51,717 nt of DNA from Acidimicrobiia bacterium (GTDB lineage Bacteria > Actinomycetota > Acidimicrobiia > Spongiisociales > UBA5794). How positions within the stretch are numbered: position 1 is the stretch's first letter; each line of letters begins with the position of its first letter. Both the position numbers and the translations under genes were made by a program. The stretch is taken from NCBI GenBank assembly GCA_030066265.1, contig JASJCF010000006.1:1-51717 (forward strand), in the 5' to 3' direction. Below the pieces are notes generated by a model. The model was given only the letters and a program-made list of their open reading frames with translations, made no database searches and was not told the DNA's origin. Of this stretch, positions 1 through 51,717 are shown piece by piece.

Positions 1-144
1 GAACGCCGACGCCTCCGAACGGCCTGTGGTGGCGAACAGGTAGATGAGCATCGGGGCGGCCGAGATGAGGAGGAGTACAGCCGTCCGTCGCACGGGAAGG
101 GCCTGGCGGATCGACACCGACAGGAGGGCGAGAAACGGCGTCAC
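1..144 (-). CDS. ABC transporter permease, N-terminal part (runs off window edge)
   Basis: GTG at 144 overlaps the stop of the upstream ATPase (GTGA). Reads MTPFLALLSVSIRQALPVRRTAVLLLISAAPMLIYLF..., hydrophobic and open to position 1. Not in the ORF track. Confidence 0.75.
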   Translation of the reverse strand, partial: MTPFLALLSVSIRQALPVRRTAVLLLISAAPMLIYLFATTGRSEASAF

Positions 145-1097
145 GACCGCTCCACGAGGTACCGGAACACCGATTCGAGCGATTCATCCTCGGGCGTGAA
201 CGACGTGAGCCGGCCCCCGAATGCCGCGGCTTCGGAGGGCACGATGCGTCCCAGTTCGACGATGTCGGTGGTCCGAACGATGAGTGCGTGAGGCTCGGAC
301 TCGATGCTGAGGACGCAGTCGGACGGGAAGAGTGCGGCACCGAGATCTCGAGGCCGATCGGTACCGATGCGCACGACGTAGGGCTTGTCGTTCATGGCGG
401 CCCTGATGGCCTCCACCGAACCTGCTGCCGCGAGCCGGCCGTCGACGATGGCGATCACCCGCGACGACACGCGCTCGACCTCCTCGAGGACGTGGGATGA
501 CACGATCACCGTCCTCCCAGAGGAACCGAGCGATTGGAAGACGTCGATGAGATGGGCACGTTGCACGGGATCCGTGCCGTTGAGCGGCTCGTCGAGGATC
601 AGGACATCCGGTTCGGACACGAGCGCCGCAGCGACCTTGATCCGTTGCCGCATCCCCTTCGAGTAGCCGCCGATGGCCCGATCCGCAGCATGAGCCATGT
701 CGACAGCGTCGATGGCGCCCTGGACGTTGGTCGTGGACGTGTCTGCGTCGGCGAGTTGCGCTGCATACCTGACGAACCGTCGTCCGGTCATGTCCGGATA
801 GACGGCGTCTTCATCGGGCACGAGGGTCATCGAGCGATACGCATCGGTGTGACGTCTCGGATCGAAGCCTCGCACCGCAACGGCCCCGGTGGACACGTCG
901 GTCAGGCCGGCAATCATCCGAAGCAACGTGGTTTTTCCTGCACCGTTCGGGCCGAGCAGTCCGGTAACACCGGCTCCGAAGGAGCAGCTGAGGTTCGACA
1001 CGGCGACCTTCTGGCCGAACCACTTCGAGACGTTGTTCACCTCGACCGTCGGTCGCTCGACGAAGGCAGGATCCGAGATGGGCCCGACGGCGGTCAC
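141..1097 (-). CDS. ABC transporter ATP-binding protein (ABC-2/export type)
   Basis: Walker A GPNGAGKTT, signature YSKGMRQR, Walker B LILDEP, H-loop SSH. Start trimmed to GTG 1097, which overlaps the permease stop. Confidence 0.92.
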   Translation of the reverse strand: MTAVGPISDPAFVERPTVEVNNVSKWFGQKVAVSNLSCSFGAGVTGLLGPNGAGKTTLLRMIAGLTDVSTGAVAVRGFDPRRHTDAYRSMTLVPDEDAVYPDMTGRRFVRYAAQLADADTSTTNVQGAIDAVDMAHAADRAIGGYSKGMRQRIKVAAALVSEPDVLILDEPLNGTDPVQRAHLIDVFQSLGSSGRTVIVSSHVLEEVERVSSRVIAIVDGRLAAAGSVEAIRAAMNDKPYVVRIGTDRPRDLGAALFPSDCVLSIESEPHALIVRTTDIVELGRIVPSEAAAFGGRLTSFTPEDESLESVFRYLVERS

Positions 1098-1984
1098 ATC
1101 AGACTCCGGTACCGGTACAGGCTGAACGCGACGCCGATTGCGCCGAACACGATGAGTGCGACCAGTCCCACGCCGGGGTTGATGTCCGCCGCGGCGAGAA
1201 GCGACTCGGGACTGCTCTGACCGAACACCCACTCCGCTGCGGCATCGGCCGTGTTCACGGGAGCGATCAGGGCCACCCACCTCCCACCTGCGAACACGTT
1301 GTTCGCCACGACCGCTTCGGCCACGGCGCTGAGGCCGATGACGATGGCGATGTACACCGTTGCGGCGATCGCCTTGCGATTCGCCAAGCTGGCCACCACG
1401 AAGCCGAGAGGGACGTAGGCGATGATGTAGATGACCGTCACCAGGAGGACCTTGGGCAAGGCGTCAGCTCCCTCGACGAGCCCCCGGAACAGCCCGTCGG
1501 TGTTCGTTGCCGCCAGACCCAGGTAGAGAACGAACTGCGGGAAGATCAAGAAGGCCCCAACGACAGCGACCAGGCTGGCGAACCTCGACGACAGGTAGTC
1601 GACATAGGTGAGCGGACGCGATGACAGGATCGACAGGACTCCGTCCCGCCGATCCGGGATGAGAAGCTCCGGTGCGGCGAGCGCTGTGAACACCAACGCA
1701 ACGGCGCCGTTGAGCACGAAGAAGTTGGCATGGGTCGCATTCGTGCTCGCCCCCTCGGTGATGCCGCCGGGGACGAAGAAGTTGATGCCCACGAACACGA
1801 TCGACGGCACCACGGCGATGACGATCAGCATCCACGGGAAGACCTTTCGTCGCGCCTTGCGCCGAATACCCAGCACTCGGCGGATGCCATCGGCGAACAG
1901 CGTTGCCCGTGCCCCACGTCGACCCAAGCGAGACCCGTCGTAGGGCGCATAGCCGAGGTCGTAGACCGCGCCGCGCTCGGTCAT
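1094..1984 (-). CDS. ABC transporter permease
   Basis: About 6 hydrophobic helices, DRRDGVL...SRPLT motif typical of ABC-2 permeases, sandwiched between two ATPases with 4-nt overlaps. Confidence 0.88.
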   Translation of the reverse strand: MTERGAVYDLGYAPYDGSRLGRRGARATLFADGIRRVLGIRRKARRKVFPWMLIVIAVVPSIVFVGINFFVPGGITEGASTNATHANFFVLNGAVALVFTALAAPELLIPDRRDGVLSILSSRPLTYVDYLSSRFASLVAVVGAFLIFPQFVLYLGLAATNTDGLFRGLVEGADALPKVLLVTVIYIIAYVPLGFVVASLANRKAIAATVYIAIVIGLSAVAEAVVANNVFAGGRWVALIAPVNTADAAAEWVFGQSSPESLLAAADINPGVGLVALIVFGAIGVAFSLYRYRSLM

Positions 1985-2886
1985 CGGCCGGCCCCCCGCC
2001 GGAGGAACATCTCCTCGAGCGATGCGGCTCCGTCATCGAGATTGCGAATGCTCGTCCCGGTCGCCGCCGCTGCGTCACGGATCAGGTCGTACGTATCCCG
2101 ATCATCGTGAGCGACGGTGATGCGACGGTCGTCGACGGTGACGAGTGCTCCGGCCGATCGCAGGCCCTCGACCAGTGGCGTAGCGTCGCCGTTGACCTGT
2201 ACCCGGATCCTTCGCTCGTGTGAGGCACCGCCGATCGGGCCGGCATGGAGGAGGGTGCCTTCGTCGAGCATCACCACCCAGTCGCACGTGCGCTCGATGT
2301 CCCGCAACACATGCGACGAAACCACCACGTCGATCCCGAAGGATCCGAGGCGGGCGATGAGGTCGAGCATCTCCTCGCGCCCGCTCGGATCGAGACCCGC
2401 CGTCGGTTCGTCGAGAAACACGAGTGATGGGTCGTGCACGATCGCTTGAGCGAGCTTGGCCCTCTGCTTCATCCCCGTGGAGTAGTCGCCGAGGTATCGG
2501 AAGCGCTCCTCGTCGAGGCCGACCAGCGTCAAAACGTCTGACGCTCGCTGGCGAGCTGCGTCGCGCGGAAGACCGGCGGTGCCGGCCGCGTAGACCATGA
2601 AGTCGGCCGCGGTCTGGTCGAGGGGAAGGCACTCGCCCTCGGGCATGTACCCCACGACGCTGCGGATCGGGATGGTCTCGCGTCCGGTGTCGAGGTCGAG
2701 CACGGTGGCTCGGCCGGTCGTTTGCTCGATGATGCCGAGCAGGATCTTGATGAGGGTCGACTTCCCTGCGCCGTTCGCCCCGACCAGGCCCGTTCGCCCT
2801 CGCGGTACTTCAACCGACAGTGAGTGCAAGGCAGCGATCCTGCCGTATGCGTGGCCCAGTGCATCGGTCGTGAAGGCGGTTTCCAC
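1981..2886 (-). CDS. ABC transporter ATP-binding protein
   Basis: GANGAGKST, YSTGMKQR, VFLDEP, SSH. Start set at GTG 2886, 7 nt after TAGCCT. Confidence 0.92.
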   Translation of the reverse strand: METAFTTDALGHAYGRIAALHSLSVEVPRGRTGLVGANGAGKSTLIKILLGIIEQTTGRATVLDLDTGRETIPIRSVVGYMPEGECLPLDQTAADFMVYAAGTAGLPRDAARQRASDVLTLVGLDEERFRYLGDYSTGMKQRAKLAQAIVHDPSLVFLDEPTAGLDPSGREEMLDLIARLGSFGIDVVVSSHVLRDIERTCDWVVMLDEGTLLHAGPIGGASHERRIRVQVNGDATPLVEGLRSAGALVTVDDRRITVAHDDRDTYDLIRDAAAATGTSIRNLDDGAASLEEMFLRRGAGR

Positions 2887-2996
2887 CGACGGCAGGCTAC
2901 CCGGGGTGCTTCGCCACCCTCGCTGCGCGGCGGACCTCGTCAGTCCGATCGGCCCGATTCCTGCGGCGTGGGGATCAGAGGGCGAGCGGCGTGGGA

Positions 2997-3458
2997 TCAG
3001 ATGGCGACGTGTCGGCGGCCACCCACATCGACGACGTGCACACGGTCGTCGCCGGACAGCGCACGAACCGCCGAGACCGCAGCGGTGGAGCGGGCGGACT
3101 CGGCCGTCTCTGCGACGGAACCTGCCGCCTCGTACGAGATCGTGAGGGATGCAGTCATTCCGGCGCCCAGCGACGGCACGACCCACCGACCGCCGGCGAC
3201 GAAGCCGACGTCGAGGACCACGGCGGCTCGATCACAGTCACACGGAGCCGGCTCGAGGGTGACGCTCAGGTCGGTCACCGTGGCCGATCCACCGTTGACG
3301 ATCGTGATGGTCTGCGTTCCGCCGACGATGGCGCCGGCAGAGGCAATCGGTCTCCACGAGGACAACGTCGTCACACCGGGCTCTGCCGCCATCGCAGGTG
3401 CAGCCGAGGCAGCGATGAGCACCGCCATGGCGAACGTGGACACGAGCCTTCCCCTCAT
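2997..3458 (-). CDS. Hypothetical secreted protein, beta-rich (DUF11/Ig-like possible)
   Basis: Signal peptide ending AMA-A, Thr/Val-rich strands (TITIVNGG, WVVPSLGAG..LTISY), TAGGCT 6 nt upstream of the ATG. Confidence 0.6.
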   Translation of the reverse strand: MRGRLVSTFAMAVLIAASAAPAMAAEPGVTTLSSWRPIASAGAIVGGTQTITIVNGGSATVTDLSVTLEPAPCDCDRAAVVLDVGFVAGGRWVVPSLGAGMTASLTISYEAAGSVAETAESARSTAAVSAVRALSGDDRVHVVDVGGRRHVAI

Positions 3459-3520
3459 GTGCGCAGCCTACGTGGGCTGAGGTACCGGGAAAAGGCTCAA
3501 AGGTGCGTCAGGCTCGAGAA

Positions 3521-4330
3521 CTAGTCACGAGCTCCGCGTCGACTCGCCCATGTCGATCGAATCAGCCGCCAGTAGGTCATCGTCTGGCGCGGTGTGGCCG
3601 CTTCCGATGGAGGCGTCTCTGCCGATCGTTGCGCCCCGGGACTTGGCGCTTCGGATACTGGCACCTCGGATACTGGCACCTCCGATCTTGGCGCCTCCGA
3701 TCGTGGCGCCTCCGACTGCTCGGACCGCAACTCGGCGAGTCGGCTTCGCAGGAAGGCCGCCTCGGTCTCGGCTTTGGCCGCGCGTTCCCTGGCCTCGGCG
3801 AGCTGCTGGCCTGCCTCGTGCAGGTTCCCCAGTTGGGACAGCATCTTGTTCCACGCGTCGACGGGCACCATCATCGTGTCCGTCGACGGCGTGGTGATTG
3901 TCCGATCGACTTCGTGTGCGCTTGCGTCGGGTTCATCCGTCGCCGAGTCGGGCGATTCCTCGGTGCGAACCTCGACGCTCGATGGCCGACTGGTCGCGTC
4001 GGCCCCTGGGACGCCGCCGTCATCGCGCGCCGCTCCGTCGGCGGCAGGCTCGAGATCGCGGCCCAACGCTTTGGCGCGGCGGTGGACTGCATCGAGGTCG
4101 ACCATGCGCAGGGCAAGGTCACCGTCGGACTCCAGGTAGGACGGGACGTCTGACTTCCGGGCCCATTTGCGAAGGGTGTTGACCGGGATGCCGGTCGCCG
4201 CCTCCGCTTCTCGCAGCGTCACCCATCGTGTCCCGGATCGCCGGCCGTGCGCTGACGGGCTCGGGCGACCGGGACGCGACGATGGGCCCGTCCGGAGCGC
4301 TTCGGTCTCCCACCTCGTCGTTGCATCCAT
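3521..4330 (-). CDS. HTH (MerR/excisionase-like) + disordered linker + coiled-coil protein
   Basis: VTLREAEAATGIPVNTLRKWARK HTH; heptad region LGNLHEAGQQLAEARERAAKAETEAAFLRSRLAELR; C-terminal YWRLIRSTW; TAGGAT 7 nt upstream. Confidence 0.75.
   Translation of the reverse strand: MDATTRWETEALRTGPSSRPGRPSPSAHGRRSGTRWVTLREAEAATGIPVNTLRKWARKSDVPSYLESDGDLALRMVDLDAVHRRAKALGRDLEPAADGAARDDGGVPGADATSRPSSVEVRTEESPDSATDEPDASAHEVDRTITTPSTDTMMVPVDAWNKMLSQLGNLHEAGQQLAEARERAAKAETEAAFLRSRLAELRSEQSEAPRSEAPRSEVPVSEVPVSEAPSPGAQRSAETPPSEAATPRQTMTYWRLIRSTWASRRGARD
3645..3719. repeat. 5 x 15-bp degenerate tandem repeat (coding SEAPR/SEVPV)
   Basis: ggcgcttcggatact / ggcacctcggatact / ggcacctccgatctt / ggcgcctccgatcgt / ggcgcctccgactgc. 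Confidence 0.9.
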
Positions 4331-4337
4331 GGCGATG

Positions 4338-4398
4338 ATCCTATCGGCTCCCCCTCACGCCGTAGCTTCGGACGCTCCATCTAGGATGGCGTTGGAGG
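4338..4398. promoter_or_regulatory. Divergent promoter region for the HTH gene and the BMC operon
   Basis: TAGGAT on the minus strand (4338-4343) 7 nt before ATG 4330; TAGGAT on the plus strand (4382-4387) followed by SD GGAGG (4394-4398) before GTG 4409. Confidence 0.6.
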
Positions 4399-4408
4399 AC
4401 TCGCCGAC

Positions 4409-5026
4409 GTGACTGCCCGTGATCCGAACATCGAGCGCGATGTGCGCGCCATCGTCGAACGCATCGTCGACGGCTTGGTCGACGACGACGGCGGAGCTGA
4501 ACGGACCGAGGACGACGACCGAGCCGGATCCGACGAGGCCGCTTCAGCCGATATCTCAGCCGATGTCTCGTCGATCGCCGTCGGGGCCGATCACGGCGGC
4601 TTTGCGCTCAAGGAACGCATCGCCTTTCGTCTCAGGGAGCAGGGATACGACGTGACCGACTGTGGCACGGATTCCACCGACGCCGTCGATTACCCGGACT
4701 TCGCCGTCGCCGTGGCGCGCCAGGTGGCCGATCACCGCGTCGACATCGGGATCATGATCGACGGGGCCGGCATCGGGTCGTCGATGGCTGCCAACAAGGT
4801 GCCCGGTGTGCGCGCGGCGCTGTGTTACGACGTGTCGACCGCTCGCAACGCGAGGGAGCACAATCATGCGAATCTTCTCACGCTCGGCGCCGGCCTCATC
4901 GGTGACAGCCTCGCCTGGCAGATCGTCGAGACCTTCCTCGGCACCGCCGTCGGGCCTGGCCGCCATGCGAGACGCGTCGCTCTCATCGACGCGCTCGACG
5001 CCCGCGAATACGGGGTGACGGCATGA
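4409..5026 (+). CDS. rpiB: RpiB/LacAB-family sugar-phosphate isomerase with N-terminal encapsulation peptide (BMC cargo)
   Basis: [36 protein letters not shown] motifs; about 55-aa N-terminal extension with helix [16 protein letters not shown]. Confidence 0.92.
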
Positions 5027-5871
5027 CGATGCGCGACATCTCCCGGGAACAGCTCGTCGAGCTGGTCACCAGAGAGGTCCTGGCTGCACTCGCCGAGCGA
5101 GCCGACATCCTCTCGAGTCCAGAGAAGCTGCGTCAGGTGGTCGCCAATGGTGCCGACCGAGTGGCGTACCACGGCGATGCCGAGGACGTACCAGTCGACC
5201 TCGCCAAGTACATCGACCACACGTTGCTGCGCCCCGACACGACGGCTGCGGACATCGACGAGCTGTGCGACGAAGCGCTCGAGTATGGATTCGCCTCCGT
5301 CTGCATCAACCCGACGTGGGTGAAGCGATCTGCCGAGCGACTGCGAGGCTCCGATGTGAAGGTGTGCACGGTCATCGGGTTCCCGCTCGGTGCGAACACC
5401 ACGCAAATCAAGGCGATGGAGGCCAGAAGGGCGCTGCGCGACGGCGCCCGCGAAGTCGACATGGTGATCAACATCGGAGCGCTCAAGTCGGCGATGCCCG
5501 AGGTGGTTCGCAAGGACATCGAGCAGGTGGTCGATGCGGCCCACGAGGGCGGTGCGATCTGCAAGGTGATCCTCGAGACGGCGCTCCTCACCGACGAGGA
5601 GAAGGTCATCGCCTCGGCACTCGCCAAGCAGGCGAAGGCCGACTACGTCAAGACCTCGACCGGCTTCGGTGGGGGAGGGGCAACGGTCTACGACGTGGCC
5701 CTCATGCGTGAGACGGTGGGGCCGGACATGGGTGTGAAGGCTTCTGGCGGCGTGCGCACGCTCGAGGATGCCGAGGACATGATCGCAGCGGGCGCAACGC
5801 GGATCGGTGCGTCGGCGGGAGTTCAGATCGTAGGCGGAACAGAAGGAGATGATGATGGCGAGCGGTATTGA
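5023..5871 (+). CDS. deoC: Deoxyribose-phosphate aldolase (DERA) with N-terminal encapsulation peptide
   Basis: [23 protein letters not shown], Schiff-base [23 protein letters not shown]; N-terminal [17 protein letters not shown]. Confidence 0.96.
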
Positions 5872-6481
5872 GCTGCGTTCCTATGTGTTTCTCGACAGCT
5901 TGCAGCCCCAGTACGCCGCCTTTCTCGGCACGACGGCGCAGGGCTTCCTCCCTCTGGCGGGGGAGGCATCACTGTTCGTGGAGGTCGCCCCTGGGATCGA
6001 AATCAACCGATTGACCGACATCGCCCTCAAGGCCACGACGGTCAAGCCCGGCATGCAGATCATCGAGCGGGTCTTCGGGCTCCTCGAGATCCACTCGCCG
6101 GAGCAGGCCGAGACGAGGGCAGCTGGCGCCGCCATCCTCGACGAGTTGGGGCTCTCGGAGGACGATCGGGTCAAGCCCCAGGTGCTGTCGAGCCAGATCA
6201 TCCGCCGGATCGACGATCATCACGCTCAGCTCGTGAATCGCATGCGTCACGGTCAGATGATCATTCCCGGCCAGACGCTGTACGTACTCGAATGCAACCC
6301 CGCTGCGTATGCCGCCCTCGCTGCGAACGAGGCCGAGAAGGCATCGAACATCAACGTGCTCGAGGTCCGTGCTTTCGGCGCCGTGGGGCGCGTCTATCTC
6401 GGCGGTGAGGAACAGGATGTCGAGGTCGGCTGGCGAGCAGCCGTCGATGCGCTCGAAGGTCTCACGGGCCGCACCACATGA
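5855..6481 (+). CDS. BMC-T shell protein, circularly permuted double-stacking type (CcmP/CsoS1D-like)
   Basis: [64 protein letters not shown]; SD AAGGAG at 5843-5848. Confidence 0.92.
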
Positions 6482-6530
6482 AGGATCACCACCAGGGAAT
6501 CGAAGCAATGGTCGAAACGGAGGAGCCCCA

Positions 6531-6833
6531 ATGGCAGATGCACTCGGGATGATCGAATGTCGCAGCTTCGCGGCGATGGTCGAAGCAGCGGACGCGATGG
6601 TGAAGGCCGCCAAGGTCGAACTCGTGGGATATGAGGAGACCGGCGGGGGCTATGTCACCGCTGTGGTGCGTGGCGATGTCGCGGCGGTCAAGGCCGCAGT
6701 CGACGCCGGTGTGCGCGGCAGCGAGAAGGTCGGCGAAGTGATTGCCACACACGTGATCGCACGTCCGCATGTGAACATCGATCTGGTATTGCCCCTCGGG
6801 CGTCAGGACGAGGCGAGCGACGCCGTCAGCTGA
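6531..6833 (+). CDS. BMC-H hexamer shell protein
   Basis: MADALGMIE..AADAMVKAAKV..GGGYVTAVVRGDVAAVKAA..HVIARPH (PduA/EutM/CcmK fold); strong SD GGAGGAG; true start ATG 6531. Confidence 0.97.
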   Translation: MADALGMIECRSFAAMVEAADAMVKAAKVELVGYEETGGGYVTAVVRGDVAAVKAAVDAGVRGSEKVGEVIATHVIARPHVNIDLVLPLGRQDEASDAVS

Positions 6834-6863
6834 TCGCGCCCTTCAGGGCAGAACGGAGCGAGT

Positions 6864-7151
6864 ATGAATCTCGGCAAGGTGACCGGGACCCTCGTCGCCT
6901 CCCGCAAGGAACCTCTCCTCGAGGGTCTGCCGATGCTCGTCGTGCGCCAGCTCGACGAGACCGGCGAGCCCAGTGGCGGCTACGTCGTGGCGGTTGACTC
7001 GGTCGGCGCCGGTGTCGGCGAGGTGGTGCTGTATGCCTCTGGCAGCTCGGCGCGCCAAACCGCTGTCACCCGAGACAAGCCGTGCGATGCGGTGATCATG
7101 GCGATCGTCGACCAGTGGGACGTCGACGGCGAGACGGTGTTCGAGAAGTGA
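6864..7151 (+). CDS. BMC-P pentamer vertex protein 1 (EutN/CcmL family)
   Basis: [44 protein letters not shown]. Confidence 0.96.
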
Positions 7152-7152
7152 C

Positions 7153-8616
7153 ATGCCGGATCTGACCGACGCGGACGTCCAAGCGATCATCGCACGAGTC
7201 AAAGAGCGAGTCTCCGCGGGAGACATCGCAGGTCGCACCGCTCCTGCGCTCGAGGCCGCCCATGCCGTTGCGACCGAGGACGATGCCGTGGGTGACGGCG
7301 TCTTCCGCACCGTGGACGACGCCGTCGCAGCAGCCAAGCGCAGCTTCGCTGTGTATCGATCGCTCGGCCTCGACCGCCGGAAGGGGATCATCGAAGCGGT
7401 GCGGGTGGCCATGCGGCGCGAGAACGAGCGGCTCGCGTACATGGCCCGCCAGGAGACGGGCATCGGGCGAGCCGATGACAAGGTGATCAAGAACCTGCTC
7501 GTGATCGATCGAACCCCCGGCCCTGAGGATCTCGAGCCCAAGGTGGTCACGGGAGACCAGGGGATGATGGTCACCGAGTATGCGCCGTATGGGGTCATCG
7601 GAGCGATCACGCCGACCACCAATCCGACGTCGACGATCATCAACAACTCCATCGCGATCCTGTCGGCGGGCAACTCCGTGACGTTCAATGTCCACCCGAG
7701 CGCGCGACGCGTGAGCGTCGAGAACGTCAAGCTGCTCAATCGCGCAATCGTCGCGGCGGGAGGGCCCGCCGACCTCGTGACGTGCGTGGCGGTTCCCACC
7801 CTGGAGTCAGCGCAAGCGTTGATGCGCCATCCGGACGTCCGCGTCCTGCTGGTCACGGGTGGGCCGGGGGTGGTCAAGGAGGCGCTCCGGACGCCGAAGA
7901 AGGCCATCACCGCCGGGCCCGGCAACCCTCCCGCCGTCGTCGACCAGACGGCCGACATCGCAAAGGCGGCCAGGGACATCGTCTCCGGAGCGAGCTTCGA
8001 CAACAACATCATCTGCGTGGATGAGAAGACGACGATCGTGGTCGACTCGGTCGCCGATCGGCTCGTCCAGCACATGGCAGCCGCCGGCGGCTACCGGCTG
8101 AAGGAACACGAGCTGAAGCGGCTCGAGCGGGTGATCTTCAAGGAGATGGGGCCTCCGAACAAGCCAGGGGTGATCGATGGCCGATTCGTCGGCAAGGACG
8201 CCGCCGTGATCGCCAGCGAGATCGGGCTCAGTCTCCCTCCCGAGACCCGCCTCCTCGTGGCCGAGGTGCCGGTCGACCACAATCTCGTGTGGACCGAGCA
8301 GATGATGCCGGTCATGCCGGTGGTCCGCGTCAAGGACGTCGACACCGCCATCGATCTCGCTGTGCGTTCCGAGCACGGCTTCCGGCACACGGCATCGATC
8401 CACTCGACGAACGTCGATGCCATCACCAGGATGGCGAGAGCGATGAACTGTTCGATCTTCGTGGCGAACGGGCCGAACGTCGCCGGTCTGGGTGCAGACG
8501 GAGAGGGGTACACATCGTTCTCGATCGCCAGTCCCACCGGGGAGGGCTTGACGAGGCCGCGGACCTTCTCGAGAGAACGACGCGTCTCCGTCGTGGGAGC
8601 GCTGCGCATTGTCTGA
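7153..8616 (+). CDS. CoA-acylating aldehyde dehydrogenase (EutE/PduP family) with encapsulation peptide
   Basis: PYGVIGAITPTTNP, VTGGPGVV, AGPGNPP, FDNNIICVDEK (catalytic Cys), EQMMPV, EHGFRHTASIHS, TGEGLT; N-terminal LTDADVQAIIARVKERV. Confidence 0.96.
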   Translation: MPDLTDADVQAIIARVKERVSAGDIAGRTAPALEAAHAVATEDDAVGDGVFRTVDDAVAAAKRSFAVYRSLGLDRRKGIIEAVRVAMRRENERLAYMARQETGIGRADDKVIKNLLVIDRTPGPEDLEPKVVTGDQGMMVTEYAPYGVIGAITPTTNPTSTIINNSIAILSAGNSVTFNVHPSARRVSVENVKLLNRAIVAAGGPADLVTCVAVPTLESAQALMRHPDVRVLLVTGGPGVVKEALRTPKKAITAGPGNPPAVVDQTADIAKAARDIVSGASFDNNIICVDEKTTIVVDSVADRLVQHMAAAGGYRLKEHELKRLERVIFKEMGPPNKPGVIDGRFVGKDAAVIASEIGLSLPPETRLLVAEVPVDHNLVWTEQMMPVMPVVRVKDVDTAIDLAVRSEHGFRHTASIHSTNVDAITRMARAMNCSIFVANGPNVAGLGADGEGYTSFSIASPTGEGLTRPRTFSRERRVSVVGALRIV

Positions 8617-9214
8617 TCGCCTCGGAGGCCCTGCGATGGCGGTGTGGGAGTTCTCATCGATCGTGGCCGGTGTGCACAGCGCCGACCAGATCGCCAAGGG
8701 AAGCCCCGTGTCGGATCTCCTGACCGGCACGACGCACCCAGGGAAGTACGTCGTGATGGTCTCGGGCGACACCGCTGCTGTCGATGTCGCCCGCGACATC
8801 GTCTCGGGTCTGGATCGCGTCCCCATCGACACCCGATTCCTCCCCGACGTCGCTTCCGACGTGGTCGACGCCGTGCTGCGTGCTGATGACGTCATCGAGG
8901 CGGAGGGGGAGGCGATCGGAGTCGTCGAGACGGCCTCGGTGTCGTCGAGCGTCGATGCCGCCGACGCCGCAGTGAAGGCGGCACGGGTGACCCTATCGGC
9001 CATCCGGCTCGCCGACGGACTCGGTGGCAAGGCCTACCTCGTCGTGGACGGCGACGTCGGCGACGTCGAGGCGGCGGTGGCTGCTGCGTGCGAGCGAGCT
9101 GCGCCGAATCTGGTGGATGCCGTCGTCATCGCGCAACTCACGGCAGATCTGAGGGATGACCTCGCAGCGACGACCCGGTTCGTCGAGCGCCTGCAACGGC
9201 GCGGAGGTGGCTGA
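8609..9214 (+). CDS. BMC-T shell protein, single-layer PduT-like
   Basis: Two BMC domains: EFSSIVAGVHSADQIAK..PGKYVVMVSGD and AIGVVET..AADAAVKAARV..ADGLGGKAY..GDVGDVEAAV; TTG start overlaps the dehydrogenase stop. Confidence 0.9.
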   Translation: MSDRLGGPAMAVWEFSSIVAGVHSADQIAKGSPVSDLLTGTTHPGKYVVMVSGDTAAVDVARDIVSGLDRVPIDTRFLPDVASDVVDAVLRADDVIEAEGEAIGVVETASVSSSVDAADAAVKAARVTLSAIRLADGLGGKAYLVVDGDVGDVEAAVAAACERAAPNLVDAVVIAQLTADLRDDLAATTRFVERLQRRGGG

Positions 9215-9216
9215 TC

Positions 9217-9489
9217 GTGAAGCTCGGACGGGTCCGCGGTTCGGTGGTTGCCACGGTGAAGGATCCCGGCATGGTCGGCATGCGCATGCTGATCGTCCAG
9301 CCACTCGGCGACGAAGGGATCGACAGCGGGCAGTGCGTCGTCGCTGCCGATGCGACGGGGCAAGCCGGTCTCGGCGATCGCATCTACTACGTGTCGTCGC
9401 GCGAGGCCGCCGAGGCGATGGAACCCCGGTTCGTGCCGGTGGATCATGCCATCGTCGGCATCGTGGATGCGGTGGAGGTTCGACCGTGA
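9217..9489 (+). CDS. BMC-P pentamer vertex protein 2
   Basis: MKLGRVRGSVVATVKD..QAGLGDRI..SSREAA..PVDHAIVGIVD; SD GGAGG. Confidence 0.93.
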   Translation: MKLGRVRGSVVATVKDPGMVGMRMLIVQPLGDEGIDSGQCVVAADATGQAGLGDRIYYVSSREAAEAMEPRFVPVDHAIVGIVDAVEVRP

Positions 9490-9767
9490 GAGTCGGACGG
9501 GTGGTCGGCACCGTCGTTTCGACGATCAATCACCCCTTCTTCGACGGCGAGAGGCTCCTCGTGTGCCGAATCGTCGATCGAGACACCGACACCGGCACGT
9601 ATCTGATCTGCACCGACCGGGTCGGTGCGGGATCCGACGAGACCGTGTTGATCCTCGACGAGGGATCGTCCGCCAGACAGATCTACGACGTGCCGCACGG
9701 GCCGATCCGATCGGTCGTGGTCGGTGTCGTCGACGACGTGCACGAGGCGGAACTCGGCTCGGAGTGA
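9486..9767 (+). CDS. BMC-P pentamer vertex protein 3
   Basis: GTG 9486 overlaps the previous stop; MRVGRVVGTVVSTINH..DRVGAG..DEGSSARQI..PIRSVVVGVVD (C-terminal part of track ORF 9156-9767). Confidence 0.92.
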   Translation: MRVGRVVGTVVSTINHPFFDGERLLVCRIVDRDTDTGTYLICTDRVGAGSDETVLILDEGSSARQIYDVPHGPIRSVVVGVVDDVHEAELGSE

Positions 9768-9804
9768 ACCAGAGATACCGAAGGTCCTCGGTACGCTCCC
9801 GTCC

Positions 9805-10179
9805 GTGAAGAGGCTCGCTCCCCGGCTGATCCTGCTCCCGATTGCACTGATGATCGTCGGATGCGGGTCATCGGGCATCTCCGCCACCACCTGTGAAGAC
9901 GTCGCAGACGAGACGCTCGCTCTCTACCAGCGGGTGATCGACGACATCGACGAGGAGTTCGCCGATGTGACCGTCTCGGAGTTCATCGCGCTGCGAGACG
10001 AGTTGCCGTCCCTCGAGCGTTTCTCGGAGGATGCCGATCAGATCGACTCGATCGCAGCGGAATTGGGGTGTACGGAAGCCGAGGTCACCGCTGCCGTCTC
10101 CTCCCGCACGGCCGAGCTCACGGCGACGACGCCAGTGGGCAGATTCCTGATCGAAGCCTTTCGCATGGGGGGTATCTGA
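9805..10179 (+). CDS. Hypothetical lipoprotein, acidic and helical
   Basis: MKRLAPRLILLPIALMIVGC lipobox; TACGCT 7 nt upstream; two further Cys. Confidence 0.75.
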   Translation: MKRLAPRLILLPIALMIVGCGSSGISATTCEDVADETLALYQRVIDDIDEEFADVTVSEFIALRDELPSLERFSEDADQIDSIAAELGCTEAEVTAAVSSRTAELTATTPVGRFLIEAFRMGGI

Positions 10180-10244
10180 GGGGCCCTTCCCTCTCGGGCG
10201 ATACCGTGGTATGCCTGTGGTGAGCAACCGCATGGAGGTGCCTC

Positions 10245-10418
10245 GTGTCCCACGATTCCGGTTTCCGACGCGGCGGGCGTGATGTCGCGCGCGGGGGCAG
10301 TTCCCAACGCAACAGGGGAGGCCGGTCGGCCCGGAAGTACGAGGAGCGCATGAACAAGCGCTTCCACGAGCACGAGCGGAGCGAGCCCAAGAAGCCGACG
10401 GACGAAGGCGAACGCTGA
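10245..10418 (+). CDS. Small 57-aa RGG-rich basic protein (below the ORF-track cutoff)
   Basis: SD GGAGGT 10234-10239, GTG 10245, TGA 10416-10418; MSHDSGFRRGGRDVARGGSSQRNRGGRSARKYEERMNKRFHEHERSEPKKPTDEGER; fills an otherwise empty gap. Confidence 0.6.
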   Translation: MSHDSGFRRGGRDVARGGSSQRNRGGRSARKYEERMNKRFHEHERSEPKKPTDEGER

Positions 10419-10485
10419 GCACGGTCGGCCCGTTCCACGTCGGGAGGTGCGCCGCTCGGGCGTCTCTCCGATCAGCGAAGGCCCG

Positions 10486-11160
10486 TCAGTGCAGACGCGA
10501 GGCGGCGGCGTCGTCGAGCATCCACACCACCGACTCTCGTGCGGTGACGCGCCCTGCGGGGAGATCCTCACCTTGCGCAATCGCAGCGACGGCGTCGGCC
10601 TTTGCCTCCCCGGAGACGAGGAACAGCACGACGTCGGACTGACCGAGCAGATCGAACGTCGCCGTCAACCTCCACGCGTCGAGGCTCGGTACCAGGTTTG
10701 CGACATATGCGATGCTCTCGACGTCGAGTGCCTGGGTGCCGGGAAACAGCGACGCCGTGTGGCCATCGGCACCGATGCCGAGCATCGTGACCCTTCGCAC
10801 CCCCGGATCGACCATGCGCGGGACGATCTCGTCCGCATAGCCCTCCGCTGCGGTGTACGGGTTCGACAGCGTCGTGTCCGGTGCGATGAGGGAGAGGCCG
10901 ACGGGGTCGGCCAAGGTCATCCGAGCCATCCGCTGGTTGGACGCTTCGTCGTCGGGCGCCACCCAACGCTCATCGGGAAGCCATGCCTCGACATGGTCCC
11001 AAGCGAGCGGGCGGGCAGCGAGGAGGCGGTGCGTCGCCTCGGGCGTCGATCCGCCCGCGAGGCCCAGCAACAGCCGATCCGAGGCCTCCACCTCGGCCGC
11101 AACTGCGTTCGCCGCAGCAACAGCCAGATCCGCCGGATCCTCCGTGATGATGGTCTCCAT
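10486..11160 (-). CDS. pgl: 6-phosphogluconolactonase
   Basis: LAGGSTP, DERWVAPDDEASN, LGIGADGHTASLFPG, RLTATF, GEAKADAV; start ATG 11160. Confidence 0.93.
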   Translation of the reverse strand: METIITEDPADLAVAAANAVAAEVEASDRLLLGLAGGSTPEATHRLLAARPLAWDHVEAWLPDERWVAPDDEASNQRMARMTLADPVGLSLIAPDTTLSNPYTAAEGYADEIVPRMVDPGVRRVTMLGIGADGHTASLFPGTQALDVESIAYVANLVPSLDAWRLTATFDLLGQSDVVLFLVSGEAKADAVAAIAQGEDLPAGRVTARESVVWMLDDAAASRLH

Positions 11161-11166
11161 GACCCG

Positions 11167-11190
11167 ACGATACCGAGCGGCGGGTACGGT
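11167..11190. promoter_or_regulatory. Back-to-back leaderless -10 elements in a 37-bp divergent gap
   Basis: TATCGT (minus, 11167-11172) 6 nt before the pgl ATG; TACGGT (plus, 11185-11190) 7 nt before ATG 11198. Confidence 0.65.
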
Positions 11191-11197
11191 GGGGAGC

Positions 11198-12130
11198 ATG
11201 GCGGCCCCGCTGAGCGACGAGGCAGCCGATTGGCTGCGGGGTGAGGATCCCTCCATCGATTGGCAGCTCGAGCGCGACCTGGACGGCTCGGCCGCGCCAG
11301 TATGGAAACGGACGCGCTCGCGGGTTGCGACGGAGGGATGGGGGGAGGACCTCCTCGCTCGTCAGGACGACGAGGGGACCTGGGGCGGTGGGCTCTACAC
11401 CCCGAAGTGGACCTCCACGAACTACACCCTGCTCCTCCTACGCCGTCTCGGGCTCGACGAACGCAACGAGCAGGCAATCGCCGGGTGCCGACGACTGCTG
11501 GACGACGCTGCGTGGGTGGAGGGCGGCGTGAGCTACTGGCGCTCGCATCGATACGCAGAGCGTTGCGTCAACGGCATGGTCCTGTCGGTGTGCTCGTACT
11601 TCGCCGTCGACGATTCCAGGATCGACTCCATCGCTGAGCTTCTCACTTCGACTGGCGTCCCCGGTGGTGGATGGAACTGCGAGGACTACCGAGGTGGCAC
11701 GCACGCATCGTTCCACACCACGATCTCCGTCCTCGAGGGCCTGACGCTGTGGCGCCATCGCACCGGTCGCCGCGAGGCCGATGCTGCGATCGATGCGGCG
11801 CACGAGACGCTGCTCCAGCATCGCCTGTATCGCTCGCATCGGACGGGAGAGGTCATCGACCGCGAATGGCTCTCACCCCACTTCCCGCCGCGATGGCACT
11901 ACGACGTCCTGCGAGGGCTCGACCACTTCCGGGCAGTCGGCCATGACCGGGATCCTCGGCTGTCCGATGCCGTCGAGGCACTCGTGGCCAAGCAGCGTCC
12001 CGACGGCACGTGGCCAAAGGGTCGGCGCTACGGCGGTGTCGAGTTCTTCCCGATCGAGACCGAACGTGCCAGAGGCCGCTGGAACACGATGCGCGCCCTC
12101 CGGGTCCTGCGGTGGTGGAACGATGCCTGA
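11198..12130 (+). CDS. Prenyltransferase/squalene-cyclase-like alpha-alpha toroid hypothetical protein
   Basis: QW-like repeats (LLARQDDEGTWGG, KQRPDGTW), GGWNCE, FPPRWHYDVLRGLD, RWNTMRALRVL. Confidence 0.7.
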   Translation: MAAPLSDEAADWLRGEDPSIDWQLERDLDGSAAPVWKRTRSRVATEGWGEDLLARQDDEGTWGGGLYTPKWTSTNYTLLLLRRLGLDERNEQAIAGCRRLLDDAAWVEGGVSYWRSHRYAERCVNGMVLSVCSYFAVDDSRIDSIAELLTSTGVPGGGWNCEDYRGGTHASFHTTISVLEGLTLWRHRTGRREADAAIDAAHETLLQHRLYRSHRTGEVIDREWLSPHFPPRWHYDVLRGLDHFRAVGHDRDPRLSDAVEALVAKQRPDGTWPKGRRYGGVEFFPIETERARGRWNTMRALRVLRWWNDA

Positions 12131-12791
12131 GCGCCGGCCCGAACCGCTGATCATCGAATCGGCACACGGGCCGGTCTCGGCGGCCATCACAGGGCCTCAC
12201 GACTCCGATTTCCCTGCCCTGTTGCTCGCACACGGCGCAGGGGCAGGCATGGCTCACCCCTGGATGGTTTCGCTCCAGGACCGCCTCGCCACCGCAGGGG
12301 CTCGGGTGATGACCTTCAACTACGCGTACACCGAGGCCGGTCGCCGCTCTCCCGACCGCCTCGAGAAGCTCCTCGACGTGCACGAAGCAGCCGCCGACGT
12401 GATCTCAGGCCGCGCCGGAATCCCCGTGCTCGCCGGCAAGTCGATGGGTGGGCGCGTGGCGAGCCACCTCGTGTCACAGGGCCGTGCCGAAGCAGCCGGC
12501 TTGGCGTATCTGGGATATCCGTTGGTGGCGATGGGCAAGACCGAGCCGAGATCGACGGACCATCTCGACGTCATCACCGCCCCCCAGCTGTTCGTGACGG
12601 GCGATCGGGACCGAATGGGCCCCATCGACCTGATCAGCGACGTCGCAGACCGCCTACCGGCCGGCGAGGTCGTGGCCGTTCCCGATGGAGACCACTCGTT
12701 CGTCCCTCGCAAGTCGTCAGGACTCACCCTCGACGATTCATTCGACCTCGTGGTGCGGGAAGTGATCCAGTGGCTGCGGGACCTCACCTGA
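12123..12791 (+). CDS. Alpha/beta hydrolase (KANL3/Tex30-like)
   Basis: AHGAGAGM, GKSMGGR nucleophile elbow, GYPL, GDRD, GDHSF; ATG 12123. Confidence 0.88.
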   Translation: MPERRPEPLIIESAHGPVSAAITGPHDSDFPALLLAHGAGAGMAHPWMVSLQDRLATAGARVMTFNYAYTEAGRRSPDRLEKLLDVHEAAADVISGRAGIPVLAGKSMGGRVASHLVSQGRAEAAGLAYLGYPLVAMGKTEPRSTDHLDVITAPQLFVTGDRDRMGPIDLISDVADRLPAGEVVAVPDGDHSFVPRKSSGLTLDDSFDLVVREVIQWLRDLT

Positions 12792-12828
12792 TCGAGTTTC
12801 GGCACCCCGTGGTGCGCTCGGGCGCCCC

Positions 12829-13731
12829 TCACCGATACTCGGTATGAGGAGGCAAGTATCGCCCCGAGACCACCCGGCCGCTGATCGTCCGCAGCTCCCA
12901 CACCGAGCCCTTCTTCCACTTCATGGGTCCGCTCATCGGTATCCCGGAAGCGACCAGGGACCCGATCAGATCGGCGATCACGTCCCCGTGCGAGCACAGA
13001 ACCGCCGCTTCCTCCTGGAGCTCGTGGATCAGCGAGACCATACGATGCGGATGCGATCCCTCGACGAGCGCGGGCTCGAACTCCAGCGGTATGCCGAGCC
13101 GATTCGACAGCGGCCGGACCGTGTCGAGGCATCGGGTGTAGTCAGACGACCCGATCCGCGTGATCGGATGCGCCTGGAGCAATCGGGTCAGCCACCGTCG
13201 CTGCTCGACCCCTCGCCGATCGAGGCCGCGGGACCAGTCGTCGGGATCCATCGGAGAGCGGTTCCCGGCGGAGGCATGCCGGAGGAGGTAGATGACGCCG
13301 GCCGATCTCGCAAGCTGCATGTCGTTGGCTCGGTCGAGGACCTCCCGATCGTTCCGATAGCTGAGAAGCCGCTGGCCCTTCTTGAACCGAACCCACTTGA
13401 CGGCGTCGACTTCCTTGTTCGGGGTGAACGTGCCTTTCGATGCCTGCCCGAGCCACCAGCGAACGACCTTCGGATTCCCGTTCTGGGTGTGATAGCCGAC
13501 GGTGCCGACCAACCGGGGCTTCTTCGCGGCGAATCCCGTCTCCTCGAAGGTCTCTCGCACCGCACCGTCGAGGAAGGACTCGTTCTTGTCGAGTTTTCCC
13601 TTCGGCAGCGACCAATCGTCGTACCGGGGTCGATGGACGATGAGGTACTCGGGCTTGCCGTCCTCGCGCGTGCGGGCGAGCACGCACCCGGCGGCCCAGA
13701 TCGACGCTTTCGGAGGCGGTTCGGTGTCCAC
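12829..13731 (-). CDS. NUDIX hydrolase + histidine-phosphatase domain (MutT1-like)
   Basis: HRPRYDDWSLPKGK, Nudix box GKLDKNESFLDGAVRETFEETG; C-domain LRHA..RCLDTV..SHG; start approximate. Confidence 0.88.
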   Translation of the reverse strand: MDTEPPPKASIWAAGCVLARTREDGKPEYLIVHRPRYDDWSLPKGKLDKNESFLDGAVRETFEETGFAAKKPRLVGTVGYHTQNGNPKVVRWWLGQASKGTFTPNKEVDAVKWVRFKKGQRLLSYRNDREVLDRANDMQLARSAGVIYLLRHASAGNRSPMDPDDWSRGLDRRGVEQRRWLTRLLQAHPITRIGSSDYTRCLDTVRPLSNRLGIPLEFEPALVEGSHPHRMVSLIHELQEEAAVLCSHGDVIADLIGSLVASGIPMSGPMKWKKGSVWELRTISGRVVSGRYLPPHTEYR

Positions 13732-13774
13732 ATCATGTCCGTCGTCGCCTTCGGGCACGGTGTTGAACCTTTTG

Positions 13775-14224
13775 TCAGCCACGGTTCCGGTCGAGTTCGA
13801 CCACCTTGCGGAGTCTCCGCACGTGCCGCTCCTCACCGCTGAACCGCGCATCGAGGTAGGCGTCGGCGATCTCCGTCGCCGTCGTGGGTCCGATCACTCG
13901 CGCCCCGAGGGCGAGCACGTTCATGTCGTCGTGTTCCACGGCCTGGTGCGCCGTGTAGTGGTCGTGCACCACCGCGCTGCGTGCGCCGGTGATCTTGTTC
14001 GCTGCGATCGATGCACCCGCACCCGAGCCACACACCACGATTCCCTTGTCCGCCTTCCCGGCGACCACGGCTCTGGCGACGGCTGCGGCATAGTCCGGGT
14101 AGTCGACCGGCTCCGTCGAGTCGGTGCCGACGTCGATCGTGACGAACCCACGTTGCTCGAGATGGGCGAGGAGCTCCTGCTTGAGCGGGTAGCCGGCGTG
14201 GTCAGCACCGATGACGACGCGCAC
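13775..14224 (-). CDS. rpiB: Ribose-5-phosphate isomerase B, canonical cytosolic paralog
   Basis: IGADHAG, VDYPDY, VCGSGAG (catalytic Cys), EHDDMNVL, ERHVRR; GTG 14224 with SD GAGAGG; no N-terminal extension. Confidence 0.94.
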   Translation of the reverse strand: MRVVIGADHAGYPLKQELLAHLEQRGFVTIDVGTDSTEPVDYPDYAAAVARAVVAGKADKGIVVCGSGAGASIAANKITGARSAVVHDHYTAHQAVEHDDMNVLALGARVIGPTTATEIADAYLDARFSGEERHVRRLRKVVELDRNRG

Positions 14225-14303
14225 GTGAATACCTCTCGGTCGACGGAGGAGTGAGCGTAGCCGCAGGCGGATGGTCATCGGTGTGCCCGGTACCCTCCCG
14301 ATC

Positions 14304-14807
14304 GTGAAGCGATGGTTGGTGCTCGTGTTGGTGGCTTGTGGAGCATGCTCATCCGGTGTCGAGGCGCCCGATCCCGCGCCAGTCAGCCAGGTGTGCACGC
14401 AGACGTGGTGCATGGACGTTCCCGACGGTTGGGGAACCGAGGTCGGCGAGAACTACGTGGCGTTCAACCACGACGCCGATCCCGACGGGACCTTCCTCAC
14501 CGGCAACGTCGTCGACATGGAGGCCATCGTCACCTCTGCCGGGGGAACCTGGCCGGCGACGACGGAGGACGTCGTGCGGTCGTTCTGGGCGTTGCTCGAG
14601 GACGCCGAGGAGGGCTCGCTGCAGCGAACACAGCGCCAGGTCGGGGGCGCCATCCGGTCATGGGGCAGCCACTCCACCGGGGACATGTGGTACGTGCTCG
14701 TCCCGGTCGAGGGATCGACGGGGATCGGAGTCGAGATCCGTGGCCCGAACGAGACGTGGGAGCGCCACGCAGACATCGTCTTCCCGTCGATCGCTCCGAG
14801 GCCCTGA
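14304..14807 (+). CDS. Hypothetical lipoprotein (PsbP/Mog1-like fold possible)
   Basis: MKRWLVLVLVACGAC signal/lipobox; VPDGW motif; TACCCT 7 nt upstream. Confidence 0.7.
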   Translation: MKRWLVLVLVACGACSSGVEAPDPAPVSQVCTQTWCMDVPDGWGTEVGENYVAFNHDADPDGTFLTGNVVDMEAIVTSAGGTWPATTEDVVRSFWALLEDAEEGSLQRTQRQVGGAIRSWGSHSTGDMWYVLVPVEGSTGIGVEIRGPNETWERHADIVFPSIAPRP

Positions 14808-14871
14808 CCCGAGGACCCAGTCGCTTCCGGAATGCCGACTCGTAGCGGTGCGGCGTCGTAACCTCGCAGCG

Positions 14872-16125
14872 ATGCCCGATTCGATCCACGTTCGTGGCGG
14901 AACCCCCTTGACCGGCGAGATCGCCGTGCTGGGCGCGAAGAACGCCGTCCTCAAGCACATGGTGGCGACCCTGCTCGCTCCGGGCACCCATCGGATCGAG
15001 AACGTCCCGGGAATCCTCGACGTCGAGATCATGGGACGGGTGCTCGAGCACGTCGGCGCATCCTGCCGGCAGGACGGCACAGTGTTGACCGTCGATGTGC
15101 CGGACGATCCGGTGCCGGAAGCTCCCCTCGAGCTCGTCCGGCAGATGCGGGCCTCCATCCTCGTCCTTGGCGCCTTGCTGGCACGGACGGGGGAGGCGAG
15201 GGTCGCCCTCCCGGGCGGTGACGACTTCGGCTCCCGGCCGATCGACTTCCACGTCAGGGGGCTCGAGGCGATGGGTGCCGAGTTCGACCTTCGGCACGGC
15301 GTCCTCTACGGCACGGCGCCACGTGGTCTCCACGGAACCGACGTCTTCTTGGAATTCCCGTCCGTGGGCGCAACCGAGAACCTGCTCCTGGCAGCGGTGC
15401 TCGCCGATGGCACCACCACCATCTCCAACGCCGCGAGAGAGCCCGAGCTCACCGATCTCGCCGAGTACCTCATGAAGATGGGCGCCAAGATCGACGGAGC
15501 GGGCACGTCCACCCTCGAGATCCACGGCGTTCCAGAGCTGCGGCCCGCTGTCCACCGAACCGTTCCCGATCGGCTCGAAGCCGGCACGTACCTCGTGGCG
15601 GGCGCGATGTCACGTGGCCGTGTGACCGTGACCGACTGTCGCCCCGAGCACCTGCGTATGGAACTGAGGAAACTCGAGGCGACCGGATGCGCGATCACAA
15701 CGACGGAGACGTCGATCACCGTCGAGGGCCCGGAGCGGCCGGTGGCCGTGGATATCGCAACGCTGCCTTACCCGGGGTTCCACACGGACATGCACCCCCA
15801 GATCGTCTCGTATCTGTCGGTCGCCGACGGAACCTCGCTCGTGACCGAGAACGTCTACGCCGGGCGCTTCCGCTATCTCGGTGAGCTGAATCGTATGGGG
15901 TGCGATATCCACGCCGATGGGCAACACGTGGTCATTCGGGGGGTGGACGAGCTGTCCGGATGCGAGATCGAGGGATGTGACATCCGGGCTGCGGCCGCGC
16001 TGACGATTGCGGGGCTTCGCGCCGACGGCGAGACCATCATCCGAGACGCCCATCATGTCGACCGCGGGTACGACGGCTTCGTCGGCAAGCTCGCATCGCT
16101 CGGAGCGGACATCACGAGGGCATGA
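14872..16125 (+). CDS. murA: UDP-N-acetylglucosamine 1-carboxyvinyltransferase
   Basis: GAKNA, MRASILVLG, LPGGDDFGSRPID, SVGATEN, AREPE, PDRLEAGT, PYPGFHTDM, RGY; ATG 14872. Confidence 0.97.
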   Translation: MPDSIHVRGGTPLTGEIAVLGAKNAVLKHMVATLLAPGTHRIENVPGILDVEIMGRVLEHVGASCRQDGTVLTVDVPDDPVPEAPLELVRQMRASILVLGALLARTGEARVALPGGDDFGSRPIDFHVRGLEAMGAEFDLRHGVLYGTAPRGLHGTDVFLEFPSVGATENLLLAAVLADGTTTISNAAREPELTDLAEYLMKMGAKIDGAGTSTLEIHGVPELRPAVHRTVPDRLEAGTYLVAGAMSRGRVTVTDCRPEHLRMELRKLEATGCAITTTETSITVEGPERPVAVDIATLPYPGFHTDMHPQIVSYLSVADGTSLVTENVYAGRFRYLGELNRMGCDIHADGQHVVIRGVDELSGCEIEGCDIRAAAALTIAGLRADGETIIRDAHHVDRGYDGFVGKLASLGADITRA

Positions 16126-17459
16126 CCGTCGCACGGATCGCCGGGATTCTGCTCGGGCTCGTGGCCCTGGTGGTCACGATGCCCGTTCACGCCCGAGAAC
16201 CGGCCGTGCAACCGCCGGTGGAGATCGTCTCGATCGAGCTGGTCGGCGACTCCGGCACCCGGTTCGAGGTCGATGGCAGGCGGTACGTCGGGCCCCTTCG
16301 CTTCCTCGCCATGGCCGACGGGCTCGCCTTGGCCGAACGGGCTTCCATCGAGCAGTATCTGCAGGGAATCGCCGAGATGCCGTTCCTGTGGCCCGAAGAT
16401 GCCCTGCAGGCGCAGGCGGTTGCGGCTCGGACCTACCTCGCTCGCACGCTTCGGGGTGGCCGAAACGGCGACGCAGCGAAGTACGCCTACGACATCTGCG
16501 CAACGAGCAGGTGCCAGGTCTACAAGGGCGTCCAGCTGGTGGAGGACGACCACGGCGATCGCTGGCGCGATGCTGTCGATGCGACGAAGAACGAGCTGGT
16601 CCTCTCCAACGGTGTCCCCATCGAGGCCGTGTACTCGTCATCGGCCGGGAGCCGAACCCGTGCCAACCAAGACGTGTGGGCCTCGGATCCCGTGCCGTAT
16701 CTCCAGCCCGTCGACTCTCCCGAGATCGGTGTCGCCCCGTATGCGACGTGGCAGATCGAGCTCACCGCCGACCAATTCGTCCAGATCCTGCGTGCGGATG
16801 GGGTGGCCGTGGGAGGTTCCCTCATGGCGCTCGACGTCGACGATCCGCCCGAGGGCCTCGGGCGAGCTTCGCTGACCGTCGTCACGACCGGCGGCACGGA
16901 AACCCTGCTCGCCCCGAGCCTGCGGGGCGTGTTCAACCGTCGCGGAGACGACCTGTACCCGGGCGCTCTGCCTGCGAAGCTCCCCTCCGGCCTCCGGCTG
17001 CCCCAGCCCCTCCCGTCGGCCACCTACACCATCGACCATGTGGTGGTTCCTGCCCGTGTTGCCGATCGATTCCTCCCGGAGGACGACTATCCACGCGGCG
17101 ACCGAATCGTCATCGATGGCGAGGGCTGGGGTCACGGAGTGGGCATGAGCCAATGGGGCGCAAGGGCCATGGCCGAGAGCGGCTCCGATCACTCGGCGAT
17201 TCTCGCCCACTACTACGGCGGCCTCGAGCCGGAGGTGGCGTCCGAGCTCGTTCCGGAGGTGGTGCTCGTCGGTCTGTCCAATGGCCGGACTGCCATCGAA
17301 GTGGCCATCGATGGCGATGCCTCCCTCTTGGTCAACGGAGTTCCCGCCGGGCAGATCTCCTCGGGCACGTGGTATCTGCGTGCCACGGGTGACGGTGTCG
17401 GGGTCGTGGCCGGTGACGGCGACATGCTCGTCCTCACGGACCGACCTTGGCCGCGATGA
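16122..17459 (+). CDS. SpoIID/LytB-domain lytic transglycosylase-like protein
   Basis: Signal peptide; EQYLQGIAEMP..ALQAQAVAARTY, CQVYKG, GWGHGVGMSQWGA..ILAHYY. Confidence 0.9.
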   Translation: MTVARIAGILLGLVALVVTMPVHAREPAVQPPVEIVSIELVGDSGTRFEVDGRRYVGPLRFLAMADGLALAERASIEQYLQGIAEMPFLWPEDALQAQAVAARTYLARTLRGGRNGDAAKYAYDICATSRCQVYKGVQLVEDDHGDRWRDAVDATKNELVLSNGVPIEAVYSSSAGSRTRANQDVWASDPVPYLQPVDSPEIGVAPYATWQIELTADQFVQILRADGVAVGGSLMALDVDDPPEGLGRASLTVVTTGGTETLLAPSLRGVFNRRGDDLYPGALPAKLPSGLRLPQPLPSATYTIDHVVVPARVADRFLPEDDYPRGDRIVIDGEGWGHGVGMSQWGARAMAESGSDHSAILAHYYGGLEPEVASELVPEVVLVGLSNGRTAIEVAIDGDASLLVNGVPAGQISSGTWYLRATGDGVGVVAGDGDMLVLTDRPWPR

Positions 17460-17550
17460 TGGGAAGTATTCTCCCTACGGCGGTGTTGCAAAGGATGCCG
17501 GCGCCACGAGCGCCCGCTGTACCGTGGCCGAGGTTTGGGCCGGAGGAACC

Positions 17551-17844
17551 ATGAGCGAAGTCGAAGGCAGCATCATCCAGATCGCATCCGCGACCGACCG
17601 TCGCACGGACGGCGAGTCCGACATCGATCGCGATCAGCTCGATGCCACGCTCGACTACATCCGGCCTGCGTTGCTGGCCGACGGCGGTGACATGATCCTG
17701 CAAGGTGTCGATGGCGGCACGGTGTACCTGGAGCTGGTCGGAGCATGCGGCGGCTGCCCGATCTCGGAGACGACGGTGACGGCAGGAATCGAGCGGATCC
17801 TGCGCGACCGCGTGCCGGGCGTGACAGAAGTGGTTGCCGAGTAG
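17551..17844 (+). CDS. NifU/NfuA C-terminal domain Fe-S carrier
   Basis: IRPALLADGGD..GACGGCP..GIERIL; SD GGAGG before ATG 17551. Confidence 0.92.
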   Translation: MSEVEGSIIQIASATDRRTDGESDIDRDQLDATLDYIRPALLADGGDMILQGVDGGTVYLELVGACGGCPISETTVTAGIERILRDRVPGVTEVVAE

Positions 17845-17865
17845 CCGGTCACTAACGTCGCCGTC

Positions 17866-18786
17866 ATGGACGACGAGCAGCTGATCGCCAATGCGCGGGG
17901 CGGAGACGCACGATCACTCGCACGGACGCTCAGCGCAATCGAGGATCGCACGGTCGCTGGACGACGGGCATTCGCCGACCTCTTTCGGGCATCGGGCACT
18001 GCATGGACGATCGGCGTCACGGGTGCACCGGGATCCGGGAAGTCGACGCTGGTCTCGGCGCTCCTTCCCGAGCTGGTGGAGCACGGCGACGTCGCCGTGG
18101 TTGCGGTCGACCCGTCGAGTCCGTTCACCGGTGGGGCGATTCTGGGGGATCGGATCCGAATGACGGATTCCTCCCGAGATGATCGGGTCTACATCCGATC
18201 CCTCGCGAATCGTGGCGCTCTCGGGGGTATCTCGGACACGACACCTTCGATCGTGGCCGCCCTCGATGGCCTCGGCTTCCCCGAGATCGTGGTCGAGACC
18301 GTCGGCGTCGGTCAGTCCGAGATCGAGGTCGCCACGACGACCGACACGACCATCGTGGTGGTGAGCCCCGGTTGGGGAGATGCGATCCAGACCAGCAAGG
18401 CCGGGTTTCTGGAGATCGGGGACATCTTCGTCGTGAACAAAGCGGATCGCGACGGCTTCGAGGCCGCCGTTCGGGATCTCGAGACCATGATGGCGTTGGG
18501 TCCCGAGATGCCGTGGATGCCCCCGGTCGTTGCCACGGTCGCCACGACCGGGTCCGGTGTCGACGATCTCATGGCGGCCATTGCGAGCCACCGCGCCCAT
18601 CTCGAGGCCACGGATGCCCGGCGTGTCCGACGCAGGAGGGCTGCGGCGAGACAGCTCGCAGCAGCCATCCGGCTCGAAGCGGATGAAGCTTCCGACCCTG
18701 GGTCGCTCGATGATCTGGTAACGGCGATCGCAGAGCGCTCCGTCGACCCATGGACCGCAGCGGTGTCCCTGCTGGCCGCCAAGTAG
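17866..18786 (+). CDS. meaB: Methylmalonyl-CoA mutase-associated GTPase MeaB/ArgK
   Basis: GAPGSGKST, VDPSSPFTGGAILGDRIRM, ETVGVGQSE, NKAD. Confidence 0.93.
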   Translation: MDDEQLIANARGGDARSLARTLSAIEDRTVAGRRAFADLFRASGTAWTIGVTGAPGSGKSTLVSALLPELVEHGDVAVVAVDPSSPFTGGAILGDRIRMTDSSRDDRVYIRSLANRGALGGISDTTPSIVAALDGLGFPEIVVETVGVGQSEIEVATTTDTTIVVVSPGWGDAIQTSKAGFLEIGDIFVVNKADRDGFEAAVRDLETMMALGPEMPWMPPVVATVATTGSGVDDLMAAIASHRAHLEATDARRVRRRRAAARQLAAAIRLEADEASDPGSLDDLVTAIAERSVDPWTAAVSLLAAK

Positions 18787-18866
18787 CCTGGGCACGAGCA
18801 CCCCGGCGAGGGCGATCCCCGATGGATCTGCCGGGTCGGGACCTGCGGAACTCGGGAGGGGAACGG

Positions 18867-19634
18867 ATGGAATTGGTCAGGTACGAACAGCGGGGTGCGG
18901 TTGCGGTGATCACGCTGGATCGACCGCCCGTCAACGCCCTGAACAGCGAGCTGATTGCCGACATCGACGCGGCGGTCGGACGTGCTGAGGACGATGATGT
19001 CCGTGCCGTGGTGATCACGGGTGCGCCGCACTTCGCCGCCGGAGCCGATATCACCGGCTTCCAGGCCGCCTACGAGAGCGGCGGCAAGGAGCGGCAGGCG
19101 ACTGATCTATCGGACACGGTGCTACGACTCGAGCATCTCGCCAAGCCGACATTCGCAGCCGTCCACGGCTTTGCGCTCGGAGGTGGCCTCGAGCTCGCGA
19201 TGGGGTCGGACTTCCGCTACCTGGCTGAGACCGCCACGGTCGGGCAACCCGAGGTCAAGCTGGGTCTGATCCCAGGGGCGGGCGGAACACAGCGCCTCGC
19301 ACGCCTCGTCGGTCCGCAGCGATGCAAAGAGCTCTGCATGTCCGGCCGCCACATCGACGCCGAGGAAGCCCATGCGATCGGTCTCGCCGACAAGGTGGTG
19401 GCCGACGATCGATTGCTCGAGGTGACGCTCGCCGATGCGGAGGCGTTTGCGTCGGGCCCGACGGCTGCGTACGCAGGGGTCAAACGCGCTGTCGCCGAGG
19501 GGTTCGGTCGTCCGATCGAGGTCGCGCTCGAGATCGAGGCGAAGGAGTTCCACCACGTGTTCAGCTCAGACGATGCTCGAATCGGCGTGCGGGCCTTCCT
19601 CGACAAGGAGTCACCTGAGTTCACCGGTCGTTGA
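18867..19634 (+). CDS. Enoyl-CoA hydratase/isomerase
   Basis: LDRPPVNAL, FAAGADI, ALGGGLELA, PEVKLGLIPGAGGTQRL; ATG 18867 after SD GGAGG. Confidence 0.93.
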   Translation: MELVRYEQRGAVAVITLDRPPVNALNSELIADIDAAVGRAEDDDVRAVVITGAPHFAAGADITGFQAAYESGGKERQATDLSDTVLRLEHLAKPTFAAVHGFALGGGLELAMGSDFRYLAETATVGQPEVKLGLIPGAGGTQRLARLVGPQRCKELCMSGRHIDAEEAHAIGLADKVVADDRLLEVTLADAEAFASGPTAAYAGVKRAVAEGFGRPIEVALEIEAKEFHHVFSSDDARIGVRAFLDKESPEFTGR

Positions 19635-19694
19635 CCGGTCCGGGTTTCCACGGCGCGACGAGCTGAATCCGGGTCCTCGATCTACCCTTCCTCG

Positions 19695-20834
19695 ATGGCC
19701 TGGTCGGTCCCACGGTGGACCTTTCGCGTGGTGTTGGCACTCGTGTTCGTGCTCGGACTCGTGTGGTTCGCCATGTCGTGGGTGCATGCGAACGACATCC
19801 GCGCTGCGTTTCTCATCCCTGCGCCCGTGTTCGACGACTATCCGCTGACGGTGACCAACAACGAGGCCGGACGGATCACCGTCACGCGGAGCCCATGGAG
19901 CGAGCGAGAGGGCCTGTGGGGCCTCGACGGTGACGATGCATATGCCCAGGTGTCGACCATCGTCCGGCTCGAGGCCGAGACCGTCGAGCGCGGCCTCAGA
20001 ACGCTCGAAGGTGAGTTCTCGATCGGCGACTCGGCCCGCATCGATCCCGACGCCTACACGGGCGATCCCTTCACGGCGCACGGAATCGCCTGGGAGCCGC
20101 TGGTCATTCCATCCGAGATCGGTCCCCATCAGGGCTGGTTCGTCGACGGGAGGCGATCGACGTGGATCGTCTTCGTCCACGGAAAGGGTGATGATCGCCT
20201 CACCGAGTCACTTCGGATGATCCCGCGCCTCGTCGAGCAGGGTTTCCCGGTGATGGTGATCACGATCCGCAACGATGTGGGTGCGACCCCTTCCAGTTCG
20301 GGGATGCGCCTGTGGGGACTCGAGGAGTGGCGCGACGTCGACGCCGCCGTCCAGCTCGGTCTCCGCAAGGGAGCCAAGGATGTGGTCCTCGTCGCTTCCG
20401 GCTTCGGTGCGAGCATCGTGTCCACCTTCCTGCACGAATCCGACCAGATCGGTGTCGTGCGAGGGGCGGTGCTGGACTCGCCCGTCGTCGATCTCGAAGG
20501 CAGCGTCATCCGATGGTCACGCGAGGGTGGTACGCCCCGTATCGTTGGCTGGCTCGGGCGGAGGCTCGCAACCGTCCGGTTCGGGATGGAATGGGATCTG
20601 CTCGACCAGATCGAACGGGCAGACGAGTTCGACGTTCCGATGTTCATCCTGTTCGGCGGAGAGGATCCTGTGACGTATCCCGAGGACATCGAGAGGTTCG
20701 CAGACGCAGTGGACCCCCTCGCCGACCGGCAACGCTTCGAGCAGGGCGGCCACACCGACCTGTGGAACATCGATCAGTTCCGCTACGAGACGGTGGTCAC
20801 GTCGTGGCTGACCGAACTCCTCGGGACCGAGTGA
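19695..20834 (+). CDS. Membrane-anchored alpha/beta-hydrolase-fold protein
   Basis: N-terminal TM helix; IVFVHG, EWRDVDAAV, LDSPV, GEDPV, GGHT; nucleophile elbow degenerate. Confidence 0.82.
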   Translation: MAWSVPRWTFRVVLALVFVLGLVWFAMSWVHANDIRAAFLIPAPVFDDYPLTVTNNEAGRITVTRSPWSEREGLWGLDGDDAYAQVSTIVRLEAETVERGLRTLEGEFSIGDSARIDPDAYTGDPFTAHGIAWEPLVIPSEIGPHQGWFVDGRRSTWIVFVHGKGDDRLTESLRMIPRLVEQGFPVMVITIRNDVGATPSSSGMRLWGLEEWRDVDAAVQLGLRKGAKDVVLVASGFGASIVSTFLHESDQIGVVRGAVLDSPVVDLEGSVIRWSREGGTPRIVGWLGRRLATVRFGMEWDLLDQIERADEFDVPMFILFGGEDPVTYPEDIERFADAVDPLADRQRFEQGGHTDLWNIDQFRYETVVTSWLTELLGTE

Positions 20835-20836
20835 CC

Positions 20837-21973
20837 ATGGCGGAGATCTACCTCGACCACGCCGCAACAGCGCCGCTCCGGCCGGAGGCGCGTGATGCGA
20901 TGGTCAAAGCACTCGACGAGATCGGCGGGAATCCCTCCGGCTCCCACGCCGTGGCGAGGATGGCGAAGAACGCCCTCGAGGAGTCCCGGGAGCGGGCAGC
21001 GGAGCTGCTCGGCGCTGATCGTCCCGATGAGATCGTGTTCACCGGCGGAGGTACCGAATCGGACAACCTCGCGATCGTCGGATCGGTTCGCGCCTCGGCC
21101 GGCCGTGCGGTCGTCACCTCCACGATCGAGCACAAGGCCGTTCTCGAAGCGGCGAAGCACCTCCACGCGATGGGGAGCGCGTGGTCGACCGTCGGGTGTG
21201 ATCGCGACGGTGTCGTCATGCCGACGACGTGCGCAGATGTCGTTGGCGGCAACGAGGCGACCGTGAGTGTCATGGCCGCCAACAACGAGACGGGTGCGCT
21301 CCAGCCCGTGGCTGAGATCGCAGGATCGGTCCGAGGGTCGCAACCCGGTGTCGTCGTCCACACCGACGCCGTCCAAGCCTTCGTCGGGGGCGAGGTCACC
21401 GTCGCCTCGACACGAGCGGATCTCATCACGCTCTCGGCGCACAAGTTCGGCGGTCCCAAGGGTGTGGGCCTGCTGTACGTGCGCTCCGGGACGCCCCTGG
21501 AGCCGCTCGTCCACGGCGGGGGACAGGAGGCCGGCCGCCGGTCGGGGACGGCGAATGTCCCTGGGATCGTGGGCATGGTCGAAGCGATGGCCGCAACGGT
21601 CTCGGATCGGGACCGATTCCGTGACGACGTGGGTGGCGAACGAGACCGATTCGAAGCGGTGTTGGCAGATCGCCTTCCGAAGGCAGCGATCACGGCGAGA
21701 GAGGTCCCCCGGATGCCGCACTTCTCCCATGTGCGATTCCCGGAGATTCGTGCAGAGACGTTGCTCATCAGGCTCGATCGGATCGGCGTCCGCGCCGCAG
21801 CGGGATCTGCTTGCCAATCCGGAGCGATCGAGCCCAGCCACGTGCTCACGGCCATGGGCATGGCGCCGGCAGCCGCTGCCGAGTGTGTTCGCTTCAGCTT
21901 CGGGTGGGCGTCTCGGGTGGGCGATGGTGAGGCCGCAGCGCACATCGTCGCCGACATGGTGGATTCGATCTGA
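20837..21973 (+). CDS. iscS: Cysteine desulfurase (IscS/NifS class I)
   Basis: YLDHAATAP, FTGGGTESDN, HTDAVQ, SAHKFGGPKG, RSGT, AGSACQSG; ATG 20837. Confidence 0.93.
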   Translation: MAEIYLDHAATAPLRPEARDAMVKALDEIGGNPSGSHAVARMAKNALEESRERAAELLGADRPDEIVFTGGGTESDNLAIVGSVRASAGRAVVTSTIEHKAVLEAAKHLHAMGSAWSTVGCDRDGVVMPTTCADVVGGNEATVSVMAANNETGALQPVAEIAGSVRGSQPGVVVHTDAVQAFVGGEVTVASTRADLITLSAHKFGGPKGVGLLYVRSGTPLEPLVHGGGQEAGRRSGTANVPGIVGMVEAMAATVSDRDRFRDDVGGERDRFEAVLADRLPKAAITAREVPRMPHFSHVRFPEIRAETLLIRLDRIGVRAAAGSACQSGAIEPSHVLTAMGMAPAAAAECVRFSFGWASRVGDGEAAAHIVADMVDSI

Positions 21974-23055
21974 TGCGCGCGCTCGTTGCGATGTCCGGCG
22001 GTGTCGACAGCTCAGTCGCCGCGGCCCTCATGCTGGAACAGGGCGCCGAGGTCATCGGTGTCACGCTCAAGCAGTGGGAGGGACCCGACGGCTCCATGCC
22101 CGTGTCGGGATGCTGCACGCTGTCGGATGCCGAGGACGCCAGGCGTGTCGCTGCGCAGCTCGACATCCCGTACTACGTGCTCGACTATGTCGACGAGTTC
22201 ACCGAAGCGGTCGTCAAACCCTTCGCCGAGGGGTATCTCAACGGCCTGACCCCGAACCCCTGTGTCGAATGCAATCGGAAGGTCCGGTTTCGAGCACTCC
22301 TCGACCGGACGGCGGAGCTCGATTGTGACGTCCTGGTGACCGGGCACCACGCCAGGGTGGAGCGTTCGGGTGGGAAGTACCGACTGAGGAGGGCGATCGA
22401 CCCGACGAAGGATCAGTCGTATGTGCTGCACATGCTCGACCAGAGCTCGTTGGCGAAGGTGCGGCTCCCCGTCGGGGAGATGACCAAGACCCAGGTGCGC
22501 GCCCGTGCGGCCGCACTGGGCCTGCGCACAGCGGCCAAACCCGACAGCCAGGACATCTGCTTCGTCACCTCGGGCGACTACCGGGACTTCCTCGGGACGG
22601 TCGTGCCGGCTGCGGCGTCGGGCGGTGAGATCGTCGACACCGATGGGAATGTCGTCGGGCACCACGCAGGGACGGCATCGTTCACGATCGGGCAGAGAAA
22701 AGGCCTCGGTGTCGCCGTGGGAGAGCCACGGTTCGTCGTCGACATCGAGCCGAGGGAACAGGTCGTCACCATCGGGACCAAGGAGGATCTCCTCACGGAC
22801 TCGTGCGTGGCGGTCGACATGAGCTTCGTCGACGAGCCCATCGAGCCAGGGGATCACGTCGAGGTGAAGGTCCGCTATCGCACCGAACCGGTCGGTGCCA
22901 CCGCCGCCCCCCACGCCGGTGGATGGGAGTTCCGCTTCGATCGGCCCCAGCCCCGCCCGGCGCCAGGGCAAGCGCTCGTCGCCTATCGCGGCGAGTACGT
23001 CCTCGGAGGTGGCACCATCGTCGATGCTCGGTCGGGTGTCACGGTCGGCGGGTAG
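21973..23055 (+). CDS. mnmA: tRNA 2-thiouridine(34) synthase
   Basis: AMSGGVDSS, TPNPCVECN, TGHHAR, KDQSY, KPDSQDICF, TIGQRKGLG, PGQ. Confidence 0.97.
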   Translation: MRALVAMSGGVDSSVAAALMLEQGAEVIGVTLKQWEGPDGSMPVSGCCTLSDAEDARRVAAQLDIPYYVLDYVDEFTEAVVKPFAEGYLNGLTPNPCVECNRKVRFRALLDRTAELDCDVLVTGHHARVERSGGKYRLRRAIDPTKDQSYVLHMLDQSSLAKVRLPVGEMTKTQVRARAAALGLRTAAKPDSQDICFVTSGDYRDFLGTVVPAAASGGEIVDTDGNVVGHHAGTASFTIGQRKGLGVAVGEPRFVVDIEPREQVVTIGTKEDLLTDSCVAVDMSFVDEPIEPGDHVEVKVRYRTEPVGATAAPHAGGWEFRFDRPQPRPAPGQALVAYRGEYVLGGGTIVDARSGVTVGG

Positions 23056-25098
<2,043 letters not shown>

Positions 25099-25100
25099 CG

Positions 25101-25556
25101 TCAGATCGCCAGGAAGGCCACGCCCAGCCCGAGCGCAATCAGGATCGGGATGGCGGCGACCCAGGTGGGTGCCGTGACGCCGTCGACCAACGGTGTCAGG
25201 AAGCCGATCGTGATGAAGATCACCGTGGCAGCGGGGACGGCGTACGGGACGAGGTCGGCCACGACGGCTTGGTCGGTGACCACGATGGCCGCCACGGCGA
25301 CGAACCATCCGCCGGCGACGGTCCACGAGAAGGTCCGCAGGCCGTTGCTCGTCGCACGGAGGCGCCTCCAGAGTGCGCCCGAAGCTGCACCGAGCGTCAG
25401 GGCGGCGAGCACGACGACGAGGCTGTTGGCATAGGTCTCGTTGGGGCTGTCGACGAACAGCCCGATGATCGCTGCCACGATGGCACCGATGGCGCCTGCG
25501 ACCACGCCGGCGAGCACGGGGTTCCACGTGTTCGGGTCATAGGTGTACTCGTTCAT
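25101..25556 (-). CDS. Hypothetical integral membrane protein (about 5 TM)
   Basis: Hydrophobic throughout; ATG 25556 just after the upstream gene stop, with a GGTGAG SD-like element. Confidence 0.7.
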   Translation of the reverse strand: MNEYTYDPNTWNPVLAGVVAGAIGAIVAAIIGLFVDSPNETYANSLVVVLAALTLGAASGALWRRLRATSNGLRTFSWTVAGGWFVAVAAIVVTDQAVVADLVPYAVPAATVIFITIGFLTPLVDGVTAPTWVAAIPILIALGLGVAFLAI

Positions 25557-25566
25557 CTCACCCTGA

Positions 25567-25965
25567 TCATTGCACGCGGAACGTCCACACGACGGTTCCC
25601 ACGTCGATCTGTCTGGGGCCGATGTAGGTCGCAACCACCGTGTGATCGCCGGGCGACCATTGCTCGATGACCTTGCCTGGGCCCGGCTCGAACTGATGCC
25701 GGCCGGTTTCGACGATGCTGTCGACCTGGTCCGGGGGGATGCTGGTCCCGTCGATCTGGAATCGTGCGTCGTAGTTCGCCTCGAGATCGAGGACCACCTT
25801 GACCGGCTGGACGACGAGGTCCTGGTCTCCGGGCGAGTACGACTCGACGGCGTCGGGGAGGGTCGTGGGATCGCCGGACGGGATGAACAGCACGGCGCCG
25901 ACGATCACGGCGATCAAGGCCATCGCCAAAAGGAGATACACGAGGCGATACTGGGTCGTGGTCAC
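25567..25965 (-). CDS. Hypothetical membrane-anchored protein with beta-rich (Ig-like) domain
   Basis: N-terminal TM, then SPGD..PGDHTVVATY..WTFRV; TAGCAT 6 nt upstream. Confidence 0.72.
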   Translation of the reverse strand: MTTTQYRLVYLLLAMALIAVIVGAVLFIPSGDPTTLPDAVESYSPGDQDLVVQPVKVVLDLEANYDARFQIDGTSIPPDQVDSIVETGRHQFEPGPGKVIEQWSPGDHTVVATYIGPRQIDVGTVVWTFRVQ

Positions 25966-26022
25966 ATCGCGATGCTACGGAGGGCAGCGGAGAAGGGTCA
26001 CGCGTGGGGTAGCGTGCTCGCC

Positions 26023-27192
26023 GTGGAGCTCAACCCGGTGCTGGCCCATCTCGGCAATTACCCGCTGGCGACCGTTGCGAGGCGAGCGGCAGAACGGCGC
26101 GAGCGGGGTCTTCCGGTGATCGACTTCTCGATCGGCGACCCGAGGGAGCCGACGCCGCCATTCATCGCCGACGCCCTGAGAGATGCCGTTCCGGAGGTGT
26201 CGCAATATCCGACCGCCGCAGGCAGGCCGGAACTGCGGGCGGCGATCGCCGCCTATGTCTCGAGGCGCTTCGGTGTCGATGTTGATCCCGAGACCCAGGT
26301 CATCCCCACCAGCGGATCGAAAGAGGCAATCTTCTCCACGGCATTCGCCTTCGTCGATCCGCACACTCGTTCAACGGTGATCGTCCCCTCGCCGGGATAC
26401 CCGGTGTACGAGCGCGGGGCGCTGTTCGCAGGTGCACAGGTGCATCGTGTGATCCTCTCCGGGGACTTCGTGATGCGTGCTCGGGACATCGAGCCGGAGG
26501 CATGGGAGCAGGCTCGTCTGGTGTGGACCTGCTCGCCCCAGAACCCGACCGGATCGGTGACCGATGCGGGTGATCTCCTCGACTTGGTCAGCGCTGCCCG
26601 TCGCCACGATGCCTTGCTCCTGTCCGATGAGTGCTACGCCGATGTGTACGAGGAAGCCGCCTATCCGTCGGGTCCGCCATCGATCCTCGAGGTCGCCGGC
26701 GATGGGTCGGCGGGCGTCCTCGCCTACCTCTCGCTGTCGAAGCGATCCGGGATGACGGGCTACCGCTCCGGTGCGGTCGTGGGCGATCCCGAGGCCATCG
26801 CAGCACTGCGGTCGTTGCGATCGACCACAGGCACCGCCTCGCCGGACTTCGTCCAGGCTGCCGGTGCAGCCGCCTGGATGGACGACGTTCATGCTGCCGA
26901 GCGGCGGACGATCTTCAGCGAGAAGCGCACGATCCTGGCAGCTGCATTCGCTTCGATCGGCATGGAGGTTGTCGCCTCCCGAGCGGGCCTGTACCTGTGG
27001 GTGCGCGTTGGCGACGACGAGGCAGTCACCCGACGACTCCTCGACCGCGGCATCGTCGTGGCACCGGGGCGTGCGTTCGGGCCGGGCGGCGAGGGACACA
27101 TCCGGCTTGCGCTCGTCCCGACTCTGGAAGAATGCGATGCGGCCGCTGATGCACTCGTAAACGCTCTCGATGAAAGGGGATCCGATGGATGA
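26023..27192 (+). CDS. dapC: N-succinyldiaminopimelate aminotransferase (class I/II PLP)
   Basis: FSIGDP, GSKEAIF, PQNPTG, SDECY, SLSKRSGMTGYRSG, IRLALV; first gene of the dapD/dapE operon; GTG 26023. Confidence 0.88.
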   Translation: MELNPVLAHLGNYPLATVARRAAERRERGLPVIDFSIGDPREPTPPFIADALRDAVPEVSQYPTAAGRPELRAAIAAYVSRRFGVDVDPETQVIPTSGSKEAIFSTAFAFVDPHTRSTVIVPSPGYPVYERGALFAGAQVHRVILSGDFVMRARDIEPEAWEQARLVWTCSPQNPTGSVTDAGDLLDLVSAARRHDALLLSDECYADVYEEAAYPSGPPSILEVAGDGSAGVLAYLSLSKRSGMTGYRSGAVVGDPEAIAALRSLRSTTGTASPDFVQAAGAAAWMDDVHAAERRTIFSEKRTILAAAFASIGMEVVASRAGLYLWVRVGDDEAVTRRLLDRGIVVAPGRAFGPGGEGHIRLALVPTLEECDAAADALVNALDERGSDG

Positions 27193-27991
27193 TCAACAGA
27201 TCATCGACGCTGCATACCGGGGCGATGTCGAGCCGGCTGATGCTGCCGATGCCATTCATCGAACCATTGCGGGCCTCGATCGTGGTGAGCTTCGCGTTGC
27301 TGAGAAGGTCGAAGGCGAATGGATCGTCCATGTGTGGATCAAGGAGGCGATCTCGCTCTACTTCCGCATCATGGGGATGGAGACGATGCATGACGATCCC
27401 TTCGAGTTCCACGACAAGATCCCGTTGAAGTCGGGACTCGCCCAGGCGAACATCCGCGTGGTGCCTCCCGGAACCGTGCGCTACGGAGCGTTCTGCGAGC
27501 CTGGCGTGATCGTGATGCCTGGCTACGTCAACATCGGAGCACGCGTCGGTGGCGGGACGATGGTCGACACCTGGGCGACCGTGGGATCGTGCGCACAGAT
27601 CGGTCGCAACGTGCACCTGAGCGGTGGAGTCGGCATCGGCGGGGTTCTCGAACCACCCGGCGCTCGGCCGGTCATCGTCGAAGACGGTGCCTTCATCGGC
27701 TCACGATCGATCATCGTCGAGGGCGCCCTCATCGAGCACGGAGCGGTCATCGGGGCCAACACCACGATCACGGCCTCGACGCCGATCATCGACGTCACGG
27801 GCCACGAACCGGTCGAAACGCGAGGTCGGGTACCCGCGAACAGCGTTGTGATCCCGGGGACGCGTCCCAAGCAGTTCCCAGCAGGAACGTATCAACTGCA
27901 GTGTGCGCTCATCATCGGGCAGCGAAGTGAGTCGACCGACGAGAAGACCTCCCTCAATGAGGCGCTGAGGACCTTCGAGGTGCAGGTGTGA
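27185..27991 (+). CDS. dapD: Tetrahydrodipicolinate N-succinyltransferase
   Basis: FHDKIPLK, RVVPP, YVNIGARV..MVDTWATVGSCAQIG..HLSGGVGIGGVLEP hexapeptide repeats, KTSLNEALR. Confidence 0.96.
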   Translation: MDDQQIIDAAYRGDVEPADAADAIHRTIAGLDRGELRVAEKVEGEWIVHVWIKEAISLYFRIMGMETMHDDPFEFHDKIPLKSGLAQANIRVVPPGTVRYGAFCEPGVIVMPGYVNIGARVGGGTMVDTWATVGSCAQIGRNVHLSGGVGIGGVLEPPGARPVIVEDGAFIGSRSIIVEGALIEHGAVIGANTTITASTPIIDVTGHEPVETRGRVPANSVVIPGTRPKQFPAGTYQLQCALIIGQRSESTDEKTSLNEALRTFEVQV

Positions 27992-29058
27992 TGGACTACG
28001 AAGCCAAGATCGTCGAGACGCTCGCCGAGATCATCAACGTCCCCTCCGTGACCGGGAACGAAGATGCCCTCTGCTCGTTGCTCGAGGGTCGATTCCTCGA
28101 CAAGTCCACCCGGAGAGTCGGGAACTCCCTGGTCGTCGGCGATCCGGATCGAGCGCGTCCCTTCTACGCCTTGTACGGTCACCTCGACACCGTGCCAGAG
28201 CAGGGGGAGCCCAAGGCGCGCATCGAGAACGGCAACCTCGTCGGACTGGGCGCGTCGGACATGAAGAGCGGTGTCGCCGTGATGATCGACCTCCTCGAGG
28301 ACGAGTCGCTCGATCCGATCCATGACCTCGTGTTCGTGTTCTACGCGGCCGAGGAAGGCGCACACGACCTCAACGAGCTTCGCATGGTCTTGGATGCCTG
28401 TCCCTGGCTCACCGACGCAGCGCTGTCGATCGTTCTCGAGCCCACCGACCTCAACGTCGAGATCGGATGCCAGGGCGTCATCAACGCCGACGTGATCTTC
28501 CACGGCAAGAGCTCGCATTCGGCGCGTCCGTGGCTCGGCGAGAACGCCGTCACCAAGGGCGGCGCCTGGCTGTCGAAACTGCACGCAATGGAGCCGGAGC
28601 TCGTCGAGATCGGCGGGCTCGAGTATCGCGAGGTCTTCTCCGTCACGCGCGCGGAAGGCGGCATCGCCAACAACATCATCCCGCCGACCTTCATGATCAA
28701 TCTGAACCATCGATTCCCGCCGATCTACTCCATCGAACAAGCCGAGGAGCGCATCCGAGCTGTAGCAGCAGATGCGGACGAGGTCGTGCTCAAGGATCGC
28801 GCCCCTGCGGGCGGCGCCGCCCCGGACGACCCTCATGTTCGGAGGCTCGAACGCGTTGCCGGCGGACGCCGCCAGGCGAAACAGGGATGGACTGACGTTG
28901 CACGGCTCACCGAACGAGGCGCGGTTGCGGTGAACTACGGGCCGGGGCTGGTTGCCCAGGCGCATCAGGTCGGGGAGTACGTCCCGATTGCGAACCTCGT
29001 CACGGCCTACGAGGTGATGCGACGATTCCTCTCGGGTGAGGGGATCGGCGGTGATTGA
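27991..29058 (+). CDS. dapE: Succinyl-diaminopimelate desuccinylase (M20)
   Basis: GHLDTVP, GASDMKSG, AEEG, LEPT, HSARPWLGENA, GWTDVAR, AH. Confidence 0.92.
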   Translation: MDYEAKIVETLAEIINVPSVTGNEDALCSLLEGRFLDKSTRRVGNSLVVGDPDRARPFYALYGHLDTVPEQGEPKARIENGNLVGLGASDMKSGVAVMIDLLEDESLDPIHDLVFVFYAAEEGAHDLNELRMVLDACPWLTDAALSIVLEPTDLNVEIGCQGVINADVIFHGKSSHSARPWLGENAVTKGGAWLSKLHAMEPELVEIGGLEYREVFSVTRAEGGIANNIIPPTFMINLNHRFPPIYSIEQAEERIRAVAADADEVVLKDRAPAGGAAPDDPHVRRLERVAGGRRQAKQGWTDVARLTERGAVAVNYGPGLVAQAHQVGEYVPIANLVTAYEVMRRFLSGEGIGGD

Positions 29059-29701
29059 ACCGCCGTTCGATCTCAGCGAAACCGATCGACTCCTGACCAC
29101 GACGCGGGCGGTCCGCCGACGGTTGGACCTCGAGCGCGCTGTCGAGCGGTCGGTGATCCTCGAGTGCGTCGAGATCGCGTCTCAGGCCCCTACGGGATCG
29201 AATCGGCAAGGGTGGCGGTGGATCGTCGTGGACGAGCCCGACCTCAAGAAGGGTCTCGCCGACCTCTACCGCAGGGGAGCGATGGGCTACCTGACCAAGG
29301 CTCGTGCCTCTGCGCAGGACCGAGGGGATGCCCAGACGGTGCGCGTGTTCGAATCGACATTGGTTCTCGCCGACACGATGCAGGATGTGCCGGCGCTCGT
29401 GATCCCGTGCATCGAGGCACCGACCGCGAACCGAGCGCTCCCTGCCACGGCGTGGTCCGGCCTCTACGGCAGCATCTTCCCCGCAATCTGGAGCTTCCAG
29501 CTCGCCCTGCGGTCCCGCGGCCTCGGGTCCACGCTCACGACCCTGCATCTTCAGCACGCGCAGGAGGCGGCGGAACTGCTCGGGATCCCGAATGGCACCA
29601 TGCAGGCTGCGCTGTTACCGGTCGCCTATACGATCGGCACAGACTTCAAACCCGCGGCTCGGCCTCCGGCTGAGACGATCGTCCACTGGAACCACTGGTG
29701 A
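29051..29701 (+). CDS. Nitroreductase family protein
   Basis: TTRAVRRRLD, APTGSNRQGW, SIFPAIWSFQLALRSRGLGS. Confidence 0.92.
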   Translation: MIEPPFDLSETDRLLTTTRAVRRRLDLERAVERSVILECVEIASQAPTGSNRQGWRWIVVDEPDLKKGLADLYRRGAMGYLTKARASAQDRGDAQTVRVFESTLVLADTMQDVPALVIPCIEAPTANRALPATAWSGLYGSIFPAIWSFQLALRSRGLGSTLTTLHLQHAQEAAELLGIPNGTMQAALLPVAYTIGTDFKPAARPPAETIVHWNHW

Positions 29702-29864
29702 TCTCGGGCAGGCGCCCGGCCGTCGGTCGATGCTGAACCAATGAGTCGCATCGTCCTCGGTTGTGGGCTCGAACCGATGGCCTCGGAGAAGGCGCTGGCG
29801 TGCTACTCCGCACGGCGCCACCGTCATCCGAGATGCCGAGCGATCCGTGCCGACAGCGTCCGAG

Positions 29865-30512
29865 TCAGTGGGCCTCTCCGAGCTCGGATCGCTCGCGGGC
29901 GTCTTCGAGCGCCGGTTCGACGGTGAGGCGAGGCAGGGTCAGCGCAACCAAGGGTCCTATTCCGAATGCGAAGACGAGGGTTCCGACACCGACCGTTCCG
30001 CCGAGGAGATACCCGATGAACAGCACGGTCAACTCGATGCCTGCCCGTGCCCATCCGAGCGGGATTCCCCGCTTGGCGAGGCCGGTCATCAGCCCGTCTC
30101 TCGGCCCCGGCCCGAGGCCGGCGCCGATGTAGAAGCCCGAACCGAGGGCGACGACCAGGGTTCCACCGATCAAGAGCGACCACTGCAGCCAGGTCGAGGT
30201 CTCGCCGATCGGCCATTGCCAGAGGGTGAGATCGATCACGATGCCGATCAACAGGACGTTGAGGATCGTCCCGAGTCCGATTCGCTCGCCGAGGGGAATC
30301 CACAGCAGCAGGACCACCAGGCCCGTGATGATCCCCACCGTGCCGATCGGGATGCCGGTGTTGAATGAGATGCCCTGATGGAGGACTTCCCAGGGTGCGA
30401 GGCCGAGATCCGCTTCGACGAGCATGGCCACTCCCAGGCCGTACAGGACGAGGCCGAAGAGCAGGCGTGGCACCCTCCTGCGAAGTTCGGTCCGGCTCGG
30501 CATCGGCAGCAT
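29865..30512 (-). CDS. YczE/YyaS-type membrane protein
   Basis: GLAPWEVLHQG, GTILN, GPGPRDGLMTG, GGTVGVGT; ATG 30512 6 nt after TACCGT. Confidence 0.88.
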   Translation of the reverse strand: MLPMPSRTELRRRVPRLLFGLVLYGLGVAMLVEADLGLAPWEVLHQGISFNTGIPIGTVGIITGLVVLLLWIPLGERIGLGTILNVLLIGIVIDLTLWQWPIGETSTWLQWSLLIGGTLVVALGSGFYIGAGLGPGPRDGLMTGLAKRGIPLGWARAGIELTVLFIGYLLGGTVGVGTLVFAFGIGPLVALTLPRLTVEPALEDARERSELGEAH

Positions 30513-30568
30513 GACGAGACGGTACCGAAGGCGATGGCTCCACCCACTGCGTCGGTACCATCGTCGCC

Positions 30569-30856
30569 ATGCCGGTCGACATCGATATCGCCAAGGTCGC
30601 GAAGCTCGCCAGGATCGCATTGACGGACGACGAGCTCGATCAGTACGGACACCAGCTCGAGGACATCCTCGAACATGCAGAGCGCGTGCAGGCGCTCCCC
30701 ACCGAAGGCATCGAGCCAACCTCCCATCCGATGCCCATGGTCAACGGGTTCCGGCGAGACGAGGTGGGGGAGTGCCTCGACCCCGACAGCTTCCTCTCGC
30801 AAGCCCCCGACACCCGGGATGGCCAATTCCGCGTGCCGAGGATCCTCGGCGAATGA
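30569..30856 (+). CDS. gatC: Asp/Glu-tRNA amidotransferase subunit C
   Basis: VAKLARIAL..EPTSHP..FRVPRIL; precedes gatA. Confidence 0.95.
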   Translation: MPVDIDIAKVAKLARIALTDDELDQYGHQLEDILEHAERVQALPTEGIEPTSHPMPMVNGFRRDEVGECLDPDSFLSQAPDTRDGQFRVPRILGE

Positions 30857-32337
30857 CGGATCTCGCCGATCTCACGATCGCCCGTGCGGCATCGGGTCTC
30901 CGCACAGGGGAGTTCACGGCGGCGGACCTTCTCGAAGCGGTCATGCGACGGGCGACCATGACCGAAGCGCAGCTGCACGCGTACCTCACGCTCGACCACG
31001 AGGGCGCTGCGACCGCCGCCGAGGAAGCCGATCGGGCGTTTGCAGCCGGGCAAGACCACGGCCTGCTCCAGGGAATCCCGATTGCGCTGAAAGACAACAT
31101 GTGCACGCGGGGCGTCGAGACGACCGCCTCATCGAAGATCCTCTCCGGGTGGGTTCCGCCCTACGACGCCACTGCGGTCGCCCGGCTGAGAGCGGCCGGT
31201 GCCGTCATCACCGGCAAGACCAACATGGACGAGTTCGCCATGGGTTCGTCAACGGAGAACTCCGCATTCGGGGAAACGCGCAATCCGTGGGACACCGATC
31301 GGGTTCCGGGGGGCTCATCTGGCGGGTCGGCGGTGGCCGTTGCCGCGGGATCGGCCTTCGGTGCGTTCGGGAGTGACACCGGCGGGTCGATTCGCCAACC
31401 GGCGGCGCTCACGGGCGTCGTGGGAATGAAGCCGACGTACGGACTCGTGTCCCGATACGGGCTCATTGCCTTCGCTTCTTCGCTCGATCAGATCGGTCCC
31501 TTCGCTCGCACGGTGGAGGATGTCGTCCTCCTGCTCGAGGCCGTTGCCGGATTCGATGCCCTCGACTCCACCAGCATCGACGAACCGACACCCGGATTCG
31601 GTGATGCGCTCCGTACCGGGGTCGAAGGGGTCCGCGTCGGCGTGGTGACGGAGTTGATGGGTGAGGGAATCGACCCGGAGGTCCGGGCCGCTGTTCAGGC
31701 GACGGTCGACCGGCTTGCCGATGCAGGCGCCGCAGTGGGCGAGGTGTCGCTGCCGTCGTCGGAGCATGCTCTCTCGGCCTACTACCTGATCGCCCCGGCT
31801 GAGTGTTCATCCAATCTCGCCCGGTTCGACGGCGTGCGGTACGGGCACCGGTCTTCGATCGAGGGCACGACCGAGGACATGATGAGCCACAGCAGGGCGG
31901 AGGGGTTCGGCCCCGAGGTGATCCGCAGGATCCTGCTCGGCACGTATGCCCTTTCCGCTGGCTACTACGACGCGTTCTACGGTCAGGCGCAGAAGGTGAG
32001 GACCCTCGTCCGGCGCGACTTCGAAGAGGCCTACGCGGACTACGACGTGTTGGTGTCGCCCACGAGCCCGACGACGGCGTTCCCAGTGGGGGAGCGGGCC
32101 CAGGATCCCCTCGCGATGTACCTCTCCGATGTGTGCACCATCCCGTCGAACCTGTCCGGCGACCCATCGATCTCTGTCCCCGTCGGGGTGGACGCCGACG
32201 GTCTCCCTGTCGGCTTCCAGATCATGGCGCCGGCGCTGGGCGAGCAGGTGCTGTTCCAGGTTGCTGCAGAAGTCGAGCGCCTGGTCGACTTCCAGGATCG
32301 TGCTCGGCTTGCCACGTCGGACGAGGTGAAGCCATGA
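30853..32337 (+). CDS. gatA: Asp/Glu-tRNA amidotransferase subunit A
   Basis: KDN, GKTNMDEFAMGSSTENS, PGGSSGGS, GSDTGGSIRQPA, RRILLGTY; ATG 30853. Confidence 0.98.
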   Translation: MTDLADLTIARAASGLRTGEFTAADLLEAVMRRATMTEAQLHAYLTLDHEGAATAAEEADRAFAAGQDHGLLQGIPIALKDNMCTRGVETTASSKILSGWVPPYDATAVARLRAAGAVITGKTNMDEFAMGSSTENSAFGETRNPWDTDRVPGGSSGGSAVAVAAGSAFGAFGSDTGGSIRQPAALTGVVGMKPTYGLVSRYGLIAFASSLDQIGPFARTVEDVVLLLEAVAGFDALDSTSIDEPTPGFGDALRTGVEGVRVGVVTELMGEGIDPEVRAAVQATVDRLADAGAAVGEVSLPSSEHALSAYYLIAPAECSSNLARFDGVRYGHRSSIEGTTEDMMSHSRAEGFGPEVIRRILLGTYALSAGYYDAFYGQAQKVRTLVRRDFEEAYADYDVLVSPTSPTTAFPVGERAQDPLAMYLSDVCTIPSNLSGDPSISVPVGVDADGLPVGFQIMAPALGEQVLFQVAAEVERLVDFQDRARLATSDEVKP

Positions 32338-33788
32338 AGCCGGGTTGGGAGGCTGTCATCGGGGTGGAGACCCATGTCGAGCTCTCGACGCGCTCGAAGA
32401 TGTTCTGCCGATGCCCCGTCGATGTGGATGCAGCGCCCAACACCGCCTGCTGCCCGGTGTGCCTCGCCCTCCCTGGAGCGCTGCCGGTGCCCAACGAACA
32501 GGCCATCGAGGACATCGTCAAGATCGGCCTGGCGCTCGATTGTGCGATCAACGAGCGTTCGCTGTTCTATCGGAAGAACTACTTCTACCCCGACCTCCCC
32601 AAGAACTACCAGATCAGCCAATACACCTTCCCCGTGTGCGAGCACGGGTCGATCGAGATCGAAGCCGAGGATGGGCCCGTGACGGTGGGCATCACGCGGG
32701 TTCACATGGAGGAGGACACGGGGAAGTCCACCCACGTCGGCGATGGCGGTGGCCGCATCCATGATGCCGACCACACGCTGCTCGACTTCAATCGCGCGGG
32801 CGTCCCGCTCGTCGAGATCGTCACTGAGCCCGACCTTCGCACACCCGAGCAGGCGAGAGCGTACGGGTCCGAGCTCCAGCGCATCGTGCTCGCCCTGGGC
32901 GTGTCGGACGCCAAGCTCGAGGCGGGCTCGATGCGGTTCGACGTCAACGTCTCGGTGCGCCGCACCGGAGATCCCGAGTTCGGGACCAGGACGGAGACGA
33001 AGAACGTCAACTCTCTTCGTTCGCTCCAGCGCGTCGTCGCGTTCGAGATCGATCGACAGGTCGAGCTGATCGAGGCCGGCGGAAGCGTGACCCAGGAAAC
33101 CCGCCACTGGAACGAGGAGACCGCACAGACCGCGGCCATGCGCTCGAAGGAGGAGTCCGAGGACTATCGGTACTTCCAGGACCCTGACTTGCTGCCCCTC
33201 GAGGTCTCCGAACCCTGGCGGGATGCCATCCTCGCTTCGCTGCCCGAACTGCCGGCAGACCGGAGGGCCCGTTACGTCGAGGCAGGCGCCGATGCCGCCG
33301 CTGCCGAGCTCCTTGCCGACTCCAGGGGACTGTCGAGCCGATTCGAGGAGGCGGTGGCAGCAGGAGCGAACGCGCGCACGGTGGCGATATGGCTCACGGG
33401 CGACGTCGTCGCGCACCTGCGTCGCATCGACGGAGACATCGACGCAACGGTGTTGTCCGGAGACCATCTCGCCGAGCTGTCGGCGATGGTGGAGGCTGGC
33501 GAGCTCTCTTCCTCGGCGGCCAAGGACGTGCTCACGGCCACCATCGACGGTGAGGGCTCGCCGCGCGACATCGCCGAGGCGAAGGATCTCATGCAGGTGT
33601 CAGACGTCGGCGAAATCGAGGTGGCGGTCGACGCCGTGCTGGCCGCCAATGCGGACGCCGTTGCGAAGATCGCAGATGGTGACATGAAGCCGATGGGCTT
33701 CCTCATCGGCCAGGTGATGCGCGAAACGGGTGGCAAGGCCGACCCGAAGGTCGTGCAGCAACTCGTTCGAGCCAAGACCCAAGGCTGA
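32334..33788 (+). CDS. gatB: Asp/Glu-tRNA amidotransferase subunit B
   Basis: IGVETHVEL, RKNYFYPDLPKNYQISQ, HMEEDTGK, RSKEESEDYRYF, GKADP; ATG 32334. Confidence 0.98.
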   Translation: MKPGWEAVIGVETHVELSTRSKMFCRCPVDVDAAPNTACCPVCLALPGALPVPNEQAIEDIVKIGLALDCAINERSLFYRKNYFYPDLPKNYQISQYTFPVCEHGSIEIEAEDGPVTVGITRVHMEEDTGKSTHVGDGGGRIHDADHTLLDFNRAGVPLVEIVTEPDLRTPEQARAYGSELQRIVLALGVSDAKLEAGSMRFDVNVSVRRTGDPEFGTRTETKNVNSLRSLQRVVAFEIDRQVELIEAGGSVTQETRHWNEETAQTAAMRSKEESEDYRYFQDPDLLPLEVSEPWRDAILASLPELPADRRARYVEAGADAAAAELLADSRGLSSRFEEAVAAGANARTVAIWLTGDVVAHLRRIDGDIDATVLSGDHLAELSAMVEAGELSSSAAKDVLTATIDGEGSPRDIAEAKDLMQVSDVGEIEVAVDAVLAANADAVAKIADGDMKPMGFLIGQVMRETGGKADPKVVQQLVRAKTQG

Positions 33789-33860
33789 CCTGCACACGAG
33801 GGATGACCTGGACGCCAGGGCTGACCTGAAAACCAGCGCTGCCCCGGACATCGTTGTTGA
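33783..33860. repeat. About 4 x 18-bp degenerate tandem repeat between convergent gatB and ppc
   Basis: ggctgacctgcacacgag / ggatgacctggacgccag / ggctgacctgaaaaccag / cgctgccccggacatcgt. Confidence 0.8.
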
Positions 33861-33863
33861 CGG

Positions 33864-36596
33864 TCAGCCGGTGTTCCGCAGTCCAGACGCCAGGCCGTTC
33901 ATCGTCAGCAGGAGCGCCCGCTGGAGGTCGGGGTCCTGTTCATCCGTCTCGCGCCATCTCCGCAGAAGCGACACCTGCAGGTAGCTGATGGGATCGAGAT
34001 ACCGGTCTCGAACCTCCAAGGTCCGCTTCAGCGCCGGGTCCATGTCGACGAGGCCGCGACCGGTGATCGCCGTCACGGCAGCCACGGTGCGCTCGTGCTC
34101 GGCTTCGATGATCGTGAAGACGTCGAGGTGTTCCGGCTCGGCGAGTGCTGCGTAGCGTCTGGCGATCGTGAGGTCGGTCTTGGCGAGCGTCATCTCCACG
34201 TTGGAGATGAACGTGCGGAAGAACGGCCAGTTCTCGTAGAGGTCCTTCACCTCGTCGAATCCATGGGCGGTGATTGCGGCCTCGAGTCCGGTGCCGACCC
34301 CGAACCACCCTGGCACGATCTGGCGGGACTGCGTCCACCCGAACACCCACGGGATCGCCCGGAGGCCGGCGATCGAGAATTCGCCGGTTCCGGGTCTGCG
34401 TGCGGGTCGGGAGCCGATGTTCATGTTCCCCAACTCGTCAACCGGGGTGGTGGCCAGGAAGTACGGCACCAGGTGCTCGGAGTCGATGAGTCCCCGGTAT
34501 GCAGCAAACGCTGCGTCGGACACGGTCGTCATCGCGGCGTCCCACCGATCGAGCACCTCGGCGGGCTGTCGGGCCTGGCGGTGAAGGAGTGATGCTTGAA
34601 GCGTGGCGGCGACCGTGAGCTCGAGGTTCCGGCGGGCGAGCGAGGGAAGCGCGTACTTGTCCGAGATCACTTCACCTTGCTCGGTGATCTTGATCGACGC
34701 GTCGACCGTTCCCCAAGGCTGAGCCAATATCGCCGCCTCGGTGGGACCGCCGCCGCGGCCGACGGTGCCTCCGCGACCGTGGAACAGCCGGAGCGAGATG
34801 CCATACCGCCGTGCGAGGTCGCGCAGGTCACGCGATGCCCGGTAGAGCTCCCATTGGCTCGTGGCGATCCCGGCGTGTTTGTTCGAGTCCGAATACCCGA
34901 GCATCACTTCCTGGACATCGCCGCGGAGTCGCAGATGCTCCCGATACGGCTCGAGAGCGAGCATCGCTTCCATGAGGGAGGCAGCAGCCCGCACCTCATC
35001 GATCGTCTCGAAGAGCGGCACGAAACCGATTCGGGCGACACCCACGTGGGTGTCGATCAGGCCGGCTTCTCTCGCGATCACCATGGCGGCGAGGATGTCG
35101 TGTGGGCCCCGTGTCTCAGACACGATGTACGACTCGATCACGTCGTGTCCGTAGCGATCCTGCGCCTCCCGGATCGCCCGCATCGTCTCGAGGGTGTCCG
35201 CTGCGTACCCGGTGAGGTCCGTCGCGTTCGTGATGATGGGCCGATGGCCCGAGAGCTCTGCGGCCAGGACCTGCGTCGGATCCGATTGGCGGTCGTAAGC
35301 GATGCCTGCGGCGTCGTACATCGCCTCGATGGTGTCGTGGAGGCGGCTGGCATGCTGGCGGACATCCATGGTCGCCAGCCGGAACCCGAATGCCGATACC
35401 ACGTGGATGAGCCTGCTCACGGCGCCAGCTGCGAGGGTCTCGCCCCGGTTGCGTTGCAGCGAGTCCCGGATCAACACCAGGTCGTCGATCAGGTGAGCCT
35501 CGTTGGCGTACGCCGCCGCTCCATCGGGCCTGAGTCCCGCCTCGTACGCTGCCAGCGTGTTCAGCAGTCGCTGATGGATGAAGGCGAGCTTCTGGCGGTA
35601 CGGCTCCCCGGCCGACAGAGCGGTGAACCGTGCGTGGACCTCGGGGAACTGAACGGCTTCGGCTTCGAGGGACGAGTAGATCTCATCGTCGATGGCGACG
35701 ATCCTGTCGGACGCAGAGAGCTCGGCCGCAAGAGCCTCGACGGCCTCGATCAGATTCCGCACTGCGTGAATGTGCTGAACGCGCAGGACGTCGAGCGTCA
35801 CGTCCGGGGTGACATTCGGGTTCCCGTCACGATCGCCTCCCACCCACGTGCCGAACGAGAGCGGACGAGCCCCGGGCTCCAAGGCAATGCCGAACGACGA
35901 CAGTTGGTGGTCCAATTCGCCATAGATCTCGGGCACCGGACCGTGGAACAGGGCATCGAAGAAGTGGATCACGGAACGTGCCTCGTCCGCAGGTGTCGGC
36001 CGTTCGACCCGTAGTTCGTCGGTCTGCCACATCGCGTCGATCAGCTCGGCGATGCGGCGCTGCGACCGCTCACGCTCCGATGGCGTGGCGGATGGGTCGC
36101 GATGCTCTCGAAGCAGCGACGCAATCTCGACCGTCTTGGCCTGGACGGATCGTCGAACGGCTTCGGTCGGGTGTGCAGTGAACACGGGGCGAACGGCGAG
36201 CCGCTCGGTCGTCTCCTCGATCGTCGACGGGTCGAGATCGGCCTCGGCGATGAGCGAGGCTGCGTGTGCGATGTCGGTGGGGAGAGCGTTGATGTCGTAG
36301 CGGTGCTCCTGCTCGGCCACGTTCGCCAGCGAGAAGAAGGTCGAGAACGCTCGGACGAGCTGGATCGTCTCCTCGAGGCTCCTGCCATCGAGCAGCTTCT
36401 CCAGTTCGTCGGCCGCTTGGGCGCTTGCGGCGGTATCGGATGTGTCGCGGACGCGCTTGGCGAGCTCGCGTACCCGTTCGACCAGGTCGAGCAGAGCTTG
36501 GCCGTGCTGGCGCACGAGTGTCTCGCCGAGCAGCGAGCCCAGCAGTCTCACATCTGCCCGCAGCGCGGCGTCGAGCGTCTCGGTGCGTTCGGTCAT
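33864..36596 (-). CDS. ppc: Phosphoenolpyruvate carboxylase (bacterial type)
   Basis: VFTAHPTE, WVGGDRDGNP, QEVMLGYSDSNK, FHGRGG, LRAIPWVF, C-terminal RNTG. Confidence 0.98.
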   Translation of the reverse strand: MTERTETLDAALRADVRLLGSLLGETLVRQHGQALLDLVERVRELAKRVRDTSDTAASAQAADELEKLLDGRSLEETIQLVRAFSTFFSLANVAEQEHRYDINALPTDIAHAASLIAEADLDPSTIEETTERLAVRPVFTAHPTEAVRRSVQAKTVEIASLLREHRDPSATPSERERSQRRIAELIDAMWQTDELRVERPTPADEARSVIHFFDALFHGPVPEIYGELDHQLSSFGIALEPGARPLSFGTWVGGDRDGNPNVTPDVTLDVLRVQHIHAVRNLIEAVEALAAELSASDRIVAIDDEIYSSLEAEAVQFPEVHARFTALSAGEPYRQKLAFIHQRLLNTLAAYEAGLRPDGAAAYANEAHLIDDLVLIRDSLQRNRGETLAAGAVSRLIHVVSAFGFRLATMDVRQHASRLHDTIEAMYDAAGIAYDRQSDPTQVLAAELSGHRPIITNATDLTGYAADTLETMRAIREAQDRYGHDVIESYIVSETRGPHDILAAMVIAREAGLIDTHVGVARIGFVPLFETIDEVRAAASLMEAMLALEPYREHLRLRGDVQEVMLGYSDSNKHAGIATSQWELYRASRDLRDLARRYGISLRLFHGRGGTVGRGGGPTEAAILAQPWGTVDASIKITEQGEVISDKYALPSLARRNLELTVAATLQASLLHRQARQPAEVLDRWDAAMTTVSDAAFAAYRGLIDSEHLVPYFLATTPVDELGNMNIGSRPARRPGTGEFSIAGLRAIPWVFGWTQSRQIVPGWFGVGTGLEAAITAHGFDEVKDLYENWPFFRTFISNVEMTLAKTDLTIARRYAALAEPEHLDVFTIIEAEHERTVAAVTAITGRGLVDMDPALKRTLEVRDRYLDPISYLQVSLLRRWRETDEQDPDLQRALLLTMNGLASGLRNTG

Positions 36597-36673
36597 GGGC
36601 CGCAGGGTACCCGGGCACGAGTCGGTGCCCGGTCCCCGCCGGACGCACGAAGGTCGGTCTAGTTTTCTGGTCG

Positions 36674-37375
36674 ATGAGCTTCCTCACCGACGTGCTGGCG
36701 GATGCGTGGGACTATCTGAGCGGCTCTCCGAACGAGCTCGGAGAGGTCGTTGCGCTGACGCTCGCCGTGTCTCTCACGGCCACCATCTTCGCCTCGGTGG
36801 TGGGTGTGCCCACGGGTGCCTGGCTCGGCTGGACCGCTTTCCGAGGTCGCGGCCTCGTGATGGCCGGCGTCAACGTGGGCATGGGAATACCGCCGGTCCT
36901 GGCGGGTCTGTTCGTCTTGTTGCTCCTATGGGGAGACGGTCCGCTCGGCGGCCTGGGTCTGTTGTTCACACCCGGCGCCATGGTCGCCGTGCAGACCCTC
37001 CTGGCGATTCCCATCGCCATCGGTGTCACAGCGGCTGCCGTGTCGGGCCTGTCGCCCGCAGCCGACGAGCAACTTCGCGCCCTCGACCTCGGCAATGCGC
37101 AACGGCTGCGCGTGGTGCTCTCGGAGAGTCGCGCCGGCGTGATCGCTGCGATCGCAGCGGCGTTCGGCCGCGTCGTTTCGGAAGTCGGGGCCGTCATCAT
37201 CGTCGGGGGAAACATCGCAGGCGAAACCCGGGTGTTGACGACTGCGATCGTCCAGGAGAGCCGGCAAGCGAGATTCGGTGCGGCCGTCGCCTTGGGGCTG
37301 GTGCTGCTCGGCATCTCCCTCGTCGTCAACCTGGGCCTCACCTGGCTTCAGGGTTGGGAGCGACGGCATGCATGA
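36674..37375 (+). CDS. tupB: Tungstate/molybdate ABC transporter permease (TupB-like)
   Basis: GMGIPPVLAGL, LLFTPGAM, FGRVVSEVGAVIIVGGNIAGETRVLTTAI; ATG 36674. Confidence 0.85.
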   Translation: MSFLTDVLADAWDYLSGSPNELGEVVALTLAVSLTATIFASVVGVPTGAWLGWTAFRGRGLVMAGVNVGMGIPPVLAGLFVLLLLWGDGPLGGLGLLFTPGAMVAVQTLLAIPIAIGVTAAAVSGLSPAADEQLRALDLGNAQRLRVVLSESRAGVIAAIAAAFGRVVSEVGAVIIVGGNIAGETRVLTTAIVQESRQARFGAAVALGLVLLGISLVVNLGLTWLQGWERRHA

Positions 37376-38363
37376 GGCGCTCCGCTTCGAGAGGCTCCGG
37401 TTTCCCGACGACGGATCGGTGGTCGACGTCGACGATTTCGACGTGAGCCGGACGGAACGCGTCGGGCTGTATGGGCCGAACGGCGCAGGTAAGACCACGC
37501 TGCTCAGACTGCTCGCCGGGACGACCGCGGGGGCGACCCGCAACCCGTCGGTCGCCTACCTCCCGCAGCGCCCGTATCTGTTCCGTGGCTCCGCCCGGTC
37601 GAATCTCCTCCTCGGAGTGGATGACGAGGTGTCAGCGATCGAAGCGGCCGAGCGGCTGGGTGTCATGTCCGTGCTCGATGGCGACGCTGCCACGCTGTCG
37701 GGAGGGGAGCGGCAGCGCATCGCCATTGCGCGCACGCTTGCTGATCGCCATCCCCTGGTGGCACTCGACGAACCACTCGCCGCCATCGATCGAGCCGATC
37801 GCAACCGGGTGATCGACGTGATCCGTGATCGAACGGTGGACCGAGCGCTGGTGTGCGTGACACATGACTTCGAAGCTGCGCTGGCCATCGCCGAGACCCT
37901 CGCCGTCATGGACGGTGGGCGGATCGTGCAACGCGGACCGATCCACGATGTGGCGGCGGATCCAGCGACTCGCCGGGTGGAGGACATCATTGGCATCTCG
38001 AACGTCCTCCGGGGCCGCGTCACGGCGCACGATGCCGGTCTGTCGGTGGTGTCGGTCGGCTCGCATTCGTTCCTCGTGGCAGCCGAGGCGCCGATCGGCG
38101 CAGATGTCGTCATTCGATTTGGCGCAGGGACGGTTGCGGTCCACGCCAGCCCACCGAGCGGGGGCTCCCAGCGCAACGTGATTCCCGGTGTTGTGGCGTC
38201 GATCGTCGATCGCGGGGTGATGGTCGAGATGACCTTGGGCGGAGACCAGGCGTTGGCCGCCGTGGTCACGCAAGGGGCGTTGGACGCCCTCGGGGTCGAG
38301 GAGGGCTCGGCGGTCTGGTTTGCCATCAAGACGGCCGCCATCGAGGTCGTGGCGGTGCGATGA
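37368..38363 (+). CDS. Oxyanion ABC transporter ATPase with C-terminal TOBE domains
   Basis: GPNGAGKTT, LSGGERQR, LDEP, THD; SQRNVIPG..AVVTQGALDALG..IKT TOBE/Mop; ATG 37368. Confidence 0.88.
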   Translation: MHEALRFERLRFPDDGSVVDVDDFDVSRTERVGLYGPNGAGKTTLLRLLAGTTAGATRNPSVAYLPQRPYLFRGSARSNLLLGVDDEVSAIEAAERLGVMSVLDGDAATLSGGERQRIAIARTLADRHPLVALDEPLAAIDRADRNRVIDVIRDRTVDRALVCVTHDFEAALAIAETLAVMDGGRIVQRGPIHDVAADPATRRVEDIIGISNVLRGRVTAHDAGLSVVSVGSHSFLVAAEAPIGADVVIRFGAGTVAVHASPPSGGSQRNVIPGVVASIVDRGVMVEMTLGGDQALAAVVTQGALDALGVEEGSAVWFAIKTAAIEVVAVR

Positions 38364-39142
38364 GGCGGACCGTGGCGATGATCGCCGTGATCGCTGTTGC
38401 TGCGGTGTCGTGTTCGGCAAACACCGAAGACCGCGTCGTCGTTGCGGCGGGCACCACGCTGGTCGATTCCGGATTCCTGCCGTCCGTGGTCGAGCGCTTC
38501 GAAGCATCGCACCCGGACATCGCCGTGTCGGTTGTGGGCTTGAGCTCGGCGGAAGCGTTCGCGTACGGCTCAACCGGCACGGCGGATGTGCTGATCACCC
38601 ACGATCCAGCAGGACTTGCGACGTTCCTCGACGACCATCCCGACGCAACGACGACCGTGGTCTTCTCCAGCGAGTTCCTGCTCGCAGCGCCGTCGGGCTG
38701 GACGTTCGACGATGAGTCGGTCGTAGATGCCTTCCGCTCGATCGCAACGCAGCGGCGGGAGTTCGTATCACGTGACGATCGATCCGGCACGAACGTGCGC
38801 GAGCTCACGATCTGGAGCGAAGCCGGTATCGATCCGTTGGATGAGCCGTGGTACACGCGCACCGGCTCGGGGATGGTGTCGACCCTCTTGATCGCCGATG
38901 AACGGGACGCAGCGACCCTCGCCGAGCGGGGAGCCTTCCTCGCTGCGTCCGATGCCCTCAACCTCGTCGAATACCCACTCGAGCGAGATGATCTGTTGGA
39001 CAACCCGTACGACGTGACCGTTGCAAGCGAGTCTTCCGGTGGTGACGAGTTCGCCTCGTGGCTCGTCGATCGTGACGGAAGGGAAGCCATCACCGTGGCC
39101 AACGAAGCACTGTTTGGATCCGAGGTCTATCGACTGCCGTAA
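38360..39142 (+). CDS. Tungstate-type ABC substrate-binding lipoprotein (TupA-like, divergent)
   Basis: Lipobox AVSC; [27 protein letters not shown]. Confidence 0.82.
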
Positions 39143-39200
39143 CCTCGCGATCACGCACGGAGTGTGGTGAAGGCACGGCAGCGAGGGAGGGGAGCACCCG

Positions 39201-40784
39201 ATGACCAGGCCGCAGGTCATCATCGCCGAGGCGATCGCAGCCGAGGGGATCGGCGCGCTGTCCGAGAGCGCGGAAGTACTCGACATGGTCGGTGCATCTC
39301 GTGACCAGTTGCTCGGCGCAATGCCCGCCGCCGCGGCGATCATCGTCCGATCGGCCACCAAGGTCGACCGCGAGATGATCGAGGCCGCACCCGACCTCGC
39401 AGTGATCGGGCGCGCAGGCATCGGCACCGACAACATCGACCTCGATGCCGCCACGGAGCACGGGGTGATGGTCGTCAATGCGCCCAACGCCAACACGATC
39501 TCGGCGGCCGAACACACCCTGGCGCTCATGCTCGCTCAAGCACGTCGCGTTCCGGAGGCCGATCAGAGCCTCAGGGAAGGGCGATGGGACCGCTCGAAGT
39601 TCCAGGGCGTCGAGCTACACGGCAAGACCCTCGGTGTCCTCGGTCTCGGCAAGATCGGAACGCTGGTGGCTCAGCGCGCTTCGGCCTTCGGGATGCACAT
39701 CGTTGCGTACGATCCCTACGTGTCCGAGGATCGCGCTCGCCGCCTCGGCGTCGCCCTCCGGCCGCTGGACGAGGTACTCGCCTCAGCGGACATCGTCACC
39801 ATCCACCTTCCACGGACCTCCCAGACCGAGAACCTCATCGACGAAGCGACGATCTCGAGGATGAAGGACGGTGTGCGCATCATCAACGTCGCACGAGGCG
39901 GGATCGTCAACGAACAGGACCTGGCAGACGCCGTGAGCAGTGGCAAGGTCGGGGGAGCTGCGGTGGACGTCTTCGAGACGGAGCCCACGACGGAAAGCCC
40001 GCTCTTTGGCGTTCCGCAGATCACCGTGACGCCCCACCTCGGTGCAAGCACGAAGGAAGCACAGGGCAAAGCAGGGATCGCCGTTGCCGAAGCCGTCGCC
40101 GCCGCCCTCACGGGTGAGCTCGTGCTGAGCGCCGTCAATCTCGATCTCGGGCCGGTCGTGTCTCCACGGGTGAAGCCCTTCATCGGGCTCGCCGAGCAGC
40201 TCGGGAAGATCTTCACCGCTCTCGCCAAGGGCCTCCCGTCCGAGCTCGAGGTCCTGGTGCAGGGTGAGTTGGCGGAGGATCCGGTGAAGCCGATCGCCCT
40301 GTCCGCATTGAAGGGGACGCTGGCGGCGAGCAGCGAAGTCCCGGTGTCGTACGTCAACGCACCCCTGATCGCAGAGGCCAGGGGCGTATCGGTGATCGAG
40401 GAGTCGCAGCTCGAGGTCGAGGACTACCAGTCGATCGTGCGGATCAGCGGCGAAGTGAACGGTCGCAAACGCACCGTTGCCGGCACCGTCATGGCCCGCA
40501 AGGGTGCAGCGCTGATCGGGCTCGAAGGGTATGCCATCGAGGTGCCGATGACGGATCACATGCTGCTCATCCGCAACGACGACATTCCCGGCTGCATCGG
40601 ACGGGTCGGCACGTACCTGGGCGACATCGGCAACAACATCGCCGACATGGTGGTCGGCCGTTCCCGGGAGGGGGCTGCGGCCATGATGGGGATCGCTCTC
40701 GACGGCCCCGTCACCGACGAGCAGTTGGACGGCTTGCTGGCTCTCGAGGGCATTGCCGCTGCGCGCTACGTGGACCTCAGCTGA
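39201..40784 (+). CDS. serA: D-3-phosphoglycerate dehydrogenase (long form, ASB+ACT)
   Basis: [39 protein letters not shown]-terminal ACT. Confidence 0.97.
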
Positions 40785-40827
40785 GCGCGTCCGCCGCGTC
40801 CCAACGCCGTCCTGCACCGACGCCGTC

Positions 40828-41277
40828 TCAGATGAGCCACCAGGTCACCCAACCCGCGCCGAGGCCGTAGAGGCCGGCGACGACGTCGTCCATCGTCACG
40901 CCGACCGATCCCGGCAGCTGCTCTGCCTGCGCAACGCCAGGCAAGACCTTGAAGATGTCCGCCAGGCGTGCGATCACCACGGCCACGACCCACGGCCAGC
41001 CGCTCAACCCGATGACCGCCACGAAGGTGCCTGCAATCTCGTCGATCACCACCCAGCCCGGATCCGCGTGATCGTGGGCAAAGGGCGCTGCGGACCACAA
41101 CGACAGCCCGAACGCAACGAGAAACGCCGTCGCGCCCACCCACCATGGCTGATCCCACCACAAGAGTGCCAGGAGTGCGGCGAGCCCGGCTCCGAAGGTC
41201 CCCGCCCCAGCGTGGCTTCCCCACAATCGCGACGGAACGAAGCCGATGAAGAATCCAGAGGCCACGAATCTGTGCAT
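40828..41277 (-). CDS. pgpA: Phosphatidylglycerophosphatase A
   Basis: AGTFG, DPGWVVIDEIAG, RLADIFK, GVTMDDVVAG. Confidence 0.9.
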   Translation of the reverse strand: MHRFVASGFFIGFVPSRLWGSHAGAGTFGAGLAALLALLWWDQPWWVGATAFLVAFGLSLWSAAPFAHDHADPGWVVIDEIAGTFVAVIGLSGWPWVVAVVIARLADIFKVLPGVAQAEQLPGSVGVTMDDVVAGLYGLGAGWVTWWLI

Positions 41278-41372
41278 CGTGGCCGCACGCTATCAGCGTG
41301 CCGGTGTCATGCCCGTTCCCGGCTGGCCGCGGGCCGTCGCTACCGTTGCGCTGTCCACCGACCGAGGAGCCC

Positions 41373-43289
41373 ATGAGGCCAGATCAGCTCGGCGACTACC
41401 GGGTCCCATCCGATGCGCACCTCCATCCCGACGGGGACACGGTGGCGTTCGTCGTGACGCAGATGGACCTCGAGGCCGACGAGTACGTGTCGTCGATCTG
41501 GATGCTCGACGGTGACGTAGCTCGTCCCTTCACCACGGGCCGGCGCGATCGGTCACCGCGCTGGTCATCGGACGGATCCACGCTTGCGTTCCTGCGCACC
41601 GAGGGTGCTCAGGACCCAGGAGCCCAACTCGCCCTGATGCCCTTCGGCGGCGGTGAGGCGACGGTGGTCACGTCCCTGGATATCGGGGTCAGCGACTTCG
41701 CGTGGTCTCCGGAGGGTGACCGGATCGCCCTCGTGGCGGCCGAACACGTCGATGGCATCGACGATGACGACGAGCGTGCGCGCCGCCCGCGGCGCATCCA
41801 TCACCCTGCTTTCCGCTTCGACGACAAAGGCTGGCAATACGACCGAAGAGCCCACCTGTGGATCCTCGATGTCACAACTGGCGCCCTGACCCCCCTGACC
41901 GGCGGTGATCACGACGAAGGATCGCCCGCGTGGAGCCCAGACGGCGAAACGATCGCGTATCTGTCAGCCGCGGACGACGACCGGTGGCTGGATCCTCGCG
42001 GGTACGTCTTCACGGTGCCCGCGGCCGGCGGTCAGCCCTTGCGGATGACAGGGCGGGGATCTTGGTCCTGGGTCGGGTACGGACCGGACGGGTCACTGTT
42101 CGCCCTCGGTGATGAGCTCGACAGGATGCGCCTCGATGCGCTCCCGCTCCAGCGGCTCGGACGTGATGGCCTCGAGCGGATCACCGACCTCGATCGGAAC
42201 CTGATGCCCGGGCATCCTCCCGGGGTGCTCGCCGGGCCCAGGTTCCTCGACGATGGGACCGTGCACTGCGTCCTCGAGGACCAGGGCACCGAGCGAGTCG
42301 TCGAGATCCACCCCGACGGCTCGGTCGAACCCGTGGTCGGCGGCCGCCGGGTCGTCACCGGGTGGGATCCTCGGCCCAATGGCTCCGGTGCCGTGTTCAC
42401 GGCCACCACACCGACGAACCCAGGCGAGGTGTACCGGTGGGACGGGACCGGTGAACGCCAGGTCACGGACCTCAACGGAGACTTCCGGCGCAATGCTGCC
42501 CTCGTCGAGCCCGCCGAGTTCACCTTCGAATCCGAGCCGGGAGTCGACATCCACGGCTGGGTCTTGCTTCCACCGGGAGACGGGGACGTCCCGCTACTGC
42601 TCAACGTCCACGGTGGGCCGGCCACGCAGTACGGGTGGGGCTTCTTCGACGAGTTCCAGGTCTACGTCGGAGCAGGCTACGGGGTGGTCGCCGTGAACCC
42701 GAGAGGATCGTCGGGATACGGGGACACCCACGTCAAGACCCCGCAAGGCAGGTGGGGAGATGAGATACCACCTGACCACGCCGATCTCATGCGTGCGCCT
42801 GATGCGGCCGCTCAGCGGTTCCCGCGGCTCGATCTCGACCGCCTCGGCATCATGGGTGGCTCGTATGGCGGCCTGTCGACGGTGATGTTGACATCCATGG
42901 ATCAGCGGTATCGATCGGCCGTTGCAGAGCGCGGTGTCTACAACTGGGTCTCGTTCGCAGGCACTACCGATATCCCGTGGTTCGTCCCGCTGTATCTCGA
43001 CGCGGATATGGTCGACGGCGCAGACATCTTGTGGCCTGCGAGCACGCTGCGCCGCGTGCGCGAGGTCACCACCCCCACCTTGGTCATCCACTCTGAGGGC
43101 GATCACCGCTGTCACGTCGAGCAGGCCCAACAGCTCTTCATGCAGCTCTACCGACAGGGGACGAAGACCGAGCTCCTCCTGTTTCCCGAGAACGAAGGGC
43201 ACGAGATGTCGAGGAGCGGGACGCCGCGCCATCGGGTGGAGCGCTTCGAGGCGATCCTCGAATGGCACGGCGCCCACATCGGCGGCTGA
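41373..43289 (+). CDS. S9 family (acylaminoacyl/dipeptidyl) peptidase
   Basis: PD40 repeats (WSPEG, WSPDG), VHGGP, NPRGSSGYG, GGSYGG, D and H of the triad; ATG 41373 after SD GAGGAG. Confidence 0.94.
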   Translation: MRPDQLGDYRVPSDAHLHPDGDTVAFVVTQMDLEADEYVSSIWMLDGDVARPFTTGRRDRSPRWSSDGSTLAFLRTEGAQDPGAQLALMPFGGGEATVVTSLDIGVSDFAWSPEGDRIALVAAEHVDGIDDDDERARRPRRIHHPAFRFDDKGWQYDRRAHLWILDVTTGALTPLTGGDHDEGSPAWSPDGETIAYLSAADDDRWLDPRGYVFTVPAAGGQPLRMTGRGSWSWVGYGPDGSLFALGDELDRMRLDALPLQRLGRDGLERITDLDRNLMPGHPPGVLAGPRFLDDGTVHCVLEDQGTERVVEIHPDGSVEPVVGGRRVVTGWDPRPNGSGAVFTATTPTNPGEVYRWDGTGERQVTDLNGDFRRNAALVEPAEFTFESEPGVDIHGWVLLPPGDGDVPLLLNVHGGPATQYGWGFFDEFQVYVGAGYGVVAVNPRGSSGYGDTHVKTPQGRWGDEIPPDHADLMRAPDAAAQRFPRLDLDRLGIMGGSYGGLSTVMLTSMDQRYRSAVAERGVYNWVSFAGTTDIPWFVPLYLDADMVDGADILWPASTLRRVREVTTPTLVIHSEGDHRCHVEQAQQLFMQLYRQGTKTELLLFPENEGHEMSRSGTPRHRVERFEAILEWHGAHIGG

Positions 43290-43332
43290 TGCCGCACCGC
43301 ACAAACCGACGGCACCTGCCAGACTGTGCGCC

Positions 43333-44247
43333 ATGAATCCGACTGAACTCATCTGGATGGATGGTGAGATGGTTCCGTGGGATGAGGCCACGGTCCACGT
43401 CCTCACCCATGGGCTCCACTACGGGACCGGTGCCTTCGAGGGCATCCGGGCATACGAGACGCCGAACGGCACCGCGGTATTCCGCTTGACCGATCACATG
43501 GACAGGCTCCGGCGATCGTGCAAGGCCCTCGGCATCCCGATGTCCTACGAGGTCCGCGAGCTCGTGGAGGCCGCGAAGGACGTGATCCGCGTCAACGATC
43601 TGCGATCGTGTTACGTGCGCCCGGTGACGTTCTTCGGCACCGGATCGATGGGTCTCAACCCCGCTGGTGCGAACGTCCACATGGTGATCGCATCGTGGGA
43701 GTGGGGTGCGTACCTCGGCGAGGAGGGCGTTCGCAACGGCATCCGGGTCGCGGTGTCCTCCTGGCGAAGGATCAGTCAGCAGGCCTTCATGCCCGATGCG
43801 AAAGGCACTGGCGGCTACATGAACTCGGTGCTCGCCAAGACGGCGGCCATCCGGGCCGGGTACGACGAGGCCTTGATGCTCAACGACGACGGGCTGATCG
43901 CCGAGGGCTCCGGAGAGAACCTGTTCATGGTGAGAAAGGGGATCGTGCACACGCCCCCGACCTCTGCAGGCGCTCTCGACGGCATCACCCGAGACACCGT
44001 GTATCAGCTGCTCGTCGAAGAGGGCCACGAGATCCGTGAGACGCAGATCACGCGCACCGATCTGTACTACGCGGACGAGGTGTTCTTCACGGGCACGGCA
44101 GCCGAGGTCACCCCGGTTCGGGAAATCGACGACCGCGAGGTGGGCGACGGCAAACCCGGCGCCGTGACGCGTCGCGCCCAAGAGCTCTACATGGGCACCG
44201 TCAAGGGCGAGATCGCTCCACACCCTGAGTGGCTCGAATACGTCTGA
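43333..44247 (+). CDS. ilvE: Branched-chain amino acid aminotransferase
   Basis: LHYGTGAFEGIRAY, AKGTGGY, EGSGEN, LDGITR, TGTAAEVTP; ATG 43333. Confidence 0.96.
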   Translation: MNPTELIWMDGEMVPWDEATVHVLTHGLHYGTGAFEGIRAYETPNGTAVFRLTDHMDRLRRSCKALGIPMSYEVRELVEAAKDVIRVNDLRSCYVRPVTFFGTGSMGLNPAGANVHMVIASWEWGAYLGEEGVRNGIRVAVSSWRRISQQAFMPDAKGTGGYMNSVLAKTAAIRAGYDEALMLNDDGLIAEGSGENLFMVRKGIVHTPPTSAGALDGITRDTVYQLLVEEGHEIRETQITRTDLYYADEVFFTGTAAEVTPVREIDDREVGDGKPGAVTRRAQELYMGTVKGEIAPHPEWLEYV

Positions 44248-44326
44248 CCGCCGACGGAGCGATGCGCAACTGGATCCCCACGCCGCCTACCGTTCCCGCG
44301 ACCGAGATCAGCCGTTGGGAGTGGCC

Positions 44327-45091
44327 ATGAAGATCGTTCGCGTCGACGCCGAGGCAGACGACATCACCTATGGCGCCGTCGAGCCCGACGGAATACGGCT
44401 CTTCCACGGATCTCCGTTCTTCCAGTGGGAGCGCTCTGAGACGGTGTTGCCCATCTCCCAGGTGAAGCTGCTTGCACCGGTGATCCCGACCAAGATCGTC
44501 GCCGTCGGGAGGAACTACGTGGATCACGCTGCAGAAATGGACAGCGCCGTGCCGGAATCCCCCGTGATCTTCCTCAAACCACCGACGGCGGTGATCGGCC
44601 CCCTGGCGCCCATCAAACGTCCACCCGAGTCCTCCCGCGTCGACCACGAGGGTGAACTCGCCGTCGTGATCGGCAAGGTGGCCCGGAGTGTGCGCCCAGA
44701 GGACGTCGGGCCGCACATCCTCGGCTACACGGCCGCCAACGACGTCACGGCTCGCGATCTTCAGCGCAGCGACGGCCAATGGACGAGAGGGAAGGGGTTC
44801 GACACCTTCTGTCCTCTCGGGCCGGCCATCGATACCGAATTCGACCCATCCGAGGCCAACGCGATCACATGCTCGGTCAACGGAGAGATCCGCCAAGAGG
44901 GCAGCACCGCCGACATGGTCTTCGGTGTCGCGGAGCTGGTGTCGTTCGTGTCGTCGGTCATGACGCTGCTGCCGGGCGATGTGATCCTCACCGGTACACC
45001 GGCCGGCGTGGGCCCCATGATGGAGGGGGACCACGTGGAGGTGGAGATCGAAGGAATCGGCGTGCTCATGAACCCGGTGGTGAATGCATGA
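44327..45091 (+). CDS. Fumarylacetoacetate hydrolase family protein
   Basis: VGRNY, FLKP, HEGELAVVIGK, NDVTARD, KGFDTFCPLGP, PGDVILTGTP. Confidence 0.94.
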   Translation: MKIVRVDAEADDITYGAVEPDGIRLFHGSPFFQWERSETVLPISQVKLLAPVIPTKIVAVGRNYVDHAAEMDSAVPESPVIFLKPPTAVIGPLAPIKRPPESSRVDHEGELAVVIGKVARSVRPEDVGPHILGYTAANDVTARDLQRSDGQWTRGKGFDTFCPLGPAIDTEFDPSEANAITCSVNGEIRQEGSTADMVFGVAELVSFVSSVMTLLPGDVILTGTPAGVGPMMEGDHVEVEIEGIGVLMNPVVNA

Positions 45092-46536
45092 GCGTCCGTG
45101 TCCGCTTCGCCCCGTCGCCGACAGGATTCCTTCACGTGGGGGCTGCCCGCACGGCGCTCTACAACTACCTCTTCGCCCGGGCCGAGGGCGGTGTGTTCAT
45201 CCTTCGCTCGGACGACACGGACACTGCCCGGTCTTCGCAGGAGTACCAAGACGACATCCTGGAGCACCTGCGATGGCTCGGGCTGGAGTGGGACGAGGGC
45301 TACGGACTCGGCGGCCCCGGGACATTCCGCCAGTCGGATCGGTACGAGCGCTACGCCCAGGTCGCCGCCGAACTCGTCGAGTCGGGCGCTGCGTACTACT
45401 CGTTCGTCACACCCGATCAGCTCGACCAGTTCAAGCAGGACGCTCGCACGGCCGGGACCTCGCCCGCATACGACGGAAGTCTCGAGCCAGAGCCAGCCGA
45501 GGCCGGGCGGAGGCAGTCGGAGGGCGAATCCGCCGTCGTCAGGTTCCGCGTTCCCAGGCCGGGGGAGACCGTCTTCACCGACGTGGTACGGGGGGACATG
45601 CGGTTCGAGCACGCTCAGGTCGACGACTTCGTGATCCTGCGGTCTGATGGCAGGCCCACCTATCACCTCGCTTCGACCGTCGATGATGTGGACTACGGCA
45701 TCACCCACGTGATCCGTGGTGAAGACCTTCTCTCCTCGACGCCGAAGCACATCCTGCTCACCGAGGCGATGGGCGGTGTGCCTGCGACCTATGCGCATCT
45801 GTCGCTCTTGATGGGCCCTGACGGGAAGAAGCTCTCCAAGCGTCACGGAGACACGGCCATGGCCGCGTACCGTGAGGCCGGCTACCTCCCCGAGGCCGTG
45901 AACAACTATCTCGCTCTCCTCGGCTGGTCGGCATCCGAGGACGACGACGATGTCGTATCGATGGCCGACATGATCGCGAGGTTCGACCTCGGTGCCCTGT
46001 CGCGGAATCCGGCGGTGTTCGACACGAAGAAGCTCGATTGGATGAATGGCGTATACATCCGCAACCTCGACGACGAGGCATTCGTGGCCATGACCCTGCC
46101 CGACCTCGAGCGGTCACTGGGTCGCAGCCTGAGCGCCGAGGAGGTCGAACGCTTCCGCGATCTCGTGCCCCTCGTGAAGGAGCGGACGAAGGTGCTTCCC
46201 GAAGTCTCCGAGCAGGTGCTCTTCCTGTTTCGGCCGCTCGATGGATACGACGAGGCGTCCTGGGAGAAGGTGATGGAGACTCCGGAGGCTGCCGTTGCGC
46301 TCGACGGGGCCATCGAAGCCTTGACCGACCTCGATCCATGGACCACCGAGGCGATCGATGGGGCTCTCCGAGACATGCTCGAGAGCGAAGGACTGTCCGC
46401 TCGGAAGGGATTGCAGCCCCTTCGCGTCGCAGTGTCCGGTTCGACGGTGAGCCCACCATTGTTCGAATCGCTCGAGGTTCTCGGACGCGACGAGACGATC
46501 GCCCGGTTGCGAGCTGCCCGTGCGGAGTTGGCGTGA
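45088..46536 (+). CDS. gltX: Glutamate--tRNA ligase
   Basis: RFAPSPTGFLHVG, HVIRGED, KLSKR, NYLALLGW, PLRVAV..SPPLFE; ATG 45088. Confidence 0.97.
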   Translation: MSVRVRFAPSPTGFLHVGAARTALYNYLFARAEGGVFILRSDDTDTARSSQEYQDDILEHLRWLGLEWDEGYGLGGPGTFRQSDRYERYAQVAAELVESGAAYYSFVTPDQLDQFKQDARTAGTSPAYDGSLEPEPAEAGRRQSEGESAVVRFRVPRPGETVFTDVVRGDMRFEHAQVDDFVILRSDGRPTYHLASTVDDVDYGITHVIRGEDLLSSTPKHILLTEAMGGVPATYAHLSLLMGPDGKKLSKRHGDTAMAAYREAGYLPEAVNNYLALLGWSASEDDDDVVSMADMIARFDLGALSRNPAVFDTKKLDWMNGVYIRNLDDEAFVAMTLPDLERSLGRSLSAEEVERFRDLVPLVKERTKVLPEVSEQVLFLFRPLDGYDEASWEKVMETPEAAVALDGAIEALTDLDPWTTEAIDGALRDMLESEGLSARKGLQPLRVAVSGSTVSPPLFESLEVLGRDETIARLRAARAELA

Positions 46537-46928
46537 CGAATCCGCCGGCCGACGCCCAGATCACGTTCCTCCCGGCGCGGGATCTGGCTGCGAGCCGGGA
46601 GTTCTACGAGGGCGTGCTCGGCCTGCAATTGGTCCTCGACCAGGCGTCGTGCCTGATCTTCCGAACAACGGACCAGGCATACCTCGGCGTGTGCGAGCAC
46701 CTCGAGCCGTTGGCCGGCAGGAGTGTGGTCGTCACCATCGTCAGCGATGACGTCGACGGCTGGTGCTCGCGCATCGAAGAGCGGGGTGGCACGGTTGAGA
46801 CGGGACCCGAGCACAACGACCGATTCTCCATCTATCACGCGTTCGTCCGCGACCCGGACGGTCACCACATCGAGATCCAGCGATTCGATGATCCGAACTG
46901 GTCGACCTCCGGGGGCGGCCAGTGGTGA
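46533..46928 (+). CDS. VOC/glyoxalase family protein
   Basis: DLAASREFYEGVLGL..RDPDGHHIEIQ; GTG overlaps the gltX stop. Confidence 0.9.
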   Translation: MTNPPADAQITFLPARDLAASREFYEGVLGLQLVLDQASCLIFRTTDQAYLGVCEHLEPLAGRSVVVTIVSDDVDGWCSRIEERGGTVETGPEHNDRFSIYHAFVRDPDGHHIEIQRFDDPNWSTSGGGQW

Positions 46929-47299
46929 AGCTCGGGACCGTGGTCCTGGGCGCTGAGGACGTCCGGCAGGCGGTCGACTTCTGGTCTCGGGCCCTCGGCT
47001 ACGAACCGGTGTCGTTTCCCGACAGTGCGAACGAGTTCACGATCCTGGTCCCTCCATCCGGAGTCGGGACCAGGGTGGCCCTCCAGCGGGCCGACACGCC
47101 GGTACAAGACCATCCCCGGGTGCATCTCGACCTGGTCGTCGACAACGCCGCAGAGCAGGCTTCCGAGATCGACCGGCTGATCGCCTTGGGCGCGACCCAG
47201 GTGGATTGGGACCTGTACCCACCCGAACCGGACTTCGTCGTGCTCGCCGATCCAGTGGGCAATCGCTTCTGCATCGTCGACAAGAGCCACCGAGGCTGA
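46925..47299 (+). CDS. VOC/glyoxalase-like family protein
   Basis: FWSRALGY, RVHLDL, LGAT, VLADPVGNRFC. Confidence 0.9.
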   Translation: MKLGTVVLGAEDVRQAVDFWSRALGYEPVSFPDSANEFTILVPPSGVGTRVALQRADTPVQDHPRVHLDLVVDNAAEQASEIDRLIALGATQVDWDLYPPEPDFVVLADPVGNRFCIVDKSHRG

Positions 47300-47433
47300 A
47301 CCCGCATCCGGCATCGCCCCCGTCGCCGGTCGTGCCGCTCGGCGAGAGGGCGCTCAGCTCCGCATGAACCGGCGCTACCGCCTTGCTGTGGGATGGGTCG
47401 GTGCGGCTGACGCCGCCCGTCCGGATGTTTCTT

Positions 47434-47461
47434 CCAGGTACCAGGTACTAGGTACCAGGTA
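47434..47461. repeat. 4 x 7-bp tandem repeat C(C/T)AGGTA
   Basis: ccaggta ccaggta ctaggta ccaggta. Confidence 0.92.
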
Positions 47462-47463
47462 CG

Positions 47464-47493
47464 ACGAAACCTCGGCGGTTGCCGAGGTTTCGT
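47464..47493 (-). terminator. 13-bp perfect hairpin, terminator-like, downstream of the tRNA fragment
   Basis: acgaaacctcggc-ggtt-gccgaggtttcgt. Confidence 0.7.
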
Positions 47494-47496
47494 GTC

Positions 47497-47556
47497 GTAG
47501 CCCCGACCGGGTCGGACTCGCTGGGCGAGTCCGCATGAACCGGCGCTACCGCCTTG
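47497..47556 (-). pseudogene. tRNA-Glu 3'-half fragment with a hairpin inserted in the T-loop
   Basis: 47497-47510 equals 47633-47646 and 47536-47556 equals 47650-47670; the intervening att is replaced by 25 nt. Confidence 0.85.
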
Positions 47557-47597
47557 CTGTGGGATGGGTTGGTGCGGTTCGCCGCCCTCGAAAGGCG

Positions 47598-47625
47598 GAA
47601 GCCTCCCGCTGTCGCAGGAGGCTTC
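47598..47625 (-). terminator. Hairpin downstream of tRNA-Glu (putative terminator)
   Basis: Minus sense GAAGCCTCCTGC-GACA-GCGGGAGGCTTC: 12-bp stem with one G-U pair and a GNRA loop. Confidence 0.7.
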
Positions 47626-47633
47626 TCGTTTTG

Positions 47634-47706
47634 TAGCCCCGACCGGATTTGAACCGGCGCTACCGCCTTGAGAGGGCGGCGTCCTAGGCCGCTAGACGAC
47701 GGGGCC
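47634..47706 (-). tRNA. tRNA-Glu(CTC)
   Basis: GGCCCCG TC GTCTAGCGGCCTAGGAC G CCGCC CTCTCAA GGCGG TAGC GCCGG TTCAAAT CCGGT CGGGGCT A; CCA not encoded. Confidence 0.97.
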
Positions 47707-47731
47707 GCGTGGGCGGATGCTACTCCGCCAG

Positions 47732-47803
47732 CTCGGGGGGAAGGACTCGAACCCTCAATAACGGGACCAGAACCCGGCGTGTTGCCAATTACACCACCCC
47801 CGA
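47732..47803 (-). tRNA. tRNA-Gln(CTG)
   Basis: TCGGGGG TG GTGTAATTGGCAACAC G CCGGG TTCTGGT CCCGT TATT GAGGG TTCGAGT CCTTC CCCCCGA G; CCA not encoded. Confidence 0.96.
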
Positions 47804-47814
47804 AGGCGAACGAA

Positions 47815-47844
47815 ATCATACGTTTCGACCCGGTCTACTTGCAA
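47815..47844 (-). promoter_or_regulatory. Sigma-A type promoter of the tRNA-Gln/Glu operon
   Basis: TTGCAA (47839-47844), 18-nt spacer, TATGAT (47815-47820), 11 nt upstream of tRNA-Gln. Confidence 0.8.
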
Positions 47845-47929
47845 CGGATGGCAGCAACGGGTCCTTGGGTGTCCCCCGTGGGAACGCGAAGTCTGACAGA
47901 ATGGTGGCGGCGAGAAACGAAGGGAGACC

Positions 47930-48517
47930 ATGTTCACGCAAGAAGAAGCGCGAATGGCGAAGACGGCAACAGGGCTCTGGTGGGTCTGGCTGGTCGTCGG
48001 CATCATCTGGATCCTCATTGCCCTGATCGTGCTGCAGTTCGACACGACGTCTGCGGTGACGATCGGCGTCCTCACCGGTGTGATCTTCATCGTCGCCGGG
48101 CTCCAGTACTTCTTTGTCGCCTCGCAAGTCGAGGGATGGAAGTGGCTGTACTTCCTGATCGGGCTGATCCTGGTGATCGGCGGATTCGTCGCACTGGTGT
48201 ACCCGGGGCGCACCTTCCTGATCATGGCGAACATCCTCGGGTTCCTGTTCGCCATCACGGGGATCTTCTGGATCGTGGAGGCGTTCGTGCGGCGGAGCTT
48301 CGACGACCTGTGGTGGCTCGGGTTGATCTCCGGCATCATCATGGTGCTGCTGGGCTTCTGGCTCGGAGGGCAGCTGATCGGCGTCCAAGCGACCACCCTC
48401 GTGGTGTTCGTGGGGCTCTGGGCTCTGTTCCGGGGGATCCTCGACATCGTGACGGCTTTCCAGGTACGAAGTCTCGGCAAGGACATCGACGACTTGACGG
48501 AGTCGGCGGCCGCCTGA
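47930..48517 (+). CDS. HdeD/DUF308 family membrane protein
   Basis: Six short TM helices in a repeated W..L..G pattern; SD AAGGGAG. Confidence 0.85.
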   Translation: MFTQEEARMAKTATGLWWVWLVVGIIWILIALIVLQFDTTSAVTIGVLTGVIFIVAGLQYFFVASQVEGWKWLYFLIGLILVIGGFVALVYPGRTFLIMANILGFLFAITGIFWIVEAFVRRSFDDLWWLGLISGIIMVLLGFWLGGQLIGVQATTLVVFVGLWALFRGILDIVTAFQVRSLGKDIDDLTESAAA

Positions 48518-48532
48518 TCGGTTAAAGCAACA

Positions 48533-48562
48533 GAGGGGCACCCGCACGTCCGGGTGCCCTTC
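48533..48562 (+). terminator. Hairpin terminator after the HdeD-like gene
   Basis: gaggggcacccg-cacgtc-cgggtgcccttc. Confidence 0.7.
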
Positions 48563-48675
48563 CTCGTGCGACGACGCATCTCACCGTCGGTACCGGGTGC
48601 CGTCCTCGGACATGAACCGCGTCCCCGTGGCTCGGTTCCCAACGCCAAGTAGGGTGCCCGGGGAAGGGAGGCCTC

Positions 48676-49977
48676 GTGGGCATCAGTGGTGACGTACTGC
48701 TCGTCCTGCTGTTCGTCGTCTACGCCCTGTTCTCTCGCCGCCTGGCACACAGTTCGTTCACCGCCCCGATGCTCTTCACGGCTGCCGGGCTCCTTGCAGC
48801 GACGGACTTCTTCGGTTCTGCTGCCGTCGACACGTTCGCGCTCGAATTGCGAAGCGACACCGTGCAGTTGTTGCTCGAGGGCACGCTTGTCATCGTGCTG
48901 TTCTCGGACGCTGCTCGCATCGACTCCCGATACGTACGCACGACGGCCTTCCTGCCGACGAGGCTCCTGCTCATCGGCCTTCCGCTGACCATCGCGTTCG
49001 GAACCGCCGTTGCGCTCCTCGTCGAGCCGGAGCTGGGGTTCTGGTCTGCGGCAATCATCGCCATCATCCTCGCTCCGACCGATGCCGCGCTCGGCGAGTC
49101 GGTGGTCTCCAACGAGCGAGTCCCGGTGCTCGTGCGTCAGGGCCTCGCCGTCGAGAGCGGGCTCAATGATGGGCTCGTCGTGCCACTGCTCGCGATCGCC
49201 CTGGCTGCGGCCGACAGCGAGATGACAACCGCGGCGGGAGTCGCTGAGCTCTTCCTGAAAGAGATCGGCCTGGCCATCCTGATCGGGGCCGGCGTCGGTT
49301 GGTTGGGTGCGCGTGCGGTTCGAGCCTCCTCCGCGGCAGGCTGGATGGGTCGAGAGGGGCGCCAGGTGCTCGTCGTGTTCCTCGCTGTGCTCTGTGCCCT
49401 GCTTGCGATCCCCGTCGACGCAAGCGCATTCATCGCCGCATTCATCGGCGGAGCGGTGTTCGGTGCCGGCACACGGGGGCAGTTCCCCGAGATCTGCCAT
49501 TTCTCGGAAGGTGTCGGGCACCTCATGACGATGCTGGCCTTCTTCATCTTCGGATCGGCGATCCTCTACCCGTCGCTCGAGACCATTGGTTGGCGCGCCT
49601 TCCTGTATGCCATCTTGAGCCTCTCAGTGATCCGGTTCGGCGCCGTTCTCGTATCGCTCATCGGAACGAAGCTGATGTTCCCGACTCAGGCCTACGTGGG
49701 CTGGTTCGGGCCACGGGGTCTCGCCTCATTGGTGTTCATGGGCACCGTCGTCGTCGAGTCGGACACGGAGTTCGCAGCGTTGATCATCAACGTCGCGGCA
49801 GCAACCGTAGCCCTCAGCGTCTTGCTCCATGGTGTGTCGGCGTGGCCCGCATCGAACCGATACGCGCAGTGGTACGAGCGTTCGGAAGAAGCCGATCCCG
49901 AGCCGATGGTCGAAGGTCAGGAAGTCAAGATGGTCCCGCACCGAAGTCCGGGCGACGTCGCCAGTATGGATCGCTAG
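48676..49977 (+). CDS. Cation:proton antiporter (CPA1/NhaP family)
   Basis: LAPTDAALG, ESGLNDG, WFGPRGLAS, multiple TM helices; SD GGGAGG. Confidence 0.93.
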   Translation: MGISGDVLLVLLFVVYALFSRRLAHSSFTAPMLFTAAGLLAATDFFGSAAVDTFALELRSDTVQLLLEGTLVIVLFSDAARIDSRYVRTTAFLPTRLLLIGLPLTIAFGTAVALLVEPELGFWSAAIIAIILAPTDAALGESVVSNERVPVLVRQGLAVESGLNDGLVVPLLAIALAAADSEMTTAAGVAELFLKEIGLAILIGAGVGWLGARAVRASSAAGWMGREGRQVLVVFLAVLCALLAIPVDASAFIAAFIGGAVFGAGTRGQFPEICHFSEGVGHLMTMLAFFIFGSAILYPSLETIGWRAFLYAILSLSVIRFGAVLVSLIGTKLMFPTQAYVGWFGPRGLASLVFMGTVVVESDTEFAALIINVAAATVALSVLLHGVSAWPASNRYAQWYERSEEADPEPMVEGQEVKMVPHRSPGDVASMDR

Positions 49978-49999
49978 AGAGGTCGGCCGACGAGGCCCG

Positions 50000-51616
50000 T
50001 CAGGCGGTCGTTGCCTCGCGGGACATCTCCACGGCGGGTCTCGGGTCCACGTCGCCCTTCACCGGCCAGTACGACATCGCCCGCTCGGCCATCGCCGTGA
50101 TCGTCAGCGATGGATTCACTCCGAGGTTCGCACCGATCGCCGAACCATCGACCACTGACAGGCCGTCGTATCCGAACACGCGGTGGTACTGATCGATCAC
50201 GCCGGTCTCGACATCGGAGCCGATTGGCGCTCCGCCCAGGATGTGGGCGGTTGTGGGCGTGTCGAAGAGCACCTCGTTGACCGAGCCCATGGGATCCCCA
50301 CCCATGGCCGCCGCTGCCAGCCGAGCTGCGTCGTTGGCCTCGGGAATGTACGTCGGATTCGGCTCGCCGTGGCCCTGTTCGGAACTCAATCGCGACCCGA
50401 AGAGCCCACGTTTGCGAATCAGCCGGATGCTGTTGTCGCGGCTCTGCATCACCAAGAGGATCACCGTGCGCTGAGACCACTTCCACACCGACAACGACCG
50501 CAGGAAGGTGAGCGGGTGACGGACCACGGACTGGAGGAACCGGATCTGCCTGGGCACACCGGTTCCGCCATCGACGAGCACCGTCGCGAGCAGGCCGAGC
50601 GCGTTCGATCCCGGGCCGTACCGAACGGGCTCGATGTGGGTATCGGGTTTGGGATGGATCGATGACGTGATGGCAGGGCCGATGGAGTAGTCGACGTCAC
50701 GCCGCCGGGCGACCGCTCCCACCAGGGCCTCGCTGTTGGTGCGCGTCTGGTAGCCGATGCGCTCAGACAGGTGAGGGAGACGACCCCGATCCCGTAGCTC
50801 CAGGAGCAAGCGCGTCGTGCCGAGGGCCCCTGCGGAGAACACGACGTGATCCGCCCGATACGTCGTGCGCCGTTGCGAGATGCCAGGGCGCTTGGCCGTC
50901 ACCTCCCATCTCCCGTTACCACGTTCGAGGTCGACGACCTGCTGTTGCTCTCGGACCTCTGCTCCGTTGCGCTCCGCAAACCACAGGTAGTTCTTGTCGA
51001 GCGTGTTCTTTGCGTTGTGTCTGCATCCGACCATGCAGTTCCCGCACCCGATACAGCCGGTGCGGGTGGGCCCTTCGCCGCCGAAGTACGGGTCCGGCAC
51101 CTCGACGCCGGGTGTTCCGAAGTACACGGCGACGGGCGTCGGCATGAAGGTGTGTTCCACGCCTCGTTCGGCCGCTATCGAGCGGATGACGTCGTCTGCA
51201 GGCGTGAGCATGGGATTCTGCGTGACGCCGAGCATCGAACGGGCGACCTCGAACCATGGCGCCAGCTCCGTGCGCCAGTCGGCGATGTCGGCCCACTGCG
51301 GGTCGTCGTAGAAGGCCTCGTGCGGTGTGTAGTGGGTGTTGGCGTACACCAGCGAACCGCCTCCAACGCCTGATCCCGACAGGATCATGATGTCGCGCAG
51401 CAACGAGATCCGCTGAATGCCCTTCATCCCGAGCTTCGGGAACCAGAGCGACTTCCACACCGCCCAGTTCGTGCGGGGGAAGTCCTCGGCCTGCCATCGC
51501 CGACCCGCCTCGAGCACGCACACCCGATAGCCCTTTTCAGTGAGGCGATGCGCAGTGACGCTGCCACCGAAGCCAGAGCCGATGACGATGACGTCGAAAT
51601 CGTTGGCGTTCGCCAC
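50000..51616 (-). CDS. Cholesterol oxidase-like GMC oxidoreductase (ChoD type)
   Basis: GSGFGGSV, GVGGGSLVYANT, CIGCGNCMVGC..AKNTL, TAHILGG, NLGVNPSLTITAMAERA; alternative start 51640. Confidence 0.9.
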   Translation of the reverse strand: MANANDFDVIVIGSGFGGSVTAHRLTEKGYRVCVLEAGRRWQAEDFPRTNWAVWKSLWFPKLGMKGIQRISLLRDIMILSGSGVGGGSLVYANTHYTPHEAFYDDPQWADIADWRTELAPWFEVARSMLGVTQNPMLTPADDVIRSIAAERGVEHTFMPTPVAVYFGTPGVEVPDPYFGGEGPTRTGCIGCGNCMVGCRHNAKNTLDKNYLWFAERNGAEVREQQQVVDLERGNGRWEVTAKRPGISQRRTTYRADHVVFSAGALGTTRLLLELRDRGRLPHLSERIGYQTRTNSEALVGAVARRRDVDYSIGPAITSSIHPKPDTHIEPVRYGPGSNALGLLATVLVDGGTGVPRQIRFLQSVVRHPLTFLRSLSVWKWSQRTVILLVMQSRDNSIRLIRKRGLFGSRLSSEQGHGEPNPTYIPEANDAARLAAAAMGGDPMGSVNEVLFDTPTTAHILGGAPIGSDVETGVIDQYHRVFGYDGLSVVDGSAIGANLGVNPSLTITAMAERAMSYWPVKGDVDPRPAVEMSREATTA

Positions 51617-51717
51617 GTCTAGATGACGGCCGAGCCCCACACGGGGAGGAAGGCGCCGTTCACGACCTTGGACTCTCGGCTCGCGAGGAAGTTGATCACA
51701 TCGGCGATCTCCGCGGG

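Follow-up and report, generated by a model that had tools for sequence, protein, structure and literature searches.

[quoted passage not shown] SPU compartments have been described in Asgard archaea too, in a 2025 preprint (PMC12747264) which, in the excerpt used here, states that the role of RPI "remains unexplored". Dwyer, Sutter and Kerfeld (Commun Biol 2024; PMC11585597) reported, in the parts of their paper drawn on here, that Cys66 of the E. coli enzyme is replaced by Asp in "all SPU RPIs" and that His99 is kept. An SPU6 RPI from Chloroflexi had negligible ribose-5-phosphate (R5P) isomerase activity beside the E. coli control, and it co-purified with deoxyribose-5-phosphate aldolase (DERA) in a ratio of about 1:1 (PMC11585597). 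The Vmax and Km of the DERA-RPI complex were the same as those of DERA alone, so that no catalytic benefit was seen; the published assays used 5 nM enzyme (PMC11585597). Two proposals are in print: that RPI has lost its native function and packs the core, or that it acts on sugar phosphates that were not assayed (PMC11585597). The same source records RPI-DERA fusions in SPU3, a DERA extension made up of a helix plus strands, several SPU subtypes that have TPI and RPI together, and the lack of RPI in SPU5 and in 11 of 29 SPU4 loci, which makes it dispensable for some SPU compartments. The sections of that paper used here give no pathway connecting R5P and DERA within the shell. Our search of the literature on microcompartment RPI found nothing beyond PMC11585597 and PMC12747264.

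The catalytic residues of RpiB have been assigned, according to the parts of PMC4783025 and PMC3755991 used here, as follows: Arg residues bind the phosphate, Cys abstracts the C2 proton and Thr transfers protons between O1 and O2. E. coli His99 and M. tuberculosis His138 are credited with the opening of the furanose ring (PMC4783025). M. tuberculosis RpiB (1USL, 2VVO), with Glu75 as its base, is another natural RpiB that lacks the Cys.

We analyzed a 51,717-nucleotide stretch of an Acidimicrobiia metagenome-assembled genome (MAG), hereafter the window, which is its contig 10; the MAG comprises 2.35 Mb and is 90.9% complete. The + strand carries, in order, genes for RPI, DERA, a shell-like protein, BMC-H, BMC-P, an aldehyde dehydrogenase (AldDH), BMC-T and two more BMC-P proteins. 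Judged by this gene content, the locus is that of an SPU microcompartment with the usual BMC-P triplet. The start of the DERA gene (5023..5871, + strand) overlaps the stop of the RPI gene (4409..5026, + strand) by 4 nt. DERA has an N-terminal extension of about 60 aa and matches TIGR00126 (deoC) over residues 60-269 with 290.3 bits against a cut-off of 117.3; its D146, K210 and K239 are invariant in an alignment of 51 sequences. The consensus of the DERA extension in related loci from other phyla includes a CxxC pair, which the DERA of the window lacks. Prediction of a complex between DERA and RPI gave a score of 0.01 against a mark of 0.32, which is evidence neither way.

The shell-like protein encoded next (5849..6481, + strand; 210 aa) has a weak PF00936 match at aa 146-202. 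A homologue lies directly after DERA in 37 related loci, with 65-87% identity in 33 and 41-57% in 4, so that few proteins of the locus are better conserved; the shell-like protein probably represents a BMC-domain trimer (BMC-T) of tandem or permuted type. The remaining genes, all on the + strand, encode a BMC-H hexamer shell protein (ORF 6309..6833, domain at about nt 6540-6767; PF00936, E 1.6e-28), the first of three BMC-P pentamer proteins (6864..7151; PF03319, E 6e-29), an acylating aldehyde dehydrogenase of the metabolosome core (7153..8616; PF00171, and NF011927 at 630 bits against a cut-off of 403), a tandem-domain BMC-T shell protein (8609..9214; PF00936, E 4.6e-26, in two stretches), the second BMC-P protein (9217..9489; PF03319, E 4.6e-23) and the third (9489..9767), given here as the domain-bearing part of ORF 9156-9767, in which PF03319 matches aa 112-193 (E 1e-18).

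Several genes around this operon were also recorded. Divergent from the RPI gene is an ORF of 269 aa (3521-4330, - strand) that has no match in Pfam or NCBIfam, is kept at the same place and on the same strand in four related loci (L004, L005, L006 and L034; 43-49% identity), and contains a helix-turn-helix-like stretch together with SEAPRSE-type repeats; we regard it as a candidate operon regulator. A 6-phosphogluconolactonase-family gene (10486-11256, - strand) and an Abhydrolase_11 gene (11781-12791, + strand) lie downstream of the shell genes, and both recur in L006 (downstream, as in the window), L008 and L010. Searches of the whole 90.9% complete MAG found no DeoB-type phosphopentomutase (TIGR01696) and no PYNP_C domain, so that the usual route to deoxyribose-5-phosphate (dR5P) is not evident in it. 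The genome has one PNP_UDP_1 gene, on contig C144, and a second DeoC-family gene, on contig C146.

The encapsulated RPI matches PF02502 (E 1.3e-51) over profile positions 1-138 of 138. Its AF2 model, with a mean pLDDT of 88.9, consists of a predicted encapsulation-peptide helix at residues 8-25 (about nt 4430-4483, + strand; pLDDT 83-92), a disordered or low-confidence linker at residues 26-54 (pLDDT 53-66) and an RpiB domain at residues 55-201. The hydrophobic moment peaks at residues 7-21, and the sequence of the N-terminal helix is common to close relatives. The domain superimposes on C. thermocellum RpiB (3he8) with a TM score of 0.96 and an rmsd of 0.9 Å at 48% identity, and in an ungapped HMMER alignment D118 falls on Cys65 of that protein.

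A sequence-only reading of the window had placed an Asp, codon 4760-4762, at the position of the catalytic Cys and had noted that neither this Cys nor the M. tuberculosis-type Glu base was present. The ORF confirms both points. GAC is read at 4760..4762 (+ strand) as residue 118 of ORF 4409-5026, corresponding to E. coli Cys66, within the motif D118-G-A120-G-I-G-S124. The position of the Glu base was read from the GGSGxGE rows P0250 and P0266 of our alignment, and Ser124 occupies it; with Asp118 at the Cys position, the encapsulated RPI therefore has neither known base. The residues that define a canonical RpiB are absent (D118 for Cys66, A120 for Thr68, the Thr/Ser proton shuttle), and the M. 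tuberculosis-type GGSGxGE is likewise absent, the sequence being DGAGIGS. Four features of the SPU RPI family were found: PF02502, Asp at Cys66 with His99 kept, an encapsulation-peptide helix followed by a linker, and a neighborhood of DERA, AldDH and shell genes.

The resemblance to the Chloroflexi SPU6 system, as presented in the parts of PMC11585597 used here, is close. Both RPIs have Asp at Cys66, the kept His99, and an encapsulation-peptide helix with an unstructured linker, and both loci have an adjoining extended DERA, AldDH, BMC-H, BMC-T and a BMC-P triplet. The window differs in its host, an Acidimicrobiia bacterium, in its shorter linker (about 30 aa versus about 75) and probably in its subtype, as the Actinobacteria rows in part 1 of Supplementary Dataset S1 are filed under SPU3. 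An SPU3 RPI-DERA chimera from Verrucomicrobia ADurb.Bin018 (PMC11585597) likewise has an RPI domain followed by a DERA domain, whereas in the window the genes are separate, with the 4-nt overlap, and RPI has an encapsulation peptide of its own. E. coli RpiB/AlsB (1NN4) and C. thermocellum RpiB (3HE8) share the fold of the window RPI, which retains the equivalents of E. coli Asp9, His10, His99, Asn100, Arg133, His134 and Arg137 but differs from the E. coli enzyme by Cys66 to Asp, Thr68 to Ala, Ser at the hydrophobic position 72, and the N-terminal targeting extension. It is also distinct from M. tuberculosis RpiB, both by Ser124 at the Glu position and by a TIGR02133 (RPI_actino) score of 130.1, below the cut-off of 168.2. 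CcmM and the inactive, encapsulation-peptide-bearing AldDH of some GRM loci, both cited in PMC11585597, likewise combine an enzyme fold and an encapsulation signal with a missing catalytic residue; SPU RPI differs from these in that hardly any variation is seen, from phylum to phylum, in the replacement residue or in the rest of its pocket.

The novelty that the sequence-only reading had implied for the Asp-for-Cys change does not stand, because PMC11585597 states the change for all SPU RPIs. The substitution and both of its interpretations were already known from that 2024 paper, and the protein of the window is a new instance of a described family. What we add concerns the signature residues, the linkage of the Asp type to shell genes and its origin; some of the residue-level points, the Thr-to-Ala change for one, may already be listed in the supplements of PMC11585597.

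The Cys-type RpiB paralog lies at 13775..14224 on the - strand (PF02502, E 1.3e-52); it has 149 aa and no extension, and it is the presumed housekeeping R5P isomerase. The claim that this second RpiB reads GIVVCGSGAGA, with its Cys codon at 14030-14032, was borne out by the ORF: the longer ORF 13775-14413 (- strand) contains GIVVCGSGAGASIAANK, and the Cys is residue 65 counted from the GTG start at 14224. This Cys aligns with Cys66 of E. coli (1nn4, 2vvr). The paralog holds both canonical residues, C65 and S67, and has Ala at the M. tuberculosis Glu position. Among its 120 closest relatives, CGSGAG[AG] is found in 118, and 101 are exactly 149 aa long; as this is the length obtained from the 14224 start, the gene does appear to lack a targeting peptide, as had been claimed. 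Its use as an internal control is also sound, since in the 90.9% complete genome it is the sole PF02502 gene other than the encapsulated RPI and no match to RpiA was found. The closest relatives of both paralogs come from MAGs named Acidimicrobiia or Actinomycetota. The paralog and 119 of 120 close relatives have VEHD where E. coli has RQHN (Arg97 to Val, Asn100 to Asp), which is, as far as this alignment goes, a lineage-wide oddity of the presumed housekeeping enzyme.

The replaced pocket is strongly conserved in the Asp type. DGAGIGS is present in all 121 close relatives, three of these sequences being the window's own. The 150 best cluster representatives at 50% identity comprised 119 of the Asp type (DGAGIGS), 13 of the Cys type and 3 of the Gly/Glu type, and 15 were left unparsed by the pattern. 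In order to compare individual positions, 174 Asp-type domains, non-redundant at 80% identity, were set against 18 Cys-type rows. The position of E. coli Thr68 (A120) is Ala in 153 of the 174 Asp-type domains, versus Thr in 14 and Ser in 4 of the Cys-type rows. The M. tuberculosis Glu position (S124), which is the catalytic Glu in the Glu type and Met, Ile or Val in the Cys type, is Ser in 173/174, and residue 147 is Asn in 157/174 where Cys-type rows have Leu, Ala or Met. D61, H151, R185, H186 and R189 were each found in 174/174, H62 in 173/174 and N152 in 170/174; the ring-opening histidine positions, equivalent to E. coli His99 and M. tuberculosis His138, are both kept in all 174. Asp-type domains are variable where M. 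tuberculosis has the Arg113 phosphate clamp (Gly in 71, Arg in 47 and Lys in 23 of 174); the RPI of the window has Gly162 there. At least 95% conservation was reached by 12 of 16 pocket positions and by 15 of the 129 positions outside the pocket (Fisher p 1.8e-7), for a pocket list that we compiled ourselves, in part from PMC4783025 and PMC3755991.

The Cys-to-Asp change is thus, on these alignments, part of a clade-wide remodelled motif, D118/A120/S124/N147. Since both the pocket and its replacement residues are near-invariant, the pocket looks selected rather than decayed, and the contrast between the conserved His and Arg residues and the replaced Cys and Thr suggests that the binding and ring-opening parts survive and that the two isomerisation-specific residues have been replaced. 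Part of the Arg and His conservation could stem from the dimer interface, at which the site of RpiB is located. Domain identity to the proteins of the window was 75-76% for the Asp type versus 80-81% for the housekeeping paralog in three pairs, presumably from the same genomes, and by this measure the Asp-type domain evolves only slightly faster than the paralog. One cluster representative, P0236, reads DGSGIGM: Asp replaces the Cys, both the Ser shuttle and the hydrophobic residue are retained, and residue 147 is Arg. This sequence may represent an intermediate, or else a variant that arose on its own.

The related loci, which were selected for RPI and come from many phyla, are of the Asp type in 76 of 80 cases and of the Cys type in four. 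For 75 Asp-type loci, the surroundings were tallied, with shell genes counted within 8 kb of RPI: DERA lies at most 1.5 kb downstream on the same strand in 56, shell genes are present in 38, DERA occurs without a shell gene in 22, and 15 have neither. Neither DERA nor a shell gene occurs in any of the four Cys-type loci. In-frame RPI-DERA fusions were found in 5 of the 80 loci (L016, L018, L033, L036 and L037). We considered whether an Asp-type RPI can exist outside microcompartments, given 37 loci with no shell gene within 8 kb. All 31 genomes tested, in which the Asp-type RPI has no nearby shell gene, encode PF00936 shell proteins elsewhere, whereas the same search matched in only 2 of 14 control genomes. 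For the 31 genomes covered, a free-living Asp-type RPI is therefore rejected, and the Asp type is strictly tied to compartment genes. Of 12 loci without DERA beside RPI, four lie near nucleoside genes (L060, L048, L074 and L077) and eight have unrelated neighbors. In L060, RPI is accompanied by pyrimidine-nucleoside phosphorylase, a nucleoside transporter and purine-nucleoside phosphorylase; an adenosine deaminase lies by RPI in L048 and L077, and a deoxynucleoside kinase in L074.

Phylogenetic trees were constructed from 141 columns of this short domain, with the four signature columns masked and with a Cys-type sample that is small and skewed to the near relatives of the query. Within that scope, a FastTree branch with a support of 0.97 sets apart 194 of 197 Asp-type rows, and IQ-TREE in its -fast mode placed only 157/197 on one side. 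The free quick tree requires 8 state changes; a tree constrained to hold all Asp-type sequences together had a log-likelihood 13.9 higher and was not rejected by the AU test (p-AU 0.65). The free searches disagree, and it is the constrained test alone that favours one origin for the Asp type, which stays poorly resolved.

We give a slightly better than even chance to the reading that the RPI of the window is an ordinary SPU RPI, that is, a lumenal partner of DERA which is not an R5P isomerase but whose pocket has kept a function in sugar-phosphate binding. It would be an RpiB-derived protein with an N-terminal encapsulation peptide, co-translated with DERA and located in the lumen of the microcompartment. 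It has lost the two residues specific to aldose-ketose isomerisation, the Cys base (to Asp) and the Thr/Ser proton shuttle (to Ala), and with both of these gone it would not be the R5P isomerase of the cell, a job that the Cys-type paralog 9 kb away would take over. Its main role would be physical, in binding DERA, as has been demonstrated in the homolog, and in helping to pack the enzyme core. The sequence-only reading had offered two options, a substrate or mechanism other than the usual one and a scaffold role beside DeoC; the 1:1 complex with DERA and the negligible R5P activity of the Chloroflexi SPU6 protein (parts of PMC11585597) lend the scaffold arm experimental support, in a relative, and the other arm is weighed below as a rival. 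The activity and complex data come from that one SPU6 Chloroflexi pair, which belongs to another phylum and probably to another subtype. Packaging alone leaves the near-invariance of Asp118, Ser124 and Asn147 unexplained. The conservation data suggest that the pocket probably binds a ligand, which may be a furanose or linear sugar phosphate, most plausibly dR5P, the substrate of DERA, or G3P, a product.

The invariance of the replacement, together with the co-conserved new polar residues Ser124 and Asn147 and the fully kept ring-opening histidine positions, is also what recommends the view that RPI is a working enzyme. Asp118 would then be a general base acting with Ser124, Asn147 and the two histidines, either as an opener or presenter of the dR5P furanose, which would pass the aldehyde form to the bound DERA where enzymes are crowded to very high concentrations within the shell, or as an isomerase of an unassayed sugar phosphate (a triose, a tetrose or other). 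We hold this to be possible, though on the doubtful side. As an isomerase substrate dR5P drops out: it lacks the 2-OH and is hence not isomerisable. For a ring opener, the excerpts of PMC5975929 used here supply arguments in both directions, as dR5P is given as 99.8% furanose and DERA as having no equivalent of the ring-opening His, but phosphorylated furanoses open quickly, R5P at 40-100 per s, and a limitation of DERA by this step is not what the authors expect. The unchanged Vmax and Km of the DERA-RPI complex (PMC11585597) also count against it, but at the published 5 nM enzyme a ring-opening helper would not show. A carboxylate base does work in this fold, as M. tuberculosis Glu75 demonstrates (PMC4783025), but the Thr/Ser shuttle is gone from RPI, and LacB T67A is about 20-fold less active (PMC3755991). 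The variable Arg113 clamp position and the absence of RPI from some SPU subtypes (PMC11585597) speak against a working enzyme as well. RPI was also considered as a possible stand-in for triose-phosphate isomerase (TPI), which several subtypes have alongside it (PMC11585597).

That RPI is still an R5P isomerase, with another base as in M. tuberculosis, is very unlikely in our judgment, although the annotation points that way. Both paralogs exceed the cut-off of the TIGR01120 rpiB equivalog (138.65), the encapsulated protein with 143.8 and the Cys-type protein with 151.1; relatives are named 'ribose 5-phosphate isomerase B' in public sources, and the substrate-binding residues are all kept. Set against these are the negligible activity of the homolog beside the E. 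coli control and, in the parts of PMC11585597 used here, the lack of any pathway that would join R5P to DERA within the shell, as well as Ala in place of the Thr/Ser shuttle and the separate Cys-type RpiB of this genome. We consider it even less probable that RPI is the non-catalytic half of a heteromer in the manner of LacA, with a partner subunit bringing the Cys. LacA likewise has Asp at this position and LacB supplies the Cys (PMC11585597), and sites in the RpiB family are formed across the subunit interface (PMC3755991). Nevertheless, the sole Cys-type partner has no targeting peptide and lies outside the locus, Asp-type genes adjoin DERA and not a second PF02502 gene, and both paralogs fall far under all LacA and LacB cut-offs of NCBIfam. 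LacA/LacB identity was rejected, with a best LacA score of 105.4 against a cut-off of 164, a best LacB score of 112.6 (another at 110.5) against 234, and no second PF02502 gene in the locus. A D-erythrulose-4-phosphate isomerase of the DerI type was rejected as well (NF051858, 98.7 against a cut-off of 240).

Because the Asp type passes TIGR01120, automatic annotation names it 'ribose 5-phosphate isomerase B', and the name misleads: the encapsulated copy is not to be counted as the pentose-phosphate isomerase of the cell. The published picture of SPU RPI is unchanged, and the purpose of the pocket is a question for the whole SPU RPI family rather than for the window alone. If RPI should prove to be a working enzyme, it would be not a dead scaffold but an undiscovered DERA-bound enzyme. 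A substituted pocket that is near-invariant across phyla argues for binding or catalysis under selection, and this is a reason to try ligands other than R5P.
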